Of a DNA stretch of 64,000 bases, positions 1 through 64,000 are shown piece after piece. The notes beneath the pieces are model-generated. The model was not told the DNA's origin, ran no database searches, and saw only the letters and a list, made by a program, of their open reading frames with translations. The stretch is from an uncultured delta proteobacterium (GTDB taxonomy: Bacteria > Desulfobacterota > Binatia > Binatales > Binataceae). The DNA lies in NCBI GenBank assembly GCA_963710455.1, contig CAVQAG010000017.1:472149-536148 (forward strand). The letters run 5' to 3'. Made by a program: the position numbers and the translations under genes. Positions within the stretch are counted from its first letter, which is position 1. Each line of letters starts with the position of its first letter.

Positions 1-80
1 TCCGAACTTCAGGCTGAGCGCGGCGCGGCGAGCGCGGCGGCGCCATTAACGCCTCCCGGACCGTTTCAGAGAACACCTCG

Positions 81-1331
81 ATGACTCCTGGGGGCGCCGC
101 AACTCCCTGGCCGGTGGTCATCGCGCACGCCGACATGGACGCTTTTTACGCCTCGGTCGAGCAACTAGACAATCCGGCGCTGCGCGGCCTGCCGGTGATC
201 GTCGGCGGACGCAACCGCCGCGGCGTGGTGACCTCGGCCTCCTACGAGGCGCGCCGTTTCGGAGTGCGTTCGGCAATGCCGGCTCATGAAGCGCACCGGC
301 TTTGTCCGCAGGGCATCTTCGTGCCGGGGCGGATGACGCGTTACGCGGAGGTTTCGCGCGCGGTGCGGGCAGCCTTCGACGAATTCAGCCCGATCGTCGA
401 ACCGCTCTCACTGGACGAAGCTTTTCTCGATCTCACGGGTACGCATCGCGTATTCGCGTCGCCGCTGGAGGTCGGCCGCGCGCTCAAGCGTCGCGTGCAC
501 GAGGCAACCGGCCTTGTAGTGTCGGTCGGAATCGCGCCGACCAAGATGGCGGCCAAGATCTTAAGCGACCTCTCCAAGCCCGACGGCCTGCGGATAGTCG
601 AGCCTTACGAGCTTATCGATTTTCTAATGCCTCTACCGGTCGAGCGGCTATGGGGCGTCGGGCGGGTGACCCTCGAGCGGATGCATCAGGCCGGCATCGC
701 AACGGTCGGCGACCTCGCGCGCGCCGACGTAGCGCAACTCCATTCGATGTTCGGCGCGATGGGGCCGCATCTGCATGAGCTCGCGCTGGGACGCGATCCG
801 CGTGCGGTCGTCGGCGACTATGAGCGCAAGTCTTATGGCGAAGAGAGCACGTTCGAGCACGACCATGCGCTCGACTCGCTCGAGTTGGCGCGAGTGTTGA
901 TCGCGCATTCCGACGCATTGGGGCGGCGGCTGCGCGCCGACCGCGTGCGTGCGCGCACGGTGATCCTCAAACTTAAGCTCGCGCGGCCGCTTGGGCAGGG
1001 CCGCTATCCGATCATAACCCGCAGCCAGTCGCTCGCGGCTCCAACCGACGACGGGGCCGAGATCTCGCGCGTCGCTCGCGCGCTCCTGGAGCGGGTGCGC
1101 GAGCGCGAGCAGGTGCGTCTGGCTGGCGTGCAGGTGCATAACCTGGTGCGCGACGCGCACGCCGCGGCAGGACAACTGGCGCTGTTCGGCGCAAGCGCGC
1201 CCGCCCACGACGCTCGCCGCGACCGGCTCAACCGTGCGCTCGACAGGGTAGCCGAGCGCTTCGGCGAAGAGGCCGTCACTCGCGGTCTCGCCCATGCCGA
1301 GCGCGCCGCTCCCACGCGCCGGATCAAATGA
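81..1331 (+). CDS. dinB: DNA polymerase IV (Y-family)
   Basis: HADMDAFYASVE, SYEARRFGVRSAMP and SLDEAFLD motifs; little-finger domain at C-terminus. Confidence 0.95.
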   Translation: MTPGGAATPWPVVIAHADMDAFYASVEQLDNPALRGLPVIVGGRNRRGVVTSASYEARRFGVRSAMPAHEAHRLCPQGIFVPGRMTRYAEVSRAVRAAFDEFSPIVEPLSLDEAFLDLTGTHRVFASPLEVGRALKRRVHEATGLVVSVGIAPTKMAAKILSDLSKPDGLRIVEPYELIDFLMPLPVERLWGVGRVTLERMHQAGIATVGDLARADVAQLHSMFGAMGPHLHELALGRDPRAVVGDYERKSYGEESTFEHDHALDSLELARVLIAHSDALGRRLRADRVRARTVILKLKLARPLGQGRYPIITRSQSLAAPTDDGAEISRVARALLERVREREQVRLAGVQVHNLVRDAHAAAGQLALFGASAPAHDARRDRLNRALDRVAERFGEEAVTRGLAHAERAAPTRRIK

Positions 1332-1368
1332 CCGCGCCGCGCGCGCTCTCCCTTTATCGGCGCTTACC

Positions 1369-2415
1369 TCAGGCGGGGCAGGCCTCGAGTTGCTCCAGGA
1401 ACAGCGCGTAGCAGTCTCGGTTGGCCGTCGCGCCCATGAAGTTGTCGATATGACCGTAGCCCGGCGTCACGTGCCGGCGATACAGCTTGGGGTCATTGAC
1501 GCTTTGCAGCCACTGGAACGTCCGCTCGGTTGATATGGGCAGATAGCACTGGTTGAGCTCGCCGGAAACGAACGTTATTGGAATGCTTAGGTGTTCGGGA
1601 CGCACGTAGCTCGGCGGCTCGGCGACGCCGTAGCGGCGGAGGTTCTCCGCTGCGCCGTAATCGAACTTCGCCGCCGTGCCGCGCTTGACAATCTGCGCGA
1701 GATGGCGAAAGGCGGTCATGTTGCACGCGCCGAACTGCTCGTTTAGCCGATCGTGAGTGGCGGTATTGAGGCGCTCGTGCCGGTAGAGATGGCCGTACAT
1801 GAAGGTAATGCGATGGCAGACGGTGCTGTTGCATTCGTGGTTGGTCAGGTCGACCACTGCGCCGAACATCTTCTGGAATATCGGATGGCGCGGGTCCTCG
1901 GTCGCGGACAGATACTCCACGCCGACGTCCGCGAACACGTCGCCCAGGTTGAGCATGCACTTTATTTCTGTGGCCGGGGGCGCCGCGTAGTGCAGCGCGA
2001 TTTGCGAGCACGAGACGCATCGCACGTCCGGCAGCCGACCCTCCGCCAGCGCCATGAAGAATGCGCTCGCGCCTGCACAGTGAATCACCGCCTGCACCGA
2101 ATCCGCGCGGGTGTGCTCGCGGATGAAGGCGATAGCAGGAGGAAAATCATTTTCCGCGGCTTGGTCCAGCGTGAACTGGCGAAGCGGCAACTGGATGCTC
2201 GCTCGCCAGTCCAGCAGCCAAGCGTCGTACCCGTTGTTAACCAGGTACTGTATGAAATGCTGGTCGACGGTCGGCAGCAGGAACATCCCGCTCCACACGC
2301 CCGCGCCGTGCACGACAATCACCGGACCTTTATCGCCGCCGCGATAGCGTGCCAGCCGAAGCTCGACACCGTCGGGAGTCGTGATGGGGTAATTTTCAAC
2401 TGCCGGTAGAGTCAT
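1369..2415 (-). CDS. Alpha/beta hydrolase, cholesterol-oxidase-associated type
   Basis: Start moved to ATG 2415 (MTLPAV) after an AGGGAGG RBS; VIVVHG, DAWLLDWRAS, HCAG elbow, GYGHID His motif. Confidence 0.8.
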   Translation of the reverse strand: MTLPAVENYPITTPDGVELRLARYRGGDKGPVIVVHGAGVWSGMFLLPTVDQHFIQYLVNNGYDAWLLDWRASIQLPLRQFTLDQAAENDFPPAIAFIREHTRADSVQAVIHCAGASAFFMALAEGRLPDVRCVSCSQIALHYAAPPATEIKCMLNLGDVFADVGVEYLSATEDPRHPIFQKMFGAVVDLTNHECNSTVCHRITFMYGHLYRHERLNTATHDRLNEQFGACNMTAFRHLAQIVKRGTAAKFDYGAAENLRRYGVAEPPSYVRPEHLSIPITFVSGELNQCYLPISTERTFQWLQSVNDPKLYRRHVTPGYGHIDNFMGATANRDCYALFLEQLEACPA

Positions 2416-2471
2416 CGGGTTCACCTCCCTGCGTCGTTGCGCAATCGAGACTTCGGACGCTTGGCTCGATG

Positions 2472-3125
2472 CTACGGCGACAGTCGCGGTCGCACGAACA
2501 CGTCCCACAGCGTACCCATGAACATGTGCCCGAACTGCGAGAGCGCTTCCGCCTTGCGCGCTGGATCGTCGGTGCCCGAGACCGTGAACGTTCCGAGCTG
2601 CTGCATGAAGTCGGCGACCAGGATGTGCAGGACGCCGCACGCGAGCATACTCCCGGTGCGCTCGTGGCCGGCCCGAATCACCGTGTACAACGTCGAGGTC
2701 GCCCCCCACACGTCGAAACGCCCGTCGTCCCGCACTACTTTGAAACCGTCGAGCAGATAGGGCTGGCCGTCGACGCCGACAAAAGGCAGCGCATAGAGCA
2801 TCCGGCGATCGTACGCGCGGCCCGTTTCGACAAAGAGATTGAACAGCCCATCACGGACCGGCGCGCCGGTGGGGCCGGTGAAGCCGTCGACGCGCACAGT
2901 GCCGTTGGCGACCCCCGGATGCTCGGTGTCGGCGAGGAACACGTCCAAGTCCGGCATCGCGATCGTCAGCGTGAACTCCATGTAGTTGTTAACCTGCTGG
3001 CCGGCGCGCTCGGCCGCTACGTATGCGGCGAGGTCCTCAGGCGCGGGGGGTGCGGCGCCCTTTTGCAGAAAGCCCTTCATGGTTTCGGTGAAGCTCAGTC
3101 GGACCGGGGCGGTTTGCGGCGCCAT
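2472..3125 (-). CDS. Hypothetical protein resembling the middle domain of fused cholesterol-oxidase-like proteins
   Basis: ATG 3125 after AGGAGGAG RBS; LSFTETMKGF, FNLF...RRMLY, WGATSTLY motifs; sits between GMC and hydrolase genes. Confidence 0.7.
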   Translation of the reverse strand: MAPQTAPVRLSFTETMKGFLQKGAAPPAPEDLAAYVAAERAGQQVNNYMEFTLTIAMPDLDVFLADTEHPGVANGTVRVDGFTGPTGAPVRDGLFNLFVETGRAYDRRMLYALPFVGVDGQPYLLDGFKVVRDDGRFDVWGATSTLYTVIRAGHERTGSMLACGVLHILVADFMQQLGTFTVSGTDDPARKAEALSQFGHMFMGTLWDVFVRPRLSP

Positions 3126-3144
3126 AACTCCTCCTGCTGCTCGA

Positions 3145-4782
3145 TCAAATTCCGTCCAACGGATCTCTAATAGGCCGTGCGCTTGCGGCCTCGGGGGCGC
3201 GCCACGCGGCATTGCCGGTGAGCTTACGAATCGCGCGCTCGACGTTACGCTCGGCCACCGCCGCGATGGTATGCGACGGATTTACTCCGGTCGCCGCCGG
3301 TAGCGCGCCGCCGTCGAGCACATAGAGTCCGGGGTAGCCGAAGACCTCGCCGCCCGCGTCGGTGACGCCCTTTGCTTCGTCGTCCGCCATCATGCAGCCG
3401 CCCAGGTTGTGAACCGAGACCGGACGATGAAGCCGCTGCCAGAGCGGGTTGAAGGCGACCGCGCCGCCCATCGCATTGGCTACGTCGGTGCCGAATTGTT
3501 CCTCGGCGGCATAGAGCGTCGCGTTCGAAGCTACGTCCCAGCTCACTCTGAGCACGCGCGTGAGCGGGTCGAGCGCGAGCACGCCATCGGCTCGGTCACG
3601 GCCCATCGCGAGAAACACGGCCGTGTCGTCATGGGGCGGCGCGGTGGAACCAATACGGCCGCGAGCCGCGGCGCTGATGGCCGCGTGCAGCGCGTCGCTT
3701 GAAAGATCGATCACGTCTTTGAGCCATCCGTTGGAAGGATTGAGCAATTGGAGCAGGCCGGCGATCTCTTTTGGATAGCCGCCCTCCTCGAAAATGAACC
3801 ACACGCGGTCGGCGCCGACGCCGCGATCGTAGACGATACCGGTGGTAATCGTGGGTCCTATGGAGGGCGCAAACGGCATCGCGGTGTCGAACGCGAACGC
3901 GAGAAAATCACCGTTGCCCGAATAACCGCGCCCCAGGCGGGCGCTAAGTGCGGGCAAGGTGCCGAACTCGTCGCGGCATCGAAGCAGAAGCTCGGTCGAG
4001 TTGACCGCGCCCGCGCAGAGGAAGACCGTGCGCGCGGCGATCACGCTCTCGGCGCCGCCTGCCGAGTGATTTTTGAAGGTGACTTTGTAGCCGGCGCCTT
4101 CGCGCTCGATGCGTACGGCCTCGCTGAGCGGCGCGACGTCGGCGCGGTGCTGCTCGGCCAGCGCAAGGTAGTTGAGATCGAGGGTGTTCTTCGCGAGCAC
4201 GTTGCATCCGATATCGCATTCGCCGCAGTACGTGCATCCACTCTGCTCGACGCCGAACTTGTTGCGAAGCGCAACGCCGGGCGCGGAAAAATCGACCGCG
4301 ATATTCGGGTAACGAAACTGGGCCTCGCGCCCCAGGCGCTCGGCCGCCTGTTTCATCCACTGGGCCTTGAGCGGGACGCCGAGATGGCTGGAGGCCGTGA
4401 TGGGCGCTATGTCGAGCATGTAAGCGACGAGGTCGTAGTACGGGTCGAGCGCGCCGCGACTGTAGCCGGCCGGCCATCCGCTCTGGAAAAGATCGGCGGG
4501 CGCGCGCAAATGAACGTTGGCGTAGATTAGCGAACCGCCGCCCCATCCGGCACCCTGCACGATTGTCATCTCGCCGAAGGGCCGGACGTCGAACAAGCCC
4601 TGGCCAACGGCCCACTGCCAGCCTTTAATGGGGTCGTTCCAATCGCGCGGGAACTCGCCGCGTCCATAGCGGCGCCCGCGCTCCAGGATGGCAACGTTCA
4701 GTCCGGCCTGCGCCAGGCGGCATCCCGCCACCGCGCCGCCGAAGCCACTGCCGATAACGACCGCGTCGTAACTCGATCGCAT
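3145..4782 (-). CDS. GMC family FAD oxidoreductase (cholesterol oxidase-like)
   Basis: Start MRSSYD at 4782; VVIGSGFGG FAD-binding motif, GGGSLIYANV, CTYCGECDIGC, HNLGGC, NPSHTIAAVAER. Confidence 0.9.
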   Translation of the reverse strand: MRSSYDAVVIGSGFGGAVAGCRLAQAGLNVAILERGRRYGRGEFPRDWNDPIKGWQWAVGQGLFDVRPFGEMTIVQGAGWGGGSLIYANVHLRAPADLFQSGWPAGYSRGALDPYYDLVAYMLDIAPITASSHLGVPLKAQWMKQAAERLGREAQFRYPNIAVDFSAPGVALRNKFGVEQSGCTYCGECDIGCNVLAKNTLDLNYLALAEQHRADVAPLSEAVRIEREGAGYKVTFKNHSAGGAESVIAARTVFLCAGAVNSTELLLRCRDEFGTLPALSARLGRGYSGNGDFLAFAFDTAMPFAPSIGPTITTGIVYDRGVGADRVWFIFEEGGYPKEIAGLLQLLNPSNGWLKDVIDLSSDALHAAISAAARGRIGSTAPPHDDTAVFLAMGRDRADGVLALDPLTRVLRVSWDVASNATLYAAEEQFGTDVANAMGGAVAFNPLWQRLHRPVSVHNLGGCMMADDEAKGVTDAGGEVFGYPGLYVLDGGALPAATGVNPSHTIAAVAERNVERAIRKLTGNAAWRAPEAASARPIRDPLDGI

Positions 4783-4989
4783 CGTTCCCCCTTTGATTTT
4801 CCGAACCGCGCGCCGTTTTGCGCGAGCGACTGGCGCGCTACATCTGCCCGCCGCCCATTTTGCCACGATGTGCGCGAGGAAGCATCCGTTGCGAGCGCAT
4901 TTTGCGGAGCCGCGCATATTTGACCGCGCGGGCCGCCGCAGCATAATGCTAGGTCCAGCTTTTATCCGAATAAGAGGCTAGTTCCCGTC

Positions 4990-6399
4990 ATGGCGGCTGA
5001 GACACTTTTCGAAAAAATTTGGCATAGCCACGTGGTCCGCGAGCAACCCGGCGAGCCCGCCTTGCTCTATATCGATCTGCACCTGGTGCACGAAGTTACG
5101 TCGCCGCAGGCCTTCGAGGCCCTGCGCACCAGCGGTCGCAAGGTACGCGCGCTCGACCGCACCTTCGGCACCCAGGATCACAACGTTCCTACCACCGACC
5201 GCACCAAGCCGATCGCTGATCCCGATTCGGCGGCGCAAATCGAAATGATGCGCCGCAACTGCCGCGAGTTCGGTGTGCGCCTGTTCGACCTCGGCGCACC
5301 CGAGCAGGGCATCGTTCACGTTATCGGACCCGAGTTGGGCCTCACGCAGCCCGGGATGACAATCGTCTGCGGCGACAGCCACACCGCGACCCACGGCGCG
5401 TTCGGTTCGCTTGCGTTCGGTGTCGGCACCAGCGAGGTCGAGCACGTGCTCGCCACGCAGTGCCTGTGGCAGGCCAAGCCGAAGACGCTGGAGATTCGCG
5501 TCGACGGACGGCTAAAGCCCGGCGTGACCGCCAAGGATTTGATCCTTGGAGTGATCGGACGCATCACGACCGACGGCGGCACCGGCTACGTTATCGAATA
5601 TCGCGGCGAGGCGATCGAGGCGCTCTCTATGGAAGAGCGGATGACGGTGAGCAACATGTCGATCGAGGCGGGAGCGCGCGCCGGCATGATCGCAGCGGAT
5701 GCCAAAACCGTCGAGTATCTGCGTGGGCGTCGCTTCGTCGCTACCGGCGCGGACTTCGAGCGGGCGGCCGAGCGTTGGCTCAAATTTCGCACCGACGATG
5801 GCGCGCGTTTCGACAAGAGCATCACGTTCGACGCGGGGGCGTTTGCCCCGCAAGTTACCTGGGGAACAAATCCCGGAATGGTGACCGAGGTCACCGGTAA
5901 AGTGCCCGACCCGGCGAGCCTTAAGAGCCCGGCGGAGCGCCAGGCGGTCGAGCGCGCGCTCGAATACATGGGATTGCAGCCGGGCACGGCTATCCAGGAC
6001 ATCCGCGTCGACCGCGTCTTCATCGGATCGTGCACCAACTCACGTATCGGCGATCTGCGCGCGGCGGCCGAGGTCGTGCGCGGACGCAAAGTGGCCAAGG
6101 GCGTGCACGCGATGGTGGTGCCGGGATCTCAACAGGTCAAAGCTGAAGCCGAGAAGCTCGGACTCGATCGCGTCTTCGCGGAGGCCGGTTTCGAGTGGCG
6201 CGAATCAGGATGCAGCATGTGCCTGGGGATGAACCCGGACATTCTGAAGCCCGGCGAGCGATGCGCGAGCACGTCGAATCGCAACTTCGAGGGACGTCAG
6301 GGCAAGGGCGGACGCACGCATCTGGTGAGCCCGGTGATGGCGGCGGCGGCGGCAGTGACCGGACACTTCGTGGATGTGCGCGAGTGGCCGGCGCACTAG
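4990..6399 (+). CDS. leuC: 3-isopropylmalate dehydratase large subunit
   Basis: [48 protein letters not shown]. Confidence 0.97.
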
Positions 6400-6481
6400 T
6401 CGCGTCGTTTTAGTCGGCGATGTGCGCGTACCGCGAAGATAAACAAGGGAATCTAACGCTCGCCGCAAACTGGCGTTCACG

Positions 6482-6513
6482 GCAAGCTAGCGTTCTCGCA
6501 AGCTAGCGTTCTC
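6482..6513. repeat. Perfect 16-bp tandem duplication (GCAAGCTAGCGTTCTC x2)
   Basis: Read directly: 6482-6497 equals 6498-6513; overlaps the stop codon of the 6503-7099 gene. Confidence 0.9.
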
Positions 6514-7099
6514 TATTGATCGGCAGCTTGGCCAGCCGTTTTCCATTGTGCCCGTATAGCGAAAGCGACGGCGCACCGCTACCCGCGACCACCAGTTCCG
6601 CGCGGCCCTCGCCCCGCTCATCGTACAATCCAAGTCCCGCTGCTCCGTCGGCCTTGAGCGCGACCTCCAGCCGCCGCCTGCCACTGGTGTCGTAGAGCAC
6701 TACCGACGGCGCACCGTCGACGCCCAGGCGAAGCGCTGCCCGCGTGCGCCCGCTCGCGTCGGCGAGCGCGAGCGCCGGACCGCCGCCCGCGTCTAGCGAG
6801 AGCGTCGCGCGATGCTCGCCCTGTGAATCGACCAACACGAATTGCTCAGCCGTCACGCTTTTCAACGGCGGCTCGGATCGATCGACCGTCAGCGAATCTG
6901 CTTGCGAATCGATAAGCGAATCGGCCGGCCTCTCGTTCGGCGGCAAGGTTTCTTTGATGCTCTGGACCGCGTCGCGGAAGCGGCCGATAGTCGCCTCGGT
7001 GCTGGTCTCGGGAGCTGTAGGAAGAGCGGCTTCACCAGTCGCATCAACGTCGCCATTGGGCGGCTGCGTACTGTTTATAGCTTTGCCATCGACGCCCAC
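6503..7099 (-). CDS. Hypothetical protein with 23-aa tandem repeats in its C-terminal half
   Basis: About 4.5 repeats of the LxLxDxxGxxRAxLxLxxDGxPx type; start codon uncertain (GTG 7099). Confidence 0.7.
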   Translation of the reverse strand: MGVDGKAINSTQPPNGDVDATGEAALPTAPETSTEATIGRFRDAVQSIKETLPPNERPADSLIDSQADSLTVDRSEPPLKSVTAEQFVLVDSQGEHRATLSLDAGGGPALALADASGRTRAALRLGVDGAPSVVLYDTSGRRRLEVALKADGAAGLGLYDERGEGRAELVVAGSGAPSLSLYGHNGKRLAKLPINRER

Positions 7100-7353
7100 G
7101 AAGCGGAGTCTAGACCGGCTGCGCGGGTCTCACAAGCAGGCCCTCGCGTGACGTTACGCACAGTGCCGCAAGCATTTCAGTGGATACATGAAGCAGCAAA
7201 TCCTTGCCCGGACGATTTAAGTAGGTTACTTACGAAGCGCGTCTTTAATGAGCTTTTCTGGGCGCGACGAACTTGAAATCGCCTACTTCAGCTTTTGCTA
7301 TTCAAGCCGTACGACGCTCGAGATGGGGTGCCCGCGCGAGCGTCGCCGGCATT

Positions 7354-7387
7354 TTGATTGGAACGTGACCTGTTGATTGGAAAGTGA
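7354..7387. promoter_or_regulatory. 15-bp direct repeat (TTGATTGGAA[C/A]GTGA, 19-bp period), putative transcription-factor site
   Basis: 7354-7368 and 7373-7387 differ by one base; lies between divergent genes. Confidence 0.4.
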
Positions 7388-7499
7388 GCTTCAGGCCGCC
7401 CCGAATTCGATCCGCCGCTCGCCGAACCGGGTGCGCCTGTTGGGTTCGAGATTCGCTGGTAGGTGGGAATTTGTATTGCAACTAGGAGGAGGCAGGAAG

Positions 7500-8000
7500 T
7501 TGGACGAATCATTCATTTCTCTTCAACCCGACCAGGCAGTCGCCAAAGTGTTCGACCCGATGAAGTCGGCCGAGGATACGCTCGCCCGGCTGGCCAAGGT
7601 GCTGGAGCCGATGGGCCAGTTGGCGCAGTTGGCCGACGTCTTCGAGCCGATCAGAACCTTCCAGGAAGAATTGGCGGACGTGGCCGCGGCCTTTGAACCG
7701 ATAAAGGGCTTCCACAGCCATCTGGAGAATCTGGCCAACCGTTTCGAACCGATGCGGGCGTTCCAGAGCCAGCTCGAACGAGTGGCCGAGGCTTTTCACG
7801 AACAGCTTGTGCAGTTGGCCTCCGCGATGGAACCGGCGACGGCGTTTCAAGATCAGTTGCAGCATCTGATCAAAGCGTTTGAGCCGGCCAAGGCGCTGCA
7901 GCGCCGCTTCGTCGAATTGTCGCGCGCATTCAGCGCCAACGGCGCTGGCAGTGCCAACGGTAACAGCGCGCACAACGGCAAGGCTGCGGCCGAGGCCTGA
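7500..8000 (+). CDS. Hypothetical helical-repeat protein (17-aa FEP repeats)
   Basis: TTG 7500 after AGGAGGAGG RBS (alternative ATG 7560); recurring [VAR][FLM][DE]P every ~17 aa. Confidence 0.75.
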   Translation: MDESFISLQPDQAVAKVFDPMKSAEDTLARLAKVLEPMGQLAQLADVFEPIRTFQEELADVAAAFEPIKGFHSHLENLANRFEPMRAFQSQLERVAEAFHEQLVQLASAMEPATAFQDQLQHLIKAFEPAKALQRRFVELSRAFSANGAGSANGNSAHNGKAAAEA

Positions 8001-8295
8001 TCGCCAATGCGGGGCCGCGATAGCCCCGGTTCGTCCCATAAGTCACGGCCCCGACACGTCGCGATAACGATGAGCGTGCGTCGTTCGGATAGTCGCGCCG
8101 CGCATGGAGGTTGAAGTCCCGCGCGTGTGGGTCCGTCCACGTGTCAGCTCGTACGGCTAATTTGGCCGGTTGCCTAGCTGTGCTATTGAAGTCGGCTCCG
8201 GCAAATGGCGCCGCTTTGTGCCGGCATTGCCGGCAGTTCTCCTCTGCTGATAGGGTTTCGCTACTGATTAGACTTTCTGGGGAGTAAAGCGCGCG

Positions 8296-8886
8296 ATGCA
8301 ACCGTTCAAGAATTTCACCGGCTTGGTCGCTCCGATGGATCGGTCCAACGTCGACACCGACCAGGTGATTCCCAAGCAGTTCTTAAAGGCCGTGGTGCGT
8401 AGCGGCCTTGGCAAGGGGCTCTTCTTCGACTGGCGCAATCAACCGGACAAGGGTTACGTGCTCGATGAGCCGCGTTTCAAGGGCGCATTGATCCTGGTCG
8501 CGCGGGCCAATTTCGGATGTGGTTCCTCACGCGAGCATGCGGTGTGGGCACTGACCGATTTCGGCTTCAAGGCGGCGATCGCAACGTCGTTCGCGGACAT
8601 CTTCCGCAACAACTCGCTCAAGAACGGCTTCCTGCCGATAATCCTCAAACCCGAAGAGGTGGATGCCGTCTTCGCGGCGATTAAGCGGCATGACAGCTAT
8701 GAACTGACTATCGATCTTCGCGCGCAGACGGTCTCGGACAAGTTCGGATGGTCGGCGCACTTCGATATCGATCCATTCCCCAAGAAATGTTTTCTCGAGG
8801 GGCTCGACGACGTGGCGCTGACGCTTACCCATGATAAAGAGATCGCGGCTTACGAGAAAAACCATCCGGCGCTGTATCGCCTGTAG
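8296..8886 (+). CDS. leuD: 3-isopropylmalate dehydratase small subunit
   Basis: NVDTDQVIPKQFLK, NFGCGSSREHA, SFADIFRNN. Confidence 0.96.
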   Translation: MQPFKNFTGLVAPMDRSNVDTDQVIPKQFLKAVVRSGLGKGLFFDWRNQPDKGYVLDEPRFKGALILVARANFGCGSSREHAVWALTDFGFKAAIATSFADIFRNNSLKNGFLPIILKPEEVDAVFAAIKRHDSYELTIDLRAQTVSDKFGWSAHFDIDPFPKKCFLEGLDDVALTLTHDKEIAAYEKNHPALYRL

Positions 8887-8933
8887 AGCGTAGCCATGCG
8901 TGATGGCCGCTGTGCGGCTGCTATAATCGCGCC

Positions 8934-10010
8934 GTGAATGCGCGCACGCTGACGGTAGATATGGCGCCTCGGCGGACGCGGCTTGACGTGTTCGTCGCCG
9001 CCGAGCTCGGTGCGGAATTCTCCCGCTCGCAAGCCGCGCGCATGATCAGAGCGGGGCTGGTGCGGCTTAACGGTTCCCCTGCGCGCGCCGCCGACACCGT
9101 TCGCGCCGGCGACAGAATTGAAATCCAGAGCCCCTCAGCCATCACGGCCGGCGCAGCATCGCCTGGTCACACGGATGAGTCTGCGGACGTGCCTGCGATT
9201 GAGGTGCTCTACGCGGACGACGACATCGTGGTCGTCGACAAACCGGCCGGGATGACGGTTCATCCCGCACCCGGCCATCCTGGCGGCACGCTGGTCGACG
9301 CGTTGCTCGCGCGTTTTCCCGAGATGGCGGCGATGGCCGAGGTTGGGGGCGTGATGCGTCCCGGAATCGTCCATCGGCTCGACAAGGATACATCGGGGGT
9401 GATGGTGGTCGCGCGGACGCCGTTTTCGCGGATGGAACTGGCGCGACAGTTCAAGCAGCGCACGGTGAGCAAGGTTTACCTTGCGGTGGTGCGCGGAGTA
9501 ATTGGCCGCGAGCACTTTTCGATTTCACGCCCGGTCGGACGCCATCCGGTCGAACGCAAACGGATGTCGGTGAACTCGCACCACGGCCGCGAGGCTTTAA
9601 GCGAAGTCTGCGTGCTCACGCGGCTGCCCGCGGCGGGCGCGACGCTCGTCGCAGTGCGGCCTCTCACCGGCCGAACGCATCAGATTCGCGTACACCTGGC
9701 TTCGATCGGCCATCCATGCCTTGGCGATCCGCTCTACGGAGGCCGCCAGGCAAGAGGGTCGAAGGACGCGACAATTTCGGATGCGGCACCCTCGTTCACG
9801 CGTCAGGCCCTGCATGCGCTGGCGCTGCGGCTGAATCATCCGCGCACCCGTGCGGCGCTCGAATTCGTCGCTCCGCCGCCCGGCGACTTTGGCGGATTTC
9901 TCATAGCGCGGGATGTCGCAAAGGGGCGCGCGGAGCTTGAACGCTGGATCGAACTCAGCGCGGGGGTTCTCCCGCCCGCTCCGAGAGCGGACGGGGAAGT
10001 TGCCCGTTGA
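8934..10010 (+). CDS. rluD: RluA/RluD family 23S rRNA pseudouridine synthase with S4 domain
   Basis: N-terminal S4 (RLDVF...SRS), VVDKPAGM, GIVHRLDKDTSG, TGRTHQIRVH. Confidence 0.9.
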   Translation: MNARTLTVDMAPRRTRLDVFVAAELGAEFSRSQAARMIRAGLVRLNGSPARAADTVRAGDRIEIQSPSAITAGAASPGHTDESADVPAIEVLYADDDIVVVDKPAGMTVHPAPGHPGGTLVDALLARFPEMAAMAEVGGVMRPGIVHRLDKDTSGVMVVARTPFSRMELARQFKQRTVSKVYLAVVRGVIGREHFSISRPVGRHPVERKRMSVNSHHGREALSEVCVLTRLPAAGATLVAVRPLTGRTHQIRVHLASIGHPCLGDPLYGGRQARGSKDATISDAAPSFTRQALHALALRLNHPRTRAALEFVAPPPGDFGGFLIARDVAKGRAELERWIELSAGVLPPAPRADGEVAR

Positions 10011-10035
10011 CAGCCCAAAGAGGCTCAGATAGTTT
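10007..10035 (+). promoter_or_regulatory. Sigma70-type promoter upstream of rho
   Basis: TTGACA (10007-10012), 17-nt spacer, TAGTTT (10030-10035). Confidence 0.65.
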
Positions 10036-10322
10036 GATGTCCACGGACCTGCGCATTGAGCCGAGGCAGGCCAGACTCCGGATTACCCGCAGCCGCCAAG
10101 TGCCCACCGAAGATTGGGCGTCGCCTCTCCGTCGCGACCAAATGCCTCAATCCATTTGATCGGCTTGGGAAGAACTGGATCAAGGTTTTGTACGGGGTCA
10201 CAACGTAATACACGCGACGGTCTCTCGCGAGCGGCTTGGGGGCTGCATTAAGGGATCGGCAGCATCGGATTTTCTATCACTTCGTAGCTGGATTGGAGTC
10301 AGGGATTTTGCGCACAAGGCAT

Positions 10323-11843
10323 ATGGGTAAGGGCAGGGGGGCTAGGGGAGAGGCTCAGGGCCAGGGCGATGAGATGCGCAACGGCCCCAGCGTGTCGCAC
10401 ACACGTCACATGCAGCCAGCCACGTCCGGATCGGGCGAAGCCAACGGCACGTCCGAGCACGACGAGGCGCGCGACGGTGACGGCGGCGCTTCGACGACGC
10501 CCGAGGGCGGCACCGATCGCTATCGGTCCAGCAGTGCACACGCGCTAAACGCGTCGGAGCGCCACGTGGGCGGAATCGTCAGCGACGGCGGCGCACTCAA
10601 TCTAAAGGTACTCAAAGCGGCCAAGATAACCGAGCTGGCCCAAATCGCGCGCGAGTACAACATCGACGGCGCGACTAATATGCGCAAGCAGGAGATGATT
10701 TTCTCCATCCTGCAGGCGCAGGCCTCGCGCAACGGCTCAATCCTCGGCGAAGGCGTGCTGGAGATTCTGCCTGACGGCTTCGGCTTCCTGCGCGCTCCCG
10801 ACTATAACTACTTGCCGGGGCCCGACGACATCTACATTTCGCCGAGCCAGATCCGGAAATTCAACCTGCGCACGGGCGATATCGTCTCGGGCCTGATTCG
10901 CCCGCCCAAGGAGGGCGAGCGTTACTTCGCGCTATTGAAGGTTGAATCGATCAATTTCGAGGAGCCCGAGAAGGCCCGCGACAAGATCCTGTTCGACAAT
11001 TTGACGCCGCTCTATCCGCAGGAGCGGATTAAGCTCGAGTACGACCACGACGATTATACCACCCGTATCATTGATTTGATCGCGCCGATTGGTAAGGGCC
11101 AGCGCGGACTTATCGTGGCGGCGCCGTTCACCGGCAAGACCATGATGCTGCAGGCGATCGCGAAAGCGATCGCGCACAACCATCCGGAAATCGTCCTGAT
11201 CGTTCTGCTGGTCGATGAACGCCCGGAAGAAGTTACCGACATGCTGCGCTCGGTGCAGGGCGAGGTCGTAAGTTCGACTTTCGACGAGCCCGCCACGCGT
11301 CACGTGCAGGTGGCAGAGATGGTAATCGAGAAGGCTCGCCGGCTGGTCGAGCACGGACGCGACGTGGTGATCCTGCTTGATTCGATCACCCGCCTCGCCC
11401 GCGCCTACAACACAGTGGTCCCGCCGTCGGGCAAGATTCTTTCCGGCGGTGTCGATTCCAACGCACTGCACAAGCCCAAGAAGTTCTTCGGCGCCGCGCG
11501 CAACACCGAGGACGGCGGCTCGCTGACCATCATCGCCACCGCGCTGGTCGATACCGGCAGCCGGATGGACGAGGTTATTTTCGAGGAGTTCAAGGGCACC
11601 GGTAACCAGCAGATCGGCCTTGACCGGCGCCTGTTGGAAAAGCGCATCTTCCCGACCATCGATATCCAGCGCTCCTCGACCCGCAAAGAGGAGCTGCTAT
11701 TGCCACGCAGCACACTCAACCGGGTATGGATCCTGCGCAAGCTGCTCTCGCAGCTCAACGCGGTCGAGGCGATGGAGTTCCTGCTGGACAAGATGCAGGG
11801 CTCGAAAACCAACGAAGAATTCCTTGAATCGATGAATGGCTAA
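10323..11843 (+). CDS. rho: Transcription termination factor Rho
   Basis: [42 protein letters not shown]; start uncertain (ATG 10323 or 10374). Confidence 0.97.
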
Positions 11844-11935
11844 AGGGGGCGCGCTAGGAACTAGTCGCGCAGCTTGATAATTAATAGTGTCGTCCGCCAT
11901 GTCTGAGGGAGTGCGGTGACACTTTAAGAGGACCT

Positions 11936-12706
11936 ATGACCGAAATCAGCATGAAACAGCTTCTGGAAGCCGGAGTCCACTTCGGCCACCAGACCAGCCG
12001 CTGGAACCCGAAGATGAAGCCCTACATCTTCGGCGCCCGCAATGGCATCTACATCATCGACCTCCAGCAGACCGTACGGATGTTTCGCGAGGCCTACGAC
12101 TTCGTGCGTGACCTTTCAGCACAGGGCGGTACGATGCTGTTCGTCGGGACCAAGAAGCAAGCGCAGGATATCGTGCGCGAAGAGGCCGAGCGGTGCGGGA
12201 TGTTCTACGTCCATAATCGCTGGTTGGGCGGGATGCTCACCAATTTCCAGACCATCCGGCAGTCTATTGAGCGGCTCAAGAAGCTCGAAGAGATAATGGC
12301 CGATCCTGAAATGATCCAGGCGCTCACCAAGAAGGAAATGAGCGAGAACGGCCACGAGCACGAAAAGCTGATGGCCACGTTGGCCGGAATCAAGAACATG
12401 CGCAAGTTGCCAGACGCGCTATGGGTAATCGACACCAAGAAAGAGGACATCGCCGTGGCCGAGGCCAAGCGGCTGGGCATCCCGGTGGTTGCCGTGGTGG
12501 ATACCAACTGCGATCCCGACCTTATCGCCTATCGAATTCCCGGTAACGACGACGCGATTCGCGCGATCAAACTGTTCAGTGCAGCCATGGCCGACGCGGT
12601 GATCGAGGGCAAACGGATCGCCGAGGAACGGCAAAAGGGCGAGCAGGACTTGGGTACGAGCGCCGACGAAGACCGCAGTCCTGAGCCGCCAAGCCAGAGC
12701 GTTTAA
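11936..12706 (+). CDS. rpsB: 30S ribosomal protein S2
   Basis: [38 protein letters not shown]. Confidence 0.98.
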
Positions 12707-12771
12707 GGCGAGAGCGTTCGGCTAAACGTATAGAACCTTAAATCAAGAACTTAGAGAACATCCGTCAGAGA

Positions 12772-13389
12772 ATGGACATCAACGCAAACGTAGTCAGAGA
12801 ACTGCGCGAAAAAACCGGCGCCGGGGTGATGGATTGCAAAAAGGCGCTGGCCGAGGCCAGCGGCGACCTCGACAAGGCGATCGTGTGGCTGCGCGAGCGC
12901 GGGATCGCGCAAGCCGCCAAGCGCGCCGGAAAGCTCGCCTCGGAGGGCTCGGTCGGATCCTACATCCATGCTGGCGGCAAGCTCGGGGTGCTGGTCGAAG
13001 TCAATTGCGAAAGCGACTTTGTGGCCAAGACGCCCGAGTTCCAGACGCTGGTCAAGGAAATTGCGATGCAGATCGCGGCGGCCAATCCGCGCTGCGTCAG
13101 CCGCGAGGACGTGCCGGCCGAAGTTATCGAGCAGGAGCGTCAGATCTATGCCACGCAATCGGCGGACAAGCCCGAGGCGGTGGTCAGGAAGATCGTCGAC
13201 GGCAAACTGGGAAAATTCTACCGTGACATCTGCCTCAACGAGCAGGCCTGGGTGCGCGACCCCAACCGCACCATTACCGACTTGCTGGGCGAATACGTAG
13301 CCAAGCTGGGCGAGAAGATCGAAATCCGCCGCTTCGTCCGTTTCCAGCTCGGCGAATCGCGCGACGGCAACACGGCCGCCAGCGCATAG
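12772..13389 (+). CDS. tsf: Elongation factor Ts (short form)
   Basis: LREKTGAGVMDCKKAL, EVNCESDFVA; follows rpsB. Confidence 0.97.
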   Translation: MDINANVVRELREKTGAGVMDCKKALAEASGDLDKAIVWLRERGIAQAAKRAGKLASEGSVGSYIHAGGKLGVLVEVNCESDFVAKTPEFQTLVKEIAMQIAAANPRCVSREDVPAEVIEQERQIYATQSADKPEAVVRKIVDGKLGKFYRDICLNEQAWVRDPNRTITDLLGEYVAKLGEKIEIRRFVRFQLGESRDGNTAASA

Positions 13390-13416
13390 CCAACGCGCGC
13401 GGGGAGACGACCAGCA

Positions 13417-14166
13417 ATGAGCGAGGCGGGAGGCGGCGCGGCGCACAAGCCCCGCTTCCACCGCGTGATGCTCAAGCTTTCAGGCCAGGCGCTGGCGCCC
13501 GCTCAGGGTGCCGGGATCGACCTCGATACGCTTGCCGCGTTCGCCCGCGAAATCAAGGAAGTAGCCGCTCTCGGCGTGCAGCTCGCGATGGTTATCGGGG
13601 CAGGCAACATCCTCCGCGGCAGCGAATACGAGGCGCGCGGGATGGACCGGTCCAGCGCCGATCAAATGGGCATGCTGGGCACCGTGATTAATGCGCTCGC
13701 GTTCCAGGACGCCCTGGAACGGGCGGGCGTGACGACCAGGGTGCTCTCGGCAATCGCGATGCAGGCGGTCTGCGAGCCGTACATCCGCCGGCGCGCGGTG
13801 CGGCACCTCGACAAGGGCCGGGTCGTGATCTTCGCCGCCGGCACCGGCAATCCCTATTTCACCACCGATACTGCGGCGAGTCTGCGTGCGCTGGAAATCG
13901 GCGCCGAGGTCATACTGAAGGCGAGCCATCACGTTGACGGGGTATACGACCGCGACCCGTTGCGCGAATCCGGGGCCAAGCGCTTCGAACGCCTCACCTA
14001 CCTTGAAGTACTCGAACGCAACCTCAAGGTGATGGACTCGACCGCGATCTCGATGTGCAAGGATAACAACCTGCCGATCATCGTTTTCAATCTGCGCCAG
14101 ACGGGTAATATAAGAAGAGCCGTGATGGGCGAGCCGATCGGCACCTGGGTAGAAAGTGGCCGCTGA
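13417..14166 (+). CDS. pyrH: UMP kinase
   Basis: [35 protein letters not shown]. Confidence 0.97.
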
Positions 14167-14728
14167 AGAAACATCGGAAGAAGCGATCGAGATGGCGCGG
14201 ATGGAGATGGAGGAAGCGGTCGGCGCCTTCCGCCATGAACTCGGCCGCGTGCGCACCGGGCGTGCCTCGACCGCGCTGCTCGAGGGCTTGCACGTCAATT
14301 ATTACGGCGCCCGCACACCGCTACGCCAGCTCGCGGGGCTCGCCGCGCCAGAGCCGCGCCTGCTGATAATTACGCCCTATGACAAGGGCGCGCTGCACGA
14401 GATCGAAAAGGCGATCCAGACTTCCGATCTGGGCTTGACCCCGATCAACGACGGCAAAATCATCCGCGTGCCGATTCCCGAGCTGACCGAGCAGCGGCGC
14501 AAGGAACTCGTGCGCCACGTGCACAAGACCGCCGAGGAATTCCGGGTCTCAGTGCGCAACCATCGCCGCGATGCCAACGACAAGCTTAAGAAAATGCACA
14601 AGGACAAGAAACTCGATGACGATACGCTGCACGCGGCCGAAACCAAGGTCCAGCAGCACACCACCGAATACATCGAGAAAATCGACAAGGTGCTGGCGGC
14701 CAAGGAAGCCGAGATAATGGAGGTCTGA
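14156..14728 (+). CDS. frr: Ribosome recycling factor
   Basis: [32 protein letters not shown]. Confidence 0.97.
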
Positions 14729-14757
14729 ACCGCCCGCGAGCGTCTCGCCCAACGGGG

Positions 14758-15570
14758 ATGCGGTGGCGGCTTACCCAGTTCGTGGCTTCTTCACTCCCAC
14801 TGGACGAATTTCCAGGCCTCTCGCTCGAAGCGGAGCGGCTGCCGCGCCATATCGCGATCGTGATGGACGGCAACGGCCGATGGGCCCGTCAGCGCGGACT
14901 TTCCCGCCCCGAGGGCCATCGGCGCGGCAAAGACTCGGTGCGTGCGGTGGTCGAGGCCGCGCGCGAGATCGGCATCCCTTATCTCACCCTGTTTGTCTTC
15001 TCCAATGAGAACTGGCAGCGGCCGGGCACTGAGGTGCGCTTCCTGATGGAACTGTTCCATCGCTATCTCAGCACGGAGACCAAGCGCCTGATGAAACGCG
15101 ACATCAAGGTCGTGGCGCTAGGCGACCTCGAACGCCTGCCGCCACCGGTCAGGCGCGCGCTTGATACGATGATCGCTGCGACCGCCGGGAACCGATCGAT
15201 GACAGTCGCGCTTGCGCTCTCCTATGGCGGCCGTCAGGACGTGACTGCCGCCGTTCGCCGGATTGCCGAGGAAGTCGCCGCGGGACGGCTCAGTCCTTCC
15301 GAAGTCGACGAGCAGGCCGTGGCGAGCCGCCTTGCCAGCGCCGACCTGCCGGACCCGGACCTGCTTATCCGCACTTCGGGCGAGCTCCGGGTATCGAACT
15401 TTTTCCTCTACCAGCTCGCGTACACCGAACTCTATTTCACCAACACACTATGGCCCGACTTCCGCGAGCGCGAGTTTCTCCATGCGCTGGCGGCCTATCA
15501 GCTTCGTGAGCGCCGCTTTGGCGCGGTCGACGCCAGCTCCGCCAACCACCGACTGCGTGCTGCGAACTAG
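14758..15570 (+). CDS. uppS: Undecaprenyl diphosphate synthase
   Basis: HIAIVMDGNGRWA, FSNENWQRP, LSYGGR, PDLLIRTSGE.RVSNF.LYQ. Confidence 0.96.
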   Translation: MRWRLTQFVASSLPLDEFPGLSLEAERLPRHIAIVMDGNGRWARQRGLSRPEGHRRGKDSVRAVVEAAREIGIPYLTLFVFSNENWQRPGTEVRFLMELFHRYLSTETKRLMKRDIKVVALGDLERLPPPVRRALDTMIAATAGNRSMTVALALSYGGRQDVTAAVRRIAEEVAAGRLSPSEVDEQAVASRLASADLPDPDLLIRTSGELRVSNFFLYQLAYTELYFTNTLWPDFREREFLHALAAYQLRERRFGAVDASSANHRLRAAN

Positions 15571-16345
15571 GGTTTGGACCGCGCTGGTCGCGCTGCCCGC
15601 GCTGCTGGCGGTGGTGCTCTTCGCGCCGGCGTCGTGGTTTGCGGCGTTCGTAGGCGTGCTGACGGTGTGGGGGCTTTACGAAGTGGGCGCGATGACGCGG
15701 GCGCGGACGCCCGGAGCGATCGGCGCCCTGGTCCTCGCAGGTGGTGGGTCGGCAATCCTGCTCGCGTGGGCGCCCGAGCGTCTATGGTTCATCCCGTTAG
15801 GAGTGATTCTGGCGATGCTGACGCTGGTCTTGCGGGTGGGACGGGACCCGGCGAGTGCGGCTCCGTCTCCGGGTCTACGGCTGACGCTTTTGGGGGCATT
15901 TTACGTCGGCGCACTGTTTCCCTACTTTGAGCTCTTGCGAAACCGCCCCGGCGGCGTCGCTACGATTATTTTTGTCCTGCTGCTCGTGATGACGACCGAC
16001 ACCGGCGCGTACCTCAGCGGAACCTGGATTGGCCGCAACAGGTTGGCTCCGCGGGTGAGTCCGAAAAAGACCGTGGAGGGGGCAATTGGCGGCCTTGCGC
16101 TATGCATATTAGCCGGACTGCTGCTGCATCAACCACTGGTGTCGAGATGGAGCGTCGGCCAGACCGTAGCGTTGTCGGCGGCAATCGGAATACTGGCTCA
16201 ATTGGGCGACCTTGCCGGCTCGGCGCTCAAGCGCAGCGCCGGGGTGAAGGATTCGGGATGGATTTTCCCGGGCCATGGCGGTTTGCTCGATCGTACATGC
16301 AGCATGGTTTTTGCCACGGTTTTCGCTTACTATTGGAGTCTGTGA
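15557..16345 (+). CDS. cdsA: Phosphatidate cytidylyltransferase
   Basis: GTG 15557; hydrophobic; DTGAY, SPKKTVEG, GDL..S..KR..GVKDSG.IFPGHGG.LDR. Confidence 0.93.
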   Translation: MLRTRVWTALVALPALLAVVLFAPASWFAAFVGVLTVWGLYEVGAMTRARTPGAIGALVLAGGGSAILLAWAPERLWFIPLGVILAMLTLVLRVGRDPASAAPSPGLRLTLLGAFYVGALFPYFELLRNRPGGVATIIFVLLLVMTTDTGAYLSGTWIGRNRLAPRVSPKKTVEGAIGGLALCILAGLLLHQPLVSRWSVGQTVALSAAIGILAQLGDLAGSALKRSAGVKDSGWIFPGHGGLLDRTCSMVFATVFAYYWSL

Positions 16346-16388
16346 AGCTGGCACATCAGTCTAACCTGCCGTCGAATAATCGGAAATT

Positions 16389-17843
16389 ATGATCACATCG
16401 ATTGTTTCAGCCGTAGTAATCTTCGGCATCCTGATCATCGTGCACGAGACCGGCCATTTCCTGATGGCCAAGCACTCGGGCGTGCGTGTGATCCGTTATT
16501 CGGTCGGCTATCCTCCGAAACTTTTCGGTATCCGCCGCGGCGAGACCGAGTACGCATTTGGCGCAACACCGATGGGCGGCTATGTCCGGATGCTTGGCGA
16601 TGAAGTCGCTGAAGAACCCACGGCTGACACGCTTGAAGGCTACGTGAAGGAGGTGCAGCTCGACCTGATCGAGGCGGCGCGCCAACACGGCACCGCCGCC
16701 CAACTCGGCACCGAGCCGCAACAGATGTTGCTCGCGCTCGCGCATCGGCTCGCACCGGCGGTTGGCGGTGGGTTCAATCCGACCAAGGGTTCCACGAGTA
16801 CGTCAGCGTCAGGCGCTGCTCATGCCTTGGCGCCAGACCCTGCCAGTTATCCTCACCCGGCCGACAGCGCCGAGGCCATACTTGGCCGCGCGCTCCGGCC
16901 CGACGAAGCTTTGCTGCTGGCCGAGATCGAGCGCCGTGGCTCAGTCGATGCTGCCGTCAAGGCGCTGGTCGACACCCGCCCGGCGATGCTCCTGGAACGT
17001 TATCGCGCGCAGGCCTTCCCGACGCAGAGCCTCGGTACCCGTATCAAGATCGTGCTGGCGGGGCCGCTTGCGAACATCCTGTTCGCCCCGGTGCTGATGG
17101 CGATTGTGTTCATGTACGGCGTGCCTTACGTGAAGCCGATACTGGGTGAGATAAAGAAAGGGATGCCGGCTTATTCGGCGGGTCTGCGCAAGGGCGACCA
17201 GATTCTGGCGGTCAGCGGGAAGAAGGTCGAGAACTGGGCCGACCTCTCGGACGCTATCAAAGCGGACAACGGGGCGCCGATCAAAATTGATTTCATGCGT
17301 CCGGCGCCGAACGCCTCGCCGAGCCGGATGTCTTTAGAGGTGACGCCGATCCGTGAAAAGGAAGATACCGGATTCGGCGACAAGGCTCCGGTGTGGATCA
17401 TCGGCGTTCTGCCACGCGGCGACGAGGGCGTAAAGCGTTACGGGCCGTTGAGCGCAATGTACCAGAGCGTGGTATCGACCGCGCAGCTCAGCGGACGGTT
17501 GGTGATGGGAATCGCCCTGATTATCAATGGGACCACACCGGCGCGCCAGGCGCTGGGCGGGCCCATTATGATCGCGAAGATGGCCGGCAAGGAAGCCAAG
17601 CAGGGCTTCGCCGACGTTGCCGGTTTTACCGTAATGCTGAGCCTGGAGTTGGGTATCATCAACCTGCTGCCGGTGCCTTTGCTTGACGGCGGCCATCTGT
17701 TCTTTTTCCTCATCGAGGGCCTGCGCGGCAAGCCGCTGCAGCTCCGTCATCGAGAGTTCGCGATGCAGATCGGGCTGCTGTTGCTGGTGGCACTGATGAC
17801 TTTCGTCATCGTTAATGACATCTCGCATATTATGCACAGTTGA
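16389..17843 (+). CDS. rseP: RIP metalloprotease RseP with a large insertion
   Basis: HETGH, GGYVRM, AGPLAN, one PDZ domain, NLLPVPLLDGG. Confidence 0.93.
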   Translation: MITSIVSAVVIFGILIIVHETGHFLMAKHSGVRVIRYSVGYPPKLFGIRRGETEYAFGATPMGGYVRMLGDEVAEEPTADTLEGYVKEVQLDLIEAARQHGTAAQLGTEPQQMLLALAHRLAPAVGGGFNPTKGSTSTSASGAAHALAPDPASYPHPADSAEAILGRALRPDEALLLAEIERRGSVDAAVKALVDTRPAMLLERYRAQAFPTQSLGTRIKIVLAGPLANILFAPVLMAIVFMYGVPYVKPILGEIKKGMPAYSAGLRKGDQILAVSGKKVENWADLSDAIKADNGAPIKIDFMRPAPNASPSRMSLEVTPIREKEDTGFGDKAPVWIIGVLPRGDEGVKRYGPLSAMYQSVVSTAQLSGRLVMGIALIINGTTPARQALGGPIMIAKMAGKEAKQGFADVAGFTVMLSLELGIINLLPVPLLDGGHLFFFLIEGLRGKPLQLRHREFAMQIGLLLLVALMTFVIVNDISHIMHS

Positions 17844-17877
17844 AGCCGCACTGGCGGCCGGTGCTTCGGCCGGGCCG

Positions 17878-18660
17878 GTGCTGGGAATCGACACTGGAGG
17901 GCCGCGAGCCGACCTTGCATTGGTCCTCGGCGGATGGGTGCTGGCGGAAGCTTCGCATTCAGTCGCCTCGCATGGCGCTGAACTGCCCGAAGCGGTCGCC
18001 GGTCTTCTCAGAGTCGCGGGGCTTACTGCTGGGGAGCTCAAGGCTATCGCAATCGGAATTGGCCCGGGCTCGTTTACCGGCCTGCGGGTGGGGTTGAGTT
18101 ACTCCAAGGGCCTCAAACTGGCGACTGGCTGCGCGCTTTTGGGGATACCGAGCCTCGACACCCTTGCCTTGACGGCGCTGGCTGAGATTTCCGCTACGCC
18201 GGCACCCCGGCTAATCTGCCCGGTGCTGGACGCTCGCAAGGGTGAGGTCTATGCTGCCCTTTACCGGACAAGCGGCAATGGGCTAGAAAAGTTATCGGAT
18301 GACCTCGTGGTCACGCTCGAAAACCTGGCTCCACATCTCGGAAGCGACGTCCTGCTGGTCGGCGACGCAAAGGCCGAAGAGGCCTGTCGTTGGGTCGTTC
18401 GCGCGGGAGGCCGGGCCAGCTGTGTGGAAATAGCCGGGGTGCGCTTGCGGGGTCGGGTGGTGGCGGCGCTGGGTGCCGCGCGGCTGATGGCGGGGGAGGC
18501 GGATAACGCATTCGTCCTAGAACCGCTGTATGTGAGGTCGGCGGAGGCGATTTTCAAGGCTGATCCTCTAACCTCGGGAGTGAGGGTAAATGGAGCCGAA
18601 GGAAGAAGAACTGATCCATCAGTACGTGACCAACGACGAAGAACTGAAGACGCTGTATGA
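17878..18660 (+). CDS. tsaB: tRNA threonylcarbamoyladenosine biosynthesis protein TsaB
   Basis: LGIDT, GPGSFTGLRVG, DARKGEVY, EPLYVR; start uncertain (17815-17878). Confidence 0.92.
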   Translation: MLGIDTGGPRADLALVLGGWVLAEASHSVASHGAELPEAVAGLLRVAGLTAGELKAIAIGIGPGSFTGLRVGLSYSKGLKLATGCALLGIPSLDTLALTALAEISATPAPRLICPVLDARKGEVYAALYRTSGNGLEKLSDDLVVTLENLAPHLGSDVLLVGDAKAEEACRWVVRAGGRASCVEIAGVRLRGRVVAALGAARLMAGEADNAFVLEPLYVRSAEAIFKADPLTSGVRVNGAEGRRTDPSVRDQRRRTEDAV

Positions 18661-18820
18661 GGAGCACGCGGAGCTCAAACGCCAGCTCGAATCATTCCGC
18701 CTCAAGCACTACCTGACCGTTGAAGAGGAAATCGAAAAGAAAAGAATTCAGAAGCTGAAACTGGCCTCGAAGGATCGCATCATGGCGCTCCTTCATCGCC
18801 ATCAGCACGAAGCGCGCTAG
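18590..18820 (+). CDS. DUF465/YdcH family small coiled-coil protein
   Basis: 76 aa, LYEEH..L...., EE.EKKRIQKLKL..KD; usual position before ilv genes. Confidence 0.8.
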   Translation: MEPKEEELIHQYVTNDEELKTLYEEHAELKRQLESFRLKHYLTVEEEIEKKRIQKLKLASKDRIMALLHRHQHEAR

Positions 18821-18863
18821 GCTCGCGGCGCGCATCACGCGCCCCGGGCCGTAAATCCAGCTG

Positions 18864-19394
18864 ATGCCAAGCCATACCATATCCGTCCTGGTCGAAAACG
18901 AGTTCGGCGTTCTCGCACGCGTGGCTGGCTTGTTTTCCAGCCGGGGCTTTAATATCGAGTCGCTGACCGTCAACGAGGACCCGCTCGACCCGACCGTCTC
19001 GCGTATAGTGCTGGTGGCGACCGGCGACGATCAGACGCTTGAGCAGATTAATAAGCAGCTCAACAAGCTGGTCTCCGTGATCAAGGTCACCGACTTCAAG
19101 GACACCAGCACTATTGACCGTGAGATGGTGATGGTGAAGGTCGCGGTCGATGAACGCACGCGCGCCGAAGTAGATTCCATCGTCGCCGCCTTTCGTGCTC
19201 ACGTGGTCGACATCGGACCGCGCGCGGTGACCGTGGAGGTGACCGGGGACGCCGACAAGATCAAGGCATTTATCGAGCTGGTGCGTCCGATCGGTATCAA
19301 GGAGATCGTGCGCTCGGGGAAGATCGCGATGGGCCGCGCCGTGCAGCACGAGAACAACCATCGTACCGCCGCTGTCACGCGCGAAGCCGGGTAG
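18864..19394 (+). CDS. ilvN: Acetolactate synthase small (regulatory) subunit
   Basis: ISVLVENEFGVLARVAGLFSSRGFNIESL (ACT), KQLNKLV.VIKV. Confidence 0.95.
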   Translation: MPSHTISVLVENEFGVLARVAGLFSSRGFNIESLTVNEDPLDPTVSRIVLVATGDDQTLEQINKQLNKLVSVIKVTDFKDTSTIDREMVMVKVAVDERTRAEVDSIVAAFRAHVVDIGPRAVTVEVTGDADKIKAFIELVRPIGIKEIVRSGKIAMGRAVQHENNHRTAAVTREAG

Positions 19395-19458
19395 CGGCAA
19401 CGTCCCGACGACGCTTTCCAGCTAATTTATCCGCAATTTTATCCAGGAGAATCCCGTC

Positions 19459-20475
19459 ATGCAGGTTCATTACGATCGCGACGCAGACCTTAGCCGCCTG
19501 CGCCCTCACAAGATCGCCATTCTCGGCTTCGGCAGCCAGGGCCATGCCCATGCGCTCAACCTGCGCGACAGCGGGATGGACGTTTGTGTCGGCCTGCGCA
19601 AGGACAGCCCCTCATGGGAAAAGGCCGCCAAGCAGGGCCTGCCGGTGTTTGAGACAGCCGAGGCCGCCCGCCGTGCCGATATCGTGATGATGCTGGTGCC
19701 GGACGAGATGGGCTCCGAGATTTACGAGAAGGAAGTCGCTCCGCAACTTACGCCGGGCAAGTACCTGGCCTTCGGCCACGGCTTCAATATCCATTTCAAG
19801 TTCATCAAGCCCGCCCCGAGTGTTAACGTTTTCATGATCGCGCCCAAGGGTCCCGGCCACTTGGTGCGGTCCGAGTACGTTAAGGGACGCGGAGTGCCAT
19901 GCTTGCTCGCCGTCGAGCAGGATCCTTCGGGAGATACCAAGGAAGTCGGGCTCGCGTACGGATCGGCGATCGGCGGCGGCCGTGCGGCGATCATCGAAAC
20001 CACTTTTCGCGAAGAGACCGAGACCGACCTGTTCGGCGAACAGTCAGTCCTGTGCGGCGGACTAACCGAGCTCATTCGCAATGGATTTGAGACGCTGGTC
20101 GCGGCGGGCTACGCACCTGAGATGGCCTATTTTGAGTGCGTGCACGAGGTCAAACTAATCGTCGACCTCATCTACGAGGGCGGCATCGCCAATATGCGCT
20201 ACTCGATCAGCAACACTGCCGAGTACGGCGACATGACACGCGGCAAGCGCGTTGTTGGGCCGGCCTCGCGCCAGGCGATGAAAGACCTGCTTGCGGATAT
20301 TCAGTCGGGCAAGTTTGCCAACGAATGGATCGCCGAGTACCGCGCTGGCCTGCCGCATTTCCGTGAGCTGCGCAAGGAAGCAGAGAAGCATCAGCTCGAA
20401 GACGTCGGGCGCAAGCTGCGCGCCTTCATGCCGTGGTTGGCGAGCGATCGTCTGGTCGACAAAGCCAAGAATTAG
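19459..20475 (+). CDS. ilvC: Ketol-acid reductoisomerase
   Basis: [46 protein letters not shown]. Confidence 0.98.
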
Positions 20476-20496
20476 GCGGAGTCGGGATTTGGCGAA

Positions 20497-21186
20497 ATGG
20501 GGATGCCATTGCGCGCCGGTGACTTAGCCCGGCGCGTGGGCGGCACGATCGGAATCGCGGCCGAGGGCGTCACAATGGCGGCCGTGGCGCTGGCGGCAGG
20601 AGTGCTCGCGTTTGCGTTTGGATGGCACGGTGCGGGACTGCTGACGATCCTTGGCGGTCTCGCGATTGCCGCTTTTTTTCGCGACCCCGAGCGCTCGCCA
20701 GTCTCCGCCTCCGAGCGCGTGGTGCTCTCGGGCGCCGATGGCACCGTGAGCGACGTGGCGGAGATGCCGCTGCCCGATGGCGCCTCAGGCGAGCGTTATC
20801 ATCGCGTTTCGGTCTTCATGTCGCCGCTCAACGTGCACGTCAACCGCGCGCCAGTGGGCGGGGAGATCATCAGTGTCCGCCATACCCCTGGCGCCTTCCA
20901 TGCGGCGTTTCGCGACCACGCGAGCGAGCATAACGAGCGCAACCTGATCGTGCTGAGCGACGCTCGCGGCCGCCAGCATGCGATGGTGCAGATTGCAGGC
21001 TACCTGGCGCGGCGGATCGTGTGCCATCTCCATCCGCACGATACGGTGCGCCTTGGTGAGCGAATTGGGCTTATAATGTTCGGCAGCCGCGTCGATCATT
21101 TCATCCCACCCGACTACCGGGTAGTGGTAAAAACAGGCGGGAAGGTGCGCGCGGGAGAGAGTATAATTGCAGAGTTGCTCCAGTGA
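20497..21186 (+). CDS. psd: Phosphatidylserine decarboxylase proenzyme
   Basis: FFRDPER, FMSPLNVHVNR.P, FGSRVD self-cleavage motif. Confidence 0.93.
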   Translation: MGMPLRAGDLARRVGGTIGIAAEGVTMAAVALAAGVLAFAFGWHGAGLLTILGGLAIAAFFRDPERSPVSASERVVLSGADGTVSDVAEMPLPDGASGERYHRVSVFMSPLNVHVNRAPVGGEIISVRHTPGAFHAAFRDHASEHNERNLIVLSDARGRQHAMVQIAGYLARRIVCHLHPHDTVRLGERIGLIMFGSRVDHFIPPDYRVVVKTGGKVRAGESIIAELLQ

Positions 21187-22112
21187 GCAGGGTCCAGAAA
21201 AATAATCCGAGCGCACAGGACCGGATGCGGGTCCTCTCGGGCCGTATCAAGGAACAGCAAAGACGCGTGGTCGCGCCCTTGCGCCGCGGGGTATTCCTCG
21301 CGCCCGCGACCATCACCTCGCTCGGCCTGCTATCGGGATTCTTCGCCCTGGTCTCAGCAATCAATTCGCATTTCGAGCTTGCCGCGGTGATGATCCTGAT
21401 CGCGTTCGTGTGCGATGGGCTCGACGGCCGCGTGGCGCGCCTGTCGCGCACTTCGAGTCATTTCGGAATCGAGTATGATAGCCTCTCCGACGTGGTGGCC
21501 TTCGGCGTGGCCCCGGCGGTAATCGCCTATTGCTGGTCTCTTAGACTGCTCGGCGCGTGGGGCGTGGTGATCGCCGGGATGTTCGTGATTTGCGCCGCGC
21601 TTCGGCTCGCGCGCTTCAACGTGCAGACCGCCAGCACCGACAAGCGCCGCTTCGTAGGCCTGCCGGTGCCCGGCGCCGCCGCGATGATCGCGGGCTGCGT
21701 GCTCGCCTACAGCTACTTCGAGTTTGAGTCGCCGCATGCGCTGGTTACCGTGATGGCGCCGCTGACGGTCGCGCTCGCGAGCCTGATGATCTCTCGCGTA
21801 CCCTACCCCAGCTTCAAGACCATCAATCCCGATCAGCGCGCGCGGGTCGAACTGGTGGCCGCGATGCTGCTCGTGCTGGCGTTTCTGTTCGCGATTCCGC
21901 AGTTCACATTTTTCATGCTGGCGACCGCTTACGTCGCCTCCGGGCCCTACCTCCTGCTGACTGGCGAACGCCCCCAGGCCCTCGCTCCGGTGCTGGGCCC
22001 GCAGGCCGACGGGCACGCTGCCGCGAATCCGCGCAAACCACGGTCATCCGCTAGGAACGCTCGCGCAACCGGCGATTTATCCGAGAATCCGCCATCCCCA
22101 CAGGTCCACTAG
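21183..22112 (+). CDS. pssA: CDP-diacylglycerol--serine O-phosphatidyltransferase
   Basis: CDGLDGRVAR...S.FG.EYDSLSD.V.FG, ALRLARFN; adjacent to psd. Confidence 0.93.
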   Translation: MSRVQKNNPSAQDRMRVLSGRIKEQQRRVVAPLRRGVFLAPATITSLGLLSGFFALVSAINSHFELAAVMILIAFVCDGLDGRVARLSRTSSHFGIEYDSLSDVVAFGVAPAVIAYCWSLRLLGAWGVVIAGMFVICAALRLARFNVQTASTDKRRFVGLPVPGAAAMIAGCVLAYSYFEFESPHALVTVMAPLTVALASLMISRVPYPSFKTINPDQRARVELVAAMLLVLAFLFAIPQFTFFMLATAYVASGPYLLLTGERPQALAPVLGPQADGHAAANPRKPRSSARNARATGDLSENPPSPQVH

Positions 22113-22135
22113 CGCAAGTTGATGCGGACGGCCGC

Positions 22136-22165
22136 TTGACTGTGTTCTAAAGTACCGCCTAAAAT
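22136..22165 (+). promoter_or_regulatory. Sigma70-type promoter of the leuA leader
   Basis: TTGACT (22136-22141), 18-nt spacer, TAAAAT (22160-22165). Confidence 0.6.
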
Positions 22166-22172
22166 GACCTCG

Positions 22173-22262
22173 ATGTCGCCCTGCCTGAACCTGCTTCTGG
22201 GACTGCTGCTTAGCTTGGGCCTTATTAAGGCCCTCGCCGGGAGCGTCGTGGTGCAGGCTTAA
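22173..22262 (+). CDS. Leucine attenuator leader peptide MSPCLNLLLGLLLSLGLIKALAGSVVVQA
   Basis: 29-aa ORF missing from the ORF track, 10 Leu codons, between the promoter and the terminator upstream of leuA (alternative ATG 22164). Confidence 0.8.
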   Translation: MSPCLNLLLGLLLSLGLIKALAGSVVVQA

Positions 22263-22285
22263 GCGAGCGACTTAAAACCTGAATC

Positions 22286-22335
22286 AAAACGCCCCGGGCA
22301 GAGGGCCAAAAGGCCGCCCGGGGCGTTTTCTTTTT
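22286..22335 (+). terminator. Attenuator (intrinsic terminator) upstream of leuA
   Basis: AAAACGCCCCGGGC/GCCCGGGGCGTTTT 14-bp stem with inner GGCC-AAAA-GGCC hairpin, followed by CTTTTT. Confidence 0.85.
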
Positions 22336-22393
22336 GCCCGCTGCGGCCTTGGGGGCCTGTCCGTTACGGAGCGCAGGGAGGAGCGAGACGCCG

Positions 22394-23980
22394 ATGGCCA
22401 AGAAGACGATAGCCGACATCCGGGACATCCTGCCGGATCCCAACTATGTGCGCATCTTCGACACCACGCTGCGCGATGGCGAGCAATCGCCCGGTTGCAC
22501 CATGAACGTCGAGGAGAAGCTCGCGATCGCCCGCCAGCTCGAACGCCTGGGCGTCGATATCATCGAGGGCGGCTTTGCTGCTTCCTCGCCTGGCGACTTC
22601 GAGTCGGTACATCGAATCGCCGAAGCCGTCACCCAGCCGACCGTGGTCAGCCTGTCGCGCACGCGCGAGGAAGACGTCGATGCGGCGCTGCGTGCGGTCG
22701 ACAAGGCGCGCAACCCCGGCATCCACATCTTTATCGCGACCTCCGATATCCATCTCAAATACAAGCTCAACATGACACGCGAGGACGTGCTGAGTGCTTC
22801 GACCTGGGCAGTCGCGCGGGCCAAGGAGCACCTGGATTATATCGAGTTCTCGTGCGAGGACGCCTCGCGCTCGGACTGGGACTACATGGCCAAGATTTGC
22901 ACCGAGGTGATCCGCGCTGGCGCGCGTATCATCAATCTACCCGACACCACCGGCCACGCGATTCCCGAGGAGTTCGGCGAGATGTTCGCCTACATGCGGC
23001 GCAACGTTGAGGGCGCCGACCGCGTGATCTGGAGTGCCCACTGCCATAACGACCTCGGGCTGGCGGTCGCCAATTCGCTCGCCGCGATCAAAAACGGCGT
23101 GCGCCAGGTCGAGTGCACGATCAACGGGATCGGCGAACGCGCGGGCAACACCTCGATGGAAGAGGTGGTGATGGCGCTGCGCACGCGGCAGGACTTGATG
23201 GAAGTGCGCACCGGGATCGACACGCGTCAGATCTACCCGGCCTCGCGTCTGCTCTCGCAGATTATCGGGCAGCCGGTGCCGCCCAACAAGCCGATCGTCG
23301 GCGACAACGCGTTTGCCCATGAGGCGGGGATCCATCAGGACGGCGTGCTCAAGTACAAACTGACTTACGAAATCATGAAGCCCGAGGACATCGGGATACC
23401 CTCCAACAAGTTGGTGTTGGGTAAGCACTCCGGCCGCCACGCCTTCGTCAACCGGCTCGGAGAGCTGGGCATCGACCCCGAGTCGATCGACGTCAATAAG
23501 GCTTTCGCCGCCTTCAAGGTGCTGTGTGACAAGAAGAAAATCGTCTACGACGACGATATCCTGGCCCTGGTCAACGAGGAGACGCGCCGCACCGCGGACC
23601 ACTTCGAACTGCTCGACGTACGCGTGACCTCGTCGGCTAAAACCACACCCCACGCCGAAGTCACGATGCGTATCGGGGGCGGCGAGGAGCATATCGCGGA
23701 AGCCTCGGGAGATGGGATGGTCGATGCGTGCTACAAGGCTATCTACAAGCTGGCTGGCATGCAGCCGGCGCTCGAGCGCTACTCGGTCAAGGCCATCACC
23801 GGCGGCACTGACGCGCTAGGCGAAGTGAGCTGCCTGGTATGCTCCGATGGCATGACTGTCGCGGGCCAGGGCGCGCATAGCGACATCGTGATGGCGAGTG
23901 CGCTCGCATTGGTCAACGCGCTCAACCGTCTTCAAGGCCGCGTACGGTCGGCAGTGTTGCGCCCGGCCGAGGGGGCATAG
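22394..23980 (+). CDS. leuA: 2-isopropylmalate synthase
   Basis: [43 protein letters not shown]-terminal regulatory domain. Confidence 0.97.
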
Positions 23981-24241
23981 GAATACGAGAATTTTGCGGG
24001 AGCCCTCATCGACGAGCTTGCCGTGGGGCTTGCCGCCGCTGTCGCGTTGGGCTAAGTGCTAATGGCGTCGGGTGGCTGGTTTTTTTCGCTGCTCGAAGGT
24101 GTCGACGAGAGGAAGACAGCGTCGGCGGCCACTGCCGCTGAACTTAAATTTGTTCTCGTTCGAATGCGCGACGTTTTGAAGCAAAGCTGCCCGCAACCTA
24201 TCGTTGTATTCATTTCCGCTGCTGGGACTCCGCAAGCATAG

Positions 24242-25348
24242 ATGGCCTACAAGATTCTGGTTCTCAAGGGTGACGGGATTGGTCCCGAAGTCGTCGGCGA
24301 GGCATTGCAGGTGCTGAAGGTCGTGGCGCGCAACGCCGCGCTCGATCTCGAGTTCAAAGAGGGCACCGCCGGCGGTCATGCGATCGATCAGTTCGGTACG
24401 CCGCTACCCGATGACGTGCTCAAGCAAGCCAAGGACAGCGACGCGATCCTGTTCGGCGCAGTGGGCGGCCCCAAGTGGGACGACCCGAAGGCCGATAAGC
24501 GTCCCGAGCAGGCGCTGCTCACCCTGCGCAAGGAGCTTGGACTGTTCGCGAACGTCAGGCCGGTCAAAGCGGTCAAGGAGTTGACGGCCACTTCGCCACT
24601 GCGCCAAGAGATCATCAATGGCGTTGACCTTGTAGTCATCCGCGAGCTCACTGGCGGCATCTACTACGGCAAGCCCTCTGAGCGGCGTAACACTGGCGAC
24701 CTGCGTGGCGCGATCGACACTTGTGTGTATTCCGAGGAGGAGATTGTCCGCGTGCTGCGTTACGGCTTCGAGCTCGCGCGCGACCGCCGCAAACGCCTGA
24801 CCTCGGTCGACAAGGCCAACATCCTCGCCACTTCGCGGCTGTGGCGCGAAATCGCTGGCGAGCTGGCTACCGAATACAAGGAGATCGCCTTCGACAATCA
24901 GCTCGTCGATTCGATGGCGATGCATCTTATCCGCCACCCGCGCGACTTCGACGTGATCGTTACCGAGAACATGTTCGGCGATATCCTGACCGACGAGGCT
25001 TCAGTGTTGGCGGGCTCGATGGGGCTGCTGCCCTCGGCCTCGCTCGGAGACGAGCTCAACAGCGCGGGATGCCGCGTCGGGCTGTTCGAGCCCATTCACG
25101 GCAGCGCCCCCGATATCGCCGGCCGTGACGAAGCCAATCCGCTGGCCGCTATCCTCTCGGCCGCGATGCTGCTCGAGCACTCTCTGGGGTTGCGCGCCGA
25201 AGCTGAAATAATCGGGCAGGCGGTCGAGGGCGTGTTGCGTGAGGGTTACCGCACGCGCGATCTTGGGGGCGGCACGGGAACCAAGGTGGTCGGGTGCAAG
25301 GCGATGGGCCGTCTGGTGCGGGAAAAACTCGAAGGCGCGGAGGCCTGA
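24242..25348 (+). CDS. leuB: 3-isopropylmalate dehydrogenase
   Basis: GDGIGPE, GAVGGPKWD, RELTGGIY, VDKANIL, ENMFGDILTD, EPIHGSAPDIAG. Confidence 0.97.
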   Translation: MAYKILVLKGDGIGPEVVGEALQVLKVVARNAALDLEFKEGTAGGHAIDQFGTPLPDDVLKQAKDSDAILFGAVGGPKWDDPKADKRPEQALLTLRKELGLFANVRPVKAVKELTATSPLRQEIINGVDLVVIRELTGGIYYGKPSERRNTGDLRGAIDTCVYSEEEIVRVLRYGFELARDRRKRLTSVDKANILATSRLWREIAGELATEYKEIAFDNQLVDSMAMHLIRHPRDFDVIVTENMFGDILTDEASVLAGSMGLLPSASLGDELNSAGCRVGLFEPIHGSAPDIAGRDEANPLAAILSAAMLLEHSLGLRAEAEIIGQAVEGVLREGYRTRDLGGGTGTKVVGCKAMGRLVREKLEGAEA

Positions 25349-25349
25349 G

Positions 25350-26342
25350 ATGGCCGCGGCGCCAGGCCGCGAGCTCAGGATCGCCGTTGTCGGCGCCACC
25401 GGTGCCGTCGGCGAGCAGATAGTCGAACTGATCGACGCGCGCGCGGTTCCGTGTGCCGAACTGGTGCTGTTTGCGACCGAGCGGGGCGCCACCCAGACCA
25501 TCGAGGCACGGGGCGAAGCGATCATCGTCGCCGAGTTCCATGAACCGGCCGAGCTAGCCCGTTTCGATATTGTATTCCTTGCGGTCGCGCCGAGCTGGGC
25601 TGCCGATATCGTTCGCGCGCGCCCGGGTCCGTTGCTGGTAGACTTGAGCGCGGCTCTCCGCGTGCCCGGGGAGGTCCCCTCGAGGCCATTCGTCGCGCCC
25701 GGTTTCACGCCTGCCGAAAGAATCGTCGAGTTCGCCGCGGATAACAAGGTGATCGCGATTCCTCATCCCGCGGCGCATGCGCTCGCAATGGTTGTGGGCG
25801 CGGCCGGCGCGCAAGACGGAATCGTCTGCGCGACCGTGATGCTCGGCGCGAGCAGTGCCGGACGGCAAAGCGTTGAAGAAGTCGTCGGCGAAGCGCGAGA
25901 GCTGCTGAGCGGCACGCACAGTCTGGAGGAAGGCGAGATCCAGCGCGCATTCAACGCTTATCCCGCCGAGCCGGGGCTCGACGCGGCGCTTTCCGCGCAG
26001 ACTGCCGCTTTGCTCGGCACGACGCCGCGGCTATTGATCGAGGTCGTCCACATCGCCGTCCTGCATGGCTCGGCGATGACCGTGCTTATTCCCGATTTCA
26101 GCGACCGGGCTAACCTGGCTGAGCGCCTCCGCGCCGCGCCCGGCCTGCTAGTGGTCGCCGGCGAGGAAGGCACTGCGAGCGTTATCGACGCTATCGGCCA
26201 GGAGGCAATCCTGGTGATGCTCAATGCCGAGCCCGCCGGCGCCTCGATATGGTGCGCGTTCGATAGCGCCCGCCTGGCCGCGCTTGACGCGGTATGGGTG
26301 GCGGAGAAGTTATGCGCCGTGGCAACTCCGGGTGCCGCGTAG
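25350..26342 (+). CDS. Aspartate-semialdehyde dehydrogenase-like protein (Usg-type, catalytic residues absent)
   Basis: IAVVGATGAVG Rossmann motif, VDLS, D..R..A C-terminal motif; directly upstream of truA. Confidence 0.75.
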   Translation: MAAAPGRELRIAVVGATGAVGEQIVELIDARAVPCAELVLFATERGATQTIEARGEAIIVAEFHEPAELARFDIVFLAVAPSWAADIVRARPGPLLVDLSAALRVPGEVPSRPFVAPGFTPAERIVEFAADNKVIAIPHPAAHALAMVVGAAGAQDGIVCATVMLGASSAGRQSVEEVVGEARELLSGTHSLEEGEIQRAFNAYPAEPGLDAALSAQTAALLGTTPRLLIEVVHIAVLHGSAMTVLIPDFSDRANLAERLRAAPGLLVVAGEEGTASVIDAIGQEAILVMLNAEPAGASIWCAFDSARLAALDAVWVAEKLCAVATPGAA

Positions 26343-26390
26343 TACGTTCCAGGCGGTCGCCGTTCTAACAGATTCGTTCCAAAAAAAGCC

Positions 26391-27137
26391 ATGCAGGTTC
26401 AGCTCAAGCTCGAGTACGACGGCACCAACTATTCGGGCTGGCAGATGCAGGTTGGCCACAATTCGATCCAGGCCGAGATCGAAGAGGCGCTCGCACGAAT
26501 CTTTGGTGCGCAGATTCGCGTGCGTGGCGCAGGACGCACCGACGCCGGCGTACATGCGCGCGGACAGGTCGCTGCGGCGCGGCTACCGCGCCTTTTCGAT
26601 CTCGCCGAGCTCGCTCGCGCACTCAATGCGATTTTGCCGCCTGACATCGTGGTGCTCGATGCGTCAGAAGCCCGCGACAACTTCGATCCGCGCCGCGAGG
26701 CGCGGCTTCGAATCTACGAGTACCGCGTGCTCAATCAGCCGGTGCGCTCGGCGTTCGAGCGCAACTCGGCGTGGCTGGTGCGCGAAACGCTGGATATCGA
26801 CGCGATGAATGCGGCGGCGGCGGTGTTTGTTGGCGAGCATGATTTCGCCGCGTTCCGCTCGCTCGGATCGGCTGAAAAGACCACGGTGCGGCGCGTCGCG
26901 CTCAGCCAGTGGCGGCGCGAGAGCGAGCGCCATCTGATTTACCGCGTCGAGGCAAGCGCGTTTTTGCGCCACATGGTGCGCACGATGGTGGCCGCGATGG
27001 TTGAAGTGGGGCATGGCAAAGCCGCGGGCAGGCTACCCGCCGATACGATCTCCGCGCTCCTCGCGAGCCGCGACCGCGCGCTCGCGCCGGCGCCCGCTCC
27101 GGCCGCCGGCCTCTGCCTGATCGAAGTGCGCTACTAG
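26391..27137 (+). CDS. truA: tRNA pseudouridine(38-40) synthase
   Basis: YDGTNYSGWQ, AGRTDAGVHA.GQ, GEHDFAAF, FLRHMVR, A.GLCL. Confidence 0.96.
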   Translation: MQVQLKLEYDGTNYSGWQMQVGHNSIQAEIEEALARIFGAQIRVRGAGRTDAGVHARGQVAAARLPRLFDLAELARALNAILPPDIVVLDASEARDNFDPRREARLRIYEYRVLNQPVRSAFERNSAWLVRETLDIDAMNAAAAVFVGEHDFAAFRSLGSAEKTTVRRVALSQWRRESERHLIYRVEASAFLRHMVRTMVAAMVEVGHGKAAGRLPADTISALLASRDRALAPAPAPAAGLCLIEVRY

Positions 27138-27348
27138 ACTGCAAGCGCGAATCGCCAAGCTGGATAGGGCGCTCCCGATCAGCCGACGAAAAAGTGCCTC
27201 TGCCCCAATGGCTCAAAGCAGGGCCTGTTGAAAAACCGTCACGGTTCTTAAGAAAAACGCATGATTTTGAGCCGGCGTGGCTTGCAAATAGGCTGACGCT
27301 CGTTCACGCTCTGTCTGCGAGAGTTCGTCTCGCACAAGGAGGATGACG

Positions 27349-27630
27349 ATGACGCAGTCGCAGGTTGCGGCGCATCTCGCCGACAAGGTTAATATCTCCA
27401 AGAAGGACGCCAAGACCGCGCTCGAGGAATTGACTACCCTTGTCATCCGCGAGCTAAAGAAGGAAGGCTCGCTGCGCCTTGCGGGACTGGGGATTTTTCG
27501 CAAGCGCAAGACCAAGGCCCGGATGGGGCGTAATCCGGCCACTGGCGAAGCGATCAAGATCCCGGCGCGCACCCGCCTGCGTTTCACGCCTGCCAAAGCG
27601 CTCAAGGATGCCGTGCTTGGCGCTCGCTAG
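27349..27630 (+). CDS. HU family DNA-binding protein
   Basis: GLGIF...KARMGRNPATGEAIKIPAR..RFTPAK.LKD; AAGGAGG RBS favours ATG 27349. Confidence 0.93.
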   Translation: MTQSQVAAHLADKVNISKKDAKTALEELTTLVIRELKKEGSLRLAGLGIFRKRKTKARMGRNPATGEAIKIPARTRLRFTPAKALKDAVLGAR

Positions 27631-27657
27631 GCGCGGGTTTCCAAAATTTTGACGGCA

Positions 27658-27688
27658 GCGGGGGCCGAAGCGACGCTTCGGCCCCCGC
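27658..27688. terminator. GC-rich 14-bp hairpin after HU (possibly bidirectional terminator)
   Basis: GCGGGGGCCGAAGC-GAC-GCTTCGGCCCCCGC; no U-tract. Confidence 0.55.
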
Positions 27689-27920
27689 GATCCGTTTCGA
27701 CCGGTCGAGCTCTATCCCCTCGCGTAGTCCCAGGTGGGGGTTAGCGAGAGGTCCAACGATCGATGTTCGCGATCCGTTGAAGTGGCTGCGGCACAATGGA
27801 ATTCAGCCTGACCTCGCCCGCCGCTAGCGATGCTCGCCCCGATCTCTCCTTGGTCAAGGAGAGGTTAAGAAAGGCGGTACCCGCTTGAGCTGCTTAGCCA
27901 CTGCGAGACAACATTACCTA

Positions 27921-29306
27921 TCACTCGCGCGGTTTTTTTGTGTTCTCTGAGGAGCCTTTGCCACTCTTGCGCGCGAGGCGCGCCCGTTCCAGATATTCTC
28001 CCAGACGCCCTTCGTAGCCGCGTTCAGAAGGCTGATAGTAACGGCGCTCGCCCAATTCCTCGGGCATGTAGTGCTGTTCGTTGAGCGCGCCCTCGGAGTC
28101 GTGCGGATAAAGATAACCCTCGCCGTAGCCTAGCTTGCGCATCAAGCCGGTCGGCGCATTGCGCAGATGGAGCGGCACCGGCAATGCGCCGCGCTCGACG
28201 GCGTCGGCGCGCGCGCTTAGCATCCCGCGATACGACGCGTTGGATTTGGGCGCGCAGGCAAGATAGGTCACACCCTGAGCGAGTGGAATCGCCCCTTCAG
28301 GCATCCCGACGAAATCGACCGCGTCTTTGACCGAAAGCGCAAGTTGAAGCGCGCGCGGATCCGCATTGCCGACATCCTCGGTCGCGAAGATCACCATCCG
28401 CCGCGCCACGAACAGCGGATCTTCGCCCGCCTCCAGCATCCGGGTCATCCAGTAAAGCGCGGCGTCCGGGTCACTGCCCCGCATGCTTTTGATGAAGGCC
28501 GAAATGACGTTGTAGTGCTCCTCGCCGGCGCGATCGTAGAGCAGCATCTTCTGCTGCGCCGCCTCGCGCACGTGTTCGGGTGCGATCGCCGCTCGGGCCG
28601 CCGCCCGTGCGAGCGTTGCCGCGACCTCCAGCGTATTGAGCGCGCGCCGCGCATCACCTGCGCCAAACCGCACCAACTCGGCGAGCGCCTCCTCATCGAA
28701 TGTAAGCCCGCTCGCGCCCAACCCATGCTCCTTGTCGCCGAGCGCCCGGCGCGCAATCGCGGCGATAGCTTCGTCGCTAAGCCCGCGCAGCACCAGCACG
28801 CGAGTGCGTGAGAGCAGCGGCGCGATCACTTCGAACGAGGGATTCTCGGTGGTCGCGCCGATGAGCGTGATGAGTCCGCTCTCGACGTGCGGCAGGATGG
28901 CGTCCTGCTGCGCCCGGTTCCATCTATGGATCTCGTCGATGAAAACCACCGTGCGCCGCCTCCCGGCTTCCAGTTCGCGGCGCGCCTCCTCGACCGCCTC
29001 GCGCAATTCGGCGATTCCTGCGGCCACTGCCGCGATCGTGCGAAAGCTTGCGCCGGAGCGCTGCGCAAGCAAAAGCGCGATCGTGGTTTTGCCACTGCCC
29101 GGCGGCCCCCACAGGATGATCGACGGTAGTGCGCCAGCCGCGAGCATCCGGCTGAGCATTTTGTCGGGACCGAGCAGATGCTCCTGGCCGATGACCTCGT
29201 CGAGACTCCGCGGGCGCATCCGGTCCGCCAAAGGTTGCGCTGCCGGTGTCCTGGCGGGAAAGAGACCCGGCTCGGGAGGGGTCCTACCACTGCGCCGTGT
29301 GGCCAT
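27921..29306 (-). CDS. rarA: Replication-associated recombination protein A (AAA+ ATPase)
   Basis: PLADRMRP, WGPPGSGKTT, FIDEIHRWN..QQD, GATTENPSF, KS.RGSDPDA, VPLHLRNAPT; start MATRR at 29306. Confidence 0.94.
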   Translation of the reverse strand: MATRRSGRTPPEPGLFPARTPAAQPLADRMRPRSLDEVIGQEHLLGPDKMLSRMLAAGALPSIILWGPPGSGKTTIALLLAQRSGASFRTIAAVAAGIAELREAVEEARRELEAGRRRTVVFIDEIHRWNRAQQDAILPHVESGLITLIGATTENPSFEVIAPLLSRTRVLVLRGLSDEAIAAIARRALGDKEHGLGASGLTFDEEALAELVRFGAGDARRALNTLEVAATLARAAARAAIAPEHVREAAQQKMLLYDRAGEEHYNVISAFIKSMRGSDPDAALYWMTRMLEAGEDPLFVARRMVIFATEDVGNADPRALQLALSVKDAVDFVGMPEGAIPLAQGVTYLACAPKSNASYRGMLSARADAVERGALPVPLHLRNAPTGLMRKLGYGEGYLYPHDSEGALNEQHYMPEELGERRYYQPSERGYEGRLGEYLERARLARKSGKGSSENTKKPRE

Positions 29307-29439
29307 AAATTGACCGTAGCACGGCGGCCTCACGAGTCGCATCTGACCACATACGGCCGGACCACGACTTGTTTGCCAGCCGGGCGCGCGTATTCTAGCC
29401 TTGGAGGCTGGGCCGGACCCAGGTGCCGGCACCCATGTA

Positions 29440-30255
29440 ATGATCGTCGGAATCGATATCGGGGGATCGACCACTGACGCAGTAACGGTCGACAATGGCG
29501 ATTACAACGTCGTCACGATCGAGGCCAATGATCCGGTAGCGGCGGCGGCAGGCGCGCTCGGCAAACTGGTCGAAGAATACGGACTCAAACTCGATCAGGT
29601 GGCTTGCGTGGCGGCGACCGGAGCGGGATCGCGCGCTCTCTCTGCGACGCTGTTGGGACGGCCGGTCGTCAAGGTTAGCGAATTCACTGCGATCGGAGTC
29701 GGCGGAACCTCGCTCTGCGGCAAGGCTGACGCCCTGGTGGTGTCGCTCGGAACCGGCACCGCGATGGTTTCGGTGCACGGCGACAAGATCGAACACTTCG
29801 GCGGCACCGGCCTCGGCGGCGGCACGCTGCGCGGGCTCTCCAAGCACATGCTCGGGGTTTCCACGCTGAAAACGCTGGAGGCGCTGGCGGAACGGGGCGA
29901 CTTGAGCCGTATCGATCTGACCGTGCGCGACATCGCAGGCGGCCCACTTGGCGATCTGCAGCCCGGCGCCACCGCGGCCAACTTCGGCAAGATCAGCGCC
30001 GACGCGACCAACGAGGACAAGGCGCTCGCGATCATGAACATGATCGTCGAGGTGGTAAGCGTGTTGAGTTTCGCGACCGCGCGCGCCTGCGGCCAGCGCG
30101 AGATCGTGTTGACCGGCAAGCTGACGCGGATATTCCGTTTCATGCAGCGGCAGAAGCGGATGGACGCGATGTTCGCGCGCTTTACGATTCCAGATCACGC
30201 CGACTACGCAACCGCGATCGGGGCGGCCCGCTCCGCCGGCGGCCCCAACCGCTGA
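29440..30255 (+). CDS. Type II pantothenate kinase (Fumble/CoaW-like)
   Basis: GIDIGGSTT, SEF, SLGTGT, GTGLGGGTL.GL, GD...IDLTV.DI, ANFGK. Confidence 0.75.
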   Translation: MIVGIDIGGSTTDAVTVDNGDYNVVTIEANDPVAAAAGALGKLVEEYGLKLDQVACVAATGAGSRALSATLLGRPVVKVSEFTAIGVGGTSLCGKADALVVSLGTGTAMVSVHGDKIEHFGGTGLGGGTLRGLSKHMLGVSTLKTLEALAERGDLSRIDLTVRDIAGGPLGDLQPGATAANFGKISADATNEDKALAIMNMIVEVVSVLSFATARACGQREIVLTGKLTRIFRFMQRQKRMDAMFARFTIPDHADYATAIGAARSAGGPNR

Positions 30256-30315
30256 TCGCTCCGGCGCACGCGCTTTCACGTCGGTTTGGCCGTCCTTCCA
30301 GTAACAGGAGTATCG

Positions 30316-31578
30316 ATGGGCTCGGAACTGCTCAGCGGATTCAGGATGCTCGACCTCGCAGACGACAAGGGCGCGCTCTGCGGCAAGATCTTCGCCGACA
30401 TGGGCGCCGACGTGATCAAGGTCGAACCGCCGCAAGGATGTTCGACTCGACGCATTCCGCCGTTCGTCGACGACCTTCCGGATGCCGAGCGCGGCCTCTA
30501 TTTCATCGCCTATCAGGCCGGCAAGCGCTCGGTGACGCTCAACCTCGAATCCCCCGACGGCCGCGCGCTCCTCGAAGACCTCGTGCGCAAGTCTGATTTT
30601 CTGCTCGAATCGTTTCCGGTTGGCTACATGGAATCGATCGGGCTTGCCTACCAGCGGCTCGCCGAGCTAAATCCGCGGCTGATCCATACTTCGGTAACGC
30701 CGTTTGGCGACATCGGGCCGGGCAAGAACTACAAAGCTGCCGACATCGTCTCGTGGGCCTCGGGAGGTCCGATGTTCCTGATGGGTGACGAGGGCAGACC
30801 GCCGCTGGAGATGAGCCTGCCGCAGGCCGGACTGCACGCTGGCGCCGAGGCCGCGGTCGCCTCGCTCCTTGCGCATTACCCGCGCGAGATCGAAGGCAAG
30901 GGCCAGCGCGTCGTGATCGATATGCAGGCCTGCCTTGTGTGGACGCTGATGAACGAGCAGGCGATGCCGATTCTCCACGGCGATTACATCAGGCGTACCG
31001 GCGTCCATTACACGGCGACCGGTACACGGCGCAAACTCGTCTACTCGTGCAAGGACGGCTACATCTCGACCGTGCTCGCCGGCGGTTCCGGCGTCGGCGC
31101 GATCTCGATGAAGGGGCTGATCGAGTGGATGGCCACTGCGGGGTTCGCCGCGGACTGGATGATCGAGAAAAATTGGACGACGTGGGTGCCGGGGATTCTG
31201 ATGAAGGCGACCGAGCAGGACAACCAGGAGATCGCCGACCTGGAAGATCGCGTCCAGCGCTTTTTCAATACGATGACCAAGCGCGAAATTTACGCGGAGG
31301 CGCTCAAGCGGCGCATCCTGCTCGCGCCGGTAGCGACTGCCGCCGATATCGCGGATGACGAACAACTTAAGGCTCGCAACTACTTCGTGCGCCTCGAGCA
31401 CGACACGGTTGGTCGGACGCTTACGCTGCCCGGCGCCTTCGCCAAATTCAGCTTGACTCTGGTTGGCCCCGGGCGGCGCGCGCCGCGCCTGGGCGAGCAT
31501 AACGGTGAGGTCTGGGGCGAGCTTTTGGGAATCGACGGTGCACACATGGGCCGTCTGCGCGCTATCGGCGCGATCTGA
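30316..31578 (+). CDS. Family III CoA-transferase (CaiB/BaiF), subunit 1
   Basis: LSGFRMLDL, DMGADVIKVEPP, GKRSVTLNL, APRLGEHN. Confidence 0.9.
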   Translation: MGSELLSGFRMLDLADDKGALCGKIFADMGADVIKVEPPQGCSTRRIPPFVDDLPDAERGLYFIAYQAGKRSVTLNLESPDGRALLEDLVRKSDFLLESFPVGYMESIGLAYQRLAELNPRLIHTSVTPFGDIGPGKNYKAADIVSWASGGPMFLMGDEGRPPLEMSLPQAGLHAGAEAAVASLLAHYPREIEGKGQRVVIDMQACLVWTLMNEQAMPILHGDYIRRTGVHYTATGTRRKLVYSCKDGYISTVLAGGSGVGAISMKGLIEWMATAGFAADWMIEKNWTTWVPGILMKATEQDNQEIADLEDRVQRFFNTMTKREIYAEALKRRILLAPVATAADIADDEQLKARNYFVRLEHDTVGRTLTLPGAFAKFSLTLVGPGRRAPRLGEHNGEVWGELLGIDGAHMGRLRAIGAI

Positions 31579-31611
31579 GCGGCGGCGAATTCGATTTGTG
31601 GAGCAGCTACG

Positions 31612-32829
31612 ATGAGACGTTACGCGCTTGAGGGAGTGCACGTACTTGATTTTTCGTGGGTCGGAGTCGGTCCGATTACGACCAAGTACCTTGCCGACAA
31701 TGGCGCCGATGTTATCCGGGTCGAATCGCTGGCGCGGCCCGACATCCTGCGCCTCGCGCCGCCATGGAAGGACGCCAAACCCGGTATCGACACGAGCCAG
31801 TTTTTCGCTAGCTTCAATACCTCGAAACGGAGCATCACGCTCGATCTCGGCAAGCCCAGGGCGCGCGAGCTGGTGCTGAAACTGCTGCCGTGGGCCGATA
31901 TCGCGGCCGAAAGCTTCACGCCCAAGGCGCTGCGCAAGTGGGACCTCGACTATGAGAACCTCCGTGCGCTCAAGCCCGACCTCATCATGCTTTCCACCTG
32001 CATGCAGGGTCAGACCGGCCCCAACGCACTCTACCCGGGGTTCGGACAGCTGATGGCGGCGCTTAGCGGCTACTATCACATCGCCGGCTATTCGCTCGAC
32101 GAGCCGTGCCCGCCTTACGGAGCGTATACAGATTTTATCGCGCCGCGCTTTGCGGCCTGCGCGCTGCTAGCCGCGCTCGACTATCGCCGGCGCACCGGGC
32201 GAGGGCAGTATATCGACATGTCACAGTATGAGGCCGCGCTGCACAATCTTGCGCCCGCGCTGGTCGACTACTTCTCGAGCGGTCGCGTGGCGGGCCCAAC
32301 TGGGAACCGCTCAGAGCGCTACGCTCCGCATGGCGCCTATCGATGCGCCGACGTCGATGGCCACGAGCGATGGCTCGCGCTGGCGGTCGCCAACGACGAT
32401 GAGTGGCGTGGAATGCTAGCGGTGCTGGGCAACCCGCCCATGGATTCGCGCTTCGCCACGATGGCCGCGCGGCTGGAGAATCGCGCTGCGCTCGACGAGT
32501 TCGTCGGCGCACTGGTGCGTGAGCGAGATGCCGACGCGCTGACCGTCGCGTTGCAGGCCGCTCGCGTGTCGGCGTACCCTGTCCAGAACTGCGTCGATAT
32601 CCATCGCGACGACAATCTCGAGGCCTTCGGCTTTTGGCACTGGCTCGATCACAAAGTGATGGGTCCGTCACCATACGAGGGACTGGCGTATCGGATGAGC
32701 CGCACGCCCGGCGACTTGCGCACGCCGGCGCCGGCACTCGGGCAACACAACGAGGAAGTGTTCGGCAAAATGCTGGGGCTCAACGCGGCGGAGATCGAGC
32801 GTCTCATAGAGGAGCGGGTGATCTTTTGA
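31612..32829 (+). CDS. Family III CoA-transferase (CaiB/BaiF), subunit 2
   Basis: LEGVHVLDF, GADVIRVES, KRSITLDL, GAYTDF, APALGQHN. Confidence 0.9.
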   Translation: MRRYALEGVHVLDFSWVGVGPITTKYLADNGADVIRVESLARPDILRLAPPWKDAKPGIDTSQFFASFNTSKRSITLDLGKPRARELVLKLLPWADIAAESFTPKALRKWDLDYENLRALKPDLIMLSTCMQGQTGPNALYPGFGQLMAALSGYYHIAGYSLDEPCPPYGAYTDFIAPRFAACALLAALDYRRRTGRGQYIDMSQYEAALHNLAPALVDYFSSGRVAGPTGNRSERYAPHGAYRCADVDGHERWLALAVANDDEWRGMLAVLGNPPMDSRFATMAARLENRAALDEFVGALVRERDADALTVALQAARVSAYPVQNCVDIHRDDNLEAFGFWHWLDHKVMGPSPYEGLAYRMSRTPGDLRTPAPALGQHNEEVFGKMLGLNAAEIERLIEERVIF

Positions 32830-32886
32830 GGGTCTGCGACGGTCAAGCTCGCGGATGCGCCGAGACGCCTCAGGACGGAGCCTGAT

Positions 32887-34149
32887 TTGCGTTTCGAGTT
32901 GATGATCGCGTTGCGCTATCTGCGCGCGCGGCGGAGGGACGCCTTCATCTCGGTCACCACGCTGTTCACCGCGGTGGGCGTGACGATCGGCGTGGCCGCG
33001 CTGGTCGTAATGCTGGCCGTGATGAGCGGGTTCGAGACCAATCTGCGCGAGCGGATGCTCAGTCTCAGTCCGCAGGTGCAGGTGCAAAGCTTTGGCGGGG
33101 CGATCTCCGACTACGCGACAGTCCAGGAGCGCATCGACCATGCTGCCGGTGTGACCGGCTCCGACCCTTATATAATCGGGCAGGGGTTGATCAGTGCGGC
33201 GCATGGAGTTGCCGGTGTAGTCGTGCGCGGAGTGGAACCGCGCAACCCGGTCGTCATCGCGCGACTTCAACGCTATGTCGATGCGGCTTCATTGCGGATG
33301 CTCGAGAGCGGTGCTCCGGTGAACGCCGGCGGCGCCCGCAGTGGCGGTTCCACGCATCCGGTTCCGGGCCTGCTGCTCGGCGGATCACTGGCCGACAAGT
33401 TGAAAGTCAAGGCTGGCGACCCGGTACGAATAGTGGCGCCGATAATTGCGGGTTCCAATTCACAGCTCAGCACGCGAAGCGGCGATTTCCGGGTCGCGGG
33501 GATTTTCAATTCCGGCGTGCAGTTCATCGATAGCGAAGTGATCTTCATGGGTCTCTCTACGGCGCAGAACTTTTTTGGGCGGCCGGGCAAGGCCGACGGA
33601 ATCGAAGTGAAGCTCCATGACCTCGACCAGACCACCGCGGTCACCGATGCCTTGCGCAGCATGCTCGGCCATAAGTTTCGCGTAACCAACTGGATGGAGT
33701 ACGACCAGGCGGCATCGGCGGGGTTTGCGATGCTCAAGCGGGTCTATGCGATAGTGCTGCTGCTGCTGATCGGAGTCGCCGCGTTCAACCTTATCGCGAC
33801 GTTAATCATGGTGGTGATGGAAAAACGCAAGGACATCGCGGTGCTGCTGGCGATGGGCGCGACGCCGGCCGAGGTGCGATGGATTTTTCGGCTCAAGGGC
33901 ATCATTGTCGGCGCGGCCGGGACTGCGCTGGGGCTGGTTATCGGAGCGCTCACTTGCTATGCGCTCGCGCGCTACCAGTTCATCCACATCCCGAGCAAAA
34001 TCTATGGCATCTCCACCTTGCCGATCGACGCGCAACCGGTGAGTTTCGTGCTGGTGGCGGTCGCCTCGATGGTGTTGTGCTACCTGGCGACGATTTACCC
34101 GTCCGGGCAGGCCTCACGCGAGACGCCAGTCGAAGTTTTCCGTTCATAA
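32887..34149 (+). CDS. Lipoprotein-releasing ABC transporter permease (LolC/E family)
   Basis: IALRYLRARR, G...GVAALV..LAVMSGF, FN...TL...V.EK..DIA.L..MGA. Confidence 0.88.
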   Translation: MRFELMIALRYLRARRRDAFISVTTLFTAVGVTIGVAALVVMLAVMSGFETNLRERMLSLSPQVQVQSFGGAISDYATVQERIDHAAGVTGSDPYIIGQGLISAAHGVAGVVVRGVEPRNPVVIARLQRYVDAASLRMLESGAPVNAGGARSGGSTHPVPGLLLGGSLADKLKVKAGDPVRIVAPIIAGSNSQLSTRSGDFRVAGIFNSGVQFIDSEVIFMGLSTAQNFFGRPGKADGIEVKLHDLDQTTAVTDALRSMLGHKFRVTNWMEYDQAASAGFAMLKRVYAIVLLLLIGVAAFNLIATLIMVVMEKRKDIAVLLAMGATPAEVRWIFRLKGIIVGAAGTALGLVIGALTCYALARYQFIHIPSKIYGISTLPIDAQPVSFVLVAVASMVLCYLATIYPSGQASRETPVEVFRS

Positions 34150-34305
34150 CGAGTGCTTGGCGCGGCGTGCGCAACGGGTCGGCGAGCCTGGCATTTCGGG
34201 CCCGGCAAGCGCAAAACCACCGGCGCAAAGGCACAAGCGAAAATCTGCTTCGCCCGCCGTCCGCGCGAAGTCATAGCGCGGCTATGGCAAATTGAGGCGG
34301 AGACT

Positions 34306-34599
34306 TTATTGGTCGGAGCGGTCGGTACCGTTGGAAGGCTTGGCCACCAACTTGGGCTTACGAATCACGAGCGTTTCGTGACCGCGAACCCTGATCGTGC
34401 GGGCGGACTCGGACTGTGATGATCCATTGGAGCCAGCACCGTCGGATTCTTTTTGCCGGGGCCGTGCCGTGGTTCGCCGCCGCCGCCAGTTGCTAAGCTC
34501 CTGGGAAAGCTTGTTAGCCAGCTCGTCGTTGTTCTGGTCAGCGTCCACGGGAGACTCGTGCTCTTTGTCGATATCGTCTGATGTATCCTGCGAACTCAT
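34306..34599 (-). CDS. Hypothetical low-complexity protein (97 aa)
   Basis: ATG with AAAGGAAG upstream; polar/disordered; no family recognised. Confidence 0.45.
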   Translation of the reverse strand: MSSQDTSDDIDKEHESPVDADQNNDELANKLSQELSNWRRRRTTARPRQKESDGAGSNGSSQSESARTIRVRGHETLVIRKPKLVAKPSNGTDRSDQ

Positions 34600-34893
34600 G
34601 TGAGGTCTTCCTTTGTTCCTCCCCTATCGGGGTTAATTCCCGATGAGCGAAATGCTTTGAGACAAGTCCAAGAACGAAAAATCTGAAAATGAACAAGGCT
34701 TTGGGTCCGCTGGATGATACGGTACGCTGCGCGGCCTATTCACTTGTTTCTATTTTCCATTGACGCCAGAGGTGGCGGCGACTGCCGCACGCTCCAGCCT
34801 TGCGCGGTTTTCGGAATATTTGTTGGGATAATAGCGGGTTCTATCTTTTGGCTCCCCGGTCCTTCCCGGGACCGCGGATGCAATCGCCGGCCC

Positions 34894-35223
34894 CTAGCCG
34901 AACAAGCTTTGCAGCCGAAGCGCCAGTCCCATGTCCCCTGCGATCTTTAATTTTCCGGTCATAAAGGCCATCTGGCCGTTCAGCTTGCCATTGACCATGT
35001 CAAGGTAGTCCTGCGCAGCCATGGAGATGGTGATGTTGGGTGAGGGTGCCTTTCCCTGTTTGACTTCGCACTGCTCATTGGCGATTACCGCGTACCACTG
35101 GCCGCCACCGTCGCCTGAGAGGTCGAACTGATAGGTCGCGTTAAGCCCCTTGGCGGCGTCTTTCTTGAACCGCGAAGCCATGTTGTCGAAGACCTCTTTG
35201 CACGAAGACGCAGTCTCAGCCAT
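34894..35223 (-). CDS. SCP2 sterol-binding domain protein
   Basis: ATYQFDLSGDGGG.W, NGQMAFMTGKLKIAGDMGLAL.L. Confidence 0.9.
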   Translation of the reverse strand: MAETASSCKEVFDNMASRFKKDAAKGLNATYQFDLSGDGGGQWYAVIANEQCEVKQGKAPSPNITISMAAQDYLDMVNGKLNGQMAFMTGKLKIAGDMGLALRLQSLFG

Positions 35224-35311
35224 TGTAAGCGGGGCCTCCTGGAGGGGCGCGGTCGGAAAGGTACCTGCACCCAGTCTAAGCGTCAGCCGAAAAGAATGTC
35301 AATAGCGTCTT

Positions 35312-36835
35312 TTAGAAGCCGAATACTTTACCTTCTGCGACGCGGATCAGGTTGGTACGCACTGTAACCGGTGCGGCTCCTTCGGCTATGGTCACCGCGC
35401 GTTCGCGATCGAGTTTGTTAGCGACCTCGCCATCAAGGTACGCGTCTCGCCCGATGACCCTTACCGTGACGCCGGTCAGGCCCGCGCTGGTCAGGGCCTG
35501 AGATATCTGTCGCTGACGCGAGGCCCAAACTGACGTGTCAGTGGTGGTCTGATCGATGACGTCGGTTACTCCGGGCACGCTGCGCGCGGTCCGCACCGCC
35601 AGACGTTTGTCGTCGTCGTCGAAGACCTTCCCGTAAAGCGTGACCACACCGCCGTTGGTATAGGCGTTGACCCGGTTGAGCCTCCGATTGGAGTGCAGCG
35701 TCGACTGGACCTGCTCCAACAACGGAGGCCTCGGCGGCCGCGCCGAGGCGACCCGTTTGTGCCGTTTGGCAGTCGGGGGTGTCGGGGCAACCGGCGCCGT
35801 TGCTTCCATCGGAGGCGGAGCGACGGTCGGGACAGCGGCCGGGGCGAAGGCGTACTCGGGAGAAGAGGTAGCACCCAGGCCAGCAACCTTGGTGGCAAGT
35901 CCTGAATCAACGGCGCTCGCCTGGGCCGTGTCGCGGGCGAAAATCACTGGATAGTCCACGTTGACGTCGCCGCCATTGATCGGCGCAAAAGTCCATCCCA
36001 TCATCGTCTTGACCGCGGCCGCGTCGAGTTCCGGGTTGGGCGAGGTGGAGGTCCGCACCACCGCCTCGGTTACCGCGCCGCCGGGCGCCACGGTTAGCCG
36101 CACCATCAAGCCATCGTCAACCGGCGACCCGCTCGCCAGCACCCCGCGATAAGTGTCGAGGAGCCCGCTTTTGCCGAGTTCGAAGACCTTGCGCGCCGCA
36201 TCGACGCTACGTTCGGGTGCCGCGGCCGACTCGCCAATCGTCTGCACTTGCACGCTATGCGCCAGGTCGACCGTCGGGCCGCTTGCAACGGCGGGTGGAC
36301 TTGCGGTGGCGGCCGGCGACGCTTCCACCGTCTTTGGCGGCGGCGCAGTCGCTGGGCGCGCGCTCAGATGGATCGCAAGCCACGCGCCGGCGGCCAACGC
36401 TACGATCGCCGCCACTGAATAGCCGACTACGCTTGCCAGGGGCCGGCGCTGTTCGTCTCCGTTCTCGTCGTCAGGCGGAATCGGCGGCGTAAAATCGGTC
36501 GCGGTTAGCCTGTCCTTGGCGGGAATATAAGTCTCGGGGCGTCGGCGCGGCGCTGCTGCGGACGCACTGCCAGGTTTCGCACCGCGTGCCGGTCCAGACG
36601 CGGCAGAGGGGTCCTCGCCGCCACTGACCGGCAGCCGAGCGCCGCAGAAATTGCAAATCACCTCACCCGGCTCCGCCTTGCCGCCGCACACCGGACACTC
36701 AATTGGCGCCTCTTGAACGTCTGCCATCCTGCTGGTGACGGAGGCACCCGCGGTGGCTACCAGTGCGGTGCCGTCAGCTTCACAAAACGACTCGGCGTCG
36801 GGATAGGTTCTCCCGCATCGTGGACAGGTTTTCAT
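35312..36835 (-). CDS. Zinc-ribbon / single TM / TonB-C(AgmX-PglI)-like / 2xBON domain protein
   Basis: CPRC..C..DG and CPVC...C.FC; one TM helix; Pro-rich linkers; V.LTV..GG.V...ELDAA....GWTF.P; two BON repeats (VTLYG, PGVTDV.D; AYLDG). Confidence 0.75.
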   Translation of the reverse strand: MKTCPRCGRTYPDAESFCEADGTALVATAGASVTSRMADVQEAPIECPVCGGKAEPGEVICNFCGARLPVSGGEDPSAASGPARGAKPGSASAAAPRRRPETYIPAKDRLTATDFTPPIPPDDENGDEQRRPLASVVGYSVAAIVALAAGAWLAIHLSARPATAPPPKTVEASPAATASPPAVASGPTVDLAHSVQVQTIGESAAAPERSVDAARKVFELGKSGLLDTYRGVLASGSPVDDGLMVRLTVAPGGAVTEAVVRTSTSPNPELDAAAVKTMMGWTFAPINGGDVNVDYPVIFARDTAQASAVDSGLATKVAGLGATSSPEYAFAPAAVPTVAPPPMEATAPVAPTPPTAKRHKRVASARPPRPPLLEQVQSTLHSNRRLNRVNAYTNGGVVTLYGKVFDDDDKRLAVRTARSVPGVTDVIDQTTTDTSVWASRQRQISQALTSAGLTGVTVRVIGRDAYLDGEVANKLDRERAVTIAEGAAPVTVRTNLIRVAEGKVFGF

Positions 36836-37157
36836 CGCTTGAAGAGCAGCCTCCTGAGCCTAGCCGAAACCGGTCATCTACCAAATTGTGCGTATATGAT
36901 CGTGTTCCCCGGCGTATCGATGATATCCATAGGGTCATACGCACGCTACATGGCTCAGTTACACTTTGGCTTATGGCAACGGGTTAAAACACCACCCTTC
37001 TTGCGCACCACTGCCGCGTAATCACTTAGCTTTAGAATTGCTCAATCCCGGCGCTTGCCTGCTCAACAAACGCGCCTGGAAATTATGGCACTCGAGACTC
37101 CCTACACACGAGAGACGAACGTGGTCGGCGCGATTTTTCGGTCGGCGTGCGCTCGGC

Positions 37158-37376
37158 TTAGACCGGACCGCCTTCGAGGCGAAATCCTATCCGCAGAGTT
37201 ACCTGAAACTCCGGTTCGCCCTTGGCGTCAATTGCGCCGCGGATGTTTTGGATTTCGAACCAGTCAAGATGGCGCAGGGTTTGGCTCGCTTTCTTGACCG
37301 CGTTGCGCACGGCCTGGTGGATGCTCTGGTCGGAGACGCCGACCACGTCGACTATCTTGTAGGTTTTATCGGGCAT
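37158..37376 (-). CDS. Dodecin family flavin-binding protein
   Basis: KTYKIVDVVG.S..SI..A..NAV..AS.TLR.LDWFE...FQVTL.IGF; AGGAG RBS. Confidence 0.92.
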   Translation of the reverse strand: MPDKTYKIVDVVGVSDQSIHQAVRNAVKKASQTLRHLDWFEIQNIRGAIDAKGEPEFQVTLRIGFRLEGGPV

Positions 37377-37465
37377 GGTATTTCTCCTGGCGTTAGCACG
37401 CCTCGCTTGCGGCCAGCTCCTATGCAAGACCCGTAACTTCCGCCACCGTGTTGCGGACTCGCCAT

Positions 37466-38923
37466 TTACGGTCGTAGAGGGGCAAACGATACCGCGAACG
37501 CCGTCGCATCGTCCACTGCTCGCACGTCGAGTAGGAAGGCGTCATCCGCGATACGTCCGATGACCGGCGGGCGCGCCGCGCGGAACATCGCAGCAATGCC
37601 CTCAGGGGAAAGCTCAGGGTGAGTGACGCGAACCGCACGGGAGGGAATTTCTTCGGTCGGCTGCGCACCCGATCCGATTTGCGACAATGAGGGCACCACC
37701 TCGAGGCGGAAGTTTAGGTCCAGGCGTTCGGCGAGGATTTCACGGGCACGCTCTGCAACCAGCTCGAGCTCGCCCGCGGTGCGGCTTAAGTAGCGTAACG
37801 TAGGCAGTGTCGCGGCTAGATCGCCAGCGCGAAGATAAAGCCGCAGGGTGGCTTCCAGAGCCGACAAGGTCAGTTTATCGCAGCGGAGTGCCCGCCGAAG
37901 CGCATTCGCGCGCATTTTATTCACCAGTTCCCGTCGCCCCACCGCAACTCCCGCCTGCGGTCCGCCAAGCAACTTGTCGCCGGAGAACGTCACCAGCGCC
38001 GCACCGGCTGAAATCCGTTCGGCGACCATCGGCTCGCGCGGCAAGCCGAGTCGTCCAAGATCGATCAACGCCCCCGAGCCGAGATCCTCGGCCACGTCGA
38101 TTCCGTGACGCCGTCCGATTTCGACCAGCTCAGGCAGAGCGACCTCGGCGGTGAAGCCGACCACCCGATAGTTGGAGGGGTGGACCTTGAGCAGGAGCGC
38201 GGTGTCGGGGCCGATCGCGCGTTCATAGTCGGCGGGATGCGTGCGATTGGTGGTACCGACTTCGCGCAGGCGCGCTCCGCTGTGCTCCATCAGATCGGGC
38301 AGCCTGAAGGAGCCGCCGATTTCGATCAGCTCGCCGCGCGAAACCACCACTTCGCGCCCGGCGGCCAGCGAATTGAGCGCGAGCAGCACCGCGGCGGCGT
38401 TGTTGTTGACCACGGTCGCGGCTTGGGCGCCCGTGAGCGCGCATAGCTCCTCTTCGACCAGAGCGTCGCGCTCGCCGCGGCCGCCGCTTTCGAGGTCATA
38501 CTCGAGATTGACCGCAGTGCGCGCCGCCGTCGCCATCGCGTCGATCGCCGGCTCAGCCAAAAGCGCGCGGCCGAGATTGGTGTGGAGCACGACGCCGGTC
38601 GCGTTGACCACGGGATGCAGCGAGGGCTCGTCGGCTTCTATAGTGGTCCGCGTGCGCCGGATTACTTCCTCGAGCATCGCCTGGCGAGAGGATGCGCCAG
38701 AGGCTGGTCCCTGCTTCGACACGAGCGCAAGGCGCAGTTCCGCCTGGGCCCGGCGCACCATCAATTTCACATACTCGCGTCCGAGTCCCTCGATGCCATC
38801 GAGGCCCTCGCACGCGCGCAGGCATTCGTCCACCGGCGGCATTGCGCGCAGCGACTCGGCGCGCGCGTCGCGCCCGGCCCGCGTGGCAGCTGCACGGCCT
38901 TTCTTCGCCTGATCGGAACTCAT
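37466..38923 (-). CDS. selA: L-seryl-tRNA(Sec) selenium transferase
   Basis: NATGVVLHTNLGRA, VNNNAAAV, SRGELIEIGGSFR, EVGTTNRT, FSGDKLLGGPQAG. Confidence 0.96.
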   Translation of the reverse strand: MSSDQAKKGRAAATRAGRDARAESLRAMPPVDECLRACEGLDGIEGLGREYVKLMVRRAQAELRLALVSKQGPASGASSRQAMLEEVIRRTRTTIEADEPSLHPVVNATGVVLHTNLGRALLAEPAIDAMATAARTAVNLEYDLESGGRGERDALVEEELCALTGAQAATVVNNNAAAVLLALNSLAAGREVVVSRGELIEIGGSFRLPDLMEHSGARLREVGTTNRTHPADYERAIGPDTALLLKVHPSNYRVVGFTAEVALPELVEIGRRHGIDVAEDLGSGALIDLGRLGLPREPMVAERISAGAALVTFSGDKLLGGPQAGVAVGRRELVNKMRANALRRALRCDKLTLSALEATLRLYLRAGDLAATLPTLRYLSRTAGELELVAERAREILAERLDLNFRLEVVPSLSQIGSGAQPTEEIPSRAVRVTHPELSPEGIAAMFRAARPPVIGRIADDAFLLDVRAVDDATAFAVSFAPLRP

Positions 38924-38989
38924 CCGGGGCTCGACCTGTTCAAATCGAACGTTCCATTATCCGCGTGGCGCATCGCCTTGGCCAAGCCT

Positions 38990-40357
38990 TCAGGCGGCCC
39001 GATCGCGTGCGGCCTGGGCCTCGGCGATGATGGAGAGCCGCGCCAGCAGGATGATGCCGCAAGCGAGCGCCGCGACGGCCGACGCGGCGACGGCGATTTG
39101 CGGGCTCAGACGCTCGCCGAGATAGCCCACTTCGAGGCTGCCAATCGGTGCGAGTCCGATGAACGATAGCGTGTACATGCTCATCACGCGCCCGCGCAGA
39201 TCGTCCGAGACGAACAACTGGAGCATCGTGTTGCTGGTCGCCATGTAGTTGAGCAGCCCTGCGCCGATCAGCATCTGCGCCAGCAGCGACAGCCACATCA
39301 CGGACGAGAAGCCGAAAACGAAAATTCCGGCCGCGGAGCCGAACAGGCCGAAAATCAGGTTCTGGCGCAGTCCGCGCGGTGTCCTGGATGACGCCAGCAC
39401 GTAAGCGCCGAGCAACGCGCCGACGCCCTGGGCGGCGAGCAGAAAGCCGTAAGCGCGAGGGCCGCCGTGTAACACGTCGCGGGCGAAGACCGGAATTAGT
39501 ACCGAGTACTGCATCCCAAAGCCCGCATTGATCGCGATCAGCAGAAGCAGGTAGAAACTCGCGCGATGGTGCCAGATGTACTCGAAACCCTCGCGCAGCC
39601 GGGTGAACATCGCCGAGCCGATGCGTGGTAGTTCGCGTGCCACCAGTTCCATCTCGAGCAGGCTCCAGATGACCGCGATATAGCTGAGCCCATTGAGGAA
39701 AAAACATCCCGCGATCCCGATTACGCTGATCAGGACTCCGGCGACGGCGGGCCCTACCACGCGCGCCCCGTTGAAGATCATCGAGTTGAGCGCGATCGCG
39801 TTTGGCAAATCCTCGCGCCCCACCATCTCGACCACAAAAGTCTGACGTGCCGGCATGTCGAAGGCCGTTACCAGGCCGTTGATCGCGGCCAGGATGATCA
39901 CGTACTCGACCCGCACCACGCCGACCCAGGTGAGCGCTGCCAGGATGAATGCGCTCAGCATCAGCAGCGCCTGGGTAGCGACGATCAACCGGCGCCGATC
40001 GGCGTGGTCCACTATCACTCCAGCGAATAGCGTCACCAGCAGCACCGGCAAGTAGCCAGCGAAGCTGACCACGCCGAGCATCAGGGCGGAGTTCGTGAGC
40101 TTGAGCACCAGCCATCCCTGCGCCACCGACTGCATCCAGGTGCCGATGAGCGAGACGAATTGACCGCCGAAGTACAGTCGGAAATTGCGATGGCGCAGCG
40201 CACGGAACGCGCCGAGCCGCTCGTCTACAGGTTCGATTTGAACTGGGGCGTCGGCAACGGGGTTGCCCCCGGAAGAAGTTTCGGCGGAAGTCTCGATGGA
40301 GGAGCTCACTTGAGGGATGAGGCCAGTTTGCCAAAGTCGGGGACGGCTGGCGAGCAC
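38990..40357 (-). CDS. MFS transporter
   Basis: ALRHRNFRLY..GQ..S..GTWMQ, FDMPARQ, NA.ALNS..FN.AR; real start probably near 40309. Confidence 0.88.
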   Translation of the reverse strand: MLASRPRLWQTGLIPQVSSSIETSAETSSGGNPVADAPVQIEPVDERLGAFRALRHRNFRLYFGGQFVSLIGTWMQSVAQGWLVLKLTNSALMLGVVSFAGYLPVLLVTLFAGVIVDHADRRRLIVATQALLMLSAFILAALTWVGVVRVEYVIILAAINGLVTAFDMPARQTFVVEMVGREDLPNAIALNSMIFNGARVVGPAVAGVLISVIGIAGCFFLNGLSYIAVIWSLLEMELVARELPRIGSAMFTRLREGFEYIWHHRASFYLLLLIAINAGFGMQYSVLIPVFARDVLHGGPRAYGFLLAAQGVGALLGAYVLASSRTPRGLRQNLIFGLFGSAAGIFVFGFSSVMWLSLLAQMLIGAGLLNYMATSNTMLQLFVSDDLRGRVMSMYTLSFIGLAPIGSLEVGYLGERLSPQIAVAASAVAALACGIILLARLSIIAEAQAARDRAA

Positions 40358-40428
40358 GGATCCCGCACCAAATCAGCGCTCGCGCCGGGATTCACGCGGA
40401 GCCGAGCGGTGGTGTAAGATTATAAGCC

Positions 40429-41619
40429 ATGTTCGGCGAATTAGTCCCGCGCGAAAAGAGCAAGGCCCCGTTTATCTCCATCGAGGAAGCGCTCGAGGAG
40501 ATTCGGCGCGGCCGCATGATCATCCTGATGGATGACGAGCAGCGCGAAAACGAGGGCGACCTGTGTATGGCTGCCGAACTCGCGACCGCCGAGGCGATCA
40601 ACTTCATGGCGAAGCACGGGCGCGGGTTGATTTGTCTGCCGATGGCGCCCGAGCGAATCGATCAACTTGGTCTGAGCATGATGGTCGGTGACAACCAGGC
40701 GCCGCTCGGCACCGCCTTCACCGTGCCGATCACCGCGCGGCGTGCCAGCGGCTCGGGAATTTCGGCGCGCGATCGTGCCACCACAATTCTGCAGGCCGTG
40801 CGCGAGGACGCCACCGGCGCCGAATTCGTCAGCCCCGGCTACGTCTATCCGCTCCGCGCTCGCGAGGGTGGCGTGCTGGTGCGCACAGGCCAGACCGAGG
40901 GCGGAGTTGACCTGTCGCGGCTGGCGGGGCTCAAACCCGCAAGCGTCATCTGCGAGATCCTCAAGGAGGACGGCACGATGGCGCGGCGCGACGACCTGGT
41001 GGAGTTTGCCCGCGTCCATGGACTCAAAATCGTTACGGTTGCTGACATAATCGAGTACCGCCTGCGGAACGAAACGATGGTGCAGCGGATCGCCGAAGCG
41101 CGATTGCCCACTCATTGGGGCGAGTTTCGCGCCTTCGTCTACCGCAACCGGGTCGATTCGACCGAGCACCTGGTGTTGGTGATGGGCACGATCGAGCCTG
41201 ACCGTCCGGTGCGCGTGCGGGCGCATCGTGAATACCTCCCCGGCGACGTCTTCGGTTACTCGCCGCGTAATACTCGGAGTCTCCTACAGGCCGCAATGGA
41301 ACGTATTGCGGTGCTCGGCGAGGGGGTTATCCTCTACCTCAAGCGCGAGTCCGATGCGATCGCCAGCGACATCGACAGCAGCCGCGCCTCCGCGGCGGCG
41401 CGCCGCAACTGGTATCTTCGCGCGAGCACTCATTTAAGCCCGCCCGAGGCCGACTTCCGTGACTATGGAATCGGTGCGCAAATCCTGCGCGACGTAGGCG
41501 TGCGCAAAATGATCCTGTTGTCTGACCAGGCTCCGCGGCTGGCGAATCTGCCTGGTTACGGACTGGAGATCATCGGCAGTGAGCCGCTTTCCGATGGCGA
41601 CGGAGTGCCCGGAAGTTAA
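40429..41619 (+). CDS. ribB: 3,4-dihydroxy-2-butanone-4-phosphate synthase fused to a degenerate GTP cyclohydrolase II domain (RibBX-type)
   Basis: DDEQRENEGD, RTGQTE..VDL.RLAG, CEI; C-terminal domain lacks the Zn-binding cysteines. Confidence 0.88.
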   Translation: MFGELVPREKSKAPFISIEEALEEIRRGRMIILMDDEQRENEGDLCMAAELATAEAINFMAKHGRGLICLPMAPERIDQLGLSMMVGDNQAPLGTAFTVPITARRASGSGISARDRATTILQAVREDATGAEFVSPGYVYPLRAREGGVLVRTGQTEGGVDLSRLAGLKPASVICEILKEDGTMARRDDLVEFARVHGLKIVTVADIIEYRLRNETMVQRIAEARLPTHWGEFRAFVYRNRVDSTEHLVLVMGTIEPDRPVRVRAHREYLPGDVFGYSPRNTRSLLQAAMERIAVLGEGVILYLKRESDAIASDIDSSRASAAARRNWYLRASTHLSPPEADFRDYGIGAQILRDVGVRKMILLSDQAPRLANLPGYGLEIIGSEPLSDGDGVPGS

Positions 41620-41719
41620 AGCGAAGTTGCCGCCGGGTAGGCAAGTGAGGCCGCACGAACAAGTGCTGCCCACCAAATAGACCGCGCGGAACCGCGCCGG
41701 GGATTGCGGGATTATTGAG

Positions 41720-43714
41720 GTGATGAATCGATATCGCCGCTTGTGGCGTACGTTTGAGCGCCGGCCATCCAATCGTGGTTCCGCGCGTGCGGCCGTACGT
41801 TTGGCTCGAGCCTCGGCTATCGCGATTTGTGCAATCGCTATAGCAGTGCAGCTCATGTCGGCAGGGGCCGCGAGCGCGCAAGAATCGCTGCCGCAGCCTT
41901 CCGAAGTAGTAAAAATCAACACCCTTAAGCTCGGCGGCGCCCTTAAGCCAGGCGCGACCCGCCAACTCGAGGTCGAGGCCGAGATTCTTCCCGGGTGGCA
42001 TATCAACTCGGACCATCCAAACTCGGCCGATTTCATCCGGACCACGCTCTCAGTTACGCCGCCCGCGGCGGTAAAGGCGGGGGCCGTCGCCTATCCGCCG
42101 GCCGACGAGATCGCGCCCGCGTTTTCCGGTGGCGAAAAACTTTCGGTTTTCACCGGCACGATGAAGTTCATGGTGCCGCTGAGTGCGGCGGCCAATTTCA
42201 AGCCAGATTCGGGCGCGGAAGTCGCGGTTACGCTGGAATATCAGCCCTGCAACGACAACATCTGCATGCCCCCGGCCAAGGTCAGCGCGAAAGCCCCGCT
42301 GGGTTCGTTACAGCCGGCTTCCGCAGCCTCTGCGCCACATGCCGCGCTTGAACGCGCTCGCGTCGTCGCCGTGGCCTTCGGCGATAGCGGGGGCGACTCC
42401 CCGGACGCATCGCAGGACCTGGGCGACAGTGGCTCGCAAGCGCCCGGATCGGGACTGGCCAACGTTTTCCTCGCCCATGGGATGCTGATAGGGCTCCTGG
42501 CGGTTCTGCTCGGCGGGCTCGCGCTTAATCTGACCCCCTGCGTTTACCCGCTGATCGGCGTGACGGTCGCGTACTTTGGCAACCAGGGCGGCGGGCCGCG
42601 AAAAATCGCGGTGCTCGCGGTTATCTACGTGCTCGGAATCGCGCTCACCTTTTCGCTGGCGGGCGTTGCCGTGGCGTTGTCTGGCGGTCTGTTCGGCGCG
42701 GCACTGCAAAATCCGCTGGTGCTGATCGCGATCGCAGCGATGCTGCTGGTGCTGGCGGCCTCGAGCTTCGGGATGTTTTCGCTGCAGCCGCCGCAGTGGT
42801 TGATGCAGCGGGCGGGAGTCGCACGGCCGGGCTACCTCGGGTCGCTCGTGATGGGCCTCGGGATGGGCGTAGTTGCGGCTCCATGCATCGGGCCGATTGT
42901 GCTGGGATTGCTTCTGATGGTCGAACGCAGTGGGAGTCCCGTCTTCGGCTTTGCGCTCTTTTTCACGCTGGCATTAGGACTGGGGCTGCCTTATATCGCG
43001 CTGGCGCTGGCGGCGGGTCATATCAGGGCTTTGCCGCGCTCAGGCGAGTGGCTGGCATGGATCGAACAGCTCTTCGGATTCGTGCTGGTCGGGCTGGCCT
43101 TATACTTCCTGGACCCGGTGGCGCGTGGCTGGCCGATGCGGATTATGCCGTATTATGCGGCTGCGGCCGGCATCTTTCTGGGGTTTATTACTCCGGCGGG
43201 CCGTCAATGGCGTCCATTTCTGATCTTCCGGAGCGGCCTGGGAGCGATATCGCTGAGCGCACTGGTATGGATGCTGACCTTCTCCCATACCAAGCCAGCC
43301 GCGCAACTGGCCTTCGATCCATACGACGTCACCATTCTTAACCAGGCCCGCGAAGCAAAGAAGCCGGTCGTGATCGATTTCAGTGCGACTTGGTGCGTAC
43401 CGTGTCGCGAGATGGCACGTACGACTTTTCGCGATCCGGCAGTTATCGAAGCGGCCTCGCATTTCGTCCGCCTTCAGGCCGACATCACCGACCGCAACAA
43501 CCGCAACACCCAACTGGCGCTGCAGTACGAGATACGGGGCGTTCCGACGACCGTCTTCATCGACAAGAACGGCCGGATCTTAAAGCGTGAGGTTGGCTAC
43601 CTGAACTCGCGGCGTTTTCTGAGCGATCTGCGCGAAGTGGACGAGATGGACGGTCTGCCCGAGGTTCGCGCGACGCCCGCGAGATCATCCACCACGCTCG
43701 CGGCCGTATTCTAA
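41720..43714 (+). CDS. dsbD: DsbD-family protein-disulfide reductase
   Basis: N-terminal domain with GWHIN and CNDNIC; TM domain with LTPCVYP and APCIGP; C-terminal thioredoxin WCVPC. Confidence 0.85.
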   Translation: MMNRYRRLWRTFERRPSNRGSARAAVRLARASAIAICAIAIAVQLMSAGAASAQESLPQPSEVVKINTLKLGGALKPGATRQLEVEAEILPGWHINSDHPNSADFIRTTLSVTPPAAVKAGAVAYPPADEIAPAFSGGEKLSVFTGTMKFMVPLSAAANFKPDSGAEVAVTLEYQPCNDNICMPPAKVSAKAPLGSLQPASAASAPHAALERARVVAVAFGDSGGDSPDASQDLGDSGSQAPGSGLANVFLAHGMLIGLLAVLLGGLALNLTPCVYPLIGVTVAYFGNQGGGPRKIAVLAVIYVLGIALTFSLAGVAVALSGGLFGAALQNPLVLIAIAAMLLVLAASSFGMFSLQPPQWLMQRAGVARPGYLGSLVMGLGMGVVAAPCIGPIVLGLLLMVERSGSPVFGFALFFTLALGLGLPYIALALAAGHIRALPRSGEWLAWIEQLFGFVLVGLALYFLDPVARGWPMRIMPYYAAAAGIFLGFITPAGRQWRPFLIFRSGLGAISLSALVWMLTFSHTKPAAQLAFDPYDVTILNQAREAKKPVVIDFSATWCVPCREMARTTFRDPAVIEAASHFVRLQADITDRNNRNTQLALQYEIRGVPTTVFIDKNGRILKREVGYLNSRRFLSDLREVDEMDGLPEVRATPARSSTTLAAVF

Positions 43715-44121
43715 AATCCGCATTTTCCGGCAACCTCCGAGTCGTCAGATCGCAACGTGCACAGATAATCCGAGGCGCAACTGTCTTCTCTTTTGAGGGC
43801 CAAAGCGTTCTTTATCTATTGAGCAAACAGCATTCTATTAGAGCTCGGTCGCGTTTTCCGGATTCGGCCTCTGTTGAGCTCTCTCAAAGTCTCCAATTCT
43901 ACCCACAAAATCGCACTTTTTGGATTTATCTGACCTTCATCAAACCGTCGTTTGATTGTGAAGGTGAAATCTTCTAGCGGATGCCGTCGCTTTCTTTACT
44001 TGATGGTCCCTTCGGAATAAACTGTTTTCTTGTAAACACGCATCGGTATTTGATGCAAATTCCACTCGATGCGGTCGCAGATCGCACTCGTGCGCGACTA
44101 TCCAATCGGTGGAATTTTTGA

Positions 44122-46563
<2,442 letters not shown>

Positions 46564-46596
46564 CGGACGTTGGCGGACGCACCATAGCAAATTTGA

Positions 46597-46631
46597 CCTC
46601 TCCCTGACCCTCTCCCTGGACCAGGGAGGGG
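46597..46631. repeat. REP-like CCCTCTCCC/GGGAGGGG palindromic intergenic element
   Basis: CCTCTCCCTGACCCTCTCCCTGGACCAGGGAGGGG between gyrB and gyrA; single copy in this window. Confidence 0.5.
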
Positions 46632-46664
46632 ATAAAAAAAGTAAAAGAAAAGACGTAATCTACG

Positions 46665-49217
46665 ATGGCTGAGACCCCCAACGGCAACGAACCGCATCGC
46701 AACGAACCCGCCCGGCTGAATATCGAAGACGACATGCGGCAGTCCTACCTGGACTACGCAATGTCGGTAAATATCGGGCGCGCGCTGCCCGATCTGCGCG
46801 ACGGCCTGAAGCCCGTCCATCGCAGGATTCTGTACGCGATGTTCCGCGAGGGGCTGCTCAGCACGCGGCGCTACTCCAAGTGCGCCGGCGTCGTGGGCGA
46901 GGTGCTCAAACGCTACCATCCGCATGGCGACATGGCGGTGTACGACGCGTTGGTGCGGATGGCGCAGTCGTTCAGCATGCGTTACCCGCTGATCGACGGC
47001 CAAGGCAACTTTGGCTCGATCGATGGCGATCCGCCCGCCGCCTACCGCTATACCGAATGCCGGCTCACCCGGATGGCCGAGCGGATGCTCGCCGACATCG
47101 AGAAGGAGACCGTCGACTTCGTCGATAACTTCGACGGCTCGCAGCAGGAGCCCGAAGTCCTGCCGGCCCAGCTTCCCAACCTGCTGATCAACGGCGCCGA
47201 CGGGATCGCGGTCGGGATGGCGACCAACATCCCGCCGCATAACCTGACCGAGGTTTGCGACGCCCTGCTGAAACTGATCGAGAATCCTGCGATGACGCTC
47301 GAGGAGGTGCTCGACATCATTTCGGGGCCCGATTTTCCGACCGGCGGTCTCCTGCTCGGACGCCAGGCGATTCGCCAGGCCTACCTGGGCAAGCGCGGAT
47401 CGTTGACGATCCGCGCGCTCGCGGTGATCGAAACCGACAAGCGCACCGGGCGCGGCTCGATCATCGTGCGCGAGATTCCCTACCAGGTGAACAAGACCCG
47501 GCTTATCGAACGTATCGCGGAGTTGGTCAACGAAAAGCGGATCGACGGCATCAGCGATTTGCGCGACGAATCCGACCGCGACGGGATGCGCATCGTGATC
47601 GAGCTCAAGCGCGACGCCGAGCCGAAAATCGTGCTCAACCAGCTCTACAAGCTGAGCCAGATGCAGCAGAGTTACGGGCTCATCATGCTCTCGATTCACG
47701 AGGGCCGCCCGCGCGAGCTCAGCCTGCTCGAGATGCTCCAGGCCTTCCTGCTCTACCGGCGCCAGGTGCTGACCCGGCGCGCGCAGTACGAAAAGCGCCA
47801 GGCCGAGGCGCGGCTGCACATCCTCGACGGATTGCTGATCGCGCTCAAGAACCTTGACGCGGTAATCAAGCTGATTCGCGCGTCGAAGGATGCCGAGACT
47901 GCGCGCACTGGCTTGATGAGCCAGTTCTCGCTCACCCAAATCCAGGCCCAGGCGATCCTCGATCTCACGCTACGCAGGCTGACCTCGCTCGAGCGCGACA
48001 AAATTCTCGCCGAGCACAAGGAAACCACGGAAACGATAGCGCGGCTCACCCGGCTCCTTAGCGACGAACGCGAAATGAGCGCGCTTGTCGCGTCAGAAAT
48101 CGAAGACATCAAAAAAGAATTCGGCGACGCGCGCCGCACCCAGATCGTCGAGGCCGAGGGCGACTTCTCGGTCGAAGACCTGATCGTCGACGAAGACGTG
48201 CTCGTCACCGTCACCCACGGCGGCTATATCAAGCGCACGCCGCTCTCGCTCTACCGCACCCAGCGCCGCGGCGGCCGCGGCAAGATCGGTGCGACCACCA
48301 GCGAGGCCGACTTCGTCGAACACCTGGTGCCGGTCGGCACTCATGACCGCCTGATGTTCTTCACCAGCAAGGGCAAGGTCTACGAGCTCAAGGCCTACGA
48401 GGTTCCGGAGGGCGGACGCGCCGCCAAAGGACGCTCGATCGCCAACCTGCTGAACCTTGCCGCCGACGAGCGGATGGAAGCGTTCATCCCGGCGCCCAAG
48501 GACACCGCCGGCAAGTACCTCTTCTTCGCCACGCGGCGCGGGATGGTCAAGAAGACCGCGCTAGACGAATATTCCAACGTCCGCTCCAATGGCCTCATCG
48601 CGATCAACCTCGAGGAGGGCGACGAGCTGGTCGGCGTGCGGATTACCGACGGCAACCAGCAGATCGTGCTCTCGACGCGCGAGGGCCAGGCGATTCGCTT
48701 CAAGGAGGAAGAGGTTCGCCCGATGGGCCGCGCGACCTTCGGCGTGACCGGGATGGAGCTCGAATCGTACAGTGTCAAAGAAGGCAAGAATGTCACGCTG
48801 GTCAAGGACGAGATCGTTTCGATTGCGACCTCGCGCGAGGACGAGACGCTGCTGACGGTCTCCGAGCTGGGTTTCGGCAAGCGCACCGGCGCCGCCGAAT
48901 ACCGGTTGACCCATCGCGGCGGCAAGGGCGTCATCACGATGAACGTCACCGACAAGACCGGCAAGGTGATTAGCGTGCGCCAGGTCGGCTCCGACGACCA
49001 GGTGGTGCTGATAACCGACGGCGGCAAGGTGATCCGGCTCGACGTGAGCACCGTGCGGATCACTGGGCGTAATGCCCAGGGCGTGCGGCTGGTGAAACTG
49101 GATCCGGGCGAGCACGTGCGGGCAGTGGCCGGATTGGCGGAGCCCGAAGACGTCGAGAACGGCGGTCCGACCAACGGCACCAGCGGCACAACGACGGACG
49201 ACGAGTCGGACGAATAG
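46665..49217 (+). CDS. gyrA: DNA gyrase subunit A
   Basis: [38 protein letters not shown] GyrA-box, beta-pinwheel repeats. Confidence 0.98.
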
Positions 49218-49269
49218 GCGGGGCTGTCTCGTTGGACATTCGGCGCAGGGCGGGCGTAAAGATCGCTTG

Positions 49270-50156
49270 ATGCCGCTCGATTCGTCGTTAGTTGGAACCT
49301 CTTCAGAGTTGGTCGCGGCCGACGTCGACGTGGCTTGGACGATGGCCTATGCGGCGGGGCTCGGCGATGCGCTGCCCTGCTACCTCGACACCACGCGCGA
49401 GCGCGGCATCGTCGCCCATCCGATGTTCTCGGTGGCGATCGAGTGGCGTGCGATGGTCCAGATAATCCAGGTGCTGAGCGAGGCGGGCTTTCCGCGCGCC
49501 GAAATGTTGCGCCGCGTACACGCGACCGACGACGTAATCGTACATCGCCCAATTCATCCGCCTGAGCGGCTGTTCACGCGAGCCACGATCGCCGGAATCG
49601 AACGGCGCACGGCAGGCGCTTACCAGCTCACTCGCTTCGACACGATGGACGAAAAAGGCGCACCGGTTTGCACCACCTGGTACGGAAATCTCTATCGCGG
49701 CGTCGAGGTCGCGGGCTCCGATCCGCCGCCGCCCGATGTACGCCGACGCTTGCGCCTGCGGCCGGCGCGGTGTCGGCGCACGCGAGCTTCGTGATTCCGC
49801 TTTCACCGGTCGCCGCGCATGTCTATGGCGCCTGCGCGCGGCTGGGCAACCCGGTCAATATCCATACGGACCTCGCGACCGCGAAGAAGGCCGGACTGCC
49901 GGGGACGATCCTGCACGGCACCGCCACTCTTGCGATGGCGGCCTCACGTGTGGTCGCGGCCGCGGCGGATTGCGATCCGACCTGCGTCGGACGTATCCAC
50001 GCGCGTTTCGGTGCGATGGTACTGATGCCTTCGGAGATCGAGGTGCGAATTTCGGCTCACGAGCAGAGCATCGCGGGCAGGACGGTCTTTTTCGAGGTGC
50101 TGAGCGCCGACGGCGGAAGAGCAATTCGCGACGGCTTCGTCGTGCTGCGTGTCTGA
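49270..50156 (+). pseudogene. MaoC-like double hot-dog dehydratase, frameshifted near 49725-49742
   Basis: N-half (49270 frame) and C-half (49668 frame) each align to the intact paralogue at 50243; one base apparently missing. Confidence 0.7.
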
Positions 50157-50242
50157 GGTGCGTCGCGGGGAGCCTGCTCGAGTACGTCGCGCGCGGTCCG
50201 TCGCGATGGACATTCGCGGCCCAAGCTCTGTAGAAATACCTT

Positions 50243-51124
50243 ATGCCACTGGAATCATCGCTGGTTGGAACCAAGATCGGTCCCGCTACCACCGAGGTCG
50301 ACGCGCGATGGGCGATGGCCTACGCGGCGGCGCTCGAGGATTATCTGCCCTGCTATCTCGACACGCGACGCCCCGAGGGTATCGTCGCTCATCCGGTGTT
50401 CCCGGTTTGCATCGAGTGGCCGGCGGCGATTGCTTTACACGAAAAGATGCGCGAATCGAAACTCGCGCAGATCGAGGCGGCGCGCGGTGTACATGCAACC
50501 TACGACGTCACGCTGCATCGCGCGATCCGGCCACCCGAACGGCTGACGACCACGCTCACACTTGCCGCGGTGCAGCGGCTAAAGCCCGGCGCCTACGAGT
50601 TGATGCGGTTCGACACCGTCGATGCGCAGAGTCGGCCGGTTTGCACCACGTGGTACGGGACGATTTACCGCGGCGTGGAAGTGGCCGGCCCCGACCGCCC
50701 CGCCGCCGACGCGCCGGCGCTGCCGACGGTTTCCAGCGCCGGCGACCGGGCGCGCGCGGAAATCCCGCTCGCAATTTCGACCGGCGCCGCGCACGTCTAT
50801 ACTGAATGCGCGCGCATCTGGAACCCGGTGCATACCGATAGCGCGGTCGCCGCAGCCGCCGGCCTGCCCGCTATTATCCTGCACGGCACGGCCACGATGG
50901 CGATGGCGGTTTCGAAGATCGTCGCCGCCGAGTCGAGCTACAATCCCGAACGCGTGCGCCGCGTCCACGGGCGGTTCGCGGCGATGGTGTTGATGCCGTC
51001 GATGGTAACGGTGCGAGCCAATTCGCGTACGCCCTCAAGCGGCGGCGAAGCGGTTTCCTTCGAGGTGCTCAATGCCGACGGCGGCCGGGCGATTCGTGAC
51101 GGGATGGTCCTGCTCGGCGACTAG
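50243..51124 (+). CDS. MaoC-like double hot-dog fold dehydratase
   Basis: AMAYAAA, AHPVFP, WNPVHTD..A.AAGLP..ILHG.AT. Confidence 0.85.
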   Translation: MPLESSLVGTKIGPATTEVDARWAMAYAAALEDYLPCYLDTRRPEGIVAHPVFPVCIEWPAAIALHEKMRESKLAQIEAARGVHATYDVTLHRAIRPPERLTTTLTLAAVQRLKPGAYELMRFDTVDAQSRPVCTTWYGTIYRGVEVAGPDRPAADAPALPTVSSAGDRARAEIPLAISTGAAHVYTECARIWNPVHTDSAVAAAAGLPAIILHGTATMAMAVSKIVAAESSYNPERVRRVHGRFAAMVLMPSMVTVRANSRTPSSGGEAVSFEVLNADGGRAIRDGMVLLGD

Positions 51125-51216
51125 CCGCGAGCGCGCAGGGCCGAGAGAGCTTCCAGGCGGCATTTCGCAGTAATTTTCAAAGACCATGTCTTGAAGATCG
51201 TGGCGGGAGCATATCC

Positions 51217-52326
51217 ATGAAGGTCAAGGCGGCTGTCGCACACAAGGCCGGCGCTCCCCTCGAGATCGAAACCGTCGATCTCGACGGCCCTCGGCAGGGC
51301 GAAGTGCTGGTCGAGATTAAAGCTAGCGGCGTATGCCATACCGACGCCTACACGCTCTCGGGCAAGGACCCCGAGGGGCTGTTTCCCGCGATCCTCGGCC
51401 ACGAAGGCGCAGGCGTGGTGGTCGAGGCCGGGGCAGGCGTGACGACGCTTCGCTCCGGTGACCACGTAATCCCGCTTTACATCCCGGAGTGCCGCCAATG
51501 TCCGGCCTGCCTCTCGGGCAAGACCAACCTGTGCACAGCGATCCGCGAGACCCAGGGGCGCGGGGTGATGCCCGACGGCCAGAGCCGGTTCTCGAGCGGT
51601 GGCCGGATGCTCCATCACTACATGGGAACCTCGACCTTCGCCAATTTCACCGTGGTACCGGAGATCGCGCTGGCCAAGGTGCGCGAGGACGCGCCCTTCG
51701 ACCGCATCTGTTATGTCGGATGCGGCGTGACGACCGGCGTTGGCGCGGTGATCAACACTGCGAAGGTCCAGGTCGGCGACTCGGTGGTGGTCTTCGGGCT
51801 TGGCGGGATCGGGCTCAACGTGGTGCAGGGCGCGCGAATCGCTGGCGCGCGGATGATCGCCGGAGTGGACCTCAATCCGGCGCGCCGCGCGATCGCTGAG
51901 AAGTTCGGCCTAACTCATTTCGTCAATCCCGCCGAGGTCCGGGGTGACCTTGTGCCCTACCTGGTTGATCTGACCGGCGGTGGGGCCGACTTCGCATTCG
52001 AGTGCATCGGCAACGTCAAGCTGATGCGGCAGGCGCTCGAGTGCTGCCATCGTGGATGGGGCACCTGCGTGATAATTGGCGTGGCGGGCGCAGGCGAGGA
52101 GATTTCGACCCGTCCATTTCAGCTCGTCACCGGCCGCACCTGGAAGGGAACCGCATTCGGCGGCGCCAGGGGACGGCGCGACGTGCCGAAGATCGTCGAC
52201 TGGTACATGGAAGGCAAAATAAACATCGACGACCTGATCACGCACATGATGCCGCTCGACCGCATCAACGAGGCCTTCGACCTGATGCATCGCGGCGAGT
52301 CGATTCGGACGGTGGTGACGTTCTGA
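51217..52326 (+). CDS. frmA: S-(hydroxymethyl)glutathione dehydrogenase / class III alcohol dehydrogenase
   Basis: GVCHTDAYTLSG.DPEG.FP.ILGHEGAG, CRQC..C.SGKTNLC, TRPFQLVTGR.WKG. Confidence 0.95.
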   Translation: MKVKAAVAHKAGAPLEIETVDLDGPRQGEVLVEIKASGVCHTDAYTLSGKDPEGLFPAILGHEGAGVVVEAGAGVTTLRSGDHVIPLYIPECRQCPACLSGKTNLCTAIRETQGRGVMPDGQSRFSSGGRMLHHYMGTSTFANFTVVPEIALAKVREDAPFDRICYVGCGVTTGVGAVINTAKVQVGDSVVVFGLGGIGLNVVQGARIAGARMIAGVDLNPARRAIAEKFGLTHFVNPAEVRGDLVPYLVDLTGGGADFAFECIGNVKLMRQALECCHRGWGTCVIIGVAGAGEEISTRPFQLVTGRTWKGTAFGGARGRRDVPKIVDWYMEGKINIDDLITHMMPLDRINEAFDLMHRGESIRTVVTF

Positions 52327-52371
52327 GAGTGATGGACTCGGTGCGCTGAACCCCGGATGGCGCGCTCGCGA

Positions 52372-53106
52372 TCAGCCGCGGCTGGGAAGCATCCTCTCTG
52401 CTAGCGCGGCGGCCAAGGAAGCCGTTGCCCATCCCGCGGCCGGCGCCGCGAGCGCTCCCACAGCTGTCCCGACGAACACCAGCCAATCCACGTCCATCCG
52501 CTGGCGCGCGATGCTGAGCGTAAGGCCGGCTGCACCGGCCAACCCAGGGACTCCCCACCATGCGATCTCGGCGAGCACGATCGATCCCATTACCCGCCGT
52601 ATCCCAGGCCGCAGCATGGTTCCGCCGACTGCCGCGAACATCACGGCCAGCATGAAGTCGGCGGCAAAAGTCCCGAGCCACAGATGCGGCGGCGGCCACA
52701 GGAACATCGGGAGCCCTCTGGAGGCGGTGAACTGCAACAACGTGCCAATCCCAAGGGCTGCCAGCGCGGCGATTCCGGCGGCGGCGGTGGGGCGGTGCCG
52801 CAGTGCGATCGCGATCACGATCGCGATAACCAATAATGCCCCCGAGATTGCGAAAGCTCTCGCGTATTCGCGGCGGCGCCGTGCGATGTCCTGAACCGAA
52901 GGCGTGGCGTCGTCGCCGGAACTATCAGAGGCCGACGCCGCGTCCACAACGGTGTCAACCGCGCCTGATTTTTTGGATCTAACTGATTGAGCCGATGGCG
53001 CGACGAAGCCGCGTGCGAGTGTCGGCGCACGCCCAATCACCAGCATCGCCGCCGCCAGCACTAACACTCCCACTACCCCAGCGAGGCCGCGTATCATAGT
53101 GGGCAA
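52372..53106 (-). CDS. Hypothetical multi-pass membrane protein
   Basis: 244-aa ORF with several hydrophobic segments; no family recognised. Confidence 0.6.
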   Translation of the reverse strand: MPTMIRGLAGVVGVLVLAAAMLVIGRAPTLARGFVAPSAQSVRSKKSGAVDTVVDAASASDSSGDDATPSVQDIARRRREYARAFAISGALLVIAIVIAIALRHRPTAAAGIAALAALGIGTLLQFTASRGLPMFLWPPPHLWLGTFAADFMLAVMFAAVGGTMLRPGIRRVMGSIVLAEIAWWGVPGLAGAAGLTLSIARQRMDVDWLVFVGTAVGALAAPAAGWATASLAAALAERMLPSRG

Positions 53107-53278
53107 CTATCCCATCAGCACGGTACGCGTGGCAATGCCCTCCCGGAAACGGTCGGGAAAGCAGCCAGAAATTGCAGACATCCGCCGGACACATGAATGG
53201 ACTTGCGGGCGGCGCGGGGTATAGTTTTTGAGGGCGCGGCGACGCGTCTGGCGGAGGGACCGGTCCTTAGGAGGAACG

Positions 53279-53890
53279 ATGGCCTGGATTCGTACGATCT
53301 CCGAGCAGGAGGCCGAAGGCCCGCTTGCCGACCTCTACGCCAAGCTGCGGCAAAATCCGCACTTCGGCGTGGTCCCCAACGTGATAAAGGCCTTCAGCCT
53401 GCGGCCAGAAATCGCCGCCGCGGTGACCAGGCTCTCGAGCGCGGCAACCTTCGGCGGCTCGCATCTTAGCCGCGTACAGGAGGAGATGATCGCGGCAGCC
53501 GTGTCGTCGGTAAACCGATGCCATTATTGAACCAACGCTCACGCGGAGGTGCTCCGCGTCGAGTCCCGTGGCGACCATGCGCTGGTTGCAGCGATCAAAA
53601 ACGACTGGCGCAGTGCGCCGCTTGGCACCGCTGACCGCGCGATGCTGGAGTACGCTGAGAAACTTACCCGCACGCCGTCAGCAATGACGCGCGCCGACCT
53701 CGACGGCCTGCGCCGTTATTTTTCCGAGGAGCAGGCTTACGACATCGTTGTGATCACTTGCCTGTTCAACTTCATGGACCGCGCCGCCGACGCGTTTGGT
53801 GTCGAACTCGATCCGATGCTTTTGCAACTCGCGCAATCGGCGCCCGACGGCGAAGCGCTAGGCGAAGTCGCCGCGTCCAAACGGAGCTGA
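53279..53890 (+). CDS. AhpD/CMD-like peroxidase, predicted selenoprotein (Sec at UGA 53528-53530, codon 84)
   Basis: NRCHY-UGA-TNAHAEVLR matches the AhpD CxYC..AH motif; frame continues with MLEYAEKLT..P, FNFMDR; SECIS-like hairpin. Confidence 0.88.
53541..53559 (+). promoter_or_regulatory. Putative bacterial SECIS element
   Basis: ACGCGGAG-GTG-CTCCGCGT perfect 8-bp stem, starting 11 nt after the UGA. Confidence 0.75.
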
Positions 53891-53895
53891 CGCAG

Positions 53896-54339
53896 ATGAA
53901 ACATCAGCGACCAATTCTGGTGCCGTGGCGGCAAAACGGATGGCGCACGATCCGCGGCTTGATCGCGATGGTGCCGGTGGTCGCGTGCGCGATCGCGTTC
54001 AGCGGATGCTGGCCGTTTAATCGCACGCCGCCTCAACAGGAGTATTTCAATGCGCTCAAAGTCGGCAACTCGGCGCAGGCGAGCCAACTCTGGTTGCAGA
54101 TGACACCCGGTCAGCGCGCCAAGTTCGAGCGCGGCGAGGACATCCGGCCCAGCGTGTCGAACAAGGACGTGCAACAGGCGATCGACGAGCACTACTCCGA
54201 GCAGGACGACGACGGCTCGGCTCCCAAGCACGTCGAGCTGTCGCCGGGGAGCACCGGGGCAGGGCTACAGGATCTGCATTCTTATCTCAACTCCAACGGC
54301 GCCGCCGATGCGCCCCAACCGGCGCCGGCCGAGCAATAA
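53896..54339 (+). CDS. Hypothetical lipoprotein
   Basis: Basic N-terminus, hydrophobic stretch, lipobox FSGC. Confidence 0.65.
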   Translation: MKHQRPILVPWRQNGWRTIRGLIAMVPVVACAIAFSGCWPFNRTPPQQEYFNALKVGNSAQASQLWLQMTPGQRAKFERGEDIRPSVSNKDVQQAIDEHYSEQDDDGSAPKHVELSPGSTGAGLQDLHSYLNSNGAADAPQPAPAEQ

Positions 54340-54403
54340 CTAACGAATAGCAAAGCGGCGCGAGCCGGATCGCCTCGCGCGCCACTGAGGACACTGACTC
54401 ACG

Positions 54404-55558
54404 ATGGAGTTCGCCTTCAACCCTGATCAGGAGATGCTTCGGCGCACGCTCGCCGATTTCGCCGCGCGCGAGCTTGCGCCAGCCTATGCCGGCCGCGACA
54501 AGGATGAAGACCTGCCGCGCGCGCTCGTGCTTAAGCTCGGCGAGTTGGGGCTGCTCGCACCGATGGTCGAGCAGCGCCACGGCGGCCAGGAACTGGATTA
54601 CGTCTCGCTCGGCATCGCGCACGAAGAAATTGGCCGCGCGGATTTCAACGCGGCGTATGTACTGCTCCTTTCAGGGTTGGTCGGCGCGATCGTTAAAGCT
54701 CGCGGCGACGAGCGCCAACGCGCCGAGTACCTCCCGCCAATCTGCCGCGGCGACGTTGTGAGCGCGCTTGCCGTCACCGAGCCCGGCGGCGGCTCGGACG
54801 CCGCGCATATCCGTCTGCAGGCGCGGCGCGACGGCGACAGTTACCTGCTGAGCGGCGAAAAGACCTCGATCTCGCTCGGCTCATGGGCCGACACGGCGCT
54901 GGTGATGGCGCGCACTGGAACGGTCGAGCAGGGTGCGCATGGGGTGAGCGCCTTTTACGTCGACCTGCGAGCACCGGGAGTGAGTCGCGCGCGCTTTCGC
55001 GACCTCGGCACGCGCGCGATCGGCCGCGGTCAGCTCTTCTTCGACGCGGTGCGCGTGCCGGCCGCCGCGCGAATCGGTTCCGAGGGCGCCGGCTTCGTAC
55101 AGGTGATGCAGGGTTTCGACTTTAGCCGCTCGCTTATCGGCCTGATGTGTGTCGGGGCGGCGCAGCAAAGCCTCGACGAAACCGTCAAGTACGTGACCGA
55201 GCGCCAGGCTTTCGGTTCCGCGCTGGCGCGCTTTGAGGGCGTCTCGTTTCCGCTGGCTGAGGCCGCGGTCAAGCTGCGCGCGGCGCGCCTGCTCTGCTAC
55301 GAGGCCCTATGGTTACGCGATCAGGGGAAGGCGCACGGATGGCTGGCCGCGGGATGCAAGTGGTGGGCGCCGGAACTGGCAGTCCAGGTGATCCATCAGT
55401 GCCTGCTCCTGCACGGTCATCTCGGCTTCAGCCTCGACCTGCCCCATCAGCAACGCCTGCGCGACGTTATCGGGCTCGAGATCGGCGACGGTACCGCGCA
55501 GATTATGAAGACGCTGGTGGCGCGCGAGGTCATCGGCAAGGCGGCCCGTCCCTACTAG
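54404..55558 (+). CDS. Acyl-CoA dehydrogenase (cyclohexanecarboxyl-CoA dehydrogenase-like)
   Basis: TEPGGGSDAA, GEKTSIS, VMQGFDFSR.LIGL, CKWWAP, QRLRDVIGLEIGDGTAQIMK; AliB-like from memory, not searched. Confidence 0.88.
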   Translation: MEFAFNPDQEMLRRTLADFAARELAPAYAGRDKDEDLPRALVLKLGELGLLAPMVEQRHGGQELDYVSLGIAHEEIGRADFNAAYVLLLSGLVGAIVKARGDERQRAEYLPPICRGDVVSALAVTEPGGGSDAAHIRLQARRDGDSYLLSGEKTSISLGSWADTALVMARTGTVEQGAHGVSAFYVDLRAPGVSRARFRDLGTRAIGRGQLFFDAVRVPAAARIGSEGAGFVQVMQGFDFSRSLIGLMCVGAAQQSLDETVKYVTERQAFGSALARFEGVSFPLAEAAVKLRAARLLCYEALWLRDQGKAHGWLAAGCKWWAPELAVQVIHQCLLLHGHLGFSLDLPHQQRLRDVIGLEIGDGTAQIMKTLVAREVIGKAARPY

Positions 55559-55578
55559 GCGTGCGACACCTTGCGCGC

Positions 55579-56364
55579 TTAGCCCGCGCGGCGTGCGAGG
55601 AAGCGCAGCCGCATGTAGTCGGCGGTCCAGCGCCCGGCGTCATCGCACAGCACCGGCGCCAGCATCGCAATAGCATCGTCGCGTGCGGAGACGCGCTCGT
55701 TGGCGGACAGCCGGCTGAGAAAGGGCGCGGCGAAGGTGTCGAGCCATCCAGCCATATCGGTCGGCAGCGGCGTCGGACGCGGAATCAACTCGATGTACTC
55801 GACGGTGAAGCCGCCACGTTCCAGGCGCGCGCGATAGTCGTCAACGGTGGGGAAATACCAGGGACGCGCCGACCTGGCGTCGACACCATGACGCTCGAGC
55901 ACCGCGATCAACGCGACCGTGATCGCCGCTACGCATCCATGACCACCCATCTCACCTGCGAAACGGCCATGTGACTTGAGCGCCCGCGCCACTCCCGCAA
56001 TCACCGCGTCGGGGTCGTCTTTCATCCAATGGAGCGCCGCGTTGGAAAATACCGCGTCGAATTCGCGCGAGAACTCGAGCCTCGCGCCGTCGGCGACCTG
56101 CGCGTCGAGTCCGCGCTTTCGCGCTGCCGCGACCATGTCTGCGGACGCATCAACGCCCACTACCGTCGCGCCGGCGGCCGCGATTTTTTCCGTCAGCACA
56201 CCGTCGCCGCATCCGAGGTCGAGGATTCGCTCACCGATTTGCGGCTTGAGCAGGTCGAGCACCGGCTGTCCGAGCGCAGGAACGAAATGAGCGTGCTTTG
56301 CGTAGCGCTCAGCCTGCCAGTTCTGGGCAGGCGGCGAGATCTCGGTGGATTGCGGATTGGCCAT
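55579..56364 (-). CDS. Class I SAM-dependent methyltransferase
   Basis: ERILDLGCGDG, VGVDAS, FDAVFSNAALHWM. Confidence 0.9.
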   Translation of the reverse strand: MANPQSTEISPPAQNWQAERYAKHAHFVPALGQPVLDLLKPQIGERILDLGCGDGVLTEKIAAAGATVVGVDASADMVAAARKRGLDAQVADGARLEFSREFDAVFSNAALHWMKDDPDAVIAGVARALKSHGRFAGEMGGHGCVAAITVALIAVLERHGVDARSARPWYFPTVDDYRARLERGGFTVEYIELIPRPTPLPTDMAGWLDTFAAPFLSRLSANERVSARDDAIAMLAPVLCDDAGRWTADYMRLRFLARRAG

Positions 56365-56394
56365 CGCTTAAACATATACTGAGAGATAGACAAA

Positions 56395-57027
56395 GTGGAC
56401 ACACGCGAAACCATCCAAGCCCTCCAGACGCCGCGGCAGGGAGTGTCGCCGATATGGCGCGGGGTTGCCATTCTTGGGCTGGCGGCCGTGCTGGTGCTCG
56501 CGCTTTTCGCCACCAAGTACGCAGCGGCGGTGCGCCACCAGGAAATCACCGACTCCGCTGCGCGCGCCGCGCTGAGCGATCGCATCACCAGCCTCGAACA
56601 CGACGTTCTCGACGCGCGCGCCCAAATCGCTTCACTCCGCCAGCAACTGGAAGTCAGTAGCGAGACGGTCCATCAGGCGCTCGCGCCAGACTCGCGGATC
56701 ATCCATCTTGCGCCACTCGGTGCAGTGCCGAAGGCGAGTGCCGTGCTTGCCGAAAGCCCAATCAAGAGCAAAGCAGTGTTGCTGGTTGATGGACTGCCAC
56801 CCGCGCCTTCGGGCGAGATTTATGAGCTATGGTGGATCGGGCCTCACGGCGAAGCGATCAAAGCCACTACTCTCCATCCTGACCCGCAGGGTTCGGCGAC
56901 CGCCACCTTGACCACACCTCCGGCCGACGCGCACGTGGTAGCCGGCGAAGTCACGCTCCAACCCTTAAAGGACGACAATACCCCCGGGGGGACGATCTAC
57001 TTCAGGGGCGCGACGGACGAACGCTGA
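56395..57027 (+). CDS. Anti-sigma factor (RskA-like C-terminal domain)
   Basis: TM helix, coiled coil, LLVDGLPPAPSGEIYELWWI motif. Confidence 0.7.
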   Translation: MDTRETIQALQTPRQGVSPIWRGVAILGLAAVLVLALFATKYAAAVRHQEITDSAARAALSDRITSLEHDVLDARAQIASLRQQLEVSSETVHQALAPDSRIIHLAPLGAVPKASAVLAESPIKSKAVLLVDGLPPAPSGEIYELWWIGPHGEAIKATTLHPDPQGSATATLTTPPADAHVVAGEVTLQPLKDDNTPGGTIYFRGATDER

Positions 57028-57047
57028 CGGCGCCTCGTGCAAGCCCG

Positions 57048-57830
57048 ATGCTCAAGGGAATTGATCACGTCGTCATCGTTGTGGCGGACCTCGACCGCGC
57101 GATAGCGAGCTTCGAAGCGCTCGGCTTCACGGTGGTTCGCGGAGGGCGGCACACGGGACTCGGAACTCATAACGCGCTGATCGCCTTCGGCGACGGCGCC
57201 TATTTCGAACTCATCGCTTTCCTCGTTCCGGCTTTGACGCATCGATGGTTCGCTGCCGTGAGCAAGGGCGGCGGCCTGACCGATTTTTGCATGCAGACCG
57301 GCGACCTCGACACTGACGTCGCCGCATTCAAACGTGCCGGCGCCGCGCTCGGCGAGCCGTTCGCGATGGAACGTGAGCGCCCCGACGGCTACGTGTTGAA
57401 ATGGGTGCTCGCCGTGGCCGTGCCGCTCTCGTCCGGCGCGGTGCCGTTCCTCATCCGCGACACGACGCCGCGTGACGAGCGAGTCCCCCGCGCGCGAACC
57501 CATCGTAACGGCGCCGCGGGCATCTGCACTCTCACCGTCGCGGTCGAGGATGTCGCTGCAACGCTCGCGTTCTATGAGGGTGTGCTAGGCGCTCGTGGTG
57601 AGGAATTGCGGCGCGACGACCTAGGCGCGGCCGGCGTAGGTTTCGTCGTTGGACCGGATGAAGCGCGGCACGAACTGCAATTCGTCGCGCCGGTCTCGGA
57701 GACCGGTGTGGTCGCCGAATGGCTTCGCGTGCATGGGCCGTCGCCCTGCGAGGTCACACTGCGTGGTCCCGCTGCACGGCCTTCATTGCTCGACCCTGCG
57801 CGCGCACAGAGCGCGCGGATTCTGCTTTGA
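57048..57830 (+). CDS. VOC/glyoxalase-like family protein
   Basis: IDHVVI.V.DL, GG.H...GTHNALI.F.DG.Y.ELI, PFLI.D.TPR..RVP. Confidence 0.88.
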   Translation: MLKGIDHVVIVVADLDRAIASFEALGFTVVRGGRHTGLGTHNALIAFGDGAYFELIAFLVPALTHRWFAAVSKGGGLTDFCMQTGDLDTDVAAFKRAGAALGEPFAMERERPDGYVLKWVLAVAVPLSSGAVPFLIRDTTPRDERVPRARTHRNGAAGICTLTVAVEDVAATLAFYEGVLGARGEELRRDDLGAAGVGFVVGPDEARHELQFVAPVSETGVVAEWLRVHGPSPCEVTLRGPAARPSLLDPARAQSARILL

Positions 57831-57854
57831 GAAGACTGCTTTAAAACGCAACCG

Positions 57855-59249
57855 ATGAATGCGCAGTCCATACCGCGCCTGCTGATTTCCGCGACCGGCA
57901 GCGGCGCCGGCAAGACTACCGCGTCGATCGCGCTGATGGGTGCGCTGCGCGCGCGCGGGATGCGCGTCGCCGCCTTCAAATGCGGCCCCGATTATCTCGA
58001 CCCGACGTATCATCGCCGCGCCGCAGGTGTAGTCTCCCACAATCTCGACGGCTGGATGATGGATCGCGCCTCGGTGCTCGCGACTTTCGTGCGCGCAGCC
58101 GAGGGCGCCGACGTCGCGGTTATCGAAGGAATGATGGGGTTGTTCGACGGCGCTACCTCCACTGGCGACGAGGGCTCGTCGGCACAGATCGCGAAGTGGC
58201 TAGCGGCGCCTGTGCTGTTGGTGGTCGACGCGTCCGGCATGGCGCGCACGGTGGCGGCGGTGGCGCACGGATTCAGCCATTTCGACCCGCGGCTCAGACT
58301 CGCCGGACTCATTTGCAACCGCGTCGGCAGCCGCGGCCATCTCGATTTGTTGCGCGCGGCGTCAGCGGACGTTCCGGTGCTCGGCGGCTTTCCGAGCGAG
58401 GCGCATTTTGCATTTCCCGAGCGTCATCTCGGATTGCTGAGCGCAGATGAAAAGAACGTTGCGACGCCGTTATTCGACGCCTGGGCGGATATGGCAGCGC
58501 AATGGCTCGACCTCGACGCGATCGTCTCGATAGCGCAGAGTGCCCCGGCGCTGGACGACGTCGAGGCTGCGGAGTTCTGGCCGCAAAGAGGGACGCGGGC
58601 GCCCCGATGCCGTATCGGCGTGGCATATGACGACGCCTTTCACTTTTATTACGAAGACAACCTGCGCCGGCTCGAAGCGTCTGGCGCCGAACTGGTGCGC
58701 TTCGCGCCAACGCGCGAGGCACAGTTGCCGGACGTCGACGGACTTTACCTCGGTGGTGGCTATCCCGAAGCGCGCGCCGCCGAGCTTTCCGCTAATCGCA
58801 CGATGATCGACGCGATCCGAGGCTTCGCACGAAGCGGGGGGCCGATCTACGCCGAGTGCGGCGGCCTGATGTATCTCAGCGACGGTATTCGCACGCTCGA
58901 CGGACGCACGTGGCCGATGGTAGGCCTCGTCACCGGAGAGGCTGTGATGTCCGAAAGGCTACAGGCGCTCGGCTACGTCGAGGTTGAGACGCGCGGCGAG
59001 TCGATTATGGGGCCCGCGGGGATGCGGATGCGGGGCCATCAGTTCCGCTACTCGACGCTCACGCCCAATCCGGAGCGGATGGAACGCGTGTACGCAGTGC
59101 GACCGCGATGGGGCGAGCCGTTCGTGGAGGGCTATCGCGCAGGCAGCGTGCTCGCCTCTTATGTGCACGTTCACTGGGCGTCGAACCCCCAGGCTGCCGA
59201 AGGATTCGTAGATTCATGCGCCGCCTGGCGCGAGCACCGGCGCAAGTGA
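57855..59249 (+). CDS. cbiA: Cobyrinate a,c-diamide synthase
   Basis: SGAGKTT, FKCGPDYLDP, IEGMMGLFDG, PERHLGL, AFHFYY, GGGYPE, YAECGG.MYL. Confidence 0.94.
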   Translation: MNAQSIPRLLISATGSGAGKTTASIALMGALRARGMRVAAFKCGPDYLDPTYHRRAAGVVSHNLDGWMMDRASVLATFVRAAEGADVAVIEGMMGLFDGATSTGDEGSSAQIAKWLAAPVLLVVDASGMARTVAAVAHGFSHFDPRLRLAGLICNRVGSRGHLDLLRAASADVPVLGGFPSEAHFAFPERHLGLLSADEKNVATPLFDAWADMAAQWLDLDAIVSIAQSAPALDDVEAAEFWPQRGTRAPRCRIGVAYDDAFHFYYEDNLRRLEASGAELVRFAPTREAQLPDVDGLYLGGGYPEARAAELSANRTMIDAIRGFARSGGPIYAECGGLMYLSDGIRTLDGRTWPMVGLVTGEAVMSERLQALGYVEVETRGESIMGPAGMRMRGHQFRYSTLTPNPERMERVYAVRPRWGEPFVEGYRAGSVLASYVHVHWASNPQAAEGFVDSCAAWREHRRK

Positions 59250-60789
59250 CGGCGCGAACCACGCCGGCGCGCACGCTGATGGTGCAGGGCACCGCGTCCT
59301 CAGTCGGCAAAAGCCTGATCGTCGCCGCGTTCTGCCGAATCTTTCATCGCGAAGGGTTGAGCGTCGCGCCGTTCAAAGCGCAGAACATGGCGCTCAACTC
59401 GTTCGTCACGCCCGACGGCGGCGAGATCGGACGCGCACAAGCGGTACAGGCTGAGGCCGCCGGTATCGAGCCGCGCGTTGAGATGAATCCAATCCTGCTG
59501 AAGCCCGAAGGCGGGCTGCGCTCGCAGGTGATTGTGCTTGGCAAGCCGCGCAGCCGGATGACCTGGACCGAGTACCAACAGCTCAAGCCTGAGTTCGTGC
59601 GGATAATCGCGGACTCGCTGCATACTTTGCGTGCGAAACACGATCTGATCGTAATCGAAGGTGCGGGCTCGCCCGCCGAGGTCAACCTTGCCACGCAGGA
59701 CATCGTGAACATGCACGTCGCAGCCGAGGCCGAGGCGCCGGTGTTGCTCGTCGGAGATATCGACCGGGGCGGCGTGTTTGCCCATCTCACCGGCACGATG
59801 GAATTGCTCGCGCCTGCCGATCGCACGCACGTGGCTGGTTTTCTGATCAACAAATTTCGTGGCGACCCGGCGCTGTTGGCTGCGGGGCTGGAATTCCTCC
59901 GCGCGCGCTTTCACATTCCGGTGCTCGGTGTGATCCCTTACCTTGAACGCCTTCGTATCGCCGACGAAGACTCGGCGGCGCTGGAGGATCGCCGCCTCAG
60001 GCGCGCAGCCGAACGCGGTCAAATCGACATCGCGGTAATACGGCTTCCGCGAATATCCAACTTCGACGATTTTCTCGCCCTCGAGCACGAAGACGGCGTC
60101 ACCGTGCGGTTCGTCGAGGACGCCGGGGAATTAGGCGGCGCCGACCTCGCGATAATCCCGGGATCGAAGAGCACCGTTGCCGATCTCAGATGGCTAAGCG
60201 AGAGCGGGTTCGCGCGCGCGATCGTTACGCGGGCGCGCGAGGGAGGCCTGGTTGCGGGAATTTGCGGCGGATGCCAGATGCTGGGCGAGCAAATCGAGGA
60301 TCCGCATCGCGTCGAGTCGGACGAGGTTTCGGTGCGCGGCCTCGGCCTGTTGCCCATAGTCACGCGCTTCGCGAAGACCAAGCTCACCGCGCAAGTGCGC
60401 GCGCGGGTCGAGGCTACTTCCATTTTAGGCATCGCGGATAGCGGCGCGGACGAGATCTCCGCCTATGAAATTCACATGGGAAACCTCGAACGCGTCGTAG
60501 GAACGGCAGCGCCGTTTCGGATCGTCGAGCGCAACGGCGCTTCGCCGATACGCTCGACGGCGCGATGAACCCCGCCGGCACGGTCGTAGGCACAATGCTC
60601 CATGGAATTTTAGAGAACGACGCGCTGCGCGGGGCTTTTCTCGGCGGGTTGCGCAGGCGCAAAGGACTCACCGCGGGCAGTGAGACGCAGCAGGTCGCCT
60701 CGCGCGAAGCAGAGTACGACCGCCTGGCCGCGGCGGTCACGGCCAGCGTCGACCTGACGGCGCTCCGAAAGATAGTGGGCCTCGGCTAA
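59246..60789 (+). pseudogene. cobQ: Cobyric acid synthase, split by an apparent 1-nt frameshift near 60535-60560
   Basis: MVQGT.S.VGKS, PFKAQNM.LN, EGAGSP.E.NL, GICGG.QMLG; C-terminal DGA...GT.LHG lies in the -1 frame (60565-60789). Confidence 0.8.
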
Positions 60790-60844
60790 GACAGCGCCTG
60801 CGGGCCCCAAGACATCCGCGGCGCGAAATCCTAGAATTGCCTCC

Positions 60845-61718
60845 ATGAGTGACGATCGTTCAAACGATCCCGAAGCGTTCGGGCGCAAGCCGGCGCTCGA
60901 ACACGAGGCGCCGAATACGCTCGAGGGCTGGAGCGTGTTGCACCAGGTGTTCAGATTGCGGCGCGGAGAACTCGGTGCAATCGGAGCCGAGCGGCGCGAA
61001 CGAATCCTGCGGCAGGCGGCCAGGAGCGATCTCCGCGATAGAGCGGCGCGAGGACGGCGAGAGCGCGCTCTTTTCGATCCTGGGCCACAAGGGCGATCTG
61101 CTCGCACTGCACTTCCGCCGCAGCTTTGACGAATTGGAACGCGCCGAGACCGATATCGCGGCACTCGAATTGAGCGCGTTCCTCGAACAAACCGGATCGT
61201 ACGTGTCGATGGTCGAGATCGGGTTGTACGAGGGAACAGTCGCTTTGAATGCGCGGCTTGCGGGCGAAGGGCTGCGTCCGCATTCGCCCGAGTGGAAGCG
61301 AGCGGTCGAAGAAGAGCTGGCCGCGCAGCGCGAAAAAATGGTGACGCGCTTGTGGCCTAAAATTCCAACGCGCCGTTACCTCTGTTTTTACCCGATGAAC
61401 AAGCGGCGCGCCGGTGCCGACAACTGGTATCAGCTTCCGATCGACGAGCGCCGCCGCCTGATGCACGAGCACGGCATGATCGGACGGCGTTACGCGGGGC
61501 AGGTAACGCAGATAATCTCGGGCTCGGTGGGGTTTGACGATTGGGAATGGGGAGTCGATCTTTTCGCCGACGATCCGCTGGTCTTCAAGAAACTGGTCTA
61601 CGAGATGCGCTTCGACGAATCGAGCGCACGTTACGCCGAGTTCGGTCCGTTCATCGTTGCGATCCGGCTTGGCGGCGATGATCTGCAGAGGCTCGTGTTC
61701 GGCCACACCATCGCGTAA
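60845..61718 (+). pseudogene. chdC: Coproheme decarboxylase / chlorite dismutase family heme protein, frameshifted near 61000-61030
   Basis: TLEGWSVLHQ in one frame; GHKGDL, CFYPMNKRR...NWY.L, HG..GRRY, DDWEWGV.LF, YEMRFDE in the +1 frame. Confidence 0.75.
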
Positions 61719-61824
61719 GTGCCGTCATCTCGCTGCTTGGCGTTTCACGTCCGCTGTTCGGCCGGTGTTATATCCATTGCGGACGCCAGGGCCAGGCCGC
61801 CTCCAGCTCTCAAAGGAAAGCCAG

Positions 61825-62268
61825 ATGACTCCACAGGAGTTTGCGCAGCGCCTGAATCGCTTGTACACCGGCACCATGATGCAGGATATGGAGATGGTCC
61901 ATGCGGGCGAGGGGCGAGCGCGGGGGCGAGTGGAGTTCAAGCCGCATCTACGCCAACTCACCGGTCTGTTTCATGCCGGAGTGATCATGGGACTCGCCGA
62001 TACGACGGCGACTGCGGCTGCGATGTGGGAGGTTGACTCCAAACTGGCGCTCGAGGGCGAATTGAGGCCGGAGCTGTTCCCGCTCTCGATTCAGGTCTCG
62101 ACCAACCTCATCCGTAACACCGGCCGCGGCGCTCTCATCGCAGACGCCGAACTGATCCATCGGGGCAAAAGCACGATCGTGGCCGACGTTCGTGTTACCG
62201 ACGAACAATCGCGGCTGATCGCCAAGGTCAGCGTTACGCTGCTGGTGCCGAAACCGCCCGGGCGTTGA
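61825..62268 (+). CDS. PaaI family thioesterase (hot-dog fold)
   Basis: G.FHAGVIMGLADT, NLIRN, GKSTIV; ATG 61825 with AAAGGAAA RBS. Confidence 0.85.
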   Translation: MTPQEFAQRLNRLYTGTMMQDMEMVHAGEGRARGRVEFKPHLRQLTGLFHAGVIMGLADTTATAAAMWEVDSKLALEGELRPELFPLSIQVSTNLIRNTGRGALIADAELIHRGKSTIVADVRVTDEQSRLIAKVSVTLLVPKPPGR

Positions 62269-62297
62269 GGTCCAGCGAAGCTAGTTTCGAAAACCCG

Positions 62298-62621
62298 TCA
62301 GTTGCGAAATTTATCTGTCATGCGTCGAAGCACTGATCGTGCTCCGCCACCTTGCGCCTTGGACGAATCGGAGGCGGCCGACGTGTCCGCGGCGGGGGAC
62401 TTGAGCGTCGCGAAAATATCCTCGACCTCGCCGTCAGCCGGAAAGCGGCCGGCCTCGGCCTTGGAAAAGATCACCTGGCCGTCGACGAGCACGTCGAACT
62501 GTCCGGTTTTGCCAGCCTTGATTTCGGCGTTCTCACCGAAGCGCTTTTGTAGCGAGGCGGCCAAACTGGCCGCGCGAGGTTTGTATCCTCAAGCTGAACA
62601 GTAGAGTATTTCGGTCGCCAT
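62298..62621 (-). CDS. Rdx family (SelW/SelT/SelH-like) protein, predicted selenoprotein (Sec at UGA 62589-62591, codon 11)
   Basis: MATEILYCSA-UGA-GYKPRAASLA...G..GQFDV.VDG..IFSK...RFP; AAGGAAGGA RBS; SECIS-like hairpin. Confidence 0.9.
62557..62573 (-). promoter_or_regulatory. Putative bacterial SECIS element
   Basis: GCGGCCA-GTT-TGGCCGC perfect 7-bp stem at nt 16-32 after the UGA. Confidence 0.72.
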
Positions 62622-62681
62622 CCGCGTTCCTTCCTTATCATTCCATTACATGCGCCTGCGCTTGCATTTGCACCGGCGTAG

Positions 62682-63248
62682 TCACTTTCCCTCGGGCAGG
62701 TCGACGAACACCGCCGCCGCGACCACCGAAGTCCACAAGCCGTCGCGGTCCCCAATTGCCGATTGAGTGGCGTTGCGCGTGGTTACGATCTTGTCCGAAA
62801 CGCGCCAGACGTCTTTGCGCACGTCGTAGCTGGCATTTGGATCAAAATCGACGCCCAGGATCGTCGCGAGCATCGTCGCGGCGAGATCCTCCGCATAATC
62901 GCCCGCCTTCTGATCAGTCTCGCCGAAGCTGTGATGCTCGGAAAGATAGCCGTACTGGCTCGGGTTGGCCGGAATCGCAACGCCGACCGACGCGGCGATG
63001 AGGCGGTGCGGTTCGTCGGTGGCATTGTCGCTGACCACGGCGAAAACGATCTGGCCGGGACTGAGGCGCTTGAGCCCCTCCTGCGGCGTGATCAGCTTGC
63101 AGTAAGGCGGAAAGATCGATTGGACGCGCACCAGGTTGTACTCGGCGATGCCGGCGGAGCGCAGTGCCAGCTCGAACGAGTTGAGTTTCTCGCGATGCTT
63201 GCCGACCCCCTTGGTCAGGAACACCCCCCTCGCAAAAGGCCCCATCAA
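62682..63248 (-). CDS. Pyruvoyl-dependent arginine decarboxylase family protein
   Basis: G.G.H..KL.SFE.ALR.AGI..YNLVRV.SIFPP, GY.SEHH, W..V.AAAVF. Confidence 0.82.
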   Translation of the reverse strand: MMGPFARGVFLTKGVGKHREKLNSFELALRSAGIAEYNLVRVQSIFPPYCKLITPQEGLKRLSPGQIVFAVVSDNATDEPHRLIAASVGVAIPANPSQYGYLSEHHSFGETDQKAGDYAEDLAATMLATILGVDFDPNASYDVRKDVWRVSDKIVTTRNATQSAIGDRDGLWTSVVAAAVFVDLPEGK

Positions 63249-63362
63249 CGGTCTCCCTCTGAAGCCCCTTTACGTCGCGCCGGAACGGAATCAGCCGAGC
63301 AGCTCACTCCATAAACGTAGCAGCAAGCGGGGAGCGATACACTGGGGGCCGCAAATCCTCGG

Positions 63363-64000
63363 TTACACGACGTTGACCGGCTGGTACTCGCCGAACACGC
63401 GGCGCATCGCGTCCGAGATTTCGCCGAGCGTCGCCCAGTTGCGCACCGCATCGACAATCGCCGGCATCAAGTTGCCGCCGTCGCGCGCCGCCGCCTCGAC
63501 GCGTTCCAACGCGATGCCGGCGGCGGCGGCGTTGCGCTCGGCGCGCAGGCGGGCCAGCCGCTCGCACTGCTTTTGCTCGATCTCGGGATTGACCCGAAGA
63601 AGGTCGATCGGCGGCTGCTCGCCGGTCGTGAACTGGTTGAGTCCGACGATGATCCGCTGCTTGGATTCGATTTCGCGCTGGTAGAGGTAGGCGGCGGACT
63701 GGATTTCGCGCTGCATGTAACCGCGCTCGATCGCGGACACCGCGCCTCCAAGGTCGTCGATCTTGCCCAAGTACTCCAGCGTCTTTTTTTCGAGTTTCCG
63801 CGTGAGGCTTTCGACGTAGTATGAGCCGCCGAGCGGATCTACGGTATCGGCAACGTCGGACTCATTGGCGATGATCTGCTGAGTGCGCAGCGCGAGCAGC
63901 GCCGATTGCTCGGTAGGAAGCGCCAGCGCCTCGTCGCGCGAGTTGGTATGGAGCGATTGCGCGCCGCCCAGGACCGCAGCCAGCGCCTGCAGCGTCACGC
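63363..64000 (-). CDS. Methylmalonyl-CoA mutase family, N-terminal (substrate-binding) subunit; 5' part outside window
   Basis: LGGAQSLHTNS.DEAL.LP, LRTQQII..E, DP.GGSYYVE, IVG.N.F, ATLGEI; no fused B12-binding domain. Confidence 0.9.
   Translation of the reverse strand, partial: VTLQALAAVLGGAQSLHTNSRDEALALPTEQSALLALRTQQIIANESDVADTVDPLGGSYYVESLTRKLEKKTLEYLGKIDDLGGAVSAIERGYMQREIQSAAYLYQREIESKQRIIVGLNQFTTGEQPPIDLLRVNPEIEQKQCERLARLRAERNAAAAGIALERVEAAARDGGNLMPAIVDAVRNWATLGEISDAMRRVFGEYQPVNVV

Follow-up and report, generated by a model that had tools for sequence, protein, structure and literature searches.

The locus at 53279-53890 (+) of the window (the whole stretch of 64,000 nucleotides that was analysed) is very probably a genuine AhpD-like gene which decodes an in-frame TGA as selenocysteine (Sec), a single gene that gene callers have split. 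It comprised 203 codons plus a terminal TGA, with the in-frame TGA at 53528-53530 as codon 84. With open reading frames (ORF) called under translation table 11, the locus was broken into an upstream ORF of 100 aa (53228-53530; TTG start, ending in ...VNRCHY*) and a downstream ORF of 113 aa (53549-53890; GTG start). Both ORF lay in one frame, because the distance between 53549 and 53279 is 270 bases. Reading TGA 53528-53530 as a residue resulted in a single product of 203 aa, MAWIR...NRCHYUTNAHAEVLR...KRS, with U at residue 84, and the first-pass annotation was thus right in taking the two ORF for one frame. The features of the gene and of its 5' flank were:

53198-53225 (+): promoter-like site TGGACT-16-TATAGT, sigma-70-like, weak, by consensus match only
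53269-53274 (+): Shine-Dalgarno sequence AGGAGG, from the sequence, 4 nt 5' of ATG 53279
53279-53890 (+): CDS of the predicted AhpD-like / peroxidase-related (TIGR01926) selenoprotein, by profile and model, with orthologues covering residues 1-203
53483-53485 (+): Glu69 codon, counterpart of Glu118 in the proton relay of M. tuberculosis AhpD (MtAhpD), invariant in 26 homologues
53519-53530 (+): redox motif C81-H82-Y83-U84 (TGC CAT TAT TGA), predicted Sec codon 53528-53530
53540-53542 (+): His88 codon, counterpart of MtAhpD His137, invariant, overlapping the 5' foot of the predicted SECIS stem

G-rich motifs resembling a Shine-Dalgarno sequence also preceded the ATG of the orthologues. The promoter-like site lay about 55 nt 5' of the start codon and matched the consensus at 9 of 12 positions; two such sites were found, against 0.3 expected from shuffles.

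Reassignment of TGA (code 4/25) was considered and ruled out. TGA closed 27 of the 63 long frames in the window, in which it was the commonest stop, and it was also the terminator of the 203-codon gene itself and of seven of its eight orthologues. TGA therefore acts as an ordinary stop, and is not reassigned.

Homology and fold across codon 84

The read-through product matched NCBIfam TIGR01926 (peroxid_rel) with 115.6 bits (cut-off 81.8), and also matched Pfam CMD. The TIGR01926 alignment placed residues 2-177 on profile positions 1-175 of 178, and therefore crossed the TGA. The closest solved structures were single-chain Cys proteins, namely 3c1l (E 1.2e-25), 2pfx and D. radiodurans AhpD 6k40, and their C-x-Y-C aligned to C-H-Y-U, so that U84 corresponded to the second Cys of CxxC. 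Both the profile score above cut-off and the alignment of U84 to Cys agreed with the AhpD/CMD motif with UGA at the second Cys which had been read from the sequence in the first-pass annotation. The three Cys-type relatives (6k40; 3c1l, Mesorhizobium Mlr4105; 2pfx, Silicibacter peroxidase-related protein) were whole-chain homologues of the window protein (E 1e-25 to 1e-22; identity 31-35%), but with Cys at the Sec position.

The AlphaFold2 model of the read-through product, built with 26 homologues, predicted an all-helical AhpD-like domain (pLDDT 93.9; pTM 0.90). The modelled helix 82-95 began at the redox motif and ran across codon 84. The best Foldseek matches of the model were 6k40 (TM 0.81/0.88) and 3c1l, with a range of TM of 0.77-0.88 over about 181 columns. 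Residues E69, C81, C/U84 and H88 were invariant in the 26 homologues, and Y83 was nearly so.

The relay consists of Glu118, Cys130, His132, Cys133 and His137 in MtAhpD, and of Glu36, Cys48, Tyr50, Cys51 and His55 in P. aeruginosa PA0269 (PMC3141380). Glu69, Cys81, Tyr83, Sec84 and His88 of the window protein were spaced identically to both relays, at intervals of 12/2/1/4, and Sec would therefore replace the second active-site Cys. The likeness to MtAhpD (TIGR00777; PDB 1knc, 1gu9) extended to the CMD helical core and, within the relay, to the pattern Glu-x11-Cys-x-x-Cys-x3-His (E118/C130/C133/H137 in MtAhpD, E69/C81/U84/H88 in the window protein). However, MtAhpD has Cys instead of Sec, has His132 where the window protein and PA0269 have Tyr, and was only distantly related (Foldseek E 0.4-0.7 to 1knc and 1gu9).

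TGA and hairpin in relatives

Orthologues and family members were sought in 61 related genomes, translated in six frames. Eight orthologues (63-93% identity) were obtained, each with exactly one in-frame TGA, located at the column of codon 84, and with matches covering residues 1-203. Many more distant family members, with or without TGA, were found in the same 61 genomes; an in-frame TGA was present in 40 of the 64 family matches, and its column was verified in 20. When homologues were checked for Cys or Sec at this column, the 30 aligned loci held TGA (20 loci) or TGC/TGT (10 loci) and nothing else. Conservation in the 30-locus alignment carried on to the C-terminus.

Omega was 0.04-0.12 upstream of the TGA and 0.09-0.13 downstream of it, at dS of 0.4-1.2. 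These values were obtained with five same-length orthologues; L027 was left out because its one-codon indel breaks the ungapped assumption. The low downstream omega therefore argues for translation of the part after the TGA, and purifying selection is equal on both sides (omega about 0.1).

Two nested elements were delimited just downstream of codon 84:

53541-53559 (+): predicted SECIS core ACGCGGAG-GUG-CUCCGCGU, perfect 8-bp stem, triloop GUG at 53549-53551
53537-53564 (+): extended predicted SECIS helix, the core lengthened at its base by four pairs, with a C bulged out of the 3' arm

The hairpin began ten bases past the TGA, and its loop stood 18 nt past the UGA (53531-53548). The perfect 8-bp hairpin with G-U in its apical loop described earlier at 53541-53559 was therefore confirmed, the loop being the triloop GUG. 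Fold energy was -12.3 kcal/mol for the core and -17.6 kcal/mol for the extended helix; a 48-nt segment had -20.8 kcal/mol, with a single-sequence z-score of only -2.1.

A 2026 review (PMC13188914) summarises the bSECIS model of Zhang and Gladyshev in four constraints: a stem of 4-16 bp carrying an apical loop of 3-9 nt; a G as first or second loop base, mostly with G or U after it; a UGA-to-loop distance of 16-37 nt; and a minimum free energy of -7.5 kcal/mol or lower. The hairpin agreed with all four constraints (3-nt loop and 8-bp stem; G-first GUG; 18 nt; -12.3 kcal/mol), its 3-nt loop being the smallest that the model allows. If the closing G-C pair opens, a GGUGC loop would be offered to SelB. 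Chance rates were counted over the window, with 63% GC. An 8-bp Watson-Crick hairpin with a loop of 3-9 nt, G as first or second loop base and a location 16-37 nt downstream followed 0.39% of positions, and a triloop hairpin at exactly this offset followed 0.005%; the hairpin is therefore no chance product of GC richness.

An equivalent hairpin was present in 19 of the 20 TGA loci, with a stem of 6-9 bp, a 5' arm ending at +17/+18 and a triloop of GUG, GUC, GGC, GGU or GUU, and in none of 11 Cys loci (the 10 aligned ones plus one metagenomic Cys orthologue). The metagenomic orthologue was 65% identical, had TGC at the column and encoded the near-same peptide HAELLRF, with the stem decayed. As the codons of H-A-E-x-L-R (the conserved peptide HAEVLR) also form the stem, the conservation of the stem is partly a coding constraint, and the contrast between Sec and Cys loci is therefore the stronger argument for a SECIS.

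A single pairing register for all TGA loci did not fit, with orthologues and paralogues pairing one base apart. Covariation was for this reason counted per group, and the shift in register suggests that it is the hairpin which was preserved, and not its exact letters. Among the orthologues, 98% of cells were paired, against 29-61% with the partner slid, and one pair covaried (C-G to U-A), which was thin evidence in that 65 of 500 shuffles matched it. In the paralogue group, two pairs covaried (C-G to G-C, and A-U to G-C), and 1 of 500 shuffles reached the score. Covariation of the aligned stems thus appeared modest and in the right direction. No Rfam family matched anywhere in the window at gathering thresholds. 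The reading of hairpin 53541-53559 as a predicted SECIS element is supported by its behaviour in homologues, in which it tracked the TGA state.

Sec decoding and rival readings

The assembly (88.6% complete, 17 contigs) encoded selA, selB, selD and tRNA-Sec, all above family cut-offs. As claimed earlier, selA was in the same window; it was located 15 kb from the selenoprotein gene and not in an operon with it. The search of the genome for selB, selC and selD found selB (370.7 bits, full length), tRNA-Sec (an ARAGORN call with anticodon UCA, on a contig other than that of the window) and selD (383.6 bits), the last directly downstream of selB and itself with one in-frame TGA. ARAGORN called no tRNA in the whole window. 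A second above-threshold match to RF01852 was ruled out as a second tRNA-Sec, as it was an ordinary tRNA-Ser(tga). Three other UGA genes in the genome had a hairpin of the same style, with a G-first triloop at +18 to +23; one of them was the SelW-like gene (TIGR02174 54.4 bits, cut-off 34.2). The features concerned were:

Window 37505-38851 (-): selA, L-seryl-tRNA(Sec) selenium transferase (TIGR00474 563.8 bits; Pfam SelA 2.4e-154)
Window 62298-62621 (-): SelW-like gene, hairpin GCGGCCA-GUU-UGGCCGC, loop at +23
Contig C11: selD, hairpin GGGUCC-GGA-GGACCU, loop at +18
Contig C9: second CxxU CMD-type protein (C-A-L-U), hairpin UUGCCUU-GGC-AAGGCAA, loop at +21

Because all the parts are present, UGA84 is predicted to be decoded as Sec. 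Sec-tRNA(Sec) would be made by SelA, with selenophosphate from SelD, whose gene here contains a UGA. SelB carrying Sec-tRNA(Sec, anticodon UCA) would bind the intra-CDS hairpin as the ribosome reaches UGA84, and Sec would be inserted. The redox motif C81-H-Y-U84 would then be placed at the N-terminus of helix 82-95, with Glu69 and His88 at relay positions. In AhpD, the second active-site Cys is the attacking nucleophile and is resolved by the first Cys. Sec84, in the place of MtAhpD Cys133, may accordingly be the attacking residue, and its resolution by Cys81 would form a selenenylsulfide. With Sec in this place, the product may be more reactive as a thiol/selenol oxidoreductase, and may either reduce hydroperoxides itself or serve as the reductant of a peroxiredoxin-type partner.

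Decay of the gene is extremely unlikely. A pseudogene, with a Cys codon mutated to TGA, would leave an inactive fragment of 83 residues and a decaying downstream part; TGC/TGT are one base change from TGA, and gene callers see two fragments at the locus. However, eight orthologues, the most distant at 63% identity, have kept the TGA, as have 20 of 30 family loci, downstream omega was near 0.1 at dS up to 1.2, and a SECIS-type hairpin co-occurred with the TGA. A spurious TGA from an assembly or sequencing error might be suspected in a draft of 88.6% completeness and 17 contigs, but eight further genomes, each assembled independently, had TGA at the same column, which makes such an error implausible. 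The codon was also present in many metagenome contigs, with gene calls broken at the same place; the probability left to this reading is vanishingly small.

Two separate genes, encoding an N-terminal protein of 83/100 aa and a 113-aa protein initiated independently at GTG 53549, would halve the active-site motif. Both ORF exist under table 11 and many database entries are of 113 aa, but the junction is crossed without a break by the CMD/TIGR01926 domain, by the solved homologues and by the AlphaFold model, helix 82-95 included. In addition, GTG 53549 is part of the hairpin loop and has no ribosome-binding site, and the Cys homologues are single proteins. Two genes are hardly credible at this locus. 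Read-through of UGA84 not as Sec, or not only as Sec, is improbable: near-cognate Trp/Cys might be inserted, or Cys via the Sec pathway when selenium is scarce. The inserted residue is not identifiable from sequence analysis, and Cys is tolerated at the column in 10 homologues. Against this reading, the Sec machinery is complete, the hairpin fits bSECIS geometry in the same style as the post-UGA hairpin of selD in this genome, and an established Sec family has exactly this CxxU position. The hairpin would be a mere read-through stimulator if UGA84 were read in that way.

Known families and annotation

With codon 84 taken as Sec, the gene had the characters of the AhpD-like selenoprotein family (COG2128/TIGR01926, CxxU): an HMM score above cut-off, Sec in place of the second Cys, homologues with Cys in the Sec column, and a bSECIS inside the CDS just downstream. 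No essential difference was present; this copy comes from an uncultured Binataceae (Binatota). On every criterion that can be tested in sequence, the window gene is a predicted member of this family.

Two related families were ruled out. NF041238 (AhpD_rel_CFYUT, 'alkylhydroperoxidase-related (seleno)protein', Sargasso 'hypothetical protein 1') has a C-terminal AhpD-like domain homologous to the window protein, with C-F-Y-U-T where the window protein has C-H-Y-U-T. However, its members reach about 357 aa through an additional N-terminal half, and the window protein matched profile positions 151-342 only, with 94.1 bits against a cut-off of 175. The match to AhpD proper (TIGR00777) was 18.8 bits against a cut-off of 191.95. 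Genetic linkage to ahpC, also used as a character of AhpD proper, was not seen: no peroxiredoxin/AhpC gene was adjacent to the window gene. Its neighbours encoded a Zn-dependent alcohol dehydrogenase, a 244-aa membrane protein, a 147-aa protein without family match and an acyl-CoA dehydrogenase, and gene order around it was conserved only within the genus.

AhpD-like CxxU proteins (COG2128) were first recognised as a selenoprotein family in 2005, when 27 sequences were described from the Sargasso Sea (PMC1088965); in GOS they ranked fourth in abundance among selenoprotein families, with 299 sequences (PMC2398784). 'AhpD-like protein, TIGR01926, CxxU' is catalogued as a selenoprotein family (PMC1088965, PMC2398784, PMC13188914). 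Of the first-pass description of this class as known but sparsely described, the first part holds and the second does not, the family being among the most abundant bacterial ones in metagenomes. The expectation that such genes are mis-annotated as fragments was correct: most close relatives were 113-aa C-terminal pieces named 'hypothetical protein', and at least one N-terminal fragment ending in NRCHY was also present in public collections. The window gene had no selenoprotein annotation in the public collections searched, and a full-text literature search found no paper treating Binatota selenoproteins. The window gene is an unannotated member of the AhpD-like selenoprotein family known since 2005. 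Family, motif and SECIS type are already catalogued, and no new mechanism is involved.

In public collections, the fragment entries of this locus and its relatives should be joined and marked as selenoproteins. The genome of this uncultured Binataceae has a working-looking Sec system, used at least partly for small thiol-redox proteins. Natural pairs of Sec and Cys orthologues, and of loci with the SECIS present or decayed, are useful for the study of Sec-to-Cys exchange.

A tentative and somewhat doubtful extension is that Binatia (Binatota) may have an unusually expanded, unannotated set of Sec-containing AhpD/CMD paralogues with a uniformly minimal triloop SECIS. If true, this would mean a lineage-specific compact recognition element for SelB and a redox-centred selenoproteome, in an uncultured phylum as yet unsurveyed for selenium use. 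The source genome had at least two predicted Sec genes of AhpD/CMD type plus the SelW-like gene and selD, and the SECIS of all four appeared to be of one style, with a perfect stem of 6-8 bp and a G-first 3-nt loop 18-23 nt past the UGA.

TGA-bearing family members and the peptide encoded by the SECIS

An in-frame TGA was present in 40 of the 64 family matches (E ≤ 1e-10) in 61 related genomes, which were relatives from the same genus, family or class, suggesting that the class carries many Sec-containing AhpD-type paralogues; the TGA column was confirmed at only 20 loci. Several genomes, G027 and G048 among them, had three or four TGA-bearing family loci each, and some of these loci sat within open frames of 380-530 aa.

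The peptide encoded by the SECIS (window 53540-53560 and the homologous positions of family loci L022-L050) varied with the Sec/Cys state: H-A-E-(V/F/G)-L-R was found at these positions in Sec forms, and mostly H-G-A-(A/I)-(V/L)-R in Cys forms. Given this difference, RNA structure appears to constrain the protein sequence at the SECIS. The hairpin register of the paralogues differed from that of the orthologue group by one base.

A full-length database relative of 203 aa (P0017, a JGI metagenome protein) matched well in its N- and C-terminal thirds, and its middle around the Sec site was an unrelated Arg/Pro-rich sequence. This middle looks like a gene call in another frame through that stretch, or a contig with indels.

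Other genes with an in-frame TGA in the source genome

62298-62621 of the window, (-): SelW/SelT/SelH-family gene (TIGR02174), second selenoprotein gene of the window, TGA 62591-62589
G000:C11:421056-423969 (L001, L018), strand not given: selB directly followed by selD, in-frame TGA within selD
G000:C9:128069-128557 (L052), strand not given: second, distant CMD/AhpD-like gene of this genome with in-frame TGA, C-A-L-U motif

The SelW-like product (N-terminus MATEILYCSA-U-GYKPR, motif CxxU) scored 54.4 bits against TIGR02174 (cut-off 34.2), and the loop of its hairpin (GCGGCCA-GUU-UGGCCGC) began 23 nt past the UGA. By the in-frame TGA in selD (context …KAAG-U-AGKLGP…), SelD of the source genome is predicted to be a selenoprotein itself; the hairpin after this UGA was GGGUCC-GGA-GGACCU, with the loop at +18. 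The TGA of the distant CMD/AhpD-like gene preceded a hairpin (UUGCCUU-GGC-AAGGCAA) whose 7-bp stem was perfect and whose triloop, GGC, lay at +21, and the product of this gene scored only 38.8 bits against TIGR01926, under the cut-off.

Gene neighbourhood of the AhpD-like gene

51217-55558 of the window: Zn-ADH, 244-aa membrane protein (-), AhpD-like gene, 147-aa protein without family match, acyl-CoA dehydrogenase

This gene order was kept in all five same-genus orthologue loci and was not kept in the three orthologue loci from other genera. Downstream of the G014 orthologue (L022, G014:C1), the acyl-CoA dehydrogenase match was in two pieces (2631-2900 and 2905-3609), the distance between which was not a multiple of three, suggesting a frameshift or an assembly error in this gene (2631-3609).

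Follow-up and report, generated by a model that had tools for sequence, protein, structure and literature searches.

Selenoproteins of the SelW-like type and their SECIS elements were described in bacteria in 2005-2006, in the Sargasso Sea selenoproteome and in later bacterial surveys (PMC1088965, PMC1794560). The family has been known for about 20 years and is routinely shortened by gene callers; curated HMMs exist for it, and JGI labels shortened relatives "predicted Rdx family selenoprotein". Among organisms that use selenocysteine (Sec), Cys homologues of SelW-like proteins are few or absent (PMC1794560). Our literature search found no paper linking Binatia or Binataceae with selenoproteins. 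Here we analysed a stretch of 64,000 nucleotides (hereafter the window, C17:472149-536148) from the 5.14 Mb, 17-contig genome of an uncultured soil Candidatus Binataceae. Judged from its sequence and that of its relatives, the gene at 62298-62621, the one Rdx gene in this genome, is very probably a genuine Sec-encoding bacterial SelW-like (Rdx family) selenoprotein gene, and the UGA at its codon 11 almost certainly specifies selenocysteine.

The program-made list of open reading frames gives a single minus-strand frame at this locus, from TTG 62564 to 62298, encoding 88 aa. Read upstream, the same frame continues through an in-frame TGA to an ATG, so that it comprises MATEILYCSA, the TGA and GYKPRAASL..., and ends at a second TGA after 107 residues (Table 1). 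The original prediction had proposed this read-through product and had placed the true start at ATG 62621 instead of TTG 62564; the frame is present at these minus-strand positions, and the start is borne out by the position of the ATG in the orthologues. The strong ribosome-binding site that it also claimed holds for this genome and its genus, where relatives have GGAGAG at the Shine-Dalgarno place, but not for the family as a whole, in which only 23 of 80 sequences carry a core of this kind.

Table 1. Positions in the window of the SelW-like gene, its parts and associated genes, with the evidence for each.
Feature	Position	Strand	Evidence or remark
Methylmalonyl-CoA mutase (MCM) catalytic subunit	63363..64000, past window end	minus	PF01642 746 bits, full 555-aa ORF from contig
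Pyruvoyl-dependent arginine decarboxylase	62682..63248	minus	PF01862 192 bits; TIGR00286 127.6 bits, above cut-off; 60 nt before SelW-like ATG
Shine-Dalgarno-like AAGGAAGGA	62628..62636	minus	Direct sequence reading; spacer to ATG 6 nt
True start codon ATG	62619..62621	minus	ATG 7 codons before Cys in 79/79 orthologues; conservation ends directly upstream
Rdx/SelW-like thioredoxin-fold domain, residues 4-67	62421..62612	minus	PF10262, TIGR02174, AlphaFold2 (AF2), Foldseek
Cys8 codon TGT of CxxU redox motif	62598..62600	minus	C8 invariant in alignments A1 and A3; end of strand beta1 in model
In-frame UGA, codon 11 (U11), predicted to be read as selenocysteine	62589..62591	minus	TGA in 80/80 Binataceae sequences including the window
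Putative SECIS core hairpin GCGGCCA-GUU-UGGCCGC, 7 bp, 3-nt loop opening GU	62557..62573	minus	Fold and comparative data
Low-complexity Ala/Ser/Pro/Lys/Gly linker, residues 78-94	62340..62390	minus	Indels, nothing conserved in alignment A1; AF2 pLDDT <50 at residues 80-95
Basic amphipathic C-terminus RSVLRRMTDKFRN, residues 95-107	62301..62339	minus	Conserved in genus; putative function
True stop TGA	62298..62300	minus	Orthologue stops at same position: TGA (45), TAG (19), TAA (15)
selA (selenocysteine synthase)	37505..38851 (C17:509653-510999)	minus	TIGR00474 563.8 bits, above cut-off; in window

We fetched 80 species-level loci from a public collection, 79 of which could be scored. An orthologue whose alignment begins at residue 1 and that contains one in-frame TGA occurs in each of the 16 genomes in the genus and in most of the family, and the Sec position is TGA in every one of the 79 scorable orthologues and Cys in none. 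Codons 1-10 show coding periodicity like that downstream of the UGA, with entropies at codon positions 1, 2 and 3 of 0.26, 0.14 and 0.88 upstream and 0.42, 0.26 and 0.96 downstream; codons 2-10 accumulate 177 synonymous versus 57 nonsynonymous codon differences, and entropy in the 45 nt before the ATG is 1.65 bits per column. Within the class, Cys forms are confined to other families (L115, CTQC; L116, CGPC), and the comparison with Cys orthologues that the original prediction proposed places their Cys at the position of U11, as do the alignments with the PDB homologues MIEN1 and Atu0228. In a phylum sample of 201 genomes the SelW-like gene was found in 42, with TGA in 40 of 43 matches, in agreement with the published remark on the scarcity of Cys homologues (PMC1794560).

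These comparisons weigh against the reading in which the UGA is a real stop and the functional gene is the 88-aa ORF from TTG 62564, the ten upstream codons serving as a leader or micro-ORF. Public gene calls, like the ORF list, do give products of 87-88 aa and TGA is the commonest stop in this genome, yet the ten codons are conserved as protein, with third-position wobble, in 80 sequences, and this conservation ends exactly at the ATG. The called start is a Leu codon within the 3′ arm of the conserved hairpin described below; because the position is CTG in 64 of 80 aligned sequences, it cannot be a conserved start. The 88-aa product, which scores under the cut-off of TIGR02174, would furthermore be without the entire redox motif and strand beta1. 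Relatives do not begin downstream of the UGA, as a truncated gene would have them do: the ATG lies upstream and the TGA is invariant in 79 of 79, with nothing conserved before the ATG. We consider a true stop at this position highly improbable and proceed with the read-through gene.

Searching HMMs with the read-through protein, as had been proposed, raised both family scores and extended the match upstream of the UGA. Against PF10262 (Pfam Rdx; cut-off 22.6) the read-through protein scores 61.7 bits versus 32.8 for the 88-aa ORF, with a match that spans profile positions 3-69 of 74 and begins at residue 4; against TIGR02174 (NCBIfam CXXU_selWTH; cut-off 34.2) it scores 54.4 versus 28.1 for the shortened ORF. 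Homology is thus present upstream of the UGA, and the Rdx family signature recognised in the original prediction is confirmed by HMMs over their cut-offs and by a SelW/Rdx fold in the structural model. The Campylobacter-type equivalog NF041051 (SelTWH_Campy) gives 79.3 bits, under its cut-off of 88, and on this score the protein is related to the NF041051 group but outside that equivalog. The best sequence matches in the PDB are MIEN1/C17orf37 (E 1e-8), Atu0228, SAV_2001 and mouse SelW, in alignments that cover the CxxC/U motif. The AlphaFold2 model, built from 51 orthologues, has a pLDDT of 91-95 over residues 1-70 and the order beta1-alpha1-beta2-beta3-beta4-alpha2; C8-S-A-U11, of which C8 and position 11 are invariant, lies between strand 3-8 (beta1) and helix 14-28 (alpha1). 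In a Foldseek comparison with the PDB the best 23 matches are all SelW/Rdx structures, with target-normalised TM-scores of 0.50-0.90, and thioredoxins come next; the bacterial Rdx crystal structures among these matches reach target-normalised TM-scores of 0.76-0.90 with an rmsd of 1.0-2.8 Å. An unusual fusion was also seen in protein P0118 (347 aa), which joins an N-terminal Rdx-like domain without CxxC (RYCDSSGY) to an apparent RIO-type kinase domain (..HADLSPYNILF..IDFPQA..).

The 7-bp hairpin with a GUU loop that had been claimed 16-32 nt after the UGA, counted from its A, is present exactly as described and is the stable element of the local fold. For the window sequence alone the fold has a z-score of -2.08, and 7 of 200 shuffles fold equally well; a hairpin from one sequence is weak evidence, and it is the comparative data that make it strong. 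Across 80 sequences (77 distinct), 92.5% of cells in the core stem (alignment columns 22-28 with 32-38) pair, compared with 26-50% for slid partners. The stem encodes Ala-Ala-Ser-Leu-Ala-Ala, and constraint on the RNA can therefore be separated from constraint on the protein: third-codon-position entropy is 0.16 bits in the core hairpin versus 1.22 outside it, the loop serine uses AGT in every one of the 80 sequences, a rare codon that makes up 8% of the Ser codons of this genome (61% G+C), and the G and U of the loop, which is GUU or GUC, are likewise invariant in all 80. The changes seen in the stem preserve pairing (G-C to G-U, C-G to U-G and A-U to G-U); L090 carries a synonymous double compensatory change from G-C to C-G, the single clean case in the 7-bp core, and some further double-sided covariation is found at the weak outer pair 21-39. 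What characterises the stem is conservation and not covariation, of which strict cases are sparse, and selection on the hairpin at the RNA level is unmistakable.

Synonymous sites that are frozen within the hairpin, together with a full Sec machinery in the genome, support the reading of this element as a bacterial SECIS. An Rfam scan of 62200-62760 at a permissive E-value returned no SECIS and no other credible RNA family. We also considered a lower helix in which the UGA itself would be paired (columns 5-10 with 14-19). Although 91.7% of its cells pair in the genus, we do not count it towards the SECIS: in 26 of 80 sequences column 15 has an A, mostly unpaired with the C, G or A of column 9, and the helix shows one double-sided change.

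All parts of the Sec pathway that we sought are encoded. A tRNA-Sec lies at C11, complement 524740-524835, SelB and SelD score 370.7 and 383.6 bits, both over their curated cut-offs, and selA lies within the window itself (Table 1). The selB and selD genes are adjacent at C11:421056-423969, outside the window. The selD gene has one in-frame TGA of its own, at C11:423073 (..KAAG-U-AGKLGPEDL), and after it a GC-rich hairpin whose loop is GGA; together these suggest that SelD is itself a selenoprotein here. Within the window, an AhpD-like frame on the plus strand (53279-53890) is split at CHY-TGA and has a downstream hairpin, CGCGGAG-GUG-CUCCGCG, in the style of the SelW-like and SelD hairpins. 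In both SelD and this AhpD-like candidate a GC stem with a 3-nt loop opening with G lies some 20-25 nt after the UGA, and the hairpin style common to the three genes fits recognition of all of them by one SelB.

TGA ends 1581 of 3202 long open frames and is the commonest stop in the genome; since it is also the stop of this gene, the code is standard and the internal UGA would be a case of local recoding. The same usage, in which TGA is both the genome's main stop and this gene's terminator, speaks against a UGA decoded in some other way (as Trp, Gly or Cys, by a near-cognate or reassigned tRNA) with a hairpin that merely slows the ribosome. The position furthermore aligns with the catalytic Cys/Sec of the family, and tRNA-Sec, SelA, SelB and SelD are all encoded. 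What can be set on the other side is a public 103-aa relative, P0005, in which Gly stands at the Sec position (CSAGGYK); it is probably a database artefact of a TGA=Gly translation table and not a real Gly form, and we judge alternative decoding to be very unlikely. That the gene is a decaying Rdx pseudogene whose Cys codon (TGT/TGC) mutated to TGA is scarcely credible, for although one transversion in the third position (C or T to A) would suffice and some MAG copies (L046, L061, L065) have frameshifted tails, the TGA is kept in 80 of 80 species-level sequences whose identity falls to about 52-60%, purifying selection acts on either side of it, a Cys form is absent from the family, the SECIS is constrained as RNA, and the genome has the full Sec machinery.

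For selenocysteine insertion, which we regard as the correct reading, the following course can be proposed. The gene probably shares a transcript with the arginine decarboxylase gene upstream, and translation would begin at ATG 62621. At the UGA (62591-62589) the hairpin, acting as a bacterial SECIS, would recruit SelB-GTP-Sec-tRNA(Sec) to the ribosome, and the codon would be recoded. In the resulting Rdx-fold product, Cys8-x-x-Sec11 would most likely alternate between the reduced selenolate/thiol state and a selenenylsulfide, with a thiol or disulfide as substrate; both the chemistry and the kind of substrate are drawn from the family.

The neighbourhood was originally reported as a pyruvoyl decarboxylase and an MCM subunit upstream on the same strand, and PF01862 and PF01642 confirm both assignments (Table 1). 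Further upstream on this strand lie a carboxyltransferase, a biotin carboxylase and a biotin carboxyl carrier (BCCP), a propionyl-CoA-carboxylase-like set, and the cluster that these form with the MCM gene extends from 63363-64000 of the window into the contig beyond it (window-equivalent 64001-68810, minus strand). The 60-nt gap between the arginine decarboxylase gene and the SelW-like ATG showed no site resembling a terminator or a promoter, and co-transcription of the two genes is plausible from this arrangement. On the other side, a convergent 4HBT thioesterase gene ends 29 nt past the SelW-like stop, followed by a gene of the chlorite-dismutase family. Loci of the Ca. Binatus type have, between the SelW-like and the chlorite-dismutase-family (HemQ-like) genes, a conserved ORF of about 362 aa in convergent orientation (MISKGDDYPIHQTPEPVQQVF...; for example L067:4351-5661(-) and L074:4297-5385(-)); it is absent from the window, in whose genus the 4HBT thioesterase takes that place. 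Elsewhere in the window, cobB-like and cobQ-like cobalamin genes lie on the other strand at 57855-60568, which makes B12 supply and a B12 enzyme, MCM, neighbours.

The context had been described as unrecognised. It proves to be a gene order conserved across the family, but it is not general to SelW-like genes: the order MCM, arginine decarboxylase, SelW-like gene is found at about 78 of 80 Binataceae loci, with the decarboxylase directly adjacent in most and the downstream genes varying, and when five SelW-like loci in other families of the same class were compared, none had it. We do not take this order to indicate functional coupling to the arginine decarboxylase or MCM, as inherited synteny explains it equally well.

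Beyond the Rdx domain the protein continues into a low-complexity linker and a basic amphipathic C-terminus (Table 1). About 60 of 79 orthologues are long forms that end in the tail motif, G-phi-phi-x-R-phi-phi-x-K-phi-R/K, and about 17 of the 79 are short forms of 74-82 aa. Nothing tail-like was found in the DNA past the stops of the short forms, which are therefore genuinely short, and read-through of their stops is rejected. The C-terminal tails of three MAG orthologues, L046 (=L025), L061 and L065, are frame-shifted to give products of 107-162 aa with unrelated ends, the cause being either indels that arose in assembly of the low-complexity linker or genuine frameshifts. The tail of the window's protein has a hydrophobic moment of 0.80, the highest in the protein and one that 6% of tail shuffles match; its charge is +3 (+2 to +4 family-wide) and its hydrophobic residues are spaced i, i+1, i+4, i+8. 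AF2 predicts no helix in the tail, at a pLDDT of about 50. The tail was considered beside the membrane-targeting C-termini of MinD/FtsA type, which have a short helix with a hydrophobic and a basic face behind a flexible linker; the genome has no MinD above cut-off, and hence offers no comparison of its own. A role as a general C-terminal tag was rejected, as a similar motif closes only 2 of the genome's 46,697 open frames. One of these two is a plus-strand frame on C14 of 446 codons between stops, from near base 320536, that ends ..GGLVKRMMDRLRMRL. An exhaustive profile search found unrelated SelW-like clusters (P0026, P0033, P0057, P0058 and P0151), of both Cys and Sec forms, whose layout is similar, with a Pro-rich linker and then an amphipathic aromatic/basic end.

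We offer, tentatively and as a possibility that we would not ourselves bet on, that the long-form SelW-like proteins of Binataceae form a tethered subclass, in which the disordered linker and a basic amphipathic helix (SVLRRMTDKFRN here, GFVGRMLGKLRN in Ca. Binatus) would hold Cys-x-x-Sec at the cytoplasmic face of the membrane or at a fixed partner. The lack of a predicted helix and the share of shuffles that equal the tail's moment speak against this proposal, and the absence of MinD limits its assessment. MIEN1, the nearest relative with a solved structure, is membrane-associated through a C-terminal geranylgeranyl anchor (PMC6738349), which provides a precedent for a C-terminal anchor on an Rdx domain. 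If the proposal is true, the tail would be a peptide analogue of the MIEN1 prenyl anchor, and tethering would be a theme that recurs among bacterial Rdx proteins, has so far gone undescribed and hints at the location of the substrate.

Compared with known systems, the recoding mechanism and the protein family have long been described, and knowledge of Sec decoding is unchanged by this gene. On a practical level, the analysis corrects an annotation error, as public gene calls begin at a Leu codon within the SECIS and so lose the active site. It also brings the Binataceae, which are uncultured and abundant in soil, into the set of lineages that use Sec, with what appears to be a redox-type selenoproteome of SelD, the SelW-like protein and probably the AhpD-like one. 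The hairpin resembles the E. coli fdhF-type SECIS in lying within the coding region just 3′ of the UGA and in having GU open its apical loop (PMC1088965), and its distance from the UGA fits the consensus of a small apical loop with G. The Binataceae stem differs from the fdhF type in being a perfect, GC-rich 7-bp helix with a 3-nt loop and no bulged U; its binding by SelB is putative, and it has no Rfam match.

Among proteins, the closest structural matches are the Cys-type bacterial Rdx structures (Atu0228 2fa8, SAV_2001 3dex, VC0916-like 2p0g, 2obk, 2ojl and 2oka), which differ in having CxxC (typically CTQC), in being 24-36% identical and in lacking a SECIS. MIEN1 (2ljk; PMC3527542) and mammalian SelW (2npb) share the fold, and the MIEN1 alignment runs through CxxC/U and the GxFE/D...G..FSK..G.FP core; however, eukaryotic SelW uses a SECIS in the 3′-UTR, MIEN1 has Cys, and neither has a basic amphipathic tail. 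The putative tethering of the Binataceae protein would be by a peptide helix, in contrast to the lipid of MIEN1. With the described bacterial SelW-like selenoproteins the protein shares a small Rdx thioredoxin-like fold, an N-terminal CxxU, a SECIS with a small G-containing apical loop after the UGA, and a near-exclusive use of Sec over Cys (79/79 in the family and 40/43 in the phylum sample). It differs from them in a C-terminal extension of roughly 40 residues outside the 74-position domain model, and its gene in a family-wide fixed place downstream of MCM and the arginine decarboxylase, within an uncultured soil lineage. The conserved C-terminal tail and this fixed place are what the locus adds beyond the known, and both are testable hints to the function of bacterial SelW-like proteins.
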